Below are positions 1 to 64,000 of a DNA stretch of 64,000 bases, piece after piece. Below the pieces are notes generated by a model. That model saw only the letters and a program-made list of their open reading frames with translations. It did not search any database and was not told where the DNA came from. Position 1 is the first letter of the stretch. Each line of letters begins with the position of its first letter. The stretch comes from Malacoraja senta (taxonomy: Eukaryota): positions 20,336,001 to 20,400,000 of the forward strand of contig CM075987.1 of the NCBI GenBank assembly GCA_038087875.1. Reading direction: 5' to 3'. Made by a program: the position numbers and the translations under genes.

Positions 1-27
1 ACTCAGTGGCATTCAGCTGGGAAACAG
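1..27 (+). CDS. FAM102A: FAM102A/EEIG1 penultimate coding exon (5'-truncated by window edge)
   Basis: Reads LSGIQLGN-R(split) and ends at CAG|GTGAG (GT at 28). It joins in phase 2 to 818-863, giving LSGIQLGNRVSAGIFEPVVIESR*, close to the recalled human FAM102A C-terminus ([23 protein letters not shown]). Synteny with DPM2 supports the call. Confidence 0.88.
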
Positions 28-817
28 GTGAGTTTTATTTATTGATGTATGATCAGTGAACATAGTTGATAGGCCCTAGCCAAATTATCTTAAAGCTTAG
101 ATATCTAGTCTGCATTTTTCCCCCTAAAGTGATCTTTTAGTACTTACCTTAAAAAATAATTAGTCTTCGATTGTATGACTAGCCTTTAGCTTTGCCTTGA
201 GCCTGTTTCGAAAAAAATATTTTGGAGTCACATTATTGATCCTTTAAAACTGCAATTGTTTTAATGTAATATATTATTGCAGGAACAGAAGTAAAGCTTG
301 AGGACACAGGTGATCCTGTTAGTACAATAAATCCTCGATATAATGGATCATTGAGGGGGGGGGGGGGATAGTGGTGTCTGTTATTGGCAATTATCTGCTA
401 GAACCGAGTAAAGGGGGTAAATATTAACTAGTTTAACCCAAGGCCAGGTGGGAAGAAACGTGGTGTCAAGGGATGTGGGGTTAAACGAGCAGGAATTCAC
501 AGGCCGGGAAGCCACAGAGACCCTGGCCCCACAAGCACTGTGCCAGGGATGGGCCCGGTACTCACACTCCCTGCATGCTGCAATGCTCTTCAAGAGTGTT
601 TTACTGCTCACTCTCTCCCCACTGACACCTGTCCACTGCCCAACACCACACTGCGCGCCACCCACAAACAGCCACCACGGACGGAAGCCTCAATCCGCTA
701 CACCTGAAATCCGTTATAAATTTGCCCATGCTCCATAATAGCTTTTGGTTAATGGAAATCTATGTTTTTAGTCTGTATTCTGCATTGAAGAATAAACAAA
801 TGTTCCTTTCTTTGCAG

Positions 818-863
818 GGTGTCAGCAGGTATCTTTGAGCCTGTTGTTATCGAGAGCCGTTGA
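818..863 (+). CDS. FAM102A: FAM102A/EEIG1 last coding exon
   Basis: Polypyrimidine tract and ttgcAG acceptor ending at 817, then G-GTG TCA GCA GGT ATC TTT GAG CCT GTT GTT ATC GAG AGC CGT TGA (VSAGIFEPVVIESR*). Confidence 0.9.
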
Positions 864-3800
864 GAAGCTTGGGGGTCATTCTGAATCTACTAACCACTTT
901 CCATTCAAGCTCCTTGTCTACTGCACATATAATCTTCTCACCCGATCATGCCGCCCACCTACACAGCTGGACTGGAGGAAGAGGGTGGCTGTTTCCATCC
1001 AATAGCCCCAAGTTTTGGCAGATGTTGATTCTCACTGCATTGGAGTGATAGGCAATTGGTTTTATGTTGCAAAATTTACTGAACCAATGCTGGGATTGAA
1101 TTTTAGGTAAAACACACTTTTGACTTTGAAAAATTATTTCAGAAATCCTTTTAAACACAATATTTAGATACCGATGCCATCTGGTTGTGATCAGTTGAAA
1201 AGGGGACCGATTTTTTATGAGATGCTGTGGCATTATTTCATGTCAGACCAGAGCATGTATAAAAGATCTCCTGCAAAAATCTGCAGACCAAGGTTGTGAA
1301 TTAAGCATGTTAGCCCATGAAACTTTCTGTGATATTAAGAAAAAAATGCTTTTAAATGTCTTTAAAGATCTTAATTGTGTTTACCGCAAACTTCAGTGCG
1401 TGGCAGGACTGCTAGTGAACAAACTAGATTGTGATTTTGATCACAAGAAAAGCACACAAGTTTTCCTATAATTTTAAGAATTCGAATACCATCATTTTTC
1501 ATATCAGAACCAGGTGTCTGGGAAAAATTGAGCTATGTTTCATGATAAGCATAGCGATCCAATCCCAAATAAAACTCTGATCATTCCAATTCCAAATCAA
1601 TGAGTCAACCATGACGCCATTAAGGCATGCTTACAATACTGTGAAGTCTTTGCACTGAGTATTTGAGTACCCTTTGGGTGTTGGATTTCTCCTGAAATCA
1701 AGTTATAGGATGTTTCTTTTAATAATGTATGTTAAACGAGTACATTTCTTTTTAGACAAGGAGCGAGTTCATTCATCTTAATTTTTATTTTAAATCCATG
1801 GTGCAGGGGAATAAAAATCAATTGTGTGTTTTAGCCTGTACGTAATGAACACTTAAAGGACAATAGCTGGTTTGAAATATTCAAGGAAAAAAAATTACAC
1901 GTAAGTGGCATCTAGTGTAATTACAATCACTTTATCAGAAAGAGATATGGGTATATTCTGCAGAGATGAGAAGTGGATCATTGAACTAGACACCTATCCC
2001 TGATATCGGCTTTGAATTACACTGTCCATAAAACAACAGGCGATCCTTGCTTTGCAGATGTTTTCTAAAACCACATTATATTTTGAGCACAAGCTGCTGT
2101 TCTAAAATGGAGATTGTCCTCAGTCCTTTGGTAAGTGTCCTTTATTACAGACTTTTGCTTGCTTAAAGCAAAGGTTTCTTTCCAGATCAAAATTTATTTT
2201 CCAGAATCGATTCTGGACCTGTCAAATGAAATAAACAACCCTTTGACGCCAAGAGTTTAACCCCAAGTTAAAGTTAGATATCTGCTGCACAGCATTAATA
2301 ACTGTTTTCCTTACAACATTGCTACTGGAACACTCCATTCTTGCCAGTGCCAAGATCTAGTGATGAATATTACATGTTCCAGTTCTACTGTACATTACCC
2401 ATTATCTACTGCTCGTCTCTGGCTGACTGTGTAAGTATTCTAATTGTCCAGATCTTGGACTTTGCAGTTCTGAGCCAGTTTGCTGCCATCAGCATTGTTG
2501 CCTCTGATGGAACAAATTACTCCAATCATTTATGCCTAGAAGCTTTTGCTCTTTTGTGATGTCATTTCCTGCACCTAAATATCTTGGCAGTGGTTAGCTA
2601 TGCACTTTGAGGATTTTAACATTTTCTGCACCATCCACGTCGTCTTGCTATTGCATGTCACCTGTGAATATTGTGGCTTGATTGACGTACTGTGAATGGT
2701 TAACTTGTACACAATCTGTATCTGTGGTATATTGAGGCCTAGAACACAAGGCTGCAATGAATAATGTCCTGATTTTTGTACTGTTTTAATAACTGTTCTG
2801 TAACAACTAGTATAAACAAAAACTTTAGCTTGTTATCTATGAATGCATAGTAAAAAATAACAATTTTTACCTGCTGGGGCATATTTAGGTAACATAGGCA
2901 GCAGGTTCACAGATGATTAAATGTACTTTCTAAGTCAGCATATTTGTTTAAATAATCTTTTTGGAACAATAGTTTAGCCACAGCAAAGGTTCTCATAGCC
3001 GTAAAATAATGCCTATTTGGCCAGCATGCGTATATAATTAAGGTTAAAATAAATATGGTGTCATTTGAACATGGTGTTTCTGCTGGTTGTGATGAGGAAA
3101 CACAGCCACCATTTCAAGTTCCACCCCAAAAAAATTGGCTTCTAGATTTTCACATTCCAGGGTGAGGTTAAGCATGCTTACACGAAGTGTGAAGAGTAAT
3201 AGTCATTTTTTTTCCATCTTCCCACAAATCTGTTACTGCTGAGATTGAGAATTGCTGTCAAATGAGAGCATGTTTGTACTGTGCATTTAAGCCAGGAATC
3301 TTTTGGTGATTAACCAAACTTGTTGATCACAACACACTTGAGCTAATGAGCTGAATTCAATTTTGAGGCACTTGAGTGAAAGAAGAATAAACCACCTAAA
3401 GCTTGTGGAAGGGTTTTAGGAACCCCCTTTTACTAAACAAAATTATTAAAGAAAATGTTCATCAGTGGTTACTGGTGCATTTTGTACATCCATTTGTGTA
3501 ACTTCTAGCTTTAATTGCTTCATTTAGTTCAGGTTTGTGGTTTACTTAATAGAGAAAAGGAACAAGTTTGGTATTAGTGCCAAGGCATGTTTAGAACCCC
3601 TGTTACTTGGATGATTAAAGTGCATACTCGCACCTATTTTGTACTTTGGTACTATTGGTTCTTGAGCTGACCCCAATCTCCATTGCTCCTCCTCCCCTGG
3701 TCCAAGTCCTTCCCTCCAATCCATCCACCTTGCATTTTAACATTCTCAGTATGCATAATTCATGGCTTTAGGCTAATCATTGCTGCAGCAGTGGTCTGTC

Positions 3801-4019
3801 TGAAACTCTTGAAGGGAGGTGTTTGTATTAATCCTCCTGTTTCAAAGTAACAACGTTGTTCCATGCCACACACAATATAGAGCAATAACTGCCACAGATG
3901 TTTAATATTACCATAAAAGTGTGTTTTACAAGTACACTCCATACTAATTATTTTTGTGTCAGTTTTCTTTTGGGATCTGGATGATGCAGGCAAGTCCAGT
4001 GATTATTTTATGTTATAGC

Positions 4020-5300
4020 TCTTCAGAAGCTGTTGAAGGGCAGCTGTTCTGAACAAACACTGCATCTTAGTAAAACTATTCCCACACAGCTGTTAGGGAA
4101 GGAATCTCGGGAATTAGACCCGTCAATGATAGAACAATGACGTTTTCCCCATTCAAGAAGGTGTGCAACTTGAAGGGGAACATGCAAGTCATAGTATTGC
4201 CATGCACTTGCTGCCCTTATTCTTTTTGGTAGAGTTTGTAGATTTGGGAGGTGCAGTTGGAACAGCCAAGGCAAGTAATTGCATTGTATTTTGTAGATTG
4301 TTACACCATGCAGCCACTGTCTGCTGGTAGCAAAATAAAATTAAGGATGGAGGATAGGTTATGAATCAATGGATGGTGTTGAACTTGCAAGTTGTTGGAT
4401 CTGCCCTCATGTAAAGGAGAGTATTCCATCTGTGTGCCTTGTTGATGGTGGAAAGGCTTTGGGGTATCAGAAAATGGTTAATTCGCTGCAGAATATCCAG
4501 CATCTGACCAGCTCTTGTGGCCTCAGATTTTATGTTGCTGGGCCAGTTGCTTTTCTGCTCATTGGTGATTTGGAAGATGTTGGCGGTAGAGGACTCAGTG
4601 AATATAATGCCCATGAATGTTAAGGAGAAATGGTTAGACTCTCTTGTCGTAGGTCACTGCAATGTGAAACATGAATGTTACTTGCCACATATCAGTCCAT
4701 GTCTGAATGTCGTCTAGGTCTTACTGTGTGTGTGTTTAATTTTCTGAAGTCATGAATGAAATGGGACATTTTGCAGTCATCAGCAAACATCTCCGCTGCC
4801 TTCCTTATAATGGAAAGAAGGTAATTGATAAAACAGCTAAACATTTGTGGGCCTAGAACATGGCTCTGTGGAGTGTAGTGATGCCCTGAACTTCACCAAC
4901 CACAACCATCTTCCTTTATGCAGGGTATGACTCCATCCATTGGAGTTCTTTTTCTTCCTTGGCATCATTCACTTCAGTTATACCAGGGTCCCTGGACGTT
5001 ACATTTGGTAACATGTAACAATGTTAGGGCAGTTGCTTTCACTTCTGGAATTCAACTATCTGGTCCATGTGGGGGCCATGCTACAATTTAATAGCCAAGT
5101 AGTCCTGGTGAAATGCAACCTGGCCATTGGTGTGCATATTATTGCTAAGTGAATACCTCTTGATAGCATCATCGTCAACATCTTCCATCACTGTGTTGTT
5201 GATTAAGAGTAGACGGATTGGGTGATAAATAGCCAGATTGGAATTCTCCATATGTCGTGAACAGGATCTGGGAAATTTTACCAGATGAATGCCTGTATTG
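4020..5300 (-). mobile_element. Decayed non-LTR retrotransposon (CR1/L2-like LINE) fragment
   Basis: Broken minus-strand ORF pieces with LINE ORF2 C-terminal character (4366-4614, 4023-4274). Boundaries approximate. Confidence 0.45.
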
Positions 5301-6148
5301 TGACAGTTCTGATGGGCGTGAAGTGCAGTCAGCTTATAAATGTATGTTCAATAAAAGCTATAGATTTGATACCCAATATTTTCTTCTGACAAAATTATAG
5401 TGAAAAAAATTTAATTGTACATCACATAAAAAAATAGTTAAATACTTTTAAATAGTTAACTACTGGTAGTTATTTGTTTTCTTTTAAGTTTTACTTGTAC
5501 AAAGTGGTCACCAGCATCAACATTTGTTCTATTTTACAATGCTTGTCCAAAAAATGGCCAGCAATTTCAAACCGATTATTTCAGGATTTGATCTCTCTAC
5601 CATTGAAGTTGTTGCATTGTGACACATGTCTAGATATAAATGTTAAACTAAGTTCTAACTTTTTAAAATACCTTTTGAATGTTGGATCAGGATCCTACAG
5701 TACACATTGGACAGGCAAACTGTTATTATATCTTATAAGAATGTCCATAGAAAATCTTTTGTGTAACTCCTTATGCATCAAAGTAATCACTTGAGTAAGT
5801 ATGTGTGTTTACCTAATATACAACCCTTTCCCAGTGGATTCTTTTATTAAGAGAAGTTAATAAACTTTTTGGGTGATGTTGAAATCCAAATATTTTCAGC
5901 ATTAAAAACACCCACAAATCAAAGTTTCAAATTAGCAAACTTTTATTGTGTTTCAATCACACAGAATATTGGAGATTAAGGTGTTCTGTTAATCAAAGTT
6001 TAAAGTAAATTATTTTCAAAGCACTTTTTCCTGTTCTACTTCCTGTTTTCGGAGGTAGGATCACAAATTACTGTAGGGCTCGCTGAATGAGGTAACTTTA
6101 ATTTGTACAGTTTGAATGCATAAATTCCAAACTACATTGTCACTCACT

Positions 6149-6343
6149 TTACACAACAAAGTGCTGAAGGAACTCAGCAGGTCAGGCAGCATCTGAAGAG
6201 GGAATGGACAGACAATGTTTCAGGTCGGTTCTCTGCTTCAGACCCGAACTAATATGTCATCTGTCCGCTCCCTGGCCCACTGAGTTCCTCCAACATTTTG
6301 TGTTTTACTCAAGATTCCAGCCTCTGCAGTTCCTCGTGTCTCC
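6149..6343. mobile_element. Penelope-derived fold-back element with TSD
   Basis: Inverted arms (aaagtgctgaaggaactcag...ctgagttcctccaacattttg). Flanked by ttgtcact(c/g)act at 6137-6148 and 6344-6355. Confidence 0.7.
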
Positions 6344-7950
6344 TTGTCACTGACTGAGCTCTGCTTATTCTGTGGCTTGACATTGCTAATAAAATACCCA
6401 ATTATATTCAACCAAAGCAAACTATTGATAACTGATGTGATTAAACAACATTGTTTCATCAAATGTAGTTTGAGTCTTTTGATTATATATCTTTGAACCC
6501 TCCTAGCCTTTTCATTCCTTTTTTTCCTGGTTTGGTTTTGTTTCTTGATCGAGGAGCTGGTAGATGAGCTTTATCCCTTCCTTCATCTTTCTCTATGCCA
6601 TAGTATCATTGAAGTATTAAGCCACCTCCAAGATCATTTTGTAAGTGATCACGTAAGCTAGGGATTAAGAAGGGCAGATCTAAAATGCAGTCGCCACAAT
6701 GGAAATTGCATTTACTTACAATACTACATAATAACCATAACTTTAAAGGGAAGGCAGGACGTTTTGATTAGAATAATGTAAGGCACCGGGTTTCTTGTTA
6801 ATGAAGGGACTGCAATGCACGAACAAATGTGAGTTCCAAAAGACCACTATTGACTTGAAGAAACTTTGCTTTTGTAGGGTATGGCCTGAGTTTGCTTTAT
6901 TCAGTCCATGATTAAGATACTGTATTAGCTATTAATCCATTTTAGAGCTCAGGTATACTACTTTACCAACTTATTTTGCCAATCAAACGTTGATGACTTT
7001 TTTTCTTAATTAACTGTTAAGTGATTGCTTTTGTTTGTGAAAATGTCCAATTTTGACCACTGTTGTAGGAACTCTTTTTTTTAAAAGATGTTTCTGAGAA
7101 GTGTTTTTGCCATGTATCGCAGTACTTGCAACTAGCAGGCTAGTTGTGTTATTTTCTTTTGCCATGATGAGTGGTTTGCCCAAAATCACGGCACCACCCA
7201 TCTACCTGTATGAAATTTAAAACATGTTTAGAACATTGCATTTAAGTGTTGATTATGTTTCTAATTTTCTTTTATAAAAAGTCAGCTTTTTTTTGGTATT
7301 ACAGTGAATGAGAATTTTACTGGACTGTTGTGACTTCCTCTGACTAAAAGATTTGGATAGTGGAGTGCCATCTAGCCACACTGATGAAGCCAGTCTCTGG
7401 CTAGACAGGATATTGATGAAATTTTCAGATGCTGTTGTGGCCTATATTAATTACCTTGGTATATCCACAGCAGTCAGCAAAATATAAAACAAATATTTCA
7501 AAGGTTTTATAGACCACCTTAAAATATTGCAGCAACAATTGATTAAAGTCAGTGTTGGTTGCAGTTAATTGCACTAGTTGTACAACGCCTTCCATGGTTG
7601 GTTTGATGATGAATCAATCAAAGCTATGGTGCACTGTCCAGTCTTAAATCATTTGTTTTATATTCTTATGTGGATTGAGAAGGGATGGGTAGTTGAAAAG
7701 AATGAGATTTAAATAATAAATCCAAATCTAACTTAAAGCCATAAACCCTTTTGATTCTGTAATTTTCCCGTACCTCCACTTGTTCTTTCCCTCTTTGAAG
7801 AGGGGCTGCAATGATGAACGGATAGCAAGGTTATGATGTTTCATGTCACATAATAAATAGCTGTCTATAGTGCATCCCAGTATTTTCTACTTGAATCTTT
7901 TCTAAATGATTAAAAGCTGAGAACAAGATGTGACCATACTTCATACTAAA

Positions 7951-8153
7951 TGCAGAATACAAAATACTGGAGTAACTCAACAGGTCAGGCAGCAACTCTG
8001 GAGGACATGGATAAGTGATGTTTTGGGTCAGGACCATATTTCAGTTTGGGACCCTTCTTCAGTTAGTTAAACGTTGACTATCCATGGCCTGACCCACTGA
8101 GTTACTTTAGTGCTGTCTTCTGTACAAGATTCCAGCATCTGCAGTATATTGTG
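7951..8153. mobile_element. Penelope-derived fold-back element with TSD
   Basis: Same family arms. Flanked by cttcata(c/a)taaa at 7939-7950 and 8154-8165. Confidence 0.7.
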
Positions 8154-9406
8154 CTTCATAATAAAGATGTATTTTAATTACCATTTGTTTCAAACTAATT
8201 TATGCAACTAGTGTTGCTAATTTGTGTGCTGGTGGGAGGGAGATGTTTTGAACTGAGATTCTACGTTTCTTTAGTAAATAAGCAATTAAAGTAATTGGAA
8301 GTAGAGGAAAGAACATTTAATTGTTAAGGGACTTGAGTTAAATTTCTTGTGCATTTTTTTTGTAAATCAAATGCAGCTAAATCCATTCGAGCTTCAGAGT
8401 TAACTGAGAACTCATCAGCTAATTGTTGTAAAATGGCTTGGTTCCCATGCTTTCCACTTTCAGAATGAGAAGGAAGTAAAGGAAGAATTGAAATCTACTG
8501 TGCGCTTCATGAATCATTGCTATCTGTTTTCTGGAGGCTTGATAGTTCTTTAAAGGCATAGAATAGGTTTACTGATTACTTCACAAATTGTGCAGTGACT
8601 CAAAGCTGGTTATGCAGGGTACTGCTTTATATTGATCATCAAAATATTATTAGTTACTTCCCCGGTAAATTTTACTTGTTCCTGAATTTTCTCAAGGTTT
8701 GTTTGTGGCATTTCTATACTACATGGAAAAGGGGTGGGGTACTTTGCAGATTCTAAAAGTAATTACTAGCAATCAATCTTAAAATTTGCCTGCTTTCAAA
8801 TGTCATGTTTGTTTTTAACTCTTTTTATTCATTAAATGCCAACCCTAACGGGACTGCTGAATGTGACCTGTACCTGGATAGCACGTTAAATAGACTGAAA
8901 TAAATTACTTTTATCATACTCTTTTAATCAGCTCTTTGTTGAGGGCAAATGATGTGTGGCTAACTGGCACTCCACTTGTCGTAAGCGATTTTGTATGTTT
9001 CTGAAGGGGATTTGAAGCTATGCATTGGGAGTCCAGGCCCTTCAATAGATGGATTTAACATTTTCTGAAATGACCTAACTGTCAACTAAAGTTGAATAAT
9101 GACAAAATATTTTTATGATTTTGTTTAAAAAAAAGTGTAATAGAATGTATTCAAAATGATATACAGTATTTAGACACTTATTTTTGTGATTCAATGGAGG
9201 TGGGTGTACAGGTTTCTTAAGTGCCCAGAGGATGTGGAATTTATAGAAATGTTTATCAGCTGGAATATTGTATAACATTTAAATATGTTTAGAATGCACA
9301 ATGGTTAAAGAAAATTGTATTAAGGTTATTTGTTTCATATTTTAAAATGTAACTATAGGACAGTATCATGTAATACTGTGTTTTCTGGGAAATGATATTG
9401 GGTACC

Positions 9407-9440
9407 TGTATTAACAATAAAAGCTGTTATTTTGTGTTTA
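9407..9440 (+). terminator. Candidate distal polyadenylation signal of FAM102A
   Basis: TGTA at 9407, AATAAA at 9416-9421, then U/GU-rich sequence, at the end of an AU-rich UTR-like stretch. Several more proximal AATAAA exist (e.g. 3048), so the true end is uncertain. Confidence 0.35.
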
Positions 9441-10114
9441 GCATAAAGAGTTTTATTTTATGAAAAAAATGTAAAATATCGGTTTTCATTGCACTCGCAA
9501 TTTGAGTGATGTGCAAAGTGGGTATATTAAGGTATCATTATTGTTTCACAACTTCCTTGGCTCCTGTTATGGTTCTGCAGACCTATTCACTTGCCTAAAT
9601 GGTCAACTCTCACGCAAGGCAACATGGTCTGTATTGGCAGTATGCTCATCTGCTGGATGGCATCACGGGTCACTTGTTACCATCATACCAACAGAGGACC
9701 TTGGAGAGGTTCCTACACTGTAACTCCAACTATTTCCGTATTTTTGAAACTTAACGACAGTTGTTAGTTCATAACATTGTCTGCAAATGGCAAATTCAGC
9801 ATACACAAGGGAGTTAATTCCTTAAAGTATAGCTTTGAACATATCAGGTTGTACATTCAACCCTTTGAGGCACTGATAGTGTTCAACAAACAACTAGACA
9901 GTGAACACTTTCAAAAGTTTTTAAGAAGCTCCAAACATCTCATAGAATATTACAGCTTTAGAGCACATTCAGTGTGACATGACCGCACTATAAAGCTACA
10001 GTAAAGCTAGCCGATTTGTAATCCTTCAAAGATCTTGCCCATCCAGTAAATTTTCAAAGGATTGTAGAAATAATAAATTTGAAAATAAAAATTCCTGAAC
10101 AGCCATGGTTTGAA

Positions 10115-10120
10115 TTTATT
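10115..10120 (-). terminator. Candidate polyA signal of the MRH-domain gene
   Basis: AATAAA on the minus strand about 440 nt downstream of the stop codon. Confidence 0.35.
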
Positions 10121-10561
10121 CACTGGATCATTCATTCAGGTTTCTGGATCACCAATTGATTAACATAGTAATTGTACTCTCAAATTCTTACAACACATTG
10201 GATGAATTTCTATCATTGATTTGTGAATTCATAAGCAATAAATATTCTACTCCCAACCTCGTGTTAAAATGTTTAACTCCCAAAGTGTTGGTTTTAACAA
10301 GGAGTCCTCGGAAACCATTTGCCAGAACCTCAGCGCAAAGATTTTGGAAATAATTGATGCACCATCATGAGTTATTTTTCTTTAAATCTATGGGGAAATA
10401 TTCCCAAAACATGCTTTAGTTTGTCTTTCAAAGCTGTAGAGCTAACTTCTATAAAATAACACCACTTTTTAAATACATTCGATCTGAATAGGGAAGGAAA
10501 AATGAAATCTGAATGTTTTGCAGCAAATACTTTGTGGGTGTGCATTGCAGATCAAAGGAAG

Positions 10562-10710
10562 CTAATCTGGGATATTGCTTAATCGGTTATGTCTCTGTCT
10601 TGTGCTCTTTCTTCTTTCCACACACGCAAAGCACAAGCTTAACCAGATGTTTTCCTTGGGAATAATTTCGATGCCATTTGGAGTTCTGACTGGATCGAAT
10701 GCACACAAGC
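10562..10710 (-). CDS. MRH/ATG27-like (CD-M6PR-like) membrane protein, last coding exon (cytoplasmic tail)
   Basis: Minus-strand acceptor ttattttctcAG (10711-10713), phase 1. Encodes (G)LCAFDPVRTPNGIEIIPKENIWLSLCFACVERRKSTRQRHNRLSNIPD* with TAG at 10562-10564. The G-x-E-x-x-P-x4-W segment resembles the CD-M6PR juxtamembrane tail. Confidence 0.82.
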
Positions 10711-10824
10711 CTGAGAAAATAACCAGAGAGACTTCAGATTCCTCACTTCCATGTTGCTATTAACAAATAGTTATTTGATGGTTCAAGGGACTTAGCAACT
10801 TAAGGGTTCATGTGCACCAAAAAA

Positions 10825-11073
10825 ACTATATTGTTTGTAGTATCTTGTTAGTAACCCCAGAATCCCCAGACGAACTAGTTGTAAGAGATTTGTCCCTTGC
10901 CAGAAATCCATTATCGTCTCCCACTGCTGCTAGGTTAATTACTCCTGATCCATCCTTCATTATACATTTGCAGGAATTCAGCTTAATGCATTCTGATCTC
11001 TGGGAGAAAGAGCGAGAAGACTGTACTATCAGCAGCAAGTATACTATATTGTTTGTAGTATCTTGTTAGTAAC
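10825..11073 (-). pseudogene. Intronic duplicate of 186 nt of the MRH gene's first coding exon, flanked by 31-bp direct repeats
   Basis: 10858-11043 matches 13769-13954 with 9 substitutions by my count. The identical sequence actatattgtttgtagtatcttgttagtaac occurs at 10825-10855 and 11043-11073. Confidence 0.9.
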
Positions 11074-11624
11074 AAGGTCCAACAGCATTTAAAATGAATC
11101 AGAATGGCTTAAGGTATGTTATGTTCCTTAAGCCAAAATAGAGATAACTTAATTGGTTTGAAACATGATAAATTGCCAAACTATCTGTTTTAGTGGAGGG
11201 ATAAATATCAGTCTGGACAACAAGCATGTTCCTGTACTTATTTGAATTGGTTAAACAGCTCGGACCATTCAACACTATTTCAGTACACTGAGTTGTCACC
11301 CACCCCACTCCCCACCACCGAATGAATGTCTTCACTTTACCAAGGCGGTATATTAATTGATAATTGTAATCATGCTTCATCTTATGCTTATTGATCTATA
11401 ATATTTCGTGGTCCCAAAATACCTTACTTTAAATTCTTGGATTTAAATCATTTGCCGACCTTCCCCTTCCACCGCATATCTCTCTCAACACGCGAAACTC
11501 CACTATAAAGTTATGTTTGGCTGCTTGTAAATTAACCCCGCCCCAGCACTGTCCCATCCTTGACCCACAATTGATGCTGTCCTTTCTATCGTCCACTATT
11601 CCCTTTAATGTAAAGCAAGTTTAC

Positions 11625-11880
11625 AGGGCTTCTAGAAACAGGCCCATTGAGTCCACGCTGACCATCAGTCACCCATTCACACTAGTTCTATGTTATCCCG
11701 CTTTCTCATCCACTCACTTCACACAGGGCAATTTACAGAGGCCGATTAAACTACAGTTCAGCATGTCTTTGGGAGGAACCGGTTCACCCAGAGGAAACCC
11801 AAGCTGTCACAGGGAGAACGTGCATACTCCACACAGACTGCATCTGAGGTCAGGATCGAACCCAGGTCTCTACCAGCTGT
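11625..11880 (-). mobile_element. tRNA-derived V-SINE (HE1-like), decayed
   Basis: Reverse complement of B-box (ggttcgatcc) and V-domain (gtgtggagtatgcacgttctccctgtgac...). Confidence 0.65.
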
Positions 11881-12096
11881 CAACATCTCAAATCTTATTA
11901 ATAATCGAGATGCCATGCTTTGCAGTTCCTTTATAACGTTTTTGCACCTCTACTCCTTTAGCCCTTCCTTGAACATCACTAAAAGTTTTGATTTAACTTT
12001 TGGTCACCCCCTCTGTTTTTCCTTAATTTTTCTCCTGTAGTTTTGATGATTTCTATGTTAAAAATGCTGCTTGACTGAAAGCCACCATTAACCCAC

Positions 12097-12312
12097 CAAA
12101 CAAGAAGTAGGCTGTAATAGTTATGCTGAACACCACTAAGATGATGGTTCCTGGACCCACATCGGCAGGCTTGCAGCTGTTGGGGCAGGCACAAGGGCTA
12201 TCGATAGAAATCCATAACACATCGGGATTCTCTGCTTCTTGAGAGGGAGTCACTGAGCGACTGGAGCTGCAAATGTATCGAACCACTGTCTGCCGTGAAC
12301 TGCTGGGTGATG
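12097..12312 (-). CDS. MRH/ATG27-like membrane protein, middle coding exon (end of MRH domain plus TM helix)
   Basis: Acceptor ttacAG at 12313-12315, donor G|GTGGGT at 12096; 216 nt, phase 1-1. Encodes ASPSSSRQTVVRYIC...LWISIDSPCACPNSCKPADVGPGTIILVVFSITITAYFLFG. Confidence 0.85.
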
Positions 12313-12431
12313 CTGTAACGTATAAGGAAGAGAATTAAAACTGCACTGCAAGTGAGCAAAGCAACAAAAATAATTTACAGTTGTTGGTACCTTTTGATCA
12401 GTGAAATAAGCCAAAACACTTCAAACATCAA

Positions 12432-12724
12432 AGCTCTCTTATACCTGCATTAAGGAGGCAATTAAACACACCTGAGCAATTACAAACGGCTGTGAAGCCA
12501 TGTGTCCCAAACATTATGATGCCCTGAAATGGGGGGACTATGTATAAACACAGCTGTAATTTCTACATGGTGAAACCAAAATGTATTAAAATGGCCTTTA
12601 TTAAAATCTGACAACGTGCACTTCAACCACATGTGATTTTTTCTATTACAAATCTCAAATTGGGGAGTACAGAGGCAAATAAATAAATGATGGGTCTTTG
12701 TCCCAAACATTATGGACGGCACTG
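12432..12724. mobile_element. Tc1-like transposon terminal fragment (same family as 21586-22150)
   Basis: Near-identical to 21857-22150. Ends ...cactg followed by TA. Confidence 0.8.
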
Positions 12725-13009
12725 TATATTTAACAGGCAAAGGCACTTCACAGTAGAGTTATCAAACACAATTTGACAAGTTACACTAGAAACAGTTTGT
12801 GGTAGCTTATTTGATGTGGTAGGTTTTAAACTCAAGAGTCAGAAATTTGAGGGAATTTTCTACTTGGGGAGTTTAGCTTTGTGTTGTTGCTGATACAAGA
12901 GATGCTATAATCTTGGCATATTTCTCTTAATTCTTCCCTGGCTGCACTTGCCCTCCTTTCCTATTTCTTCAATGCATAATAAATCTTTACAAGAGCACAA
13001 ATTCCCTTA

Positions 13010-13135
13010 AGTCTGAAGAAGGGTCCTGACCTGAGACATCATCCATCTATGTTCTACAGAGATGTTGCCTGGCCTGCTGAGTTACTCCAGCACTTTGTGT
13101 GTTTTTTTGTTGTTGTAAATCAGCATCTATATTTC
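13010..13135 (+). mobile_element. Penelope-derived terminal repeat (single arm)
   Basis: gtctgaagaagggtcctgacctgagacatc...ctgagttactccagcactttgtgt. Confidence 0.65.
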
Positions 13136-13194
13136 CTTGTTTGTTCAAAACTCTTCAGTTTTTTATATGGCCTCTTAAACTTGACTAATACTTG

Positions 13195-13418
13195 ACCCAA
13201 ATACAAAGTGTTGTAGGAACTTGGTGAGTCAGGCAGCATCTGTGGAGGGAATGGTAGACAACGTTGCAGGTCCGGATGCCCCTTCAGATTGGTGAGGAGC
13301 CTTGACCTGAAATATATCCTGTCCGTTCCCTCCACAGATGCTGCCCGACCCACTGAGTCCCTCCATCACTTTGTGCTTCACTCACGATTCCAACATTTGC
13401 AGTTCCTTGTGTCCCCAT
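13195..13418. mobile_element. Penelope-derived fold-back element with TSD
   Basis: Inverted arms. ttgactaatac duplicated at 13181-13191 and 13419-13429. Confidence 0.72.
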
Positions 13419-13558
13419 TTGACTAATACCTGTTGATGTTAGAACATTAGGAACAAGAACAGACCCACAAGCTCCATCCATCCAGCTTTACAAGTTTAGT
13501 TTTCAATTCTTATTTATGGATCCTTCACATAAAAATTAAAAAAGTTGAGAAATCTTAC

Positions 13559-14015
13559 CTGAATAGGTGACAGTGAGTATTTTTGACTTGTTATCATAAT
13601 TGAACTCATTCAGCTTGTGCCTCCCATAGTTGTGAAAATTCACATTCTCTCTCCCTTGGGCTTGGTATCTGAAGATCAGGCAAACAGCCACATCCGAACA
13701 GTCAGAAGCAAACATGAAAGGTTCACTAAATGGACGACAAGGGCTAAATGAGTAAAGAATATTAAGATCAGAATCCCCAGACGAAATAGTTGTAAGAGAT
13801 GTATCCCTTGCCAGAAATCCATTATCGTCCCCCACTGCTGCTAGGTTAATTACTCCTGATCCATCCTTCATTACACATTTGCAGGAATTCAGCTTAATGC
13901 ATTCTGATCTCTGGGAGAAAGAGGGAGAAGACCATAATATCAGCAGCAAGTATAGCCAGCTGAAAGTCCCAACCCCTGTACTCTGCATCTTGGAGAGGAA
14001 TTTGTCACAATGCAT
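13559..14015 (-). CDS. MRH/ATG27-like membrane protein, first coding exon (signal peptide plus most of MRH domain)
   Basis: ATG at 14015 directly after a catAG acceptor; alternative ATG at 13988. Hydrophobic signal peptide (WLYLLLILWSS), then C-x5-CxC, DGSGVINL, YSFSPC, C-x5-C, NYG and LTVTY motifs. Donor G|GTAAG at 13558. Full CDS is complement(join(10562..10710,12097..12312,13559..14015)), 273 aa (264 aa from the second ATG). Confidence 0.85.
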
Positions 14016-15129
14016 CTATGTTTAAAATGATGCAACAGTGAGGAGTGTATTTATTTGAAGTCGGCAACTAAAAGGACACTCTTTGCAGTCGTTCATTGGT
14101 ACAGAAATTGTAGATGCTAAATGAAATCATCAGGTTAGTGCAACCCTCCACAGCTGATTGGTATAACGCTGTCTCTTTTATTGAGCAAGGTAAAATTCCA
14201 CAGATTTAAAATTGTTATTTTCAAGTTCCTACTTTGCTCATTTTCTCTATCTCCTTGCAGCCATTTAAACATCTGAGATGTCTGCACTCTGATTTTAGGT
14301 ACATCTTCAATTTTAATCAATTAACTCATTAATGACCCTGTATTTAGCTGCTTAGTTTCCAAACTGGAGTTCCTTCCCTCTCCATGAAGAAATTCTTTAA
14401 AACTACCTCGAGAGTCGAGTGATTGTCATATGTACTGGCAACTGACAAATTAATTTCTGCAGCTTAAAAAGCCCATTAGCACAACACAAATAAATATATA
14501 ATAATCAATAAATTAATAACAGTAGTAGGTAACCATAAGTGCAAAACAGATGTCCATGGTGCACCATTTGAAGTGGTCAACTAGAACTAATAATGACTTT
14601 ACACTGTGACTGAGACTGGTGCAAAACAGTGCTGGAATGACTCAGCAGGCCGGGCAGCATCTGTGGATGGAAAGTGAGCAATGTACAACATATTGGGAAG
14701 CTAATAGGTTGGAGACTTCTTTATCTCTGAAGTTCACTAAAGTGCAGAGCATAGCAAAATGTAAAGTTGAAAGTGAATAAACTGAGTTATAATCTTAAAT
14801 ATTATAAATAGCCACAGGAAAGAGTTCAATGATAATGATAGGTGCTGATAGTCATGTCAAGAACAAGTCTCATTTGAAATAAGTAGCTGCAGTTTGAGGA
14901 GATTAGATTCAGAACTGGTGAACTGGAATCTGAACTTTGGGTACTGCAATGTATCAGAGGGGAAGAAAATTAATTGAGCAACTCTTTCATTGCAAGTTAT
15001 GTATTGTAGATTCTGATTATCTATTGTAGATTTGGTCAATGAACAGGAACAGAACGTTTGACTATGGGTGAAGAAATTACGAGGAACCAGATGGCAACAG
15101 TGGAACCATGTCTCCCCAGAGCAGTTACA

Positions 15130-15325
15130 AACAATCTGCTGGAGGAAATCAGCAGCTCAAGTACCATCTGTGGATCGAAAGGAAATGGTGAAATGTTTCG
15201 GTTTAAAACCCTGCACTGGGAACTTTGACCATTTCCTTTCCATCCACAGATGTTGCTCGACCTGCTGAGTTCCTCTGGCAGATTGTTTTGTTGCACCAGA
15301 TTACAGCATCTGCAGTCTCTTGTGA
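15130..15325. mobile_element. Penelope-derived fold-back element
   Basis: Arms acaatctgctggaggaaatcagcag...ctgctgagttcctctggcagattgt plus the family tail cagcatctgcagt. Confidence 0.65.
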
Positions 15326-16017
15326 GCGCAGAGTTGTTTGTCACTCAAACTTACTGTGAAATTCTATCATGTTATGATTGTTATTCCCCAGAGAATATTT
15401 ATACTTATCCAATAGATATAAGGTTGTAGCAGTTTGCGTGAACAAGGATTAGCAAAATGACCACGGCATCAAGATACTGAGAAAAGTAACTCAATTTTGT
15501 CAACACCATTTTGTTGAAGAGAAATTATGTTTGACCAAATTGTTTGACTTCTTCATCAGCAAAGAGGAACCAATGCACTTCAATGCACTTGAATTTCCAA
15601 AAGACATTAGATAATGTGCCAAGTTAAAGATTATCACAGAAAATAAAAGTTTATAAAATAGGAAGTAATGTTATCGTGAATAGTTAATAGGAATCTAGGC
15701 ACAAATGGATCATCTTCTGGCATGCTGCCGAGATTGATGCTGGGGCTTCAGATGTTTTTTGCTATTTATACGAATTACTTGGCGAAGGCGTGGAGTGATT
15801 ACTAAATATGCTGATGATAGAAAGAAGTTAGTTGTGAAGAGGGATAAGAGTGATTTATGAGCATGGATCATTTAAAGAGAAATTTGGTAGGCATGAAGAA
15901 TAATATTCTGATAAAACTGGATAGAGAAGCAAAAGGACAAAAAAAGATAAATAACTCAGCAGATCAAGCAGCATCTCTGGGGAACATGGATAGGTGACGT
16001 TTTGGGTTGAGACCCTG

Positions 16018-16800
16018 AGTGTCATTGTGTCTCAGTGTGGAAACAGGCCCTTCGGCTGAACGTGCCCACGCCACATGTCCCATCTACGCTAGTCCCACCT
16101 GCCTGCAGTTGGCCCATATCCCTCCAAACATGTACCTGTCTAAATGTTTCTTAAACGTCGTGATAGTCCCTGCCTCAACTACCTCCTCCGGCAGCTCGTT
16201 CCATACTCCATATAAAATTCTTAAGGGAGTGGACAAGCTAGATGCAGTAAACATTTTCCTGATATTGGGGAAGTCCAAAACCAGGAGTCACAGTTTAACA
16301 ATGGGTAGGCCATTTAGGAATGAGATGAGGAAAAAAAAATGAGACGAGGGAAAAAAAAATCACCCAGAGAGTTGTGAATCTGTGGAATTCTCTGCCACAG
16401 AAGACAGTGGAGGCCAATGCTTTCAAGAGAGTTAGATTTAGCTCTTCGGACTAAAGGAATCAAGGGATATGGGGGGGAAAAGCAGGAATAGGGTACTGAT
16501 TTTGGATGATCAGCCATGATCATATTGAATGGTTCGAAGGGCCGAATGGCCTACTCCTGCACCTATTTTTCATGTTTCTACCTACCACCCTTTGTGTGAA
16601 AAAGTTACCCATCAGGTTCCTATTAGATCTAACCACCCCCCCCCCCCCCCCCCCCTCACCTTAAACCTATGTCCTCTGGTTCTCGATTCCCCTACTCTGG
16701 GCAAGAGGCTCTGTGCGTCTACCTGATCTATTCCTCTCATGATGTTTTACACCTCAATAAGGTCACCCCTTATCCTCCTGCGCTCCAAGGAATAGACTCC
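16018..16800. mobile_element. Nested CR1 LINE 3' ends (plus-strand copy ~16209-16579 inside a minus-strand copy)
   Basis: CR1 ORF2 C-terminal peptides on both strands (WNELPEEVVEAGTITTFKKHLDRYM on minus; YKILKGVDKLDA...TRSHSL on plus) and a typical 3' tail (gggccgaatggcctactcctgc). Confidence 0.8.
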
Positions 16801-17055
16801 TTCTTAGCTGCAAAGCGTGGGAGGAGGCATTGAAACAAATTTCTAGCATATGCAGATCCTTATGCCAACAGTTTGGGAACTTTGATTTCAATCCCTGCTA
16901 ACACACAGTAATGTGGAGCAGAGGTGGGGGAGGCTGTGCCATGATATCCAGGGGCTGAGCCACGTCACCAGCTGCTCGCTGTCGTTACCACAGTCCCCCA
17001 GCAGCGGGCGCTGCGGGACGCGCATGCGCTCTGTCCGGCTGCGCTGCCTCCTCAC

Positions 17056-17150
17056 CGTCTCCGGCGGCGGTGGTGGGTGAAGGAATGGCTGAGCGGGCGA
17101 GCCCGTAATTAAAGGGCAAGTCTGGGTGTTTATTCACCGGCCGCTGACAA
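17056..17150 (-). other. Putative non-coding first exon of the MRH-domain gene (5' end uncertain)
   Basis: Minus-strand donor AGACG|GTGAGG inside the CpG island. The first coding exon begins with an AG acceptor and so needs an upstream exon. Confidence 0.5.
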
Positions 17151-17302
17151 TACGTCGGGAGGTACGTGGGGGGCGGGCTGACTGACTGAGTGAGGAGCCA
17201 AGCTGGAAGCAGATTCGGCTTCTCCCGGAAGCTGCCTGGCGGAGCCCACGTGAACCTTCCCGTGACCCGGAAGTTGACGGCTCGCTGCGCAAGGTGGTGA
17301 CC

Positions 17303-17305
17303 ATG
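17303..17305 (+). CDS. DPM2: DPM2 exon 1 (start codon only)
   Basis: gaccATG|GTGAGT in the CpG island. An ATG-only first coding exon completes the 84-aa frame. Confidence 0.85.
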
Positions 17306-17368
17306 GTGAGTGAGAGGCGCTCAGACCGGCGGCGGCGGCGGGAAGGAGGAGGAGGAGGCGTCGTCGTC

Positions 17369-17416
17369 CCCAGCCCCAGCCTCAGCCCCAGCTCCAGCCC
17401 CAGCCCCAGCCCCAGC
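17369..17416 (+). repeat. (CCCAGC)n hexamer repeat
   Basis: About 8 imperfect copies at the start of DPM2 intron 1. Confidence 0.85.
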
Positions 17417-17579
17417 ACCCCCGGTCCACACCCGGCCCTAACCTACACCCTCTCCTCCCCCCCACCACACCACAGTGATTTGCTCAGTCTGATTCCGACC
17501 GGAGCAAGTGACGGCGTGGAAGAAGTGTCCGTCCGTCCGTCCGTCATTCAGCCCGCCAGTCCCCGCCCTTTTCACACAT

Positions 17580-17970
17580 TGGAAGCTCTGTACCCATCCG
17601 TATCTCTAGTCTCTCTCTTTCCCCTGACCCTCAGTCTGAAGAAGGGTCTCGATCCGAAACGTCTCCCATTCCTTCTCTCCAGAGATGCTGCCTGTCCCTC
17701 TGAGTTACTCCAGCATTTTGTGTCTACGGTTTAAACCAGCATCAGCAATTCCTTCCTCCACAGACCCCCCCCCCCCAGGTCTACACCCCCCTGGGCTCGG
17801 TCCACACCTTACCCCACACAAAATACTGGAGTAACTCAGCGAGACAGGCAGCATCTCTGGGGAGAAGGAATGCGTGATGTTTCATGTCGAGACCCTTCTT
17901 CAGAGTGAGAGTCAGGGGAAAGGGAGACTTGAGATATGGAAGGGTAAGGTGCAAAAACTACAGATCAAAC
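17580..17970. mobile_element. Inverted pair of Penelope-derived terminal repeats with the best-preserved hammerhead core
   Basis: Plus copy 17580-17765 contains CTGAAGA-AGGGTCTCGATCC-GAAACGTC (17636-17663). Reverse copy at 17816-17970. Confidence 0.72.
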
Positions 17971-18790
17971 CTTGTGGGGCCCGTGTGTCGCTCACTACCA
18001 TGTCCGAGATACAATTCTGTAGCCTGGCATATTGTGGTCGTCCAGTCAAATAGTTACTGATCCAGGACAGCAATGGAACATCCACCCACATCTTCGTCGG
18101 TTTGCTCCCTAGCAGTGCAGGCCGGATGGTGTTAAAAGCATTAGAGAAGTTAAAAAGTCGGTAAGTGCTTACCGTCTTATCCAGGTGAGCATAGGAACGA
18201 TGGAGCAGGTCAATAATGGTAAACGAACTGCAGGGGGTCCAGGTCTGGTTTAACCAGGGGTTGTAGGTGAGTGAGCACCAGCCTTTCCAGTGACTTCATG
18301 ATGTGTGAAGTCAGCGCCACCAGTCTGTAGTCATTGGAAGAGCTGGGACATGTCCCCTTTGGTACAGGAAACAGGCAGGATGTCTTCCACATCACAGGAA
18401 CCCTCCGGATGAAGATATGCTGGAGTACTCCGCACAACTGGCTGGCACACGCCTAAATTATCCTGGGGCTGATGCCATCGGGACCCGTGGCTTTGCCTGG
18501 GCAGTGTCTGCTCAGCTCTTTCCTCACCTGCTCAGCCTTGATGGTCAGGTGCGACAAAGAAAGAGCAGAGGAAGTGGACCATTTGGATTGAGGGGGAGAG
18601 TCTGATTCTTGATGATATTTCCAGCCTTCCTGATACAATTCCCTGCCCCCCCCTTATCCATAATGTCTGTGATGCCCTCTGGTGCCTTTTTGCCGACTGT
18701 CTCATCTTTACTATGGACTTAATTTCCATCTATACTTCCGTCCACACTAGAATGGTCTGAGGAGCTTTCACTTTCTCCTTTAACGGGTTA
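17971..18790 (-). mobile_element. Rex1/Babar-type LINE reverse transcriptase relic
   Basis: Peptides GKATGPDGISPRII, WKTSCLFPVPKG...NDYRLVALTSHIMKSLERLV...LDPLQF, FNFSNAFNTIRP, with stops and frameshifts. Confidence 0.88.
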
Positions 18791-18984
18791 ATCCAGCTTC
18801 TCTCCAAGATTACCCTCATTTGTGTAACAGCTAATTTTTACATTCAACAGCTTCTTCAATTCATTAGTTTTCTGTGTATCAAAGGTATAGCAGTGTGAAT
18901 CTGCTAGGTCCATAGATAGATGGATCTTAGATACAGCAAAGAAACGGCCCTTCCACCCTTGTCCTTGCCAATCATCAAGTAGCA

Positions 18985-20011
18985 ATGTTACAAAATTTTG
19001 AGATTTTAAAAATAAAGTCTGCAATTTATCCCATCAGATAAAGCATAAAAAGTTTAATTTGACACCTAATTCACTTTCATATCTTCAGTATTAAAGAAGT
19101 TATGGCCATTTTCATACTCGGAAATTAGCATCTTGTTCCCTATTGGTTTTCCATTGACTTAACACAAAAGCTGTGATCGAGGACAGTTAAAAGCCCATAA
19201 CTTTCTTAAAAATTAAGATAACTGAAAGAAATTTTCAGTTATTATAGATTGAAGCATTCTGAAACAAATATGAAACAATCTTACTTAGAAGACATGAAAG
19301 TAAAGCATATAATTAGTTAGTTACCTAATTGTAGCTAATTACAAAATTCAATTACTAGATCTAAACATCTATCAATTTCTTAAGAATAGATTAACATTTT
19401 TAAATAGCCTAAGTGTCCAAATAACATTCACACAATAATTCACAATATAACATAATTTTTAAATCTCATTTTCATGAATTTACAGGCCAAATGGAAGGAA
19501 TTGAATGTTTAATACCTGTAAATTAATGGGGATTTAAATCATCTTGTGAGTGAGGATTTCTGGAACGCGATCTTTTGGAACGTTGATTTGCGGTGAATTT
19601 AACCCCGTATTGGCATGAAAAATACTGCCGTTAATTCGTGGGATAAAATCACCGTGTCGCATGAAAAAATGTGAATTAAAGGCTTCTTAAGAAGCACTTT
19701 TATACATTTAAAGAAACCACTTTCGTTTACCTGTCCCGCGTGTGAAATCCGTCCCCGTTATCGGCGTTGACGCTTCAGGAGCTGATTTTAAAATTACTCT
19801 AGCGCTGACATTGACGATTTAATAAAAATAAAAAATGCACAAAAGGCCACTAGGAACGATTTGTCAGCCAACGCTTGTACTCCAACAAAATATTAACCAG
19901 GACAAGGGAGGAGAAACCCGCGTTTTAACCCCGCCCCCCTTAAAGGCGCCAAAATCGCGCACACGGCCAGTGGCAGAATTACAGCGCGACTGAAGGTAAG
20001 TTTTGTAACAT
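18985..20011. mobile_element. ~1 kb non-coding element with short terminal inverted repeats (MITE-like), inserted in a V-SINE
   Basis: ATGTTACAAAA (18985-18995) and TTTTGTAACAT (20001-20011). The interrupted SINE lies at ~18925-18980 and 20012-20300. Confidence 0.6.
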
Positions 20012-20519
20012 ACCCATTGTTACACTAATTTTTGTATCAAGCACCCATTGTTACACTAATCCCATTTTACTTTCGCCACGTTCCCATTAACTCTCCACAG
20101 ATTCTACCACAAGCTAGGGGCAATTTGATGGCCAATTAACTTAGCAACCCATTTGGGATGTAGGAAAAATTGAGGCACTCAAAAGAAACCCATGCAGTAC
20201 AGGGAAAATGTGCAAATTCCACACACAAAGCTCCAGAGGTCAGGATTGAGTTTGTGTTACTCGTGCTGTGAGGCAATAATTCTACTTGCTGCACCATTAT
20301 TTTAAAATGAGACTATTCAATTACGATATCCATACTTAACACTGTGACAGAGCTTGCTTAATATTTCTGTGAAATGCTTCGGAATATTTTATCGCCAATA
20401 AATTTGCGGTATAAAGATTAGCAAATGGAAAAAAAATCCAGAAAAATTGTCAAGCCAATCTAGCTCAGTGTTTTTAATATATATAATAACTGAGTTATAT
20501 AAAGAGTCAGAGAGGAAAT

Positions 20520-20780
20520 GACAAAGACTAGAAGGCATAGGGAATGTTTAAAGGAGATGTGCAAGACAACTTTTATTACATAGAGGGTGGTGGGTGCTTG
20601 GTATGCGCTGCAAAGGGTGATGGTGGAGGCAGATACGATAGTGACATTTCAGAGGCTTTTAGACAGGCATGTGGATATGCAGGGAATGAAGGACTATGAA
20701 TCACATGCAGACAGAGATGAGATTAGTTTACCTTGGTATCATGTCCAGCATAGACATTGTGGACTGAAGAGCTTGTTGTT
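20520..20780 (+). mobile_element. CR1 LINE 3' end
   Basis: VVGAWYALQRVMVEADTIVTFQRLLDRHVDMQG followed by a CR1-type tail. Confidence 0.75.
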
Positions 20781-20812
20781 GTGCAACAAGCTCTTCAGTC
20801 CACAATGTCTAT
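20750..20812. repeat. Perfect inverted repeat, 29-bp arms, 5-nt loop
   Basis: atagacattgtggactgaagagcttgttg-ttgtg-caacaagctcttcagtccacaatgtctat. Confidence 0.95.
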
Positions 20813-21311
20813 CAGTGAGCCCACGGAGGCTGTTGCAGGAAATCTGAATGTCAAAGAGTGAAATGGTCTACACCATGAGGTGTTTCTATAGGTGCATCCA
20901 TTCTGTGTTTTATTAGAACCCAGGAATGCTCAATGCATATTCAAGCAAATGTTCATTTGCAGTATCCCTCGTCTTCCATTAAAAAAGATCTAAACTCAAT
21001 TTGAAGGAATTGATTCTGTATTACCTTTTTGAGTAATCCCTCCAGTTAGGGTATTGCATATTAGATGCACTTTTTGTTTGAATACATGGCCAGCGGGCTG
21101 TTGATAACACACCTGTAAAATGTTGTGGTGTATTTTATTGCGCTGTGGCATTTGAAGCAGTCAGTGAGTTTGCTGGAAGGTTACATGTCCCTCTGAAGAA
21201 GCTGATACTTGTGTAGGCATTGACATGACTTTGACAATTTTGTAGTGCAGCAGAGATGACAGAACTATGTTCGTCTTGTTTGCCAAATTTCTCTCTTTCT
21301 CTCCCTCTCAG

Positions 21312-21401
21312 GCTACAGGAGTTGACCAACTAGTCGGGATGGGACTAGTGGGCTCCAGCATGCTACTTTTCACATACTACACTATATGGGTCATTGTGTT
21401 G
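21312..21401 (+). CDS. DPM2: DPM2 exon 2, dolichol-phosphate mannosyltransferase subunit 2
   Basis: Acceptor ctctcAG, 90 nt, ATGVDQLVGMGLVGSSMLLFTYYTIWVIVL, donor GTGAGT. Human DPM2 as recalled: [30 protein letters not shown]. Confidence 0.96.
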
Positions 21402-21585
21402 GTGAGTATCAATTTTAAAAATGTAGTGATGTATTAACTTAAGTAATGTTGACATAATGCTTATGTTACTGATTTAGTCATCCAAATACACAAATTAATC
21501 CTTATTTACTCTCAGGATATGTGTGTTGCTAACCCACATTCACCCATAACGAGTTATTGTCTTTCTGTATGTGATTTAGAAACTA

Positions 21586-22150
21586 CAGTGCCCACCATAA
21601 TTTTTGGGACAAAGACCCATCATTTATTTATTTGTCTCTGTACTCCACAATTTGAGATTTGTAATTTAAAAAAATCACATGTGATTTTTGGTAAGCCTAA
21701 GGTTTGGTTGATGACTCTAACTGTTTTATTCTTGTTTGCCAGTCTCATAATGGTTTCTTTGACTTTCATTGGCACAACTTTGGTCCTCATGTTGATAAAC
21801 AGCAATAAAACTTTCCAAAGGTGATGGAAAGACTGGAGGAAAGACTTGGTGCTGAGAGCTCTCTTATGTCTGCATTCAGGAGGCAATTAAACACACCTGA
21901 GTAATTACAAAGACCTGTGAAGCCATGTGTCCCAAACATTATGATGCCCTGAAATGGGGGGACTATGTATAAACACAGCTGTTATTTCTACATGGTGAAA
22001 TCAAAATGTATAAAAATACCCTTTAATAAAATCTGACAATGTGCACTTTAACCACATATGATTTTTTTCTGTTACAAATCTCAAATTATGGAGTACAGAG
22101 GCAAATAACTAAATGATGGGTCTTTGTCCCAAACATTATGGAGAGCTCTG
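21586..22150 (-). mobile_element. Internally deleted Tc1-like (IR/DR) DNA transposon
   Basis: TA-CAGTGCCC...GGGACAAAGACCCATCATTT left TIR with a matching right TIR and an internal direct repeat gtcccaaacattatg. The minus-strand remnant MRTKVVPMKVKETIMRLANKNKTVRVINQTLGLPKIT resembles the Tc1 transposase N-terminal HTH. Confidence 0.88.
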
Positions 22151-22625
22151 TGGTCCACAAGGCAGTCAATAGTCCACGTGGGGCAGCAGTCGCATGAATG
22201 GATGAAGATGGCAGACTTCTTCCCAATTGTGCTTCTGTAACATTCCAACACGTTCATGTATAATTTACCAATGCCATTTTTTATTTTTCAAACATTACAA
22301 CCTATTTTTTAATTTATTTGCATTGCAGTTATTCACTCAAGGCAAAAATAAATTACGTTGGTTGTATGCCCACTTTTCATATCCTCAGAACTTCACGAAA
22401 TATTCCACTGATATTTATCAAGCACATAGATTATTGGAATACACAAATCAAAAATCCTTAGAAATAATCAGGGAATAATATCAGACACTAGTGATTTGAG
22501 GCTCTGACCTAAGAATAATAATTTTGTTGTGCCTGTTTCTCCACTTTCAGAGATCTGCTCCAAATGACTTTTCACACTTTATCTTACTTTAAACCTGCTG
22601 ATCAAATTAATTATTGTGTTTGCAG

Positions 22626-22728
22626 CCATTTGTGGATAGTAGACATATTCTTCACAGCTATTTCTTGCCACGAGAATATGCCGTGATCTTGCCCGCTGTT
22701 GCTGGTCTGCTCCTGGTTTTATTAGTGG
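22626..22728 (+). CDS. DPM2: DPM2 exon 3
   Basis: Acceptor ttgcAG, 103 nt, [35 protein letters not shown], donor GTAAGT. Confidence 0.96.
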
Positions 22729-23869
22729 GTAAGTGCTCAGATTTCTTCCTCTCATTGCATAGTACTTGTTTCAATATAATTTCTGCCGTCACTTATTGCT
22801 CTGACTTCTTTAGTTAACTGACGGTAACTATACTTCAAAGTACTTCACTGAAGTACTTTGCAGCATTTCTTTGCTTCCACTTTGTCATAGTAGCAACATT
22901 ATAAACCTTTAAAATTGATACCATTTGTCCTTGCAGAAATATACATTTGATTAAATTAACAAAAAATCTATTAAGAGTCATACAGCACGGAAACAGGTCC
23001 TTCCGCCAACCAAAGATGCCCATTTAAACTAGTCCTATAGATATCTACCGCTGCTGAACAATACTCTTAAATTGATTTTCCTAGTCAATTTTAATTGAAC
23101 TCTCCTCATGACAATTTTGAATACTGATTTCAGATCCAGGTTTCTCATCCTCAAACTGAAATTTAAATTCTACCATACAATGACCACTCTTTCCTGGGTA
23201 GAACACAAAGTACTGGAATAGCTCGGCGGGTCAGGCAGCATCTCTGTAGAACATGTGTTGGCAAAGCTTTAAGCTTGAAACCCTTCTTCAGACTGATACC
23301 TTGTGTCTACTCTTTCCAGGATGATTCTTTACTGTGGGATCATCAGTTGGTTACCTGCAAGGTTCATGCTCTATTTAAACTCTCAGGATCTCTGTTCATC
23401 TATTATATTATTAAAACTCTGTGTGTGTGTTTATTTGTGGGTGTCAGATTTGGCCTTTGATTCCTTGTTCCGCCAAAACCACACGCAGAAACTCCGAGAT
23501 TTTTTTCAATTCGCTAGACATTACACTTTTACATACCCTAACACACTCCTCATTAAATTTCGTCGTTTTTATGTACATATTTTTAAATAGAATCCACCCC
23601 CCCTCCCCCCACCACTAATTTTTTTGAATCCTGCTAGCCAGCGAGCTGCTGCATGACTCACAGTGCCATCACAGATGTCCAATCACAATGGATCTCATTT
23701 ACCTATGATATGACATCACAATGGGTCAGGGCTAGGAGATTGGAACCTTCATGTGAGCCCTCTAAAATCAAACAGCTGCATGACTCACAGAGCCATCTCA
23801 CAGATGTACAATCACAATGGATCCCACGAATGCAATCAACCCGGCGTGCACAATCAAATAGAGCAATTT

Positions 23870-25712
23870 GTCCTACCCCCCTCCCTATCTACCCCCCTCC
23901 CTATCTACCCCCTCCCTATCTACCCCCTCCCTATATACCCCCTCCCTATCTACCCTCTCCCTATCCACCGCCCTCCACTCCCCCTCCCCCCTCCACTACC
24001 CCTCCTATCCTCCCCCCCTCTCCTCCATCCCCTCCTGTTCTCTCCCCCTCCACCTCCTCATCTCACTCCCCTCCACCTCTCCCCTCCTCTTCTCTCTCCC
24101 CCTCCCATCTCCTCCAACCCCAGCACTCACCCCCTCCTCTCTCTCCTCCCCCCTCTCCCCTGTACTCTCTCTCTCCCCTCTATTCTCTCTCTTCCCCTCA
24201 CTCCCTCCCATGCCTTTCCCCCTCTTCCCTTCTCTCTCCCCCCTTCTCGCTCCCCCCTTCTCTCTCCCCCTCCTCTCGCTCCCCCTCCTCTCTCTCTCAC
24301 TCCTCCCTCTCCCCCTCTTCTCTCTCCCTCTCCTCTCCCTCGCCATCCAATCTCTCTCCACCTCCCCCCTCTCTCCCCCCCACCTCTACCACCCTCTCTC
24401 CTCCCTCCTTACTCCCTCCCCCCTCCCATTTATCCCCTTCCCCTCTACCCCCTCCACATCGTATTCTCCAACCCCCTCTCCACCCTCCCCTCCCCCCCTC
24501 TCCACCCTCCCCACCCTCCCCATCACCTCTCCCCCTCCTCTTCTCTCCCCCACCTCCCCTCCACCTCTCCCTCTCTTCTCTCCACCCTCCAACTCTCCCC
24601 CTCCTCTTCTCCCCCTCCAAGTCTCCCCCTCACCTCTCCTCTCACCCCCTCCTCTCTCTCCCCCTACCTCCTCCTCTCCCATCTACTCGCTCTCCCCCCT
24701 CTAATCTCTCTGTCTTCCCTCTAATCTCTTTCTCCCCATCCGTCCCTCCCTTCCACCCCATACCTTTCTCTCTCTCCCCCTTCTNNNNNNNNNNNNNNNN
24801 NNNNNNNNNNNNNNNNNNNNNNNNNNNNNNNNNNNNNNNNNNNNNNNNNNNNNNNNNNNNNNNNNNNNNNNNNNNNNNNNNNNNNNNNNNNNNNNNNNNN
24901 NNNNNNNNNNNNNNNNNNNNNNNNNNNNNNNNNNNNNNNNNNNNNNNNNNNNNNNNNNNNNNNNNNNNNNNNNNNNNNNNNNNNNNNNNNNNNNNNNNNN
25001 NNNNNNNNNNNNNNNNNNNNNNNNNNNNNNNNNNNNNNNNNNNNCTTCTCTCTCCCCCTCTTCTCTCTCCCCCTCTTCTCTCTCCCCCTCTTCTCTCTCC
25101 CCCTCTTCTCTCTCCCCCTCCACTCCTTTCTCCACCACCCCCCTCTCCCCCCCACCTCTACCACCCTCTCTCCTCCCTCCTCTCTCCCTCCCCCTCCCCC
25201 ACTCTGCCCCCTCCCTTCTACCCCCTCCACTCCCCCTCCACCCTCTACCTCTTATTCTCCTCCCCCTCTCCACCCCCCCTCTCCCCCCTCCACCTCTCCC
25301 CCTCCTCTTCCCTCTCCTTTTCTCTCCCCCTCCAACTCCCCCCCTCCTCTTCTCTCCCCTCCAACTCTCCCCCTCCCCTCTCCTTCCCCTCACACCCTTT
25401 CCTCTCTCTCTCTCCCCCTCCCTCCCCCTCTACTCTCTCTCCCCTCCACTCTCTCTCCCCTCTAATCTCCCTCTCCCCTTCCCCTCTCCTCTCCCCTCTT
25501 CCCCTCTCCCCTTCCCCTCCCCCACCCTTCTCTACCCCCCTCACCCACCCGTCTCTCCCCCCCTCCCCCTCTACCACATCCCTTCCACCTACCCCTGTCT
25601 CCCCCTTTACCCTCCCCGCTCTCCTCCCCTCCCCACTCTCTCCCCCCTCTCCCCTCCCCCTCTCCTCACCCCTCCCCCTCTCTCCTCACCCATCTCTCCT
25701 TACCCCTCTCTC
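23870..25712. repeat. Polypyrimidine/polypurine low-complexity tract with 15-bp minisatellites
   Basis: Almost exclusively C/T on the plus strand; (cctccctatctaccc)n and (cttctctctccccct)n units. Confidence 0.95.
24785..25044. other. Assembly gap (260 N)
   Basis: Run of N. Confidence 1.
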
Positions 25713-26420
25713 CTGTGTGTGTGTGGGTGTATGTCAGGTTATGTCATTTTGATTTTGCCTTTGATTCGTTGGTCCGCCAAAACCACACGCAAAAACTCCG
25801 AGATTTTTACCATTTCACTAGCGATTTTACTTTTACATTCGCATATCCACTACTCATTAAATTTCGTCATTTTTCTGTACACATTTTTAACAAAATCCTC
25901 CCTCTCCCCCCCCCCACTCACTCATTTTGTCGCCTCCTGCTGGCCACCTTCTCATCGCGTGCCGCGCGAACCATAACGGCTGCTGCCGCCCGGCTCTCCT
26001 CCACTCACCCCCCCCCCCTGGTGCGGCTCTGTCACGCTGGCGGAAGGCACAGATCGGCTGGTCCCCCGCTGCTTTTTGTCGTCCTCGCTGCCGGCCCGCA
26101 CGCTTGCACTGTCCGAAAATCCCGCGCGTCAACGGCCTGTCGGCCCACAGGCGCATTGAGGGCGTACGCAGCGTCTCCACGGGCGTAGGCAGCGTCTTGA
26201 CGTCGTACGCAGCGTCTTGACATTGTACACAGCGTCTTGACGGCATACGCCTAGCGCGTGGCGTTGTGCGATGACTTCAGGCAGCCCCCCTTGCAACCGC
26301 GAGTTGCGGGAACTGACCCAACGGGTCTGCACTTGGTCTAGTATTATTTAAAAGCCTGTTGGCCTGAATGGCATGTTTCTATTTTCAAGTTGACAGTATC
26401 CTGTTATCTTCTCATTCCAG

Positions 26421-26479
26421 GAACATTTATTGCCATAGTTATGTGGAAAAACAGAAAGCCTACAAAGAAAACAGATTAA
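26421..26479 (+). CDS. DPM2: DPM2 exon 4
   Basis: Acceptor ttccAG, (G)TFIAIVMWKNRKPTKKTD* with a KKxx-type ER retrieval end. Total CDS is 3+90+103+59 = 255 nt = 84 aa plus stop. Confidence 0.95.
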
Positions 26480-26580
26480 ACAGGACTCAAATAAGAACTG
26501 CAAGGTTACTTCATTGTCAGCATGTCCAGGTCAGAAAACAGATTCAACAGAGGATTAAAATACAGAAGGCAAAATAACAG

Positions 26581-26586
26581 AATAAA
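26581..26586 (+). terminator. Candidate DPM2 polyA signal
   Basis: First AATAAA, about 100 nt after the DPM2 stop codon. Confidence 0.45.
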
Positions 26587-29500
26587 CCTGCTTCATTGGT
26601 AGTTGTGAGATACTGTCACATGCTGTTTTTTGGGCATCTGCACTACTATCTTAATACCTGATTCATGTCTGCAATGGTATTCCTCTAGTGCCAGTTCTGG
26701 ACATTGTGTTCCGTGGTATTAGCTGTTCAATGTCACTGTGAAACTTAAACATTTTGTTTTGTCAAAGAGAAAAGCATATAAACTAAACTAAAATGTTCTT
26801 TCCAAAATTTAAGTGCTGTTTGGACTTGTCAATATATCAATCAAAGGACAATTTGAAATACCATTTGACTAAAAAATGCTCTACATTGGTGAGGATAACA
26901 AGTGGACTGTCGCTACAGGTTGAAGATTTTTAATTCATGAGTTAAGCATGCATCTGTTCTGAAGATCATATGTCCATGTTTCTAATCTTAAATATGGCTG
27001 CAAAATTGAAGTTTTGACATTTACCACAGACAAATATGCAATGAAAGAAACAGGGCAACTTTTCATGCCTTTAGAAAAATACTTTTGAGAATAATCTTGT
27101 AACTACAGTATATTTTAGGTGATAGATCACAAAGGGATCAATGTAATGTACATCCAATAGCAAGCTACAAATTGCATTATCCATAAACCTTCTGTTTGAA
27201 GTGTGGGGAAGAGAGAGAAAGACGTACCCATTCCTGGATATATCAGAAATATGTTTGATGCATCAATTTCTTGTATAAAATGACCAATTTATCAATAATT
27301 ATGGAAATCCAAGGACCATTCTTAAACCTGGCATTTCAGTTTTCTGGAGTGCTCTCTGCACAGTGGTGAGCTTTTCAAACATTCATTTCTCATGATATGG
27401 GTTGGCATCTATAATTAATCCAGAGGTTACCTTTGAAAAGGTGATAGACCTCTGCCTTAAACACATATTCTACTGTGGTGCAGTCAGTAGGACAATTCCA
27501 GGACCTTAGTAGTGTGAAATCGAATGAGTGGTAGAAAATATCTAAGATGCAATAGTGTATTACCCGTATCATCTGCTGTTGATCGTGTCCCATGTAGTCC
27601 AAAGCTCTTAGAGTTTTAGGAGATGGAGGCATCGGGTTTCAACGCGCTGCTGAAGAAGTCTTGTTACAATGGAACCTGAGAATAATACATACTTCTTTCA
27701 GAGCGGGCCAGGAGTGAATGGACTACTGGTCAAACACGCTGCTTCATCCTGAATGGTGTTTCTCTCCATGAAGTAAAATCAGAGCCTGACTCTGCTGTTG
27801 CAGTTACACATAATAAAGCAAAGTGGTAATTGCTTTGCAAAGTAATCGTGGGAGTATTACCAGTAACTTGGTTTAATCTTACAGTGTTTTAGAAATAACT
27901 TGAATTGCGGGAGAGTTATGCTGAAAATGTTTTTTGTTGATCATAAACACGTTTTGCATCATAAATTGACATCATGGAAACAGATATACAGGAATCATAT
28001 TAAATCTGCCTGCATTTAGTCTTTTTTTACAGCTGATTGAAGAAGCCTTAAATCCAGTTGCAGTATTTTAAATATTTTATGCACTTAAAGAAGAAAAATA
28101 AAATCATTTCAAAATTACAGACAAGGATGTTCATTTTGTTGTAAAATTAGAGTTTTTTGATGTTGCATCAATTAAAAAAGTTTAATGAAACATCTGAATT
28201 TTAAATGGAAAATAATCTCTGTGGAATCTGTTTACATTGAAGTTCAGCAACACGACTTACTTTGTCCAGATCAACAGGAACTTGCATGAGCCCGTCTCTG
28301 TGGGATATGCTGAACAGTCCTTGCTCCACACTTACTTTGGCTCACTCTCTTCACTCTTCCTGTTACATAAATTCCATCAGCTTTCTTGATTACTTTTGTT
28401 ATCCATGAGATTTTATTGACCCATCTCTGTGACCATGACTTTTTTCCCATCTCTATGGTTTTGAGTTTTTGACCATTTAGAATGTACGTCATCTCATTTA
28501 GGTCCCGTCTTACTGTATTGAACGTAGTGGTTTATTTATCTAGCAGCCGCCTTTTTCACCCTTTGCTCTGCAACTACAACACACCAGCTTTATTAATGTC
28601 GAGATTAAATCCCGTCATCCAAGCCCCAATTTTGTTGCGATAAGTTAACTGCTTATTGAACGTTGGTTTCTTTGTTTTTAAACATTTCTGAACTTTTTTT
28701 ATGCAGCGTGTTTCCATTTACCTTGTAGTTATTCATATGTCACTTATGGTGTTAACCCTGGCATTTAGTAAATCAACAGAGAACTTTGTGATACATTCAC
28801 ATCTCAACGGGGCCAACTGCTCGGCTATTCCTTGCGTGAGCTTTTAAAATATTTGTTTATTCTTAATATATTTTCTCCCTGGAGATTCGTTGCTGTGTAT
28901 GGTTGCAAACTGCTACAAGTTTACTGTAAATGTGGAAAGTGTTAATACCTGTTGTGGTTGAAGCTGTTTTATTTACTTCAGTTATAGCGTGCTGCAGCTG
29001 GTTTGATTAAGATCAGTATGTTATGGAAATGTATAATTAGAAGGATTAGACTCAATTATAGCCTTGGTTCTATTGTTTCATTGGAGAGTGGGTGTGCTCT
29101 AAAGTTTTCTGATTGCTGAGCTAAGTGACATGAACTCTCATGAGACAATGGAAATGTCTTATTAGTTTGGGTAACATGTATATTGAAATTGTTCAAACTT
29201 GGACAATGTGCATGTCTTGTCTTTATAATGTGAGCAGCAATTGTTACCAGAATCAAGGATGTATAACTAACAGAAAAGATTGAACAGGCTCTTTCATTTG
29301 GAAAATTGTGGTTGAGTTGTGGGATAATGTGTTTGAGACCTTTGATCATGAGTTTGATATGGTAGGTATAAAGGGGAGATCAAAACTGGTGACTATAAGA
29401 TTAAGATAATGCAGGGTTACTTAATTATGCATAGAATAATGGGGAATCAGAACTCGCTGGAACAGCACTCAACAAAATATTGGGGTGATTAGCAAAAATG

Positions 29501-30060
29501 GCAGTAATGGTTAATTAGATAAGTACAAAAGGGAAAAAGCAATAGAGGAACAAGTTAATAATGAGTTTGAGAGTTAGGAGGATGTTATACATCAGCATAG
29601 AACATTTGGACTGAATTGTTTGTTTCAGAGCTGTGTATTTTATAATTTCATCCTGTCAGATTACCTGAAGTCACAGTAATGGTATGGCTCTAATTCTGCA
29701 TTTGGATGTGCAGTGCCAGAAAATAAAGTGTTTTTAGTTTTGATGTTTCTTCTGTCTTTATTTTTCCAGTGTCTTTCTCTTTGAATGCGAAACATTGTCA
29801 TGAACACAATTTGTCACTATTCCTTTGTCACAGATCTTGTATGATCAAAGTTTGGAATGATCACCCAGGTGAAATTCTAAATTAAATATCAAGGATTATC
29901 ATGTTCGACATTAATCCTTGTTTAGCACCAGCTTGTTTACTACAAACACCCAAAACCAAAAGATGAATCTGTATATGGTGGAGTCTCTCGGGACGAAAGG
30001 TAATCCCTAGCTCTGTTATAATTTAATTTTCAAGCTGGCAAAGACTGCATTTATTTTGTG

Positions 30061-30232
30061 TTAAAGAAGGAACTGCAGATGCTGGAAAATCGAAGGTACA
30101 CAAAAATGCTGGAGAAACTCAGCGGGTGCAGCAGCATCTATGGAGCGAAGGAAATAGGTAACGTTACCTATTTCCTTCGCTCCATAGATGCTGCTGCACC
30201 CGCTGAGTTTCTCCAGCATTTTTGTGTACCTA
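30061..30232. mobile_element. Young Penelope-derived fold-back element: perfect 138-bp palindrome with 14-bp TSD
   Basis: 30094-30231 is a spacer-less perfect palindrome centred on aac|gtt. gcatttattttgtg flanks it at 30047-30060 and 30233-30246. Confidence 0.9.
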
Positions 30233-31389
30233 GCATTTATTTTGTGCTGCATTCAAGTGTTGACTACTTGATTTCAAGATTTTAACTCGGTAAAAACGCC
30301 ATCTGCCCAGACTTTCAAAAACATTCAATGGCTGTTATATGCCATTTTATCAAAATTATATTCTGTTTGTACTCGGACTGCCGCTCTCACCCAATGATAC
30401 CAAGATTCCTTTGGGTCTGATATCTATTGACCCTTACAGCAAGTTGCACACTCTAAGTTCAGACTTTTCTCTGATCCACATCCCATTATTAACCACCTTG
30501 CCATTCCTCAGGGGGAAAAGCCACAAGATAGAGAGAAATTCAATGAAAGGATGACTAATTTTACCAATGATTTACATGAATCATTTTTAGATTTGTGGTG
30601 AAAATGTAAGGAATTTCAAAAGAGGCTGGAAGTAGGAAACATAATATATTTTAAATTATTGTCTGGTTCTCAAATATTTAAGGCTATAAAAGGAATACTA
30701 TCTTGCAAAGTACATGTGTCATCTCCTAGCAACCTGGTGTGAGTTATTAATATTTAATAGTTTTGCTGATGCTATTGTGGCTTAGCTTTGCCAAAACATA
30801 GACAGCCGATGATCAGTGTAAAATACATCCTGCATGCTTATTGATGTTGAGAAGGAAGGAGACTTCATTCTTAGCAATGTTCAACCACGAAAACAGGTTC
30901 CCTTGCTGCCATTAAGGAGATTATCATGCTCTGTGACTCGGAGAAGGAAACAGTTTTTTCGCTTTGGATAGTAGACTCTTTCAGAGAGATCGCCGTGATG
31001 AAAAGCAGAGAGATTTGAAGTCAACATTTTTTTTGTGGATCGATATGAAGTGGGACAGTGTTACCACATCAACAGAAACTGAATGCAGCAATGAAGAAAT
31101 GTGGATGTTACTGATAACAGCCCTAGCAAGCTGGGAGATGGTCTTGCACTTATTGAGAGGTTTGGATATACAGATATAGAGGTTTGAATATACTTGCATA
31201 TGACAAACTGATGCAATTAGAAAATATTCTTGTCTTCATAGTATCACCAAAACCGAGACGTTCAAAAGATAAATTCTAGATTACCGATTATGTGATGTGT
31301 TAATTAGTGCTGTCAAGGCTGGTTTCTACCATCAGATTTCACTGATAGAATTGCACTCTACCACAATCCTTAACTTCCACTTCAATCCA

Positions 31390-32030
31390 AGTATGTTTAT
31401 TATTGTCACGTGTGCCTAGGTGTAGTGAAAGCTTTGTTTTGCATGCTACCCAATCAGACCAGATAATATTATACATAAATACAATCATGTCAAACTCATA
31501 TCCAATAGGTAGAGCAAAGGGGAAGATACTGTGCAGAATATAGTTCACAGCATTGTAGCGCAGTACTTCCATAGACAAAGTCAAATGTCTGCAATGGAAT
31601 AGAGGTGAATTAGACAGTACTCTAACTTTTGGAAGAACCTTTCAGAAGCATGATAACAGAGGGAAAGAAGCTGTTCCTGAGTGATGGTGCACGGTTTAAA
31701 GCTTCTGCACCTGCCGGATGGGAGCAAAGGGAACAAGGGAATGTCTGGGATGGTACAAGTCTTTGATTTGGTTGGCTGCTTTTCTGAGGCTGTGTGAAGT
31801 ATAGATGGAGTCAATGGTGGAGGGTCTGGTCTGATTGGACTGGTCTGCATCTACAACTCTGCAGTGTCTTGCAGTCTTGAACAGAGCTATTCCAAAACCA
31901 AGTTGTGATGCAACCCAATAGTATGCATTCTATGTTGTATCTAGACATTTGTAAGAGGTATTGGAGGCATACCAAATTTTCTCAGTCACCTAAGGAAGAA
32001 GAGGAGTATGTGTGTCTTCATGGCTGTTAC
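31390..32030 (-). mobile_element. Rex/Babar-type LINE 3' end relic
   Basis: Minus-strand FPLLPSGRCRSFK resembles the conserved LLPSGRRYRS C-terminal motif, followed by a tail ending in AATAAAC. Confidence 0.65.
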
Positions 32031-32614
32031 GTCAAGTACAATATTTTGCTCTGCATATACTTCATACTACTACTTAGGAGCCAACGTTGTTTCAATGAGT
32101 GTAGATAGGCATCTTAGGACCAGAGATAAACAAAAAATCAAAATGCTAGCCTGATTTAACATTAACAGGATCACATGTGCATGATGGCAAATTTAGCATA
32201 TAATAGAATAAAAATCAAGCAATTGCATTATAACTCTTTTGTCTATGACAATAAGTATGAATGTTGGTGGACAATTAAACAGCTGACAGAAGAGAGAAGC
32301 TCCAAGCACATTCTCGTAGGTAGACAAAAATGCTGGAGAAACTCAGCGGGTGAGGCAGCATCTACGGAGCGAAGGAATAGGTGACTATTTGGGTCGAGAC
32401 CCTTCTTCAGATTCTCATTCTCATCCTCGTTGTCAATAAAGACAGCACAAAGTTCTACAAAGACTAGTAATGTGATGGAATATTCTGTATTTTTAATGCA
32501 ATTGATGAATAACAACAGTTAATTATATTTTATTTTTCAATAATGTGTCATGGGACTTAGTTCATGCTCATCCAAGCAGGAACTTTAGTAACGGGCCCAA
32601 GATTACCACTCACT

Positions 32615-32905
32615 TTAGTTTAGTTTAGAGATACAGCGCGGAAGCAGGCCCTTCAGCCCACTGGGTCCGTGCACACCAACACTATCCGACACACATTAGG
32701 GACAATTTACACTTATACCAAGCCAATTAACCTACAAACCTGTACGTCTTTGGAGTGTGGGAGGAAACCGAATATCTTGGAGAAAATTCACTCGGTCACG
32801 GGAAAACGTACAAACTCCGTAAAGACAGCACCCGTAGTCAGGATCGAACCCGGCGCTGCAAGCATGTAAGGCAGAAACTCTACCGCTGCTCCACCGTGGC
32901 TGTCC
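32615..32905 (-). mobile_element. tRNA-derived V-SINE (HE1-like)
   Basis: Reverse-complement A/B boxes (ggtagag, gggttcgatcc), V-domain, CR1-like tail and (TAAAC)n end. Confidence 0.8.
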
Positions 32906-33164
32906 TGTCTTTAATTGCCTTTCTCCTGGCAATTTCTCCAGTACGTGAGCAGGCTACAATAGGCAGCACCATGAAAAATTATCATTCTTTCAGAGACCAT
33001 TTGTTTATTTGCTCAATGACATGGAAGCTAACGGCAGCAAATGAAACCACTTGGTCTATGCCAGTGTTTACGTTTCACATGAGCTCATATTTCATAAAGT
33101 AACTCCTATCCTTTCCCTCAATATTCATATTGAGCTTCCTCTTACATATTTTTGTTAATTGCCT

Positions 33165-33475
33165 CAGAGTGATACAATGTGGAAACAGGCCCTTCGGCCC
33201 TACTTGCCCACACTGGCCAACATATCCCAGCTACACTAGTCCCACCTGCCAGCATTTGATCCATATCCCTCCAAACCTGTCCTATACATGTACCTGTCTA
33301 ACTGCTTCTTAAATGTTGGGATAGCCCCTGCCTCAACTACCTCCTCTGGCAGCTTGTTCCATATATCCACCACCCTTTGTGTGAAAAAGTTACCCCTCAG
33401 ATTCCTATTAAATTTTAAACCTATGTCCTCTGGTCCTCAATTCACCTACTCTGGGCAAGAGACTCTGTGCCTCAA
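33165..33475 (-). mobile_element. CR1 LINE 3' end
   Basis: Reverse-complement match to the 34625-35095 copy. Confidence 0.8.
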
Positions 33476-33719
33476 CCAGAGTCACATTTAGTACAGTTGA
33501 AAATGTGACCGACTGGCACGTGTGCTACTTTCCAGCAGTGTCATCGGTTGCTGTGGTTGGTAAGGCAGAAATTCTGGGTTCTCTTAATACAGGAAGGCCA
33601 TTGTCCATTCCTGGCAGCCTTGAAATTATTTCCTTGATAACCAGCTACTGCTCCTGGAATGTTGAGTGCTGTGATTAGTCCTTCTGAAAACTGAGACAAA
33701 ACAACATATCGATAGTTTT

Positions 33720-34060
33720 AAAAGAGTGATGGTGAGAGTTCAAGGCATGCATGTTCCCGTTAGAGTAAAAGACAAGGCAGCTGGAAGTAAGGAATCCTGG
33801 ATAAAGAGAGAAATTGAGGCTCTGGTCAGGAAAAGGCAGCAGGGATCAAGAGTATCCCTGGAGGAGTTGAGAGGACTAAGAAGAACTTCAGGAGGGCATA
33901 AAAGGGGGCAGGAGATAATTCTGGCTGATGAAATTAAGGAGAAGACAAAGATATTTTATGTACATTAAGGGAAAGAGGATAACTAGAGAGAGAATAGGAC
34001 CCCTCAGAAACGAAAGCAGTCGTCTGTGGAGCTGCAGGAGATGGGAAAGGTCCTCAATGA
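33720..34060 (+). mobile_element. CR1 LINE ORF2 internal fragment
   Basis: HVPVRVKDKAAGSKESWIKREI...; FMYIKGKRITRERIGPLRNE. Confidence 0.75.
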
Positions 34061-34624
34061 GTATTTCTCCTGTTTTTTGCCTTGGAGGTGCTGGTACACC
34101 ATCGATTTTCCAGCACACTTGGTTCCAGGATTGCCGGATTATCCATTTTGCGAGACCAACCGACGTAACATAAAAATAATTTGACAAGAAAAGTACAGGT
34201 ACAGCAGTATCTGCAACTCCTTGTATCTGTTTGATTTGGCGCTTGGTTACCGGCCCAAACCCTAACAAGTAAGTGTTGCATTCGGGTATCATTTAGAAAC
34301 AGCTCCTCAGGCTGCAAATTGAATTCCATTTTCTGAGAGACTCTTCAAGCACTAGTTTACTGGCAAAATTCAAAATGCATCCTGCTGCCTTGATTTGAGC
34401 TCAGTGCGCTCGGCACAACACAAAGACCTGTAGACAACGAGGAGACAAGGGTGCAGCACCGGGACTTAGCCATGGGTTTCTGGATCTGGTTGGTGACCAC
34501 AGTGGCATGTGGAGAGATAAGTCTACAGTGGTACATTTTATCTTAGATACTGCCAGTGGTCTTGTCTCACTCATTCTCTGCAAACAGGACAGTCTGATGC
34601 CTGAAAGGCACTAAATCACCATTG

Positions 34625-35095
34625 ACCATTTTTACGAAGATGTTGCCAGGACTAGAGGGTGTGAGCTATAGGGCGAGGTTGAGTAGGCTGGGTCCCTATT
34701 CCATGGAGCGTAGGAGGATGAGGGGAGATCTTATAGAGGTATACAAAATCATGAGAGGAATAGGTCGGGTAGATGCACAGAGTCTTTTACACAGAGTAGA
34801 GGACCAGAGGACATAGGTTCAAGGTGAAGGGGAAAAGATTTAATAGGAATCCGAGGGTAACTTTTTCACACAGAGGAAGGTGGGTGTATTGAACAAGCTG
34901 CCAGAGGAGGTAGTTGAGGCTGGGACTATCCCATCGTTTAAGAAACAGTTAGACAGGTACATGGATATGACAGGTTTGGAGGGTTATGGACCAAGCGCAG
35001 GCAGGTGGGACTAGGGTAGCTGGGACATTGTTGGCCGATGTGGACGAGTTGGGCCGACGGGCCTGTTTCCACACTGTATCACTCTATGACTATGA
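34625..35095 (+). mobile_element. CR1 LINE 3' end (5'-truncated)
   Basis: FTKMLPGLEGVSYRARLSRLGPYSMERRRMRGDLIEVYKIMRGI followed by a tail ending in (CTATGA)n. Confidence 0.9.
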
Positions 35096-35419
35096 CCATC
35101 ATTCAAGATTAAAATATTGGATAGTAATTACGGATCTGCGATCTAGTAGCTGGGATCAATCCTCCTTGGTAAAAGCTAGGGAATTCCCTCTGCCCATCTC
35201 CTCTTCCTTGCGATGTCCCATTGGTTAAATCGTTAGACATGGGTGTGGTGGCAGATGACTGGAGGGTGGCTAATGTTCTAAACACCAATACTCGCGCTAT
35301 TTAACAATATTCCATGATTCAAATTCTTGTAATAAAATGGACAATGTTACATTTTTTCCACATATTCGATATGCTATGTTCTTGCCCATTCACTTAAACT
35401 GTCTATATCCCTATGAAGG

Positions 35420-35620
35420 CACAAGAGACTGCAGGTGCTGGAGTGTTGAGCATAAAACAAAGTGCTGGCGAATCTCTGCAGGTCTGGTAGCATCCGTGGA
35501 GGGAAATGGAGAAGAGACGTTTCGCATCTGAAAAAGGGGCCTGACCTGAAACATCGACTGTCCATTCCATCCACAGGTGCTGCCTGATCCACTGTTCTTC
35601 CGGTACTTGTTTTTTTTTGT
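35420..35620. mobile_element. Penelope-derived fold-back element
   Basis: Inverted family arms around ctgaaaaaggggcctgacctgaaacatcgactg; imperfect flanking repeat tatccc..tgaag. Confidence 0.62.
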
Positions 35621-36802
35621 ATCCCCTGAAGTCTTCTGGCATCCTTCTCAGGGCCCCAGCCCACTGCCACCCAGCTTTGCATCGTTAGCCATCATGGATA
35701 TATTACTCTTGATATCTTCCTCTAAATTGTTGATGTACATGGTGAACAGCTGGTGCTCCCTTGGTGCTCCCAAACTAAATATAATCCATTTACAGTATTC
35801 CCACTCTCTATTTTCTCTTGCAATTCATGCCATATGTTGCCCCCTAAGTTGTGTGCTTTAATATTGTTAAATAACTTCTTTCACAACACCTAATTGAAGA
35901 CCTTCTGAAAGTGCAAATATAACACACAATTAGTTCATCTTAAAGCAGCGTTTCAATCTCAATAAATATTTTTGTGAAACATTATCTTCCTTTTAAAAAT
36001 ATATCTTAACTGCCTAAATCCAGTTATTTTCAAAGTGCTATATTATCACATCCTCAGTAATGAGTTCCAGCATTTTCCCTATCACTGATATTGCACTATT
36101 CTCCGTCCCTGACAGCAGTGGATGCCCATTCCATGAGTTTGTTGAAGACTGAGATTTGAAGATGAGATTGATGGATTTTTAGAATGCAGGGGATATGAAG
36201 ATGGGGTTGAGGAATAAGATCTGCCATGATCTTGAATGATGAAGTAGATTCAAAGAATTTTGTGACCAGCATCTACTTGTATTTCTTAGGCTCTCTTATG
36301 TTCTAATTGTTGATCATTTTTCAGAGATGTGTTGTAGTAAAAATATTATTGCATTTGAATGTAAGTATTTGGGATAGCGGTATTTTTTTTAAAAACTCCA
36401 CTTTTGATGAAACATTATTTGGCTTTCATGTATGACGTTAATCATCCCACCTCCCCCTGCCTGCTACCCCCCACCTTATTCCCTCAAAATATCAAGTTAT
36501 TCCTGCAGATGCAAGTGACAGAAATATTGTATGCTGTCACAGTCATGCAAGTGCATTTTTCTTTCACCCATTGATTTGACCCGGCACAGATAGACAAACA
36601 TTTTATGACCTTTCATTGTCCTTGGGTAAACTATAGGCAAAGCTAGGGATTAAGTAATGTGAAAATCAAGTTGAGACTAAATAGTACATTGGCTGTGATT
36701 TTACTGATTGGCAGAGCAAGTTTGATGATCCATTTCCCCCTGCTCATGTATAATATCACTGTATCCCTAAGTTCTTTGGCACCAGTACATTTCCACATCA
36801 TT

Positions 36803-37135
36803 TGGGCAGCACAGCAGTGCAATTTGTAGAGCCACTGAGTAGACCCAGGTTCAATCCTGACCTCAGGTGCTGTCTGTGTGGAATTTGCACATTCTTCCTG
36901 TGATCGTGTGTGTTTCCAAATGCATCACAAAGACGTGCGAGTTTGTAGGTTAATTGGCCTCTGTAAATTGCTCCCTGTGTGTTGCTGGCTGGTGGAATCT
37001 GGGGGGAATTTATAACAATATGGAGAGCATAAAGTTGGATTAGATTACTTTTGGATCAGTGTAAATGGGTGGTTGATGGTCAGTGTGGACTCAGGGGGGC
37101 AAAGTGCCTGTTTTCATGCTGTGTTTCTCTATCTC
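36803..37135 (+). mobile_element. tRNA-derived V-SINE (HE1-like)
   Basis: B-box ggttcaatcc, V-domain gtgtggaatttgcacattcttcctgtg, CR1-like tail. Confidence 0.72.
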
Positions 37136-37646
37136 TGTTTGTGTTCAACCTGTATGACTGTCTTTATATACCTGTAAAAGCACTTTTTTGCCTTCCCCTA
37201 TACTGACATTCTTGATAGCCCCACAGCCATGTTAATACTGGCAGTCTTGTATCTAGCCCGCCTGCAAATATTGCTCGCATCTTCTTTTTTCTCGACACCT
37301 TCTCACCTCAAATGGAATATTATCCTTCTCTCAGAACAGTATTCATTCTGGACCTGAAAAAGGGTCGAAACGCCGCCAGTTCATTCCCTTCACAGTTGCT
37401 GCTTGACCCCCTGAGTTTGTCCAGCACTCTGTGCTTTGCTCAAGATTCCAGCAACTATAGCTTCTTGTATCCACATACTGTATATCAGAACCCACAAACG
37501 GCGTTCAAAACATACAATCGGTTAAAATTCTCGATCTCACAAAACCAAGCTGCCCAAACTTTGCAGCATCATGAGTTAACGGTAGCAGCAGCAACTGGTT
37601 AGTGATGCAAAGAGAGGGACTTGTAGAAAGGGCAATCTAGAATATA

Positions 37647-38885
37647 CTAGACTAAGTGGGACCCGTTGGGTCCCAGCATCACACGGGAGGGCTGGTCCCC
37701 CAACGCAATATTCCACCTCTCCACCAATTCCAATATTGGTGGCCAGTGGGGGGGGCTTTCTTGAGCACTAGTATGGTGTTGTGGGCTGAAAGGACTGGTT
37801 TCCAGAGGGCTAGTAAAGACATTGTGGGCCGAATGGATTCTTGGGCTGGCGGCTCAGTCACTCAAGCCTGTTATGCTGGCAGCTCACTCACTCACAACTG
37901 GTGGGCTGGCAGTTGACACGGCTATTCCTTGAAAATCCATTTCAAGCAGGGTGCAAGGCCACCAAATTCAAGTGCAGTTTCATACCATTTCAAGCAGGGT
38001 GCAAGGTCACTAAAGACAGCGAGTCATGACCTCTCCCTCCTCCATCTTGCAGAGACTGAGCCACACTCACACATCTGGGTTTTATAGCCCCTCCCCCCCA
38101 CCTGAAGGGGTGTGGCCTTCATGGTGTGATTGACAGGAGAGAGAATCTCAACATTTTTAAAACACTCATTCTTTTATTTTTCATCGATGGGAAAAATCCT
38201 CGACACCTGATGAGTGGAGGGGGACTCTGAGTAAGATGGCCAAAAATCACAGCCGTACGTGGCAGCATTTTTTCTAAAATCAATATAAAGCACAAACAGG
38301 AAGTGGTCAAGATTAGACTTTTAATTATATAGAAGGCAAGGCAACTTTAATTAGGCAAGGCAACTTTAATTAGGCAGCACAGCTTTAGCATTTCCAAACC
38401 AAAGGCAACACAGCTTTCGCATTTCCAAACCAAAGGCAACACAGCTTTAGCATTTCCAAACCAAAGGCAACACAGCTTTAACATTTCCAAACTATATTTT
38501 CAAACCACATTAAGGGCACTGACAGGTCAGTAAAACCACTCACAGTTTAGTAGACATGTGTTCAGTGTTATTCACAGCTCAGACAGAGACGTAACCTTCT
38601 CGCTCCCCCATCTTGCAGAGACTGACTGAGGCACTCAACACTTCCGGGTTTTATAGTCCCTCCGGAAGGGGCGTGGCCTTCAGGAGAGAGAATCTCAACA
38701 TTCTTCAAACACTAACAACTCTTTTATTTTTCATCGATGAGAAAAATTCTCTTGTCCTGCGCAGCGGAGGGGGACTCTGCTAAGTAAGATGGCCAAAAGT
38801 CACAGCCGTAAGTGGCAGCGTTTTTTCTAAAATCAATATACAGAACAACAGGAAGTGGTCAAGATCAGACTTTTAGTAATATAGA
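37647..38885 (-). mobile_element. Non-autonomous Helitron with duplicated 5' region
   Basis: On the minus strand: 5' end A|TCTATATTACTAAAAGTC and 3' end GGGACCC-AAC-GGGTCCC-acttagt-CTAG|T. A second 5'-like terminus lies at 38333. Confidence 0.88.
38378..38492 (+). repeat. 31-bp tandem minisatellite (3.7 copies) inside the Helitron
   Basis: cacagctttagcatttccaaaccaaaggcaa repeated head-to-tail without spacers. Confidence 0.95.
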
Positions 38886-39008
38886 TAGGATAGGGGGCTG
38901 ATCAGGAGAACTTTGGTATTTGAAAAGGATCCCATTTATCTTCTGCACAGTTCTGACAAGCCTGCGTTTACAAGAGCTATTTTATTTTTTGTTTTCTTCC
39001 GTCTCACC

Positions 39009-39961
39009 TCTATACCTATAAAAGTCTCATCTTGTATGCGTGTGTATGTGTTTTTGCCAAAACGCTACGCGGTAGTGATTAAATTTTTACATATTCTGAC
39101 TCACATGTTTCCCCTCACGCAGTGATCCGGTTCACTTATGATTTGATCCTATATTTCACAAGTTATTGGTGAATAATTTTTTTTTTAAAGACAAAACTGC
39201 CTTTTAAACTGACTTTCACACACAGATTCTTCAACTAGCTTCGACTGATGACGTCACAATGAGATGGGCGGGCACGATGGCTCGGGTCGGCGCCCGTTTC
39301 ACACACAGAATATTCCACCAACTTCGAGTGACGTCAGGTGGAGGGCTGCATTTCCAGAACATTCCTCAAACGCTTCACCACCTCCCCAACAGTCGAGCTG
39401 CTTCATTCTGACTGCTTGATGCCCACCCGCGGCCTTAGCTCGGGTCCACGCTAGCCCGTGGCCTCGCATGGATCCTCAGGTCCATGCCCTCCCATGGTCT
39501 CCCTCCTCACCGCCCCTCCCTCCCTCCCACACACTTCCCATCGCGGACCAAATATCATTTGAAAGTAATACGGCCAACTCTCAACACCGTGGTAAAGGAA
39601 TTCAATCCCACTTACAGACCAGCTTCTAAAGTTATTCAAGGTCATTCTCCAACTTCACATTCATGACAACAGCTCATAAACCACAGAGACTTCAATGCAC
39701 ATAGTTCTGAAGTTTGCTCTGAGTAAGAGAAGGACCAAAATTGCAAAGCCATAAAGTTATCCCTTCCACCCCACAACCCCCCCCCCTCCTGTCCAAACAC
39801 CCCCCTCTCCCCCAACCCCCCCCCCCCACCCTGCCACACACACCCCCTGCCCCCCTCCCACCCCCGGGTTGCATTGGGGGAACAGGTTGCGTTGGAGGAA
39901 CGGGTGAATGCTGGAATATTGTGTTGGGCGAGCAGACCGGATGGGTCTGCACTTGGTCTAG
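39009..39961 (+). mobile_element. Non-autonomous Helitron
   Basis: 5' end TCTATACCTATAAAAGTCTC (preceding base is C, not A). 3' end hairpin GCAGACC-GGATG-GGTCTGC then acttggt-CTAG|T. Confidence 0.82.
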
Positions 39962-41844
39962 TTTTTATTAAAAGTATTGAAGATGGGAATAAAAGCCTGA
40001 ATGAATGGGTACAGTGAATGCAACAGGGAGAGCAAATGGGAATTTAAAAATAGGCAGAAATCTCTAGTTTATTTGATGAGTTGAATATCATAAACATAAG
40101 ATACCTATGATTTTTTAGATATTCTCAACTTCTGGAACTTTTGCCATATTTTAAATCTATACCATCTGGTTGTTTTGTGCATACAGTTTCCACAGTAGAG
40201 CAAAAAAAAATCAAACCAAGGCTTCTGAATCACAACCTAACAAACAGATGTTTCTAAAGACCTGTTGCTCTGATTTAATCAGATTGATTAACATGGTTTA
40301 GATCATAAGATGATTTAGTTGCATCAAACCAATTTTGTAAATAAGATTGTTGCTGGTTAATGTACTCAGACTGATTATACCACCTGTGACAATGTCAAGA
40401 GTTCCTCGTGCTGTTCCTCCACATTTGCTTGTCCAGTGTATTTGACCATTAGGATGTCAATGCAGGTGGATTTTAATGTCTTATGTATGCCACAGGTTAA
40501 AAGAAGAGAGAAATCCTAAAGAGACAAGAGACAAGAGGAAGAGGGACATGTATTAATGCTGCTAGTTTTCAATTCACTTACATGACGAAGGACTTTTCTC
40601 TGCAATCTAAAAACAGGTATGTAGAAAGAATTAGTAATGGTCTGCAAGGAGAAGACTTGCGTTATGGATAACAACATTTGTTTTTGGTATGGAACCATTT
40701 CTATGGGCTGTGTAGAAAACAGAGCAGTAAGTTGGTTAGGTTGTGTATCAAAAGCCCTAGTTTGATTTTTTTTTTTGTACTTTACTTTAGAAACTGCTTG
40801 ATCAAAAATCATAGGGCACAAATTTAAAACATTGGGCAAAAAGACCAGAGGAAAGATTAAATTATTTTAAGCGCAGAATATGAAATGGAGCGTCTAAAAA
40901 GGCAATGGAAACATAGACAGCAGTGACATGTAAAACAGAATTAGTTAGGCTGGAAAAGGATTGTTTTACAGAGCTATGGGGGAATGTAATTGTAATAACA
41001 TTTGGAAACTAAGCAACTTTGCTTTGTATTCAAATTCCTCATTGTATCAGAATAAGAGAATGGGAGAAGGTTGAGTTACAATGACAAACAGCATTCTATT
41101 CTCCGATGTGATACATGGCTTTAACTCCAGTAACTTGGGAACCGTGTGGTTTGTTTCTTATGATTCATTACCAAACCCTCTAGAATTTTTATTTCAGATC
41201 TAGCTCACAGCATTATCCTAAAGATCAGTCTTTAATTACTAGAAACTCTTAGTAATTTTTCCATCCTAAACATTACACTGCAGCTAAGATTGATTTCATT
41301 CTATTCTCAAACACACAGAGGCATTGAGAACAATGAGCGATTTTATTCTTTGTTTTCTTTGGTCATGTTGTTATTTGTTATGAAATATATTGGAGGTGGG
41401 AATAAAAGCCTGACGGAATGAGTGGGGGTAAGTGGAACGGGGATGGCAAGCGATGAGTTCTCTCCAATTCTCCAGAATGTCAATAATAGAGTTGAAAATC
41501 TTTGTGTTTATTCCGGTTTAATCTGACGATTTTTGTTAATATCCTCTAGTGAACACCGTGGAAAATATGAGGTACTTATGAACTGTTTTACATGCCCTAG
41601 ATATTAAGGAAGTCAAAGGATATGATGTTAATGCAGTGAAGTCTCAGTGTCTGCAGGGAATAATAGAGCAGTCATGAGGGGGCAAATGGCTTCCTCTGGC
41701 TTCTATTATTGAATGGTCTGTTTTATTCTGATAGTGAGATTATGGACATGAAAATCTAGCTGGGTTAAAAGAGTGAGCAAACATCTGGCAAATGGAGTAT
41801 ATTGTGGGAAAATGTAAAATTATAAATTTTTGCATGAATATTGC

Positions 41845-42900
41845 CTGTTGGTCCACAATATCTGTGCCAATAATGATGACCAGTTAAACTAATTTCCTCT
41901 GCCTGTACTATGATCCTTATCCCTCTATACCCATGTTCCTATCAAAAAGCCTCTTAAATGCCACTACCACCCCTGGCAACATGTCCCCGGCACCCACCAC
42001 TTTCTGTGTAAACAAAAATCTCCACATATCTACTTTAAATTTCCCCCTCTGACCTCAAAGCTATGCCCTCCCTACCTTATTTATAATTCATAATTTTGTA
42101 AATTATATCAAGTGTCCTCTCAACCTCCAATGCTCTGGAGAATACAATCCAAGTTTTCCAATCTCTTCTTTTAGCTAATATCGTCTATTCAGGCAGCATT
42201 CTGGTAAACCTCTTCTGCATTTTCACCATAGCCTCCACACCCTTCCTGTGTGAGAAACAGTGCTGGAGGAACTCAAAACGGCAGGCAGTATCTGTGGAGG
42301 TAATGGACGGACATTGTTTCAGGTTGGGACAGTTCTTCAATCTAAAGAAGAGTCTTGAACCGAAATGTCATCTATCCATTCCCTCCACGGATGTTGCCTG
42401 ACCTGCCAAGTTCCCCCAGCACTTTTTTTTTTGCTCAGGATTCCAGCATCTGCAGTTTCTTGTGCCTACACCATTCCTGTAGTGGGGCGACCAGAACTAC
42501 ACACAATACTCCAAATGCGGTCCAACCAAAGTTTGACAAAGCTGTAAAGTGTGACACCTCACACTTGCTTGCATTAAACTACATCTGCCATACATCCACC
42601 CATACCTGAAACTGATCTATATCCTGCAGCGTTGATACCCTTGAGTTAGCCGTTCTGAATCAAAACTACCATGTCATCATGGATCCCATGCATCTTAATC
42701 TTCTGGATCGGCCTACCTTGAGGGACTTTATCAAATGGCCAACTTACGTGTATGTGGACAATATCCACTGCTACACCTCATCAATCACCTGTGACACCCA
42801 CTCAAAAACTCAGTCAGGTTAGTAAGTCATGACCTGCCACAGACAAAACCATGCGAGCTGTTCTTAATTATCCCATTCTCTCCCAAATGTGAGTAAATGT
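41845..42900 (-). mobile_element. Decayed CR1 LINE interrupted by a Penelope-derived fold-back (42250-42467)
   Basis: CR1 3'-end and RT-region sequence on the minus strand. The insert is flanked by acacc(c/a)ttcctgt at 42237-42249 and 42468-42480. Confidence 0.72.
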
Positions 42901-45049
42901 ATTGAAACATATTGACTTTAGATGAGAGATTGTAGGGCCCCAAAGTGCTAAGGGGTATAGTGCATGATTTGCAAAAAAAAATGCCTGTATGCAGATACAG
43001 TAAGTAACCTGGAATGTTAGGGATTACGAATTGTTACTGTTCATTGTCATTGTCAATGAATACAAATGTAGGGCCTTCTGTTTCAGTTATGTAGAGCCAT
43101 GATGAAACCGTGTCTGCAATACTGATCTTATTCAAAGAGATTCCTGTCATGGAATCAGGTCAATAAAGGTTCACAGTACAAATACCTAGAATGGACAGGT
43201 TATCCTAAAAGGACAGGGTTGGTTACAGGCGGTTTGTATCTGCTTGAATCTAAAAGAGTGAGAGGGGTCTTCACTGAAACGTAATATTCTGAGGGGTGTC
43301 GACAGCTGCATGCAGAACAGCTGTTTTCTTTTGGGGGGGAGGGGGGGATCTATAATTAGGGGCTGAGATTACAGCCAGAGCAGACATGATTTTATTGAAC
43401 GGCAGAACAGTCATGAGGGTCTATTCCTAGTCCTGCTCCTCCTTCATTTGTTCTAGCTCCCAGATAGTTCACTTATATTTCCCTCTTGTTATTCAGTCAC
43501 TTGATTTAAAGATCATAATGATGAATTAATGTCACCAATAATTGGTTCCAATTTGGAGAAATGGCAAGAGCAGTGAGGCTTTGAAAAGATTTAGAACAAC
43601 TTACTTAGGACATTTCCAACAGTTTATATCCAATATATTACTTTATATTACACTGTTGTTAGGCAGGCAGCTAATATACCTGCAGCTCAGTCCCACAAAC
43701 AACTGTAAAGTGTAGACACAAGGAAGTGCAGAATATGCTGGGTTACCAAAAATGATATACATTGGTGGAGTAACTCATCATTCGGGCAGCATCTCTAGAG
43801 AACATGAATAGGTAACGTTTTGTGTTGGGACCCTTCATCAGACTGTAAGGTATTAGTTATCTAAATTCAAAATTTGCTTTCTGCCATTTGTCAGATTTTG
43901 TGTGTAAAATGGCTGTCACTTTTCTGAATTTCAACAGGGCGTAGATTTCAAAGTTGTCTTAAAAAATCAAAATGCAATGACATCCGGAAATCTGAGATAA
44001 AAACAATGGGTTTACACACTTGTGGAACAGTTAATGCTAGCTGAATTATTGTGGTGTGCAAGGAGTGTGAAGGAGGAGAGGGTACTGTTTTTGCAGTCAG
44101 GCTACCAAGGAAAATAGGTTTCCTTCAGATCCTGTTTAATTTAAGGACTGTACCTTATTCACATGTTTGGATTCTGTAATCAGAAGAGTTGGGAGGTGGG
44201 GATAGTTGGGAGGGCAGAGACAAGGGGTGGTTGAGTGCCAGGGAGATGAGTAGATTTGGGATGGAAGAAGGGGTAGAGAGAATGGAGGATCCTGGATGGG
44301 ACATCATATATAATAATCACAATGCCCGGAAGTGAACTTCAGTTATGTGGAGAGAGTACAGTGCCAAGTTTCTTTAAAGCAACCTGAATGGTTGCTCTAA
44401 TGTTGTGAGTGTTGTCAGCCTCAAGGTCCAACTCCCAGGCAACTAGAATAAAACAGTGAAGATCAAGGGGCCACTTATTAGAAGTATTCAGAATCACAAG
44501 GACTTTTGTAAGGGTGTGGAAAACAAAAATGTTTCTATGGGGAAGAGTATCAATATCCAGTGGACACGGATTGAAAATAGTTAGCAAAAGAACAAAATGA
44601 AGATGTGAATGTTTTAATGTACAAAGTTGTTGTGATGTGAAATGAATCATCTCAAGGGCTGAGGAATCAAATTCTAAGGTAACGTTCAAAAGAACTGGAT
44701 ATTTATCAGGAGCGGGAAAAATTTGTAAGGTTTTTAAAGGAAGAGTGCGAAGGTTTGCCCTTTAATTACCGACTGTGTGCTTTGATGTGGTATGATTATA
44801 TAAGGACACTATTGAGGGAATTCTGAGGTTGTGTGAAGTGGGATGTAAATGTTCTTTCCATTGGACACTGGCCTCTGCCTCACAGTCACAGCTGGAGATG
44901 GAAATGCGGAACTGGAGCAAGGATTTCCAGGCTTGGCTGTAAGAAGCACATCTGTCACTTTGACACTCGTTGTTATGATGTAGGGGTATTTTTCTGCTCG
45001 ATGTTTTGTTGGAAGACACCTGCAGCACTGAAAGAAATGGGTGCTTGAA

Positions 45050-45400
45050 GTTACCTGGCAACATGATTGTTTATTGCCGAGTGCATGATTATAAGGTGGA
45101 GTGAGAACGCAGGAATCAGCTGCAATGCTGTCAATATTCACGCTGCTGACTGGAGCTTTTTATTCTGGCACAGTCTGAAAACCCTGCCCTGCACCATTCC
45201 ATTCATGCATGAGGCAAAATCTTACCTTTTAATTTTTTTTAATGTACATGGTCAGAAAAACAGTTTTTTTTAAATCAATAAAAGGGATAAATATTTTTTA
45301 AAGATCTAGTTTCGGAGGCTGCAAATGAGCAAACATTCAGCAGCCTGAAATCTGGCCACCCCTGCTAGAATTTATATAAAGGTTCAGCCCACAAGCTCTT
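45050..45400 (+). promoter_or_regulatory. Putative PIP5KL1 promoter: X-box-like palindrome and TATA box
   Basis: GTTACCTGGCAAC at 45050-45062 fits the RFX X-box consensus. TATATAAA at 45373-45380 lies ~290 nt upstream of the proposed start codon. Confidence 0.45.
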
Positions 45401-45666
45401 GATCCAGCAGCTAATAGTGATGGATTTTTGTGTCTGCAAGTTTGAGTGGTACAGGCATAGCCTGGAATGAACAGTTATCTTGTACTCGGAGAAACTGCAT
45501 TGAAGACCTTACGGTCTGACGAGTTGCAGGCTCAAGAGAGATTAACTAGCAAGGAAGATGCCAGAAAGGAGAGTCATTATCAACTCAGCCTAGCCCTTGG
45601 GAGCTTAGAGAAATAACCGCGTTAATCAGATCAGATCAAGACAGACTCCCGTCAACATCTTGCATT

Positions 45667-45678
45667 ATGGCCGAAGAG
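45667..45678 (+). CDS. PIP5KL1: PIP5KL1 putative first coding exon (MAEE)
   Basis: attATGG Kozak context, ATG GCC GAA GAG|GTAAGT consensus donor, phase 0 matching exon 61490. Supported by position and splice signals only. Confidence 0.55.
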
Positions 45679-48099
45679 GTAAGTAAAATTAATTGAAAAC
45701 TCTCAAATCTCTGAATATCTTGAAAAGATTATTGGATTTTTTATTATTTACTATTGAATAATCATAATGAGAATACATTGGATTTTGTAGCCAAACTTAC
45801 ACTTTTCATTTATAACATTTAAGTGTGGCAAGCATCTGTTACTTGAAGATGCAAGGAAATGGATTCACAGATTTTTGCACAAATATTCCAATCTTGCTTT
45901 GCAGAGCAATGCAGTTACTTCACTGCAGATGTTGTTTGATTGTGTGTAAAATAATCTCATTTTGAAAGCTTCTAGAACTTCAAGTTAGAACTACAAAATA
46001 ACGTGGTGAACAATACATTTGGGCAATGTTTCAAAAGTAACTCCTAACTGGGCACATTGACAGCTGTGTGGAAGCACAGAGGTTAGGTTACGGGGCTAGC
46101 AGTAGAGTCCTGGACTAATAATCCAGGGGAATGAGGTTAATCTAATCATGATACTGAGGATTTTAAATTCAAGTAATTAAATAAATCAAGAATCAATGTT
46201 AGTTTCAGGAACCAAAACCATGAAAATACCAGACTGTCTTAAAACCCATCTAGTTCGCTAATTTCCTTCAGGAGTTGAAATGTGCCAACCTTACTCAGAT
46301 TGGCCAATGATTCAAGACCCGCCAACCTGGTTGATGTCTGAAGAAGGGTCCTGACCAGGAGCATCGTCTGAACATTCCCTCCATGGATGCTGGCTGACCT
46401 GCTGAGTTCCTCCAGCACTTTGTCTTTTGGTCGATGCCTGATTGCGTCCTTGTTCGGGGCAGCGAGGGATGGACAATAAATGTTGAGGTTTCCAGCGGTA
46501 TCCACATTCTGTGAATAATCATTTTTATAAAGGGAGAAGGAAGAAAAATGAAATTAGGAATTGCGATTAGTTCTATCAATTAAAAATCATTATTACGGCA
46601 TAGGTTATTGCTTTTGATGTGATAAAAAGTTTAACGGATAGGTGTATAATTACATAATATCTACAGAAGCTCACCATTTAGTCCAATTGACAACACCCAG
46701 TGTTTTGGATCTGTGACAGTTCCCTCTCTCCCACTTCATTTCTAATTTAACAGCAAGTCCCATTTATTTATTTCTCCTGTGGTTATCAAGCTTTTAGTTA
46801 AATGTCTAAGTGCTAATGGTTTCTCTCAACAGCTTTTTGTGGGGCAAGTTTCAAATCCTTGCCAGCCTCCAAGTGAACTTTCTTCTGAATTATCCAGGTT
46901 CTGTAGGAAAAAAGAAGCGGCTCAAAGGGCTGGAAGACCTATCTCTGTTCCCATGTTGTGCCTTTCTTGTTGCATTTTCCCTCATCTATAATCAATCACA
47001 AGCAGTGTATTTATGATCAGTTTCACTTACTATTAATTTCTGAGCCTAAGTAATGCACAAATAGAGGTTCCATTGGCCTATCTGTCCATCATCCCATCTG
47101 GCTATGGTAACACTGCTTTTAGGAAGGCATTACGGGATTTTGGCTCCGTTTGCCTATAGAGGAGACCTATCTAGTTGCTAGATTATATATTGAAACGTTT
47201 CCTGATACCAGCAATGACCTCGGCAATGACAAGTTTGTATCTGTGCCGTAAAATTGTCACTTATTCTGAAATTTTACAGAATTAACCTCTGTCATTCCAT
47301 TTAATATTTAACATTCTCATCATTTCAAAACTAAAATGAATTTTTAGGCCACGATTTCACCCGATACAAGAAGAAAAATTGGATCTTAAATCAACCAGCA
47401 ATGATTGAATGGAAAAAGGCTTGTATCACTCCTGCTAGTATGTTCCTTCAGAAAGCTCTTTCTCATTGACTTCCTTTCAATGAAATGAAGAATCTGAATT
47501 TTCCAAAACCCTTTCCTCACAACAATTCTCTGACACCAGAGAGGACCTTCTCTGGTTTGCTTCCCTTTACGTGGTTCCCTCCACTACGCATAAAGGCCAG
47601 CACTGGATGGCAGACCCAGGCACCGTGTTGTGCGATCATGAAAGTACCAGGTTTGCTCAATGCTGATTTGGCAACTTTCTGAGTAGATATACTTTTCGGC
47701 TGCGTAATATTTTTATTTGGGCAAATTAACTTTCAAATGTGGTTGTAGATTTATTTTCAATACCACTGAGGACTTGCGTTCATTGGAGATCTTACACTGA
47801 CTCCTCCGTTCTAAATTCTATTCCTCACTCAATCATTATTGAATGTGGGGAGAAGATGCCTGGTGCACTCAGCTCTTCAGGAGAATGCAGCAACTTGGAA
47901 TAGAGATCTCAAAAATATCCACGTATGGATGACTGCTTCCCAGCATCTGAATGTGTTGCTCAAAGATTGACAAACAAGGCTTGGCTGATTCCCCCAGAGA
48001 TAGCACCCAGTTTCCATGTACACATTTCCATAAGGATATAAAGACAATGTTTAAAAAAATAATTATCACAAGGGTGACACCAGAGAGATTACACATAAT

Positions 48100-48470
48100 A
48101 GGAAAGATCTTGGGGTTTATAACAACATAGGCTGATGGGAGTATTTAAAGGCATGAGAGATTTTGAAAAGAGTAGATATATAGAAGGTATGGTGGAGAAG
48201 ATAAAACCAGTCACCAATAAATATAAGAGAGAACTCAGAAGAAACTTATTTTCCTTGAGAGTTATTAGAATATGGAACTCCGTGTCTTACAGAATAATTG
48301 AGGTGAATAACAAAGATGTGTTTAAGGAGAAGCTGGGTAAACATATGAGAGAGAAAGGAATAGAAGTTCTGCTGCTTGTATTAGATAAGGTCAGGTGGGA
48401 GCTGGTCCATGTGTAATTTAAACTCTGTCGTAAACTAGTTGAATTTAATGACCCTTGCTATGTTATACGT
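48100..48470 (+). mobile_element. Old CR1 LINE 3' end
   Basis: KRELRRNLFSLRVIRIWNSVSYRIIEVNNKDVFKEKLGKHMREKGIE. Confidence 0.7.
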
Positions 48471-51400
48471 TGTATGCATTTGGTTTGTTGGCAGGAGGCA
48501 AAGGTGATGGTGGAGGTTTTCTTTCTGGTGATGGTAATTTCTTCTGCATTAATAATGGAAAAGGGCAGTTGACCATTGCCATTGCACTGGTCAGCCTATG
48601 ATCAGTTGGCTCTAGGAGCAGTACCAATTCATCAATCATTTCTTCTGCCCTATCTGGAGGAGGTGAGGTGGCGGGACTGAGGTTTATATTCATCATGTCC
48701 CAAAAGTAGCCAGGGTTCCCCATTCCACTCTCAGAGATGGTGGCCATATCTGCCTGCTATTGGTGATTCATGCCTGAAGCTGTTGGAATTTGGCGGACTA
48801 CCATACAGGATCTATCTGGGGAGTAATGTGCTACAAGTTTTCCTCTCCACCACCTCCCTCTCCCCCACCACACCCCACTCATCCCCATCCCTTTGCATCC
48901 TCTAACTCTACACAGTTGGATATTTCCTGTTTGTAACTCGGTATTTTGTTCCAGAATCTGTTCCTGATTTTTTTGCAAGTTGCTTGCTTCCTTGTGTACT
49001 TCCTTTCCAAGCAATTGGACAGTAAGGATACCAATACAATCCTGCCACCCCTTATCAAATCTTCGTAACGTAATTACTTGATTTTGCAATCTTTGGTCCT
49101 TTTGCTTAATTGCTGTTTTCCCTTTGGCCAACCTAGGATGGCTGTTTCTGTTTTATTATAATTTACACTTCTGAACATTTTCATTCAGTATTCAATTATA
49201 ATCCCCATTACACTCTTGTAAAATTGTCAGAATCTCCGTCACCAAAAGTTTGTCGTCCAACAAACAATTTCACATAATTTCCAGGTGAAATCTAACTGTG
49301 TTCTTTTTCCAGTTTCACTTATTCCAGATACATCCTTCCTTATTTTTAGTGTAGTAGTCCAAGTTTTGTCCATTCTCACAAAATCATGTTCTGTTTGATT
49401 CCTATTTCTGTTGGTTGATTCCTATTCCTATACCCAAATGGTTGAGGAATAATAATTGGATTATTGATTTAATGAGAAGAGGCAATCACACTGTAACAAT
49501 TAATTGGGTTAGACCCACTGCTGTAACAACTCTCAAAGTTTACTGTCCTCACGGGTTGGTTTGTATAGCAGGTTGCAGCTTGAATCTTCTCAGTTGCCTT
49601 CAAGAGCAGATTATGGTGTTAACTGGCCAGTAGACATTAAGGTCCATTCAAATGGCTCCACTTCCTCTCATTCTCTCAGTATCTGTCCGTATATATCTAG
49701 TATTAGGTGCGGATGAAACTTTACATCAGATACACCTTGATTCCATTCGTTATTTGAATAGTGCAATTATAGGTAGTGATGCACAACATGAAGCTCCTGG
49801 GCTCTTAACCCAATCGTCTGATCCATGAGATCATTCATTTAGTCTTCCGTTTGGACATCATGTTAGTTTCTATTGCTCATCAGAACCCACAGGCTCCTTT
49901 CCAGACCTCTTATTAAGCCCATCTATGGCTGCTGTATCTATGACCACATTGCATTCTGGCAACACATTCAATTACTGCTCAATTCTCTGTTAGCTAAACA
50001 GACCAGAAAATATAATACATACTTATAACCTTTTATCTTTAACTTAATAGGTTCCTAATGAACACTAACTTCTCGCTCATGATAAGTGCAACCAACCACG
50101 GATGTGTGGCCATAAATTGGCAACTTAACAAAAATTACAAAACTAAAAGGAGACAACGAGAGAACCCAGATAGACCATCCATTCTGTGCTACCATTGAAA
50201 TAGATCATGGTTGATATAAATCCATGGAATCACAACTATAACCAGTCTCGTTCTCTTTCCAAACACATTTATGTCTTGCAGCAGAGCAATTTGCATTTGA
50301 TGTGCTATTGCTGCAGTCACGTGTTAGGAGAGACTTTTGCTAAAACAATCCAAAAGTAATTCTACTGATCTCCAAGATTATGGATTCTAGAACATGGTTG
50401 CCCTTAGCAGATAAATCAGTAGAGTTTTCATCGTAAAATGAAAAGTAAATCTTCACTTTGTTTCATATTTCTCGTCATTGTTTCCCATTCATGCCATCTT
50501 CATTTTTGGTGGTTTTAACATCTCCGAATGGAGTGACTAAAACCATACAAAGTATCTAAATAATCAATACATTTACAAATGTACTGATTTACATGCACAT
50601 GTGTACCTTGTATATGTGAACTCATGAGTCACTGTTCATGGTTACTACCATGGATCATTGTTCAACCAGAGCTCCATCACTTTTCATTCTGCTTCATGGT
50701 TTATTGGGAAAACCTTTATAAGGAAGCTTACTAAAGAGACCAGGGAATTCTGGCAGAATCCGCAGAGAATGAATGCTCCTGCTGCAGTTTTTTTTAGTAA
50801 TTGATAAAGTGGGGCTCACGCAGGACAGTTGGCAAAGGAAGATTATAATCTTCAACTCACTCAAATGTCTTCTCAGGTGATTCCTTGGTTTAATCATGAA
50901 ACCCCTATGTAGTAACAGTGAGGTTCCTATCCCTTACAGTTACATGCAGATGCAATCATGTTAGCTTTGTGGTGGTGACTATCTGCATTTATATGACATT
51001 TATTTAAGAGTAAAATCAAAATTTGACACCAATCTCACAAAGAAATCAGAGGGCAGTGATTATATGCTAGCTATGATCTTCTATAGATTGCGTCTTTGAT
51101 TCCACTACGGTCTTCGGTTTTTGCACTATTATGGCTACCTAGTATTACATTTATTAATTTAATGAAATTGTTTGGTTATTATATTTTTTATCTATGTGTA
51201 TTGCGTTTACGGGCCTGATAATCTACTACAAATAAGGAATTAACTGTTCCGATGTTGGTCCACTCTTGACTTGACACTTGAGCCTATTTTAACAAGTTTC
51301 AAATTGCTTTAAAGTGGTTTGAAGGAGGAAAACTACGCAGAGCTGACATTTTGGATCAATATTTGTGCTCGACATTGGCACCTAAGGAGAGAATCACCCA

Positions 51401-53709
51401 CAATGGAGCCTAGAATATCAGGGATATTTGAGAGAGTAGGAAAGTGCAGCCCTTGTAAAAGGTGCTATTCCCCTTTTTTCCTGATCCGGTTCACGCTGGG
51501 TTTGGAAGTTAGTGCACTCATGTCCGACATGTGGGAGCCTGCAGATTGGTTCTGCTTGTGAAACAATTGAGCTTCTTGTATTGAGCCCGCATAACACCAT
51601 TCTCCAAGTCTGAATGGACAATAAGAGGCAGCTTTGGCTGTGTCCAGAATGAGTGTAAAGATTAGTGCAAGTGTTTCTGTGACTGTTTCAAATCTGCATT
51701 TTCAGTGACGTTGTAGTCCGTGTAGGAAACTCCAATTGTACCAATACATTGACCTAATGTTTTGAAACAAATGATTTGTTCCTATTGGTCATGAAACCTA
51801 TCTGATAACTTATCCTTTCATTCCTGATTCCCCTTTTCCCTTGAATTTATCACCTTTGTACATGTGATTTGACCAGACTTGATTTAGTGTGACATTTTAG
51901 AAAATACTCCCAGACTGGATCAGCCACCATCATTAATGAATAAAGGACTAAGATACCTCTTGTGTGAAAATTCTTCTTAATTTTGGCATTTTCTTGACAA
52001 CCATTCTATCCTTTAAGTAAAGAGATGGCTCGTGTCAAATTAGATTTTAAGTAAGTGAGGGACGAGAAAAAGGATGTGCTGATAGTGTGTGATAAAGTCA
52101 GGGAGATGAGGTTAGTGTGGAGCGTATGTATTGGCACGGACCACTGATCCTTGCTGAGAACTTTGTGTCATTCTTTGTGATATGGAAGTGTAATCTGGTA
52201 GATTGCAACACTCCTTCCCCTGGTTCTGTTACACTGTAGAATTGGTTATCTGGATAGTAACAGTACAGATTGTTATTTAGTTTGTTTCCTTCACCTTTCA
52301 TCACCATATTTTACTGGGCATTGATTCTTTTTGTAAAACAATGTCTTCCACTGTTTTTTTTCCAATTGAAGGTTGTTATGCTTTTGAGACCATGTTAGGG
52401 AACTGGTCAGCCATGATTTAATTGCATGGTTGAATGAGCTGGGGATAACTGAGTGACAATAACTGGGGATAACTGTTCCTATAGATTATTCTCCTCCTCG
52501 ATCCTGATGCGCCAGGTTTAGATTCCATGATTCCATCAAAACTTTACTAGCTGGCCTCCAACGTTCACCCTATGTAAACCGGAAATCACCCCCAAACTCT
52601 GCTGTTCAAACCAACTCCAGCTCCCTGAGCACTCCTGTGCTAGCTGACTCCATCGGCTTTTGGAACAGTATCGTCTCAATTTTGTTTGAAAATCTGCCCA
52701 TTGCTTTGTTCCCTCTCCCCTTGATCTCTGTGATCTCTCCAAACCTGCAATACCTTTCCTTTCCTTCCCCCCCCCCCCCCCCCCCCCCCCACGCACTCAC
52801 ACATTTTATCATTCACTCACTGGTGATCTTGACATCAGTTGTCTGGTCCTTAAACTCTAGAATTCCCTCCGTAAACATCCCTGCCCCTCTACTTCCCTCC
52901 CTTCCTTTAACACACTCCTTGAATCTGCCTCCTTGGTCATCTGCACTAATACCTCCTTCGATGCGCTGCTGGCTCGAAGGGCCGAATGGCCTACTCCTGT
53001 ACCTATTGTCTATATGGTTCAGTGTAAAGATTTGCACGATAACTCTCCGGTGATACATCCTGGCAACATAAGAAGCAGAAGCAGGAGTAGATCATTCAGC
53101 CCATCCCTCCACTTTGCCTCCCCTGCCATTCAATAGATCATGGCTGAACTTTTACCTCTGTGGATGTGTTCCTCTACCGACCTCAAGTGTTTTGATCCCC
53201 TTTATATCCCAAAAACTATCGATGCTCACCAACTGATCCTCCTTAGCTCCCTTGGGCAGAGAATTCCAAAGTTTCACTCTCTGAGTACAGAAATGACTCT
53301 TCTTGGTCTTGAATGGCTAACCTGTTGTTTTCATACAACGTCCTGGGGTTCTAGGCATCCCAATTTGGAGAAACATCAACTCCACTTTAAACCATGTAAA
53401 ATAATTATTTACAGTATTTCAATGAAATCAATTCCCATTCTTCAAAACTGTAAAGTATGAAACAATCTACTTAATTCCTCCTATTAGAGTAATACTCCAT
53501 CTCATGTATTAATAGTGCACCTTTGATACTGTTTCCCTATTGCAGATATATTCTGCACTCTGGTGGTTTTCTCTTTGTCCTACCTGTTGAACCTGTGTAT
53601 TGTTTGATTGTTCTCATGTATAGTATGATTTGATTTAACTAGATACAAACAAAAACTTTCCACTGCATCTCAGTCTATATGACAATAATAAACTAATACC
53701 AATACCAAG

Positions 53710-54200
53710 CAGTTGTGACAGTAGACTGTTGAAGTGAGAAGTTAAACATGTCCATGGAGATTGTGGCCAGTTGATTGGTGCAAGATTTCAGAACCTATCC
53801 AGGAACTCCATCTAAGCCTTCACTTTCTGAGAATTTAGCCTCATGAAAGCAGATCTGACTTCTTCCACCAAGATGTATGCAACAAAGCCAATAGAAGATG
53901 TGGTTAGGAGGGGCTTTGTTTGCATGTTCAAAATGGACATAAACGGCATTGTGCAAATCAGCTGAGATACGCCAGGGCCAGAGATTGCCACCAACATCAT
54001 TGTCTGATGACACCCAGACCCTGCCGTAGTCACCTGGCAACCACTCGATTGAATTGAGCTTATTTCGGAACTTTCTCTTGGCATCTCTCTTTTGGAATCC
54101 ATCTTGTGGAGATCGTACCTGCTCTTCTTGTACAGTGCAGAGTAATTCTTGAAAGTCTGGGATCTGGATTTTCGAGAGTGAATCTCCCTGTTTACCCAAG
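53710..54200 (-). mobile_element. Rex/Babar-type LINE relic
   Basis: Frame-shifted EEVRSAFMRLNSQK / GLDGVPG*VLKSCTNQLATISMDMFNFSL, homologous in pattern to the pre-RT region at 18400-18560. Confidence 0.7.
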
Positions 54201-55849
54201 GTTTCTGTTAACAATGAGCTGACTATTCTGCTGACTATTATTCCAAATCTGCTTGCACCAATAATTAATAAATACGCTGTTTTACAAGAACAGGGTCCTG
54301 ATGCCAAGGTGGAATGTGTCCCTTTAAAGTATAAAATCTTACCATTTTCATTTAAACTCCTGTCTTTGGCTTTTGTTCACTCCTGGGTTCATTTCCCATG
54401 AACTCCTTTCAGCTTACTAACCTATCCATTTCCAGGCTCCTGTCTGTTCAAAATTCTCATGGTCCCCATGCTGATGTAAATCTTTGCTTGTGGTCCAAAA
54501 AATCAGAAAGAGAACTAGGCATTTGCTCACCATCTCCACATTTTGTTTTTCACTTTTTTTATCTGGATACATCTCAAAATGTAAAATAAATAAGCTTTAA
54601 AATTCAAGACTGTTTAATTGTCATATTTACTGACAATGGAACAATGAAATTCTTACTTGCAGCAGCATAAAACACATTACACATAGATAATATGTAATAA
54701 AGAAAAAAAATCATGAACGTGAGAGCACCTGGTATAGATTCCTTTGTTGGTGGGATGTCAGTGCCTGTGATGGATCGGCAGTGTTTACCCCTTCTCTGTA
54801 ATGACCTTCATTCCTGGGCGTGACTAATTTGTGATGCTAATGTTAAGACAAGAGATGCATAAAAAAATGAAACCGAATTGAAGAACTTCAAAGTTTTTGA
54901 AAACTAAAACACAGCAGATGCTGGAAATCTAAAATCAAACCAAAATGTTGGAAACACTCTGTAAGTCAGGCAGCATCCGCCTTGCTCTCTGATCTACAGA
55001 GTTTCCAACATTTCCTGTTGACCTCAAATCTTTGATCTGCAGACAATGCAATTTAAAAATTCATGTCCTTATTCATGTATGGCTACGGGTGTCAGAGGTT
55101 ATGGGGAGAAGGCAGGAGAATGGGGTTAGGAGGGAGAGATAGATCAGCCATGATTGAATGGCGGAGTAGACCTGATGGGCCAAATGGCCTAATTCTACTC
55201 CTGTCATTTATGATCTTATGATCTCATCTTGAAACTGCCTCACCTCAATCTGTCTCCCTCACCCAATCCTACAGCCCTCCATATCACTGTTACTAATTCC
55301 CACTCGTTGTACTCCAGCTTGTAAGAATGACCAGCCTCGCATCAACTTTTGTTGAGTGTTGTATCTTGTTAAGGTTTTCTCCTGTAAACCTTGTCGAATT
55401 CACAAGATCAGCTGTGGTCCCGATATCAGAAGGCCAGGAATAATCAATCACTGATTGGATTCAGGGGCTGCTGATTTTTCAGGCCTTTCCTCAGAGAAAG
55501 AGCACAAAAACCAAAGTGATGTCATCAATATTACAACAATCTGCACAGCAGAGTATTTTGTAGGCATCAATTTAATATGAATCATTGCACTTTTAGATAT
55601 ATAACCGTAGGCAGTTTTAAACTGTGGCACGGCCATGCTGCTTAGCTACATTGCATCCCAGCCTCAATCATGGCTCAATGAATAGCAACCATTTTTGTTA
55701 TTTCCACGCTAAGCTTAGTCTACTAAATGTGTATGAGAATCATCCAATTCACACTGCATGTGCCTGAATGGAATCAGTGTAAGTGACACCATGTAAGTAG
55801 ATCTTATTTTCATATTTCTACACAGCTTAGAGAAGTTGTTTCAGCCTAT

Positions 55850-56110
55850 CTAGTCTTTGCCACTCACATACTAATCCCATTCTACATTACATTTCCCTGT
55901 AACCCATCCTCATTCACATCTCCATTAACTCAGCCCAAACTTTACCACTCACCGAGCAACCAGCATGGCTTTGGGAAACTGGAGCGCCCAAGGGGAACCC
56001 ACACAGGGAGAGGGTGCAAGTTCTGGTCAGCCCGTACCCAAGGTCAGGATTGAACCCAGGACTCTGGGACCGCAAGGCAGTAGTTCCCACTGGCTGCGTC
56101 ACTGTGCCAT
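55850..56110 (-). mobile_element. V-SINE, decayed
   Basis: Reverse-complement tRNA-like head (gggttcaatcctgacc) and partial V-domain. Confidence 0.55.
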
Positions 56111-56119
56111 CCAGGTGTT

Positions 56120-56600
56120 AAATGGAATAGAAGTAGAATGGACTTAGACTAGATTGGAATTGGCACAGAATGGAGCTGGTGTGAGGGCAAATTGTGCGAA
56201 TGGTTTGGAATTTACTGGGAGTTCAGGGAAAATCGTTATGAGTGGAATCAGAGTGACTGGAATAGGTTGGAGTGGAATAGAGTCAAAATAAAGGAGAATC
56301 AATGTAAGTGAGATTGGTATCAAAGGAGAGCAGGTAAGTGGAGTAAAGGAAAAGTGATGAGGGAAAACAGAGTGGGATTAGTGCAAATTGAATTAGAGCA
56401 AACGGCCTTAGTGTGGGTGGAATCAGAGTATAGCAGCAACTACATCAGTGTGTGTGAATGTGATGTATGTGGAATTGAAGTACAGCAAATCAATACAAAG
56501 GAGAACCAATAAGACAGGAATTGATGGAAAATGCAGTCGTTGCAAATGAAAGCTGATTGGAGAGAAATTGGAGTGGTATGAGGAAGTCTAGTGGGTCAGG
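56120..56600 (+). repeat. Degenerate purine-rich (GGAAT/GGAGT-like) simple repeat
   Basis: Recurrent ggaat/ggagt/agagt pentamers with strong G+A bias. Confidence 0.55.
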
Positions 56601-57602
56601 GGGGAGGCAAAGATCCATTGATTTCTCAGCACTTTCAGCTGGGAAATCTTCCAACCAGGTGACAAGTTAAATGATCCATGCCTTTGGGCTCATTCATTTT
56701 AATGGAAGAAGAGTAAATCCAAGTTAATTTCCTTTTGTTATTTACTTGTTAATTTAAATCTATTTAATTGTGTATATTTTCACCATGTTAAGTGTCCTCA
56801 CTTCTATTATTTTTTGAAGTTAATACTTTTGAATATCTTTGAATGTTTACTCCAGGAATATTACTGACTCTGGTTTAGGTGGGGGCAACATTGTTCAGGG
56901 CTGTCCAGGTGGTTACAGGAGGTGTTTGTCCAACAAAGATAAGATGATTGTAGCTTGTGTGGATGAGAGCAAAGACTGCAGGTGGATGAACTAATTGATC
57001 AAAACATAATTAAGGACCATTGAGGGTGGAGAAATGTAATGGTATTGGGGATGGTGCAGTTAGGAATACTACTGAGCCATTAGCAAATCTGATGTTCGTG
57101 ATAAGACTGAAATGTAAGTGTCCGGTCTTGGTTTTTAGAACTAATTGCAAAGGCTGAACACATTAGTCAAGAGCTCGGAGCATAATAAAACTCAGTGATT
57201 AATGAGAGAGCAGGCTGTTCTCTACAATGGCAATGGTGTGTAGCAAAGGTTGTGTTCCCTGCCCAGTGGGAGGGTTAGGGAAAATGCAATGAAGGTGGAG
57301 AATTCTGGGCAGAAGGGGAAAGGTACAATTGTTGTGGTCCAAACAGAATACGTGTGGAAGAGTATGGAGATCTGAAATTTGTTCGACCGAAGGTGAAGAG
57401 AGCAACAGAGTGGTGTGTAACCATTGGTAATGTTTCATTTTATTGGTTATTCGGAGGGAAGTTGGGATAAATGTAGCTGAAATGTGAAGTGTAGAATAGA
57501 TGCACAAAGTACATATATATAATGTGTTTGGCAGTAAGGAAGGCAGCTCCTGAAGGTGTGTTGCCAAATGCAGAGATGATTAAGACAATGTTGCTTTTGT
57601 GA

Positions 57603-57902
57603 GGGTGGTACAGTGTTGCAGCAGTATAGTTGCTGCCTTACAGCAACAGACACCTGGGCTCAATCCTGACTATGGGCTCTGTCCGTATGGAGTTTGTATG
57701 TTCTCCCTATGACCATGTGGGTTTTCTCCGGGTATCCGGTTTCCTCCCACATTCAAAAACATGCAGGTTTGTAGGATAATTGGCTTCTGTAAATTTCCGC
57801 TAGTGTGTAGGATGTGAAACTGCGATAACACACAGGTGATCGTTGGTCAGCACGGACTGGGTGGGCTGAAGAGCCTGTTTCTACGTTGTATCTTTAAACT
57901 AA
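57603..57902 (+). mobile_element. tRNA-derived V-SINE (HE1-like), near full length
   Basis: tRNA-like head, V-domain ggagtttgtatgttctccctatgaccatgtgggttttctccggg...ggtttcctcccaca, CR1-like tail. Confidence 0.82.
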
Positions 57903-59759
57903 TGTATTTAATACAGTTGTCAATTTCATGGAAGCAAGGAGAACCAATATAGAGAGCTTCCAATTCATAGTATTAAACGGGTTCAAATATTTTTTCAATA
58001 AGAATCCTGTCAATTTCCGTTTCCAATTGTGGTTTCATTGCAAAAGGCACAGACCTTGGCTCAAAGAACCATGGTGGAGAGGTGGGATCAACGTGAATGT
58101 CGATTTGAATGCCCTTCAATGTGCAAGCTCATTCTTGAAGAACACTTCTTGTCTCCCTAGCAACTCATGGAATATTCCAACCTCGCCCATCTTAACACGA
58201 TGAAAGTTCCTTCAACTCTGAGCTATTTCTTTCAGCCAGAACCGTTCCAAAATATAATAATTAATCTAAAGCCCACAACTACAGGTTGTATCATTTTCAT
58301 CTGCCTTTGGTGTTTCATTCTACTGTCAGCAACTCCAGGTTTTCAGGATTACCTGAACCTTTTTAAGGTTCAGACCTAGTGTCTGCTGGTCACCTCGTTG
58401 CATGTTCAGTCTGGTTCATCAGTATTACGCTGCACCTAGCATCAGGCTCATTTGTCAAGTCTCAGCTATTCATCTTTGTGATAACAATCAGAAAGTTCTG
58501 AAGAGCCCCCTTTCTCATTTACACTGTGAATACTTCTTCCATTGTACTATGCTTCCTTTATGTAAAACACAAAGTGCTGGAGGAACTCAGCAGGTCAGGC
58601 AGCATCCATTGAGGTAGATACCTGGGAACTTCAGAACATTTGAGCATCTTCTTTCATTTCCTAATGTTAATTTTATTTGCTCAAATTAATGTTTGATCCA
58701 AGAAGCTCTTGTTCCATAGACATTTAAACCACTTACAACAGGCTTTTCTTGCCTGAGCCAGCATTCAAAGGACTTTTGTTTCTCTCCACTTGATGAGAAT
58801 CCTTTTTTGCCTTTTTAAACTGATGTTCGATTGTTTCAGACCAGTGTTTAGTCACTTCTCCCAGAGTACGCATTAAGTATACAGGCATCATGTTCAGCGT
58901 GGATATTGTGGGCCGTAGGGCCTGCTCCTGTGCTGTACTGTTCTATGTTCATTTGTATAGATAATTTAGACTTTTAGATATTAAGCGAATTAACTGGATA
59001 TGGGGTTATTGCAGAAAGTAATGTTGAGGTGAATTGTATTGAATTTCTTTATTTGTCATTCAAAAACAAGTTTGAACAAAATTTCGTTGCAATGCAGTTA
59101 TAACAGTAAGAAAGCAACAAAACACACAATTTAACACAAACATCCATCACAGTGACTCTCCTCCAGGCACCTCCTCACTGTGATGGAAGGTAAAAAAAGG
59201 TTTATCTCTTCCTTGCTTCTTCTCCCGCGGCCAGGCAGTCAAACTGCTGCGCCGAGGCGATCGAGGCTCCCGATATTAAAGTCATGATCAGTCATGATCT
59301 AATTGAAGCAAACGTGAAGGGCCCAGTGGTTTAAGCCTGCTTTTACTTCTTGTAATAATATCTGACCTAGGCTGGAGTGGTGTGTTAGTCCACAGAAGAT
59401 TGAACTCCGAATTCTCATCCCTGTGTTTAATTTCTACCATTGCCCAAGCATCTCTTTCTTTGTACACTCAAGCCCCAGCCTCTGAGAGATTCATTTCTAG
59501 CTTCACCCATCCTCCACTCCATGGCTTTCCGCCAGCCAGGCCTGGGACTGGGATTCCTTTCTTATACCTCAGCACTTGACCTTCTCTGAACGCTCCTTCA
59601 AGTCACCCTCTGACCAGTCTTTTGGTCACACGGCCTGACATCACATTCTCTGGCTTAGAATGGTGCCCCTGTGAAGGGCTTGGTGATATTTTATTACATT
59701 AAAAACATTAGAGATGCAAATAATTGTTCGGCAGCTGCAAGTTTAAGTTGACCCTTCCA

Positions 59760-59900
59760 TTCTCGGAGAAAACCCACGCAGATCACGGGGAGAATGTACA
59801 AACTCCGTACAGACAGCACCCGTAGTCAGGATCGAACCCGGGTCTCTGGCGCTGCAAGCGCTGTAAGGCAGCAACTCTACCGCTGTGCCACCATGCTGCC
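59760..59900 (-). mobile_element. V-SINE 5' half
   Basis: Well-preserved reverse-complement head ggcagcatggtggcacagcggtagag...gggttcgatcctgactacggg. Confidence 0.8.
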
Positions 59901-61009
59901 GGTTCTTGATTCGTAAACTGCCCTTTTTCTCATATTTCTCCTTAATTATGAGTTGTATTATGCGGAAAGCTCCAGATTAATACCGTCTTTGTAATTGGTT
60001 TCAAAAAACCAAGACCCAAAGCTTCCATTTCAGTGTAATCATGAACCTCAGATTTGCTATGGCTCATCCTACAGTAACAAACGTGGGGTTAGCAATCCTC
60101 TAGGTTATGCTCTTGCAGCTTTAAACATTTATTTCCAAGTCATTACTGAGGACAACATCCTGGAGAGAGAGAGGGAGAGAGCGCAGTAGCATTGGAAAAA
60201 TTCTATATTTATTTTGATGGAAGATATGTAAATACATTAATGGCAGTAGGCCATGGATTGGTGTAAGCGGCAGTGGGAAGAGGGAGGGGAAAGGCTGTTG
60301 GACTGATAGAGACATTCAATCCCACAACAAAGAATCTTTTCACTGCTCATTTGGCCTCAGGAAGCTGGATGCCATGAGGATGAGCACATCAGTTGGCTAC
60401 GTCAAAAGACCATGAGAGGGAGCGTGGTAGTGGGGTGATTTGACACGAGATGGAGTTCCCAGAGATGCATTAATTCGAATACACAGTCCTCAGCAGCTCC
60501 ACTGATACAGTACTAATGATAAGTTCCACAGATCCAATTCCATTAAGGTTTTACATTACCAAAGTCACAGCTTTCGATTTGACACCAATGACCAGCTTTT
60601 GGACTCTTAGAAGCATTCATAGACCATAGAAAAGTACAGCACTGGGACAGACTCTTTGGCCAACCATTTCTGTGCTGAACATGATGCCAAGTAAACTAAT
60701 CTCTGCCTGCGCGTGATCCATATCTGTCCATTCCCTGCATATCTATGTGCCTATTTAAAAGTCGCCTTTAGAAAGAGTATTACATTCAAAGAGACAAACA
60801 AAAAAGTTCCTTCTTAAAATAAAAAGAAACAAAATCACATAAAGGACACAGAATACTTTTAAATAATTAAAAACATCACTACAAGCGCAAATAACTAAAA
60901 TGGATGTCATTTACCTGATTGTTTCCTCTCTTGCCCGCAGCTGTAGAAGTCAAAGAATGGATTTGCAGTCAGGCAGAGCTTGTAATTCTTGACAGAACAG
61001 AATTAGCAA

Positions 61010-61335
61010 CAGAATTTTAGACAGCCAGAAGTTTTTTCCCAGGGTGGTAATGTCAAAGAATATAGGGCATAGCATTAAGGTGAGTGGGGGGGGGGGGGAT
61101 TTAAAGGAGATGTGCGTGCAAGTTTTTTCACACAGTGATTGGTGGTGTGTGGAACACGCTGCCAAAGTGGTGGTGGAGGCAGATACGAAAGTAGTGGTTA
61201 AGAGGCTTTAGATAGCCGCATGGATATGGAGGGACAAGGATCAAGTGCAAGTTAGTTTAATTTGACATCATATTTGGTGCAGAAATTGTGGACTGAAGGG
61301 CCTCTTGTGCTGTACTGTTCTACAATCCTATGTTC
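61010..61335 (+). mobile_element. CR1 LINE 3' end
   Basis: Similar to the 20520-20780 copy, with (TGTTCTA)-type tail. Confidence 0.7.
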
Positions 61336-61489
61336 TGTGGTAATATATCTTGTACCTGACTTGATATCAATGCTTCTTGCTATTCCCACTCCAACAACTG
61401 CAGTCATTTATCAGGGTCTCTATGGGATCCAATTAAATGAATAACCAAGAGGGTTTTGTGGTACTAATTCTGATCATTTGTTTTTGTAG

Positions 61490-61681
61490 GCAGGCCCCCA
61501 GGATGCCAACATGAATCGGAGGACATACACAAAGAGGAAGTTTCTGTGGCGAGTGAGGCAAAAATGGAAATTGTTGGGTCTGTTTGAGATCGACCATGAC
61601 CATGAATTTTACAGCTTTACTTGTATGCTGAAGGAGGGATTGACAGCTGCAGTCCAAGTCTCCATTGACACTCCCCGATTG
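61490..61681 (+). CDS. PIP5KL1: PIP5KL1 coding exon (phosphatidylinositol-4-phosphate 5-kinase-like 1); gene continues beyond the window
   Basis: Acceptor tttttgtAG, donor GTAAG, 192 nt. AGPQDANMNRRTYTKRKFLWRVRQKWKLLGLFEIDHDHEFYSFTCMLKEGLTAAVQVSIDTPRL matches recalled human [45 protein letters not shown]. Synteny with DPM2 supports the call. Confidence 0.92.
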
Positions 61682-62415
61682 GTAAGACCAGCATGTCTAT
61701 TGACATCACTCTCTGAGTCATTGAAGGTTAGCTGGGGAACGTAACATCAGAAATCGGTGCCTGCTCTCAAACATCAAGATTATGACTGATATTCCACCTC
61801 AACGCCATTTTATGCTCTCACCATTTTGGACCATAATATGTCATTCCATCACCTCTGTAGATTTCCCTCAGTGTATTCAGCATCATAAAGGAACGTCCTA
61901 ATCATCCCCTCTTCCCCACCACTCTACAAATCATTTAAAGGCACTAATAACTACTTTTTGTTCAATTACTGATTTTACTGGCTGTGCCCATGAATCCATG
62001 TTTTTTTTACATTCTGTAAAGTCGTTAAAATTTCATGGAGTGCTTTATCATGCTGATTTTTTTAAATGACTTCCATCTCTATTTTATTAAGAAGACTTGG
62101 TGAGTTTGCAGAAATTTCCCTTGGAAGATGGCCTGAAAGGGTAGAATTAGCAGAGAGTGTAAAACATGGTACAATGAAAGCAGCTGAATCTGAAATTTGT
62201 TGCCCAGGAAAGGTCAAGCAGGTTCATTTGCCACCTCATTAATCATGCATTAATAACACTTAATTGACCCCCCCCCCCCCCCAAAACCTGTTTTTTATGC
62301 ATGGGTTATTTCCAGGCTTCAGCTGCAGATACTTGTTGCAGGAATTGCCAACATATCTCCCTATCCTGACTACATTTCATTCTTAATCGTCCTATAAACT
62401 GCTTCATCTGTTTGA

Positions 62416-62614
62416 GAAGATAGACACAAAATGCTGGAGTAACTCCGTGGGACAGGCAGCGTCTCTGGAGAGAAGGATTGCGTGATGTTTTGGGTCGAGA
62501 CCCGAAACGTCACCTATTTCTTCTCTCCAGAGATGCTGCCTGTCCCGCTGAGTTACTCCAGCATTTTGTGTCTATCTTCGGTGTAAATCAGCATCTCCAG
62601 TTCGTTCCTACACA
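62416..62614. mobile_element. Penelope-derived fold-back element
   Basis: Arms of about 80 bp centred on gggtcgagaccc (hammerhead stem II), followed by gaaacgtcacc. Possible 7-bp TSD atctgtt. Confidence 0.8.
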
Positions 62615-63079
62615 TAATCTGTTAAAAGCCTGACGGCTTAACTTAATAAACACATTTTATTTTTTAAACTTTAGCAATCTTTTTGTAATGTTAAAACTTA
62701 AATTTCTTAGAGCATACCATCAGCCATGTCAGTGCCAGTATCATTCTGGCAGCGTGATACTTTCATCCTGTATGAAACCATGTGTATTTGAGTCACCATG
62801 ACTGATTACCAACAAAAGGCTTGCTCCTGGTAACAGGATCTCTCCAGGTTATGAGATGTGGACAAGAGGTTGCCACATCTTGTGGTGATGATGTGAAGGT
62901 TTGAAGATAAGATGAATGTTGTTTGGGCGTTGTGACTGGTCAAGATTCACGGTGAGTGGGTGATGCATTTGGTGCATTGCCTGAGCACAGTATTGTACTG
63001 AATGGGGTGTTTGAAGGTGCATTCACTGACCTTGACAGCAGGGCCATTGGAAGTGAACACTGGGGCTCGGCTCCTGGCA

Positions 63080-63600
63080 TGAACAAGCTACAGAGAAAGC
63101 ACTTCATATTTTGTTTAGGCAGCTTACAACCGGACGGATTGAACGTTGAATTCTCCAATTTCAAGTAATGCCCTCCTACCACCTCCTCTTCCCTGTGCCC
63201 TCACTGTGTGCACCCATGACTCCCACCCTCCCTGTCACCCTGCTTCTTTCCAATCAATGTCCCACATTTCCTTTTCACTCCACCTCTTCCCCCCCATCCC
63301 CCCACCCCATCCCCCACCCCCTGTGTCCTTCCATCTGTATCCCTCCCTCTGCCTTTATATTTTACTCCTCTCCTTATCCTACGTTCTTTTCACCTCTGCC
63401 TTTGTCGCCTGCTCCACCAATCTGTTAATCAACCCCTCCCCTCACCTGTATCCATCTATCACTTGCCAGGCTTTGTCCCGCTTCCATCTCTCTTTTCCAG
63501 CTTTCGCCCTCCTACTACTGTCGGTCTGAAGAAGGGTCCTGACCGGAAACATCGCTTATCCATTCCCTGACCCACGGAGTTCCTCCACCACTTTGTTCTG
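63080..63600 (+). mobile_element. Penelope-like element 3' end: GIY-YIG endonuclease C-terminus plus terminal repeat with hammerhead motif
   Basis: KLQRKHFIFCLGSLQPDGLNVEFSNFK* (stop 63166-63168) matches the PLE ORF end motif (LGTLxPxGLN). A pyrimidine-rich UTR follows, then CTGAAGA-AGGGTCCTGACCG-GAAACATC at 63526-63553. Confidence 0.8.
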
Positions 63601-64000
63601 CACAGAGAAAGCTTACACCTCTTGCTTTTCCCCTTCCCTCACTGTAACCCTACGCTTCCGTCAGATATTTTAGAACTGCAGCGCCTCCAAGCTGTGGTGG
63701 GAGCGTTGGAAGACAACAAAGATGGTGAAATACTGTTGCTCAGTTATAGACTTCGAGCCAGAAGATCAGGCTCCAAGGCCATGTGTAATTTCAGGAATAA
63801 CATATCCTTTATCTGGACATTTAGTCTGTGTCCTCCTGGCATCTTGCTGGAATTCAGCGCCCCATCTAGGTTTTCACTGTGCCTTGTATAAGACCGTCAT
63901 CTATAGTTTGTGGTACTAGTGAGCTCACCACAGTCTCATTAGTTTCCAATCACACCACCAGCAACAATATCACCTTCCACTTCCATGGTACACCTGTGCT

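Follow-up and report, generated by a model that had tools for sequence, protein, structure and literature searches.

Gene structure

The window, i.e. the whole 64-kb stretch of skate DNA that was analysed, contains on the minus strand, between positions 10562 and 14015, an intact skate gene with three coding exons, referred to here as the MRH gene. Exon 1 (14015-13559) carries the start codon, the signal peptide (14015-13914), the N-terminal two thirds of the luminal MRH domain and an NKS sequon (13592-13584), with a donor GT beyond 13559. Exon 2 (12312-12097) completes the MRH domain with its final strands and also encodes the CxCPxxC cysteine knot together with the transmembrane helix (12154-12098). 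Exon 3 (10710-10562) encodes the cytosolic tail, with the conserved motif GIEIIPKENIW (G-I-E-I-I-P-x3-I-W; 10675-10643), cysteines after the tryptophan and a basic cluster, and ends with the stop codon (10564-10562). Both minus-strand introns (12313-13558 and 10711-12096) are of the GT...AG type and in phase 1. Once spliced, the coding sequence of 822 nt has no internal stop and encodes 273 amino acids, with phases of 1, 1 and 0 calculated from cumulative lengths. Because a TAG codon lies immediately 5' of the ATG at 14015, no earlier start is possible; a second ATG (13988-13986) gives a 264-amino-acid form, which is the one used by RefSeq in Amblyraja radiata. The initial annotation had described three minus-strand exons with canonical, phase-compatible splice sites and a product of 264-273 amino acids, and its model was borne out at exactly the coordinates it gave.

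The skate protein and the A. radiata RefSeq entry "uncharacterized protein LOC116990771" share 97% identity, and exon 1 alone matches this 264-amino-acid protein with an E-value of 1e-87 and 97% identity, far beyond chance. Judging from the RefSeq models of its relatives, the skate gene is presumably transcribed. It had been presented as unnamed, which holds in that every label reads "uncharacterized", although RefSeq and UniProt already carry models for dozens of species.

Part of exon 1 is duplicated within intron 2, at about 10859-11044, as a copy of some 186 bp that is ~95% identical and has direct repeats on both sides; this intronic copy agrees with A. radiata at a few residues that are different in exon 1 itself. 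Both the duplicated fragment and these differences could be taken as signs of a decaying or non-functional copy in skate, or of an annotation artefact. We consider this highly improbable, given the uninterrupted reading frame with canonical splice sites, the near identity to the A. radiata protein and the fact that the skate protein retains every family-invariant residue and cysteine.

Genomic neighbourhood and distribution

The flanking genes were located by tblastn with the ORFs of the Callorhinchus locus, where Pfam recognizes the NT-C2 and DPM2 domains. The C-terminal coding end of a FAM102A-type (NT-C2) gene lies at about 798-860 on the plus strand, convergent with the MRH gene, and the DPM2 coding exons (21291-21407, 22611-22769 and 26369-26476) lie on the plus strand in divergent orientation, which confirms at both flanks the position between FAM102A and DPM2 initially assigned to the gene. 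A CpG island (17000-17499; GC 0.67, CpG observed/expected 0.74) separates the MRH gene from DPM2 and is likely their shared divergent promoter. The same order is found in skate, elephant shark (Callorhinchus), bilby and amphioxus, with DPM2 head-to-head and the NT-C2 gene tail-to-tail with the MRH gene; at the Callorhinchus, bilby and amphioxus loci the strands are DPM2(-), MRH gene(+) and NT-C2(-). In amphioxus the MRH gene, which is the positional orthologue, is only 117 bp from DPM2. Adjacency to DPM2 was absent in the three protostomes inspected (a nemertean, a brachiopod and a bivalve), so that the DPM2 block is shown for chordates only. Since gene order is identical in four chordates, the orthogroup is at least as old as chordates, and the MRH gene already stood between DPM2 and FAM102A before vertebrates appeared, a position it has kept for more than 500 million years.

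Orthologues, none of them named, occur in sharks, chimaera, ray-finned fishes, amphibians and one marsupial, Macrotis lagotis, whose predicted orthologue occupies the same DPM2/NT-C2 position. This marsupial was the only amniote seen in the homology searches, which returned no eutherian, bird or reptile sequence. The idea that the gene was kept only in the skate lineage is thus overturned by its presence across jawed anamniotes, and its supposed loss in mammals was put too broadly because a marsupial orthologue occurs, the part that stands being that no eutherian orthologue was seen. The vertebrate sequences form a single-copy clade (SH-aLRT 100) on a long stem (length 1.13), with internal branching that agrees with the species tree. 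A literature search for this gene found no paper.

Protein layout and fold

The skate protein has a type I membrane layout, with an N-terminus resembling a signal peptide, a luminal domain, one transmembrane helix and a short cytosolic tail of 48 amino acids. Its hydrophobic segment (residues ~206-230) contains the sole 19-residue windows with a Kyte-Doolittle mean above 1.6. Each of the 10 luminal cysteines is kept in 26 to 27 of the 27 vertebrate orthologues, and the same cysteines are mostly present in 70 invertebrate relatives, in columns that align with the cysteines of the CI-MPR repeats. Across 26 non-mammalian vertebrate sequences, 32 columns are invariant. All the features first read from the DNA (signal peptide, 10 luminal cysteines, NKS sequon, single transmembrane helix and tail of about 48 residues) are therefore present.

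Pfam searches and AF2 modelling were run on the 97%-identical A. radiata orthologue LOC116990771. It scored 31.3 bits with ATG27 (PF09451), above the gathering cut-off of 27, and 18.4 bits with Man-6-P_recep (PF02157), below the cut-off of 25.4; among 24 vertebrate members, 19 matched the former and eight the latter at E <= 0.01. Skate exon 2 alone reached 15.4 bits with ATG27 and also matched Man-6-P_recep weakly. The ATG27 score comes mostly from the transmembrane helix and tail, the luminal part alone giving 0-19 bits, and the Man-6-P_recep match is limited to model positions 143-209 (last strand, transmembrane helix and tail), a region that this model fits about as well as ATG27 does.

The AF2 model (pLDDT 74) comprises a beta domain (residues 30-182) and a transmembrane helix (197-218, A. 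radiata numbering). The best 45 Foldseek matches in the PDB were all CI-MPR or CD-MPR domains, with a probability of 1.0. VIA-align gave Z-scores of 13.0-9.3 over 121-139 aligned residues for MPR domains and of 8.2-7.0 for OS-9, XTP3B, GNPTG, GII-beta and Yos9, the next match falling to 3.8. A structural search of AFDB Swiss-Prot placed Atg27, CD-MPR and Mrl1 at the top, with Yarrowia Atg27 first (3.9e-7), and the profile of the invertebrate family matched bovine CI-MPR at 9e-84, domain 3 being best. Searches of PDB sequences were less informative: the vertebrate profile returned only chance transmembrane matches to CD3-gamma, and two Haliotis "CD-MPR-like" proteins retrieved nothing relevant. 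A homology search with the invertebrate alignment returned six family members and no named CD-MPR or fungal Atg27. Taken together, the predicted model and its structural matches confirm the MRH (P-type lectin) fold of the DPM2-linked protein. The Pfam score above cut-off and the matches to MPR domains also uphold its first description as a single-MRH type I protein of the CD-MPR/Atg27 kind.

The protein shares with CD-MPR its type I topology, its size (~270 amino acids), a single MRH domain (VIA Z 10.7 to 1c39), one transmembrane helix and, in the tail next to the membrane, a module containing Pro and Trp; the CD-MPR stretch G-M-E-Q-F-P-x3-F-W and the cysteines after it are what we take to be the match to the skate module. 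This common layout and size, the rank of CD-MPR among the best structural matches and the weak Man-6-P_recep similarity in the transmembrane helix and tail could suggest that the skate gene is orthologous to the ordinary cation-dependent M6P receptor (M6PR). However, the protein is only 16-17% identical to the Swiss-Prot CD-MPRs of mouse, rat, human and bovine, falls below the Man-6-P_recep cut-off, and has five luminal disulfides versus three in CD-MPR. Bird and platypus CD-MPRs fall in other AFDB clusters (16-17% identity), whereas fish orthologues reach 36-46%, and the family profile matches no PDB CD-MPR chain at E <= 10. The skate tail does not have the acidic-cluster dileucine end, the locus is a different one, with its DPM2/FAM102A synteny conserved back to amphioxus, and the sugar-binding quartet is lost (see below). 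The gene can hardly be M6PR, in line with what had been proposed at the outset.

The best solved-structure matches are the CI-MPR/IGF2R repeats (Pfam CIMR; Z up to 13.0), but the skate protein corresponds to one repeat with its own transmembrane helix and tail, as opposed to a 15-repeat receptor. Also among its closest counterparts are the single-MRH "CD-MPR-like / Atg27-like" proteins of amphioxus, molluscs, brachiopod, nemertean, spider and cnidarian, with full-length homology (E 1e-35 to 1e-11), the 10-Cys pattern, the transmembrane helix and the G-x-E-x-I-P-x3-W tail; the likeness to uncharacterised invertebrate M6PR-like proteins noticed earlier thus extends over the full length. Unlike the vertebrate protein, most of these relatives keep the Q/R/E/Y residues, an LPGLIKDG segment in the tail and a C-terminal YxxPhi, and most of their genes lie in tandem arrays away from DPM2, whereas the vertebrate clade is single-copy.

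The sugar-binding site

In CI-MPR domain 3, mannose is bound by Q348, R391, E416 and Y421 (PMC12337314). The corresponding positions were set by aligning the invertebrate profile to this domain, a sequence alignment as opposed to a superposition of coordinates, and the consensus Q, R, E and Y of the profile fall on these four residues. In a joint alignment, the 70 invertebrate relatives have Q in 39, R in 37, E in 40 and Y in 41 cases, and 22 of them have all four. Among the 27 vertebrate members, Q and Y are found in none, and R and E in two each. In all 27, Val, Leu or Met stands in place of the Gln, and Leu, Phe or Met in place of the Tyr; the Arg is replaced in 25/27. An acidic residue is found five positions before the Tyr-equivalent, two columns past the aligned Glu, in 16/27 vertebrate members. 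Skate itself has an Arg at the R391-equivalent and a Glu five residues ahead of the Tyr-equivalent. Degeneration extends to the amphioxus positional orthologue, in which the four positions read M, R, Y and V. An assignment of the invariant Arg (R107, A. radiata numbering) as the canonical Arg, via CI-MPR domain 5, was considered and rejected, as residue counts and the alignment to domain 3, which is the stronger of the two, place the site elsewhere.

With Gln, Tyr and nearly always Arg gone in vertebrates, the vertebrate protein is, as far as its sequence tells, probably not a classical M6P receptor. A residual case can be made for a working lectin, which would be the third receptor for M6P or high-mannose glycans in vertebrates and would sort glycosylated cargo: the MRH fold is close to M6P-binding domains (Z 10-13), invertebrate relatives keep the quartet, and skate has the Arg and the displaced Glu described above. 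Furthermore, Arg116 and His133 (numbering of the window protein) are invariant and fixed in the vertebrate branch; they could contact a phosphate, and this vertebrate-specific pair might form a different sugar site. Against this stand the replacement of Gln, Tyr and Arg and the fact that degeneration already marks the amphioxus orthologue; MRH domains that bind no sugar are moreover common, e.g. IGF2R domain 11. We regard such a lectin as quite unlikely, and the same replacements make it doubtful that the sorting-receptor role suggested by the initial annotation could rest on sugar binding.

The cytosolic tail

In the tail, W247 is present in all vertebrate and invertebrate members, and P242 in 25/27 and 70/70, respectively. 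A terminal YxxPhi occurs in 53/70 invertebrate relatives, and four frog sequences end in Y-F-K/N-V. The skate tail ends in ...LSNIPD and those of sharks in ...QHK; two elements known from invertebrate relatives, LPGLIKDG and the C-terminal YxxPhi, have been lost from the tail in cartilaginous fishes, and sorting behaviour there may consequently differ from the model proposed below.

Yeast Atg27 carries YSAV at its very C-terminus, which resembles the YxxPhi of the invertebrate relatives and the Y-F-x-V of some frogs. The layout is also the same, ATG27 is the best-scoring Pfam family, its gathering score is passed, and Atg27 models, first of all that of Yarrowia, are the top structural matches in Swiss-Prot. 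One may thus envisage that chordates have an Atg27 orthologue, which would be the DPM2-linked gene, apparently lost in placentals, birds and reptiles, and that it functions as a passenger and regulator of ATG9 vesicles, its tail being the active part and its MRH domain, with a decayed sugar site, not. Autophagy in yeast does not require the MRH domain of Atg27, whose tail is the part that binds Atg9 (bioRxiv 10.1101/2025.11.06.685569); this would fit a degenerate lectin site. However, the score is due mostly to the transmembrane helix and tail, where Man-6-P_recep matches about equally; the luminal profile is nearest to the CI-MPR repeats, NCBI labels some mollusc members "CD-MPR-like", and the skate tail has no YxxPhi. 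Atg27 is, besides, usually described as a yeast-only protein (PMC7595595). Functional orthology to fungal Atg27 is therefore a tentative reading, which we hold to be rather unlikely.

Proposed role

The explanation we favour, with a probability of roughly 65% as a whole, is that the skate gene is the orthologue of a single-copy, DPM2-linked chordate gene that belongs to the CD-MPR/Atg27 superfamily, and that its product is a type I membrane glycoprotein with a luminal MRH domain locked by five disulfides, serving as a CD-MPR/Atg27-type trafficking protein and cycling between Golgi and endosomes in a non-M6P role. The gene structure, fold, orthology, synteny and loss of the quartet are its firm parts, while localisation, cycling and ligand are what we infer from them. 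According to this model, the protein would enter the secretory pathway, become N-glycosylated and cycle between the trans-Golgi network and endosomes via the juxtamembrane tail module G-x-E/Q-I-x-P-x3-W, which it has in common with the invertebrate CD-MPR/Atg27-like proteins, together with cysteines beside the Trp that may be palmitoylated. It would then act on a non-M6P ligand, or as an Atg27-like vesicle component, but not as a classical M6P receptor.

The usual count of M6P receptors in vertebrates is two, and the DPM2-linked gene encodes a third small MRH-fold membrane protein. Many genomes already have a prediction of the gene, and its product falls within a known Pfam family. The decayed lectin site of the vertebrate protein, beside intact invertebrate paralogues, offers a case of an MRH domain changing function, in a gene that occurs in standard fish and frog laboratory groups. 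DPM2 is a subunit of dolichol-phosphate-mannose synthase, and the MRH gene has stayed fixed beside it for more than 500 million years; this conserved divergent pairing suggests a possible co-regulation with the supply of mannose donor. If the loss in placentals is true, the usual mammalian models would be devoid of a trafficking component, and should the gene be the chordate orthologue of Atg27, its loss in placentals, birds and reptiles would explain why Atg27 has the reputation of being specific to fungi.

Gene model and predicted protein

The MRH gene occupies 10562-14015 on the minus strand. Reading of the region 10400-14200 followed by splicing gave three coding exons (14015-13559, 12312-12097 and 10710-10562) and two GT...AG introns, both of phase 1; the resulting CDS of 822 nt encodes a 273-amino-acid product with no internal stop. 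A TAG codon directly precedes the ATG at 14015, and a second in-frame ATG at 13988 would yield 264 amino acids. The product has the layout of a secretory-pathway type I glycoprotein: a signal-like N-terminus, ten luminal cysteines, an NKS sequon (13592-13584, minus strand), a single strongly hydrophobic segment (residues ~206-230) and a 48-amino-acid tail with G-I-E-I-I-P-K-E-N-I-W (10675-10643, minus strand). All the gene details listed in the initial annotation were thus recovered by reading, splicing and translation, including the gene's appearance as separate pieces in the ORF list.

Exon 1 alone matches P0001, the Amblyraja radiata RefSeq entry "uncharacterized protein LOC116990771 isoform X2" (264 amino acids, E = 1e-87), and the spliced protein shares 97.3% identity with it across 264 positions. 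A search with P0001 returned unnamed orthologues in sharks, rays and Callorhinchus, in paddlefish, bowfin, gar and many teleosts, and in frogs and one caecilian. The gene is real and its orthologues are already predicted in databases; the description "unnamed" holds in that no orthologue carries a name, although RefSeq already contains "uncharacterized" models.

The AG directly before the ATG at 14015 makes an upstream non-coding exon possible. The frame of exon 2 stays open for 14 codons past its donor (12053-12286, minus strand), and read-through would leave an isoform with a TM anchor and no tail. Such a read-through is seen in the RefSeq model P0002 of Hypanus sabinus, the window having the equivalent open frame. 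The Scyliorhinus RefSeq isoform P0004 skips exon 2 and hence lacks the TM helix. The isoforms of these relatives agree with what the window sequence permits. Intron 2 contains a ~186 bp partial duplicate of exon 1 (10859-11044, minus strand; ~95% identical) that covers the stretch between the signal-peptide end and ...SSGDS, with the direct repeat GTTACTAACAAGATACTACAAACAATATAG on its flanks; exon 1 itself departs from the A. radiata protein at three codons where the duplicate matches that protein. Both introns (11740-11900 and 13040-13400) also hold interspersed-repeat-like sequence, e.g. with a tRNA-like GGTTCGATCCTGACCTC core.

Fold and family assignment

P0001, used in place of the window protein, scores 31.3 bits against Pfam ATG27 (cut-off 27) and 18.4 bits against Man-6-P_recep (cut-off 25.4), so that by score it qualifies as an ATG27 member. 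At E <= 0.01, 19/24 vertebrate members match ATG27 and 8/24 match Man-6-P_recep. When the proteins were split, most of both scores came from the TM helix and tail, the luminal part alone giving 0-19 bits; the choice between the labels "ATG27" and "CD-MPR-like" is therefore not decisive.

The AF2 model of P0001, built with a 24-sequence alignment (mean pLDDT 74), comprises a beta-rich domain (30-182), a TM helix (197-218) and a tail helix (235-249). Its top Foldseek matches in the PDB are CI-MPR and CD-MPR domains only (E from 7e-5, probability 1.0). VIA-align ranks these domains at Z 13.0-9.3 (121-139 residues aligned, most rows at 2.6-3.4 Å rmsd), followed by OS-9, XTP3B, GNPTG, GII-beta and Yos9 (Z 8.2-7.0) and then a drop to 3.8. 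The best AFDB Swiss-Prot matches are fungal Atg27, mammalian CD-MPR and yeast Mrl1 (12-17% identity). Model and matches together make the predicted MRH fold firm, and the fold proposed initially is borne out, on P0001, by both the Pfam and the structural comparisons.

Identity with the ordinary M6PR was rejected given 16-17% identity to CD-MPRs, the sub-cut-off Man-6-P_recep score and a different locus. The family profile found no CD-MPR chains in the PDB. Our literature search found no paper on this gene; Atg27 has been stated to be present only in yeast (PMC7595595). We regard the MRH gene as an uncharacterised representative of a known protein family.

Among 1.84 billion representatives, a profile search retrieved 508 proteins at E <= 1e-3, with full-length relatives of ~250 amino acids in amphioxus, Lingula, spider, nemertean, molluscs and sea anemone, and multi-repeat relatives in amphioxus and sponges. 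Many bear the automatic UniProt name "Autophagy-related protein 27". All 70 aligned full-length invertebrate members match both ATG27 (best E 7e-24) and Man-6-P_recep (best E 9e-23).

Locus and vertebrate distribution

As initially annotated, the gene lies between a FAM102A-type gene (NT-C2 in Pfam; C-terminus at ~798-860, plus strand) and DPM2 (coding exons 21291-21407, 22611-22769 and 26369-26476, plus strand; a 260-N run at 24785-25044 falls between coding exons). The order and orientation DPM2(-), MRH gene(+), NT-C2(-) recurs in Callorhinchus, in a marsupial, Macrotis lagotis (around predicted XP_074067168), and in Branchiostoma lanceolatum (around the family protein P0065, with the DPM2 start 117 bp away). 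Given this conserved order, P0065 is the amphioxus orthologue, and the block is therefore at least as old as chordates. P0081, a second amphioxus member, sits in a tandem cluster elsewhere. No DPM2 adjacency was found for members from nemertean, brachiopod and bivalve, which lie mostly in tandem arrays. Arrays of 2-4 CD-MPR/Atg27-like genes occur in amphioxus (locus L003, 2866-17862, including a 551-amino-acid multi-domain member), Lingula and Dreissena (loci L005 and L006); vertebrates have a single DPM2-linked copy.

A CpG island between the MRH gene and DPM2 (17000-17499), together with the conserved head-to-head arrangement, suggests a putative shared divergent promoter. Non-coding blocks at 8946-9417, downstream of both the MRH gene stop codon and FAM102A, are strongly conserved with the Callorhinchus locus (L001, 12234-12828) and are probably 3'UTR or regulatory elements.

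In a quick IQ-TREE analysis of 97 sequences, the 27 vertebrate proteins form one clade (SH-aLRT 100, stem length 1.13) whose inner order tracks the species tree, with bilby on a long branch; deeper nodes lack resolution. The bilby protein retains 25 of the 32 columns invariant in other vertebrates, including every cysteine among them. The gene is under long-term purifying selection. The proposed loss in mammals holds only in part: the bilby has a predicted orthologue at the same locus, but no eutherian, bird or reptile representative was seen among the best 150 hits of the profile search (library of predicted proteins clustered at 50% identity), where the other vertebrate-like hits were named fish or frog, or were nearest to these. 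Mammals thus appear to keep the gene patchily.

Sugar-binding site and tail

For the invertebrate profile, bovine CI-MPR gives a match of 9e-84, strongest in domain 3. Counting back from residue 432 of 1q25_A in the profile alignment, Q348, R391, E416 and Y421, the mannose/phosphate-binding residues (PMC12337314), align to consensus Q, R, E and Y. In a joint MAFFT alignment (70 invertebrate and 27 vertebrate sequences), Gln is found in 39/70 invertebrates and 0/27 vertebrates (Val, Leu or Met instead), Arg in 37/70 and 2/27 (the two skates only), Glu in 40/70 and 2/27 (an acidic residue lying two columns on in 16/27) and Tyr in 41/70 and 0/27 (Leu 24, Phe 2, Met 1). The full quartet is present in 22/70 invertebrate members. 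P0081 has Q, R, E, Y at these positions and P0065 has M, R, Y, V; the latter and the vertebrate counts indicate that most of these canonical lectin residues were already lost from the DPM2-linked lineage in the chordate ancestor. Arg116 and His133 (window numbering) are fixed in the vertebrate clade.

The tail holds a conserved module. Aligned invertebrate members share G-x-E-x-I-P-N-x2-F-W-x2-L-P-G-L-I-K-D-G, and 53/70 end in YxxPhi. The vertebrate clade retains the G-x-E/Q-I-x-P-x3-W part and has deleted L-P-G-L-I-K-D-G; W247 is universal in the family, and P242 occurs in 25/27 vertebrate and 70/70 invertebrate members. Tails end in Y-F-K/N-V in four frog sequences and E-E-T-L in most ray-finned fishes, and are basic in cartilaginous fishes.

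Proposed role

Cycling between the Golgi and endosomes or the vacuole is common to CD-MPR, Mrl1 and Atg27, and by analogy the MRH protein would shuttle between the TGN and endosomes. Sorting, possibly palmitoylation, determinants may lie in the tail module and in the cysteines beside the Trp, and the luminal domain might bind a ligand other than M6P or have a mainly structural role. In yeast, the Atg27 tail binds Atg9, and autophagy does not require the Atg27 MRH domain (bioRxiv 10.1101/2025.11.06.685569). The interest of this gene lies in its deep synteny, its decayed lectin site and its apparently patchy retention in mammals.
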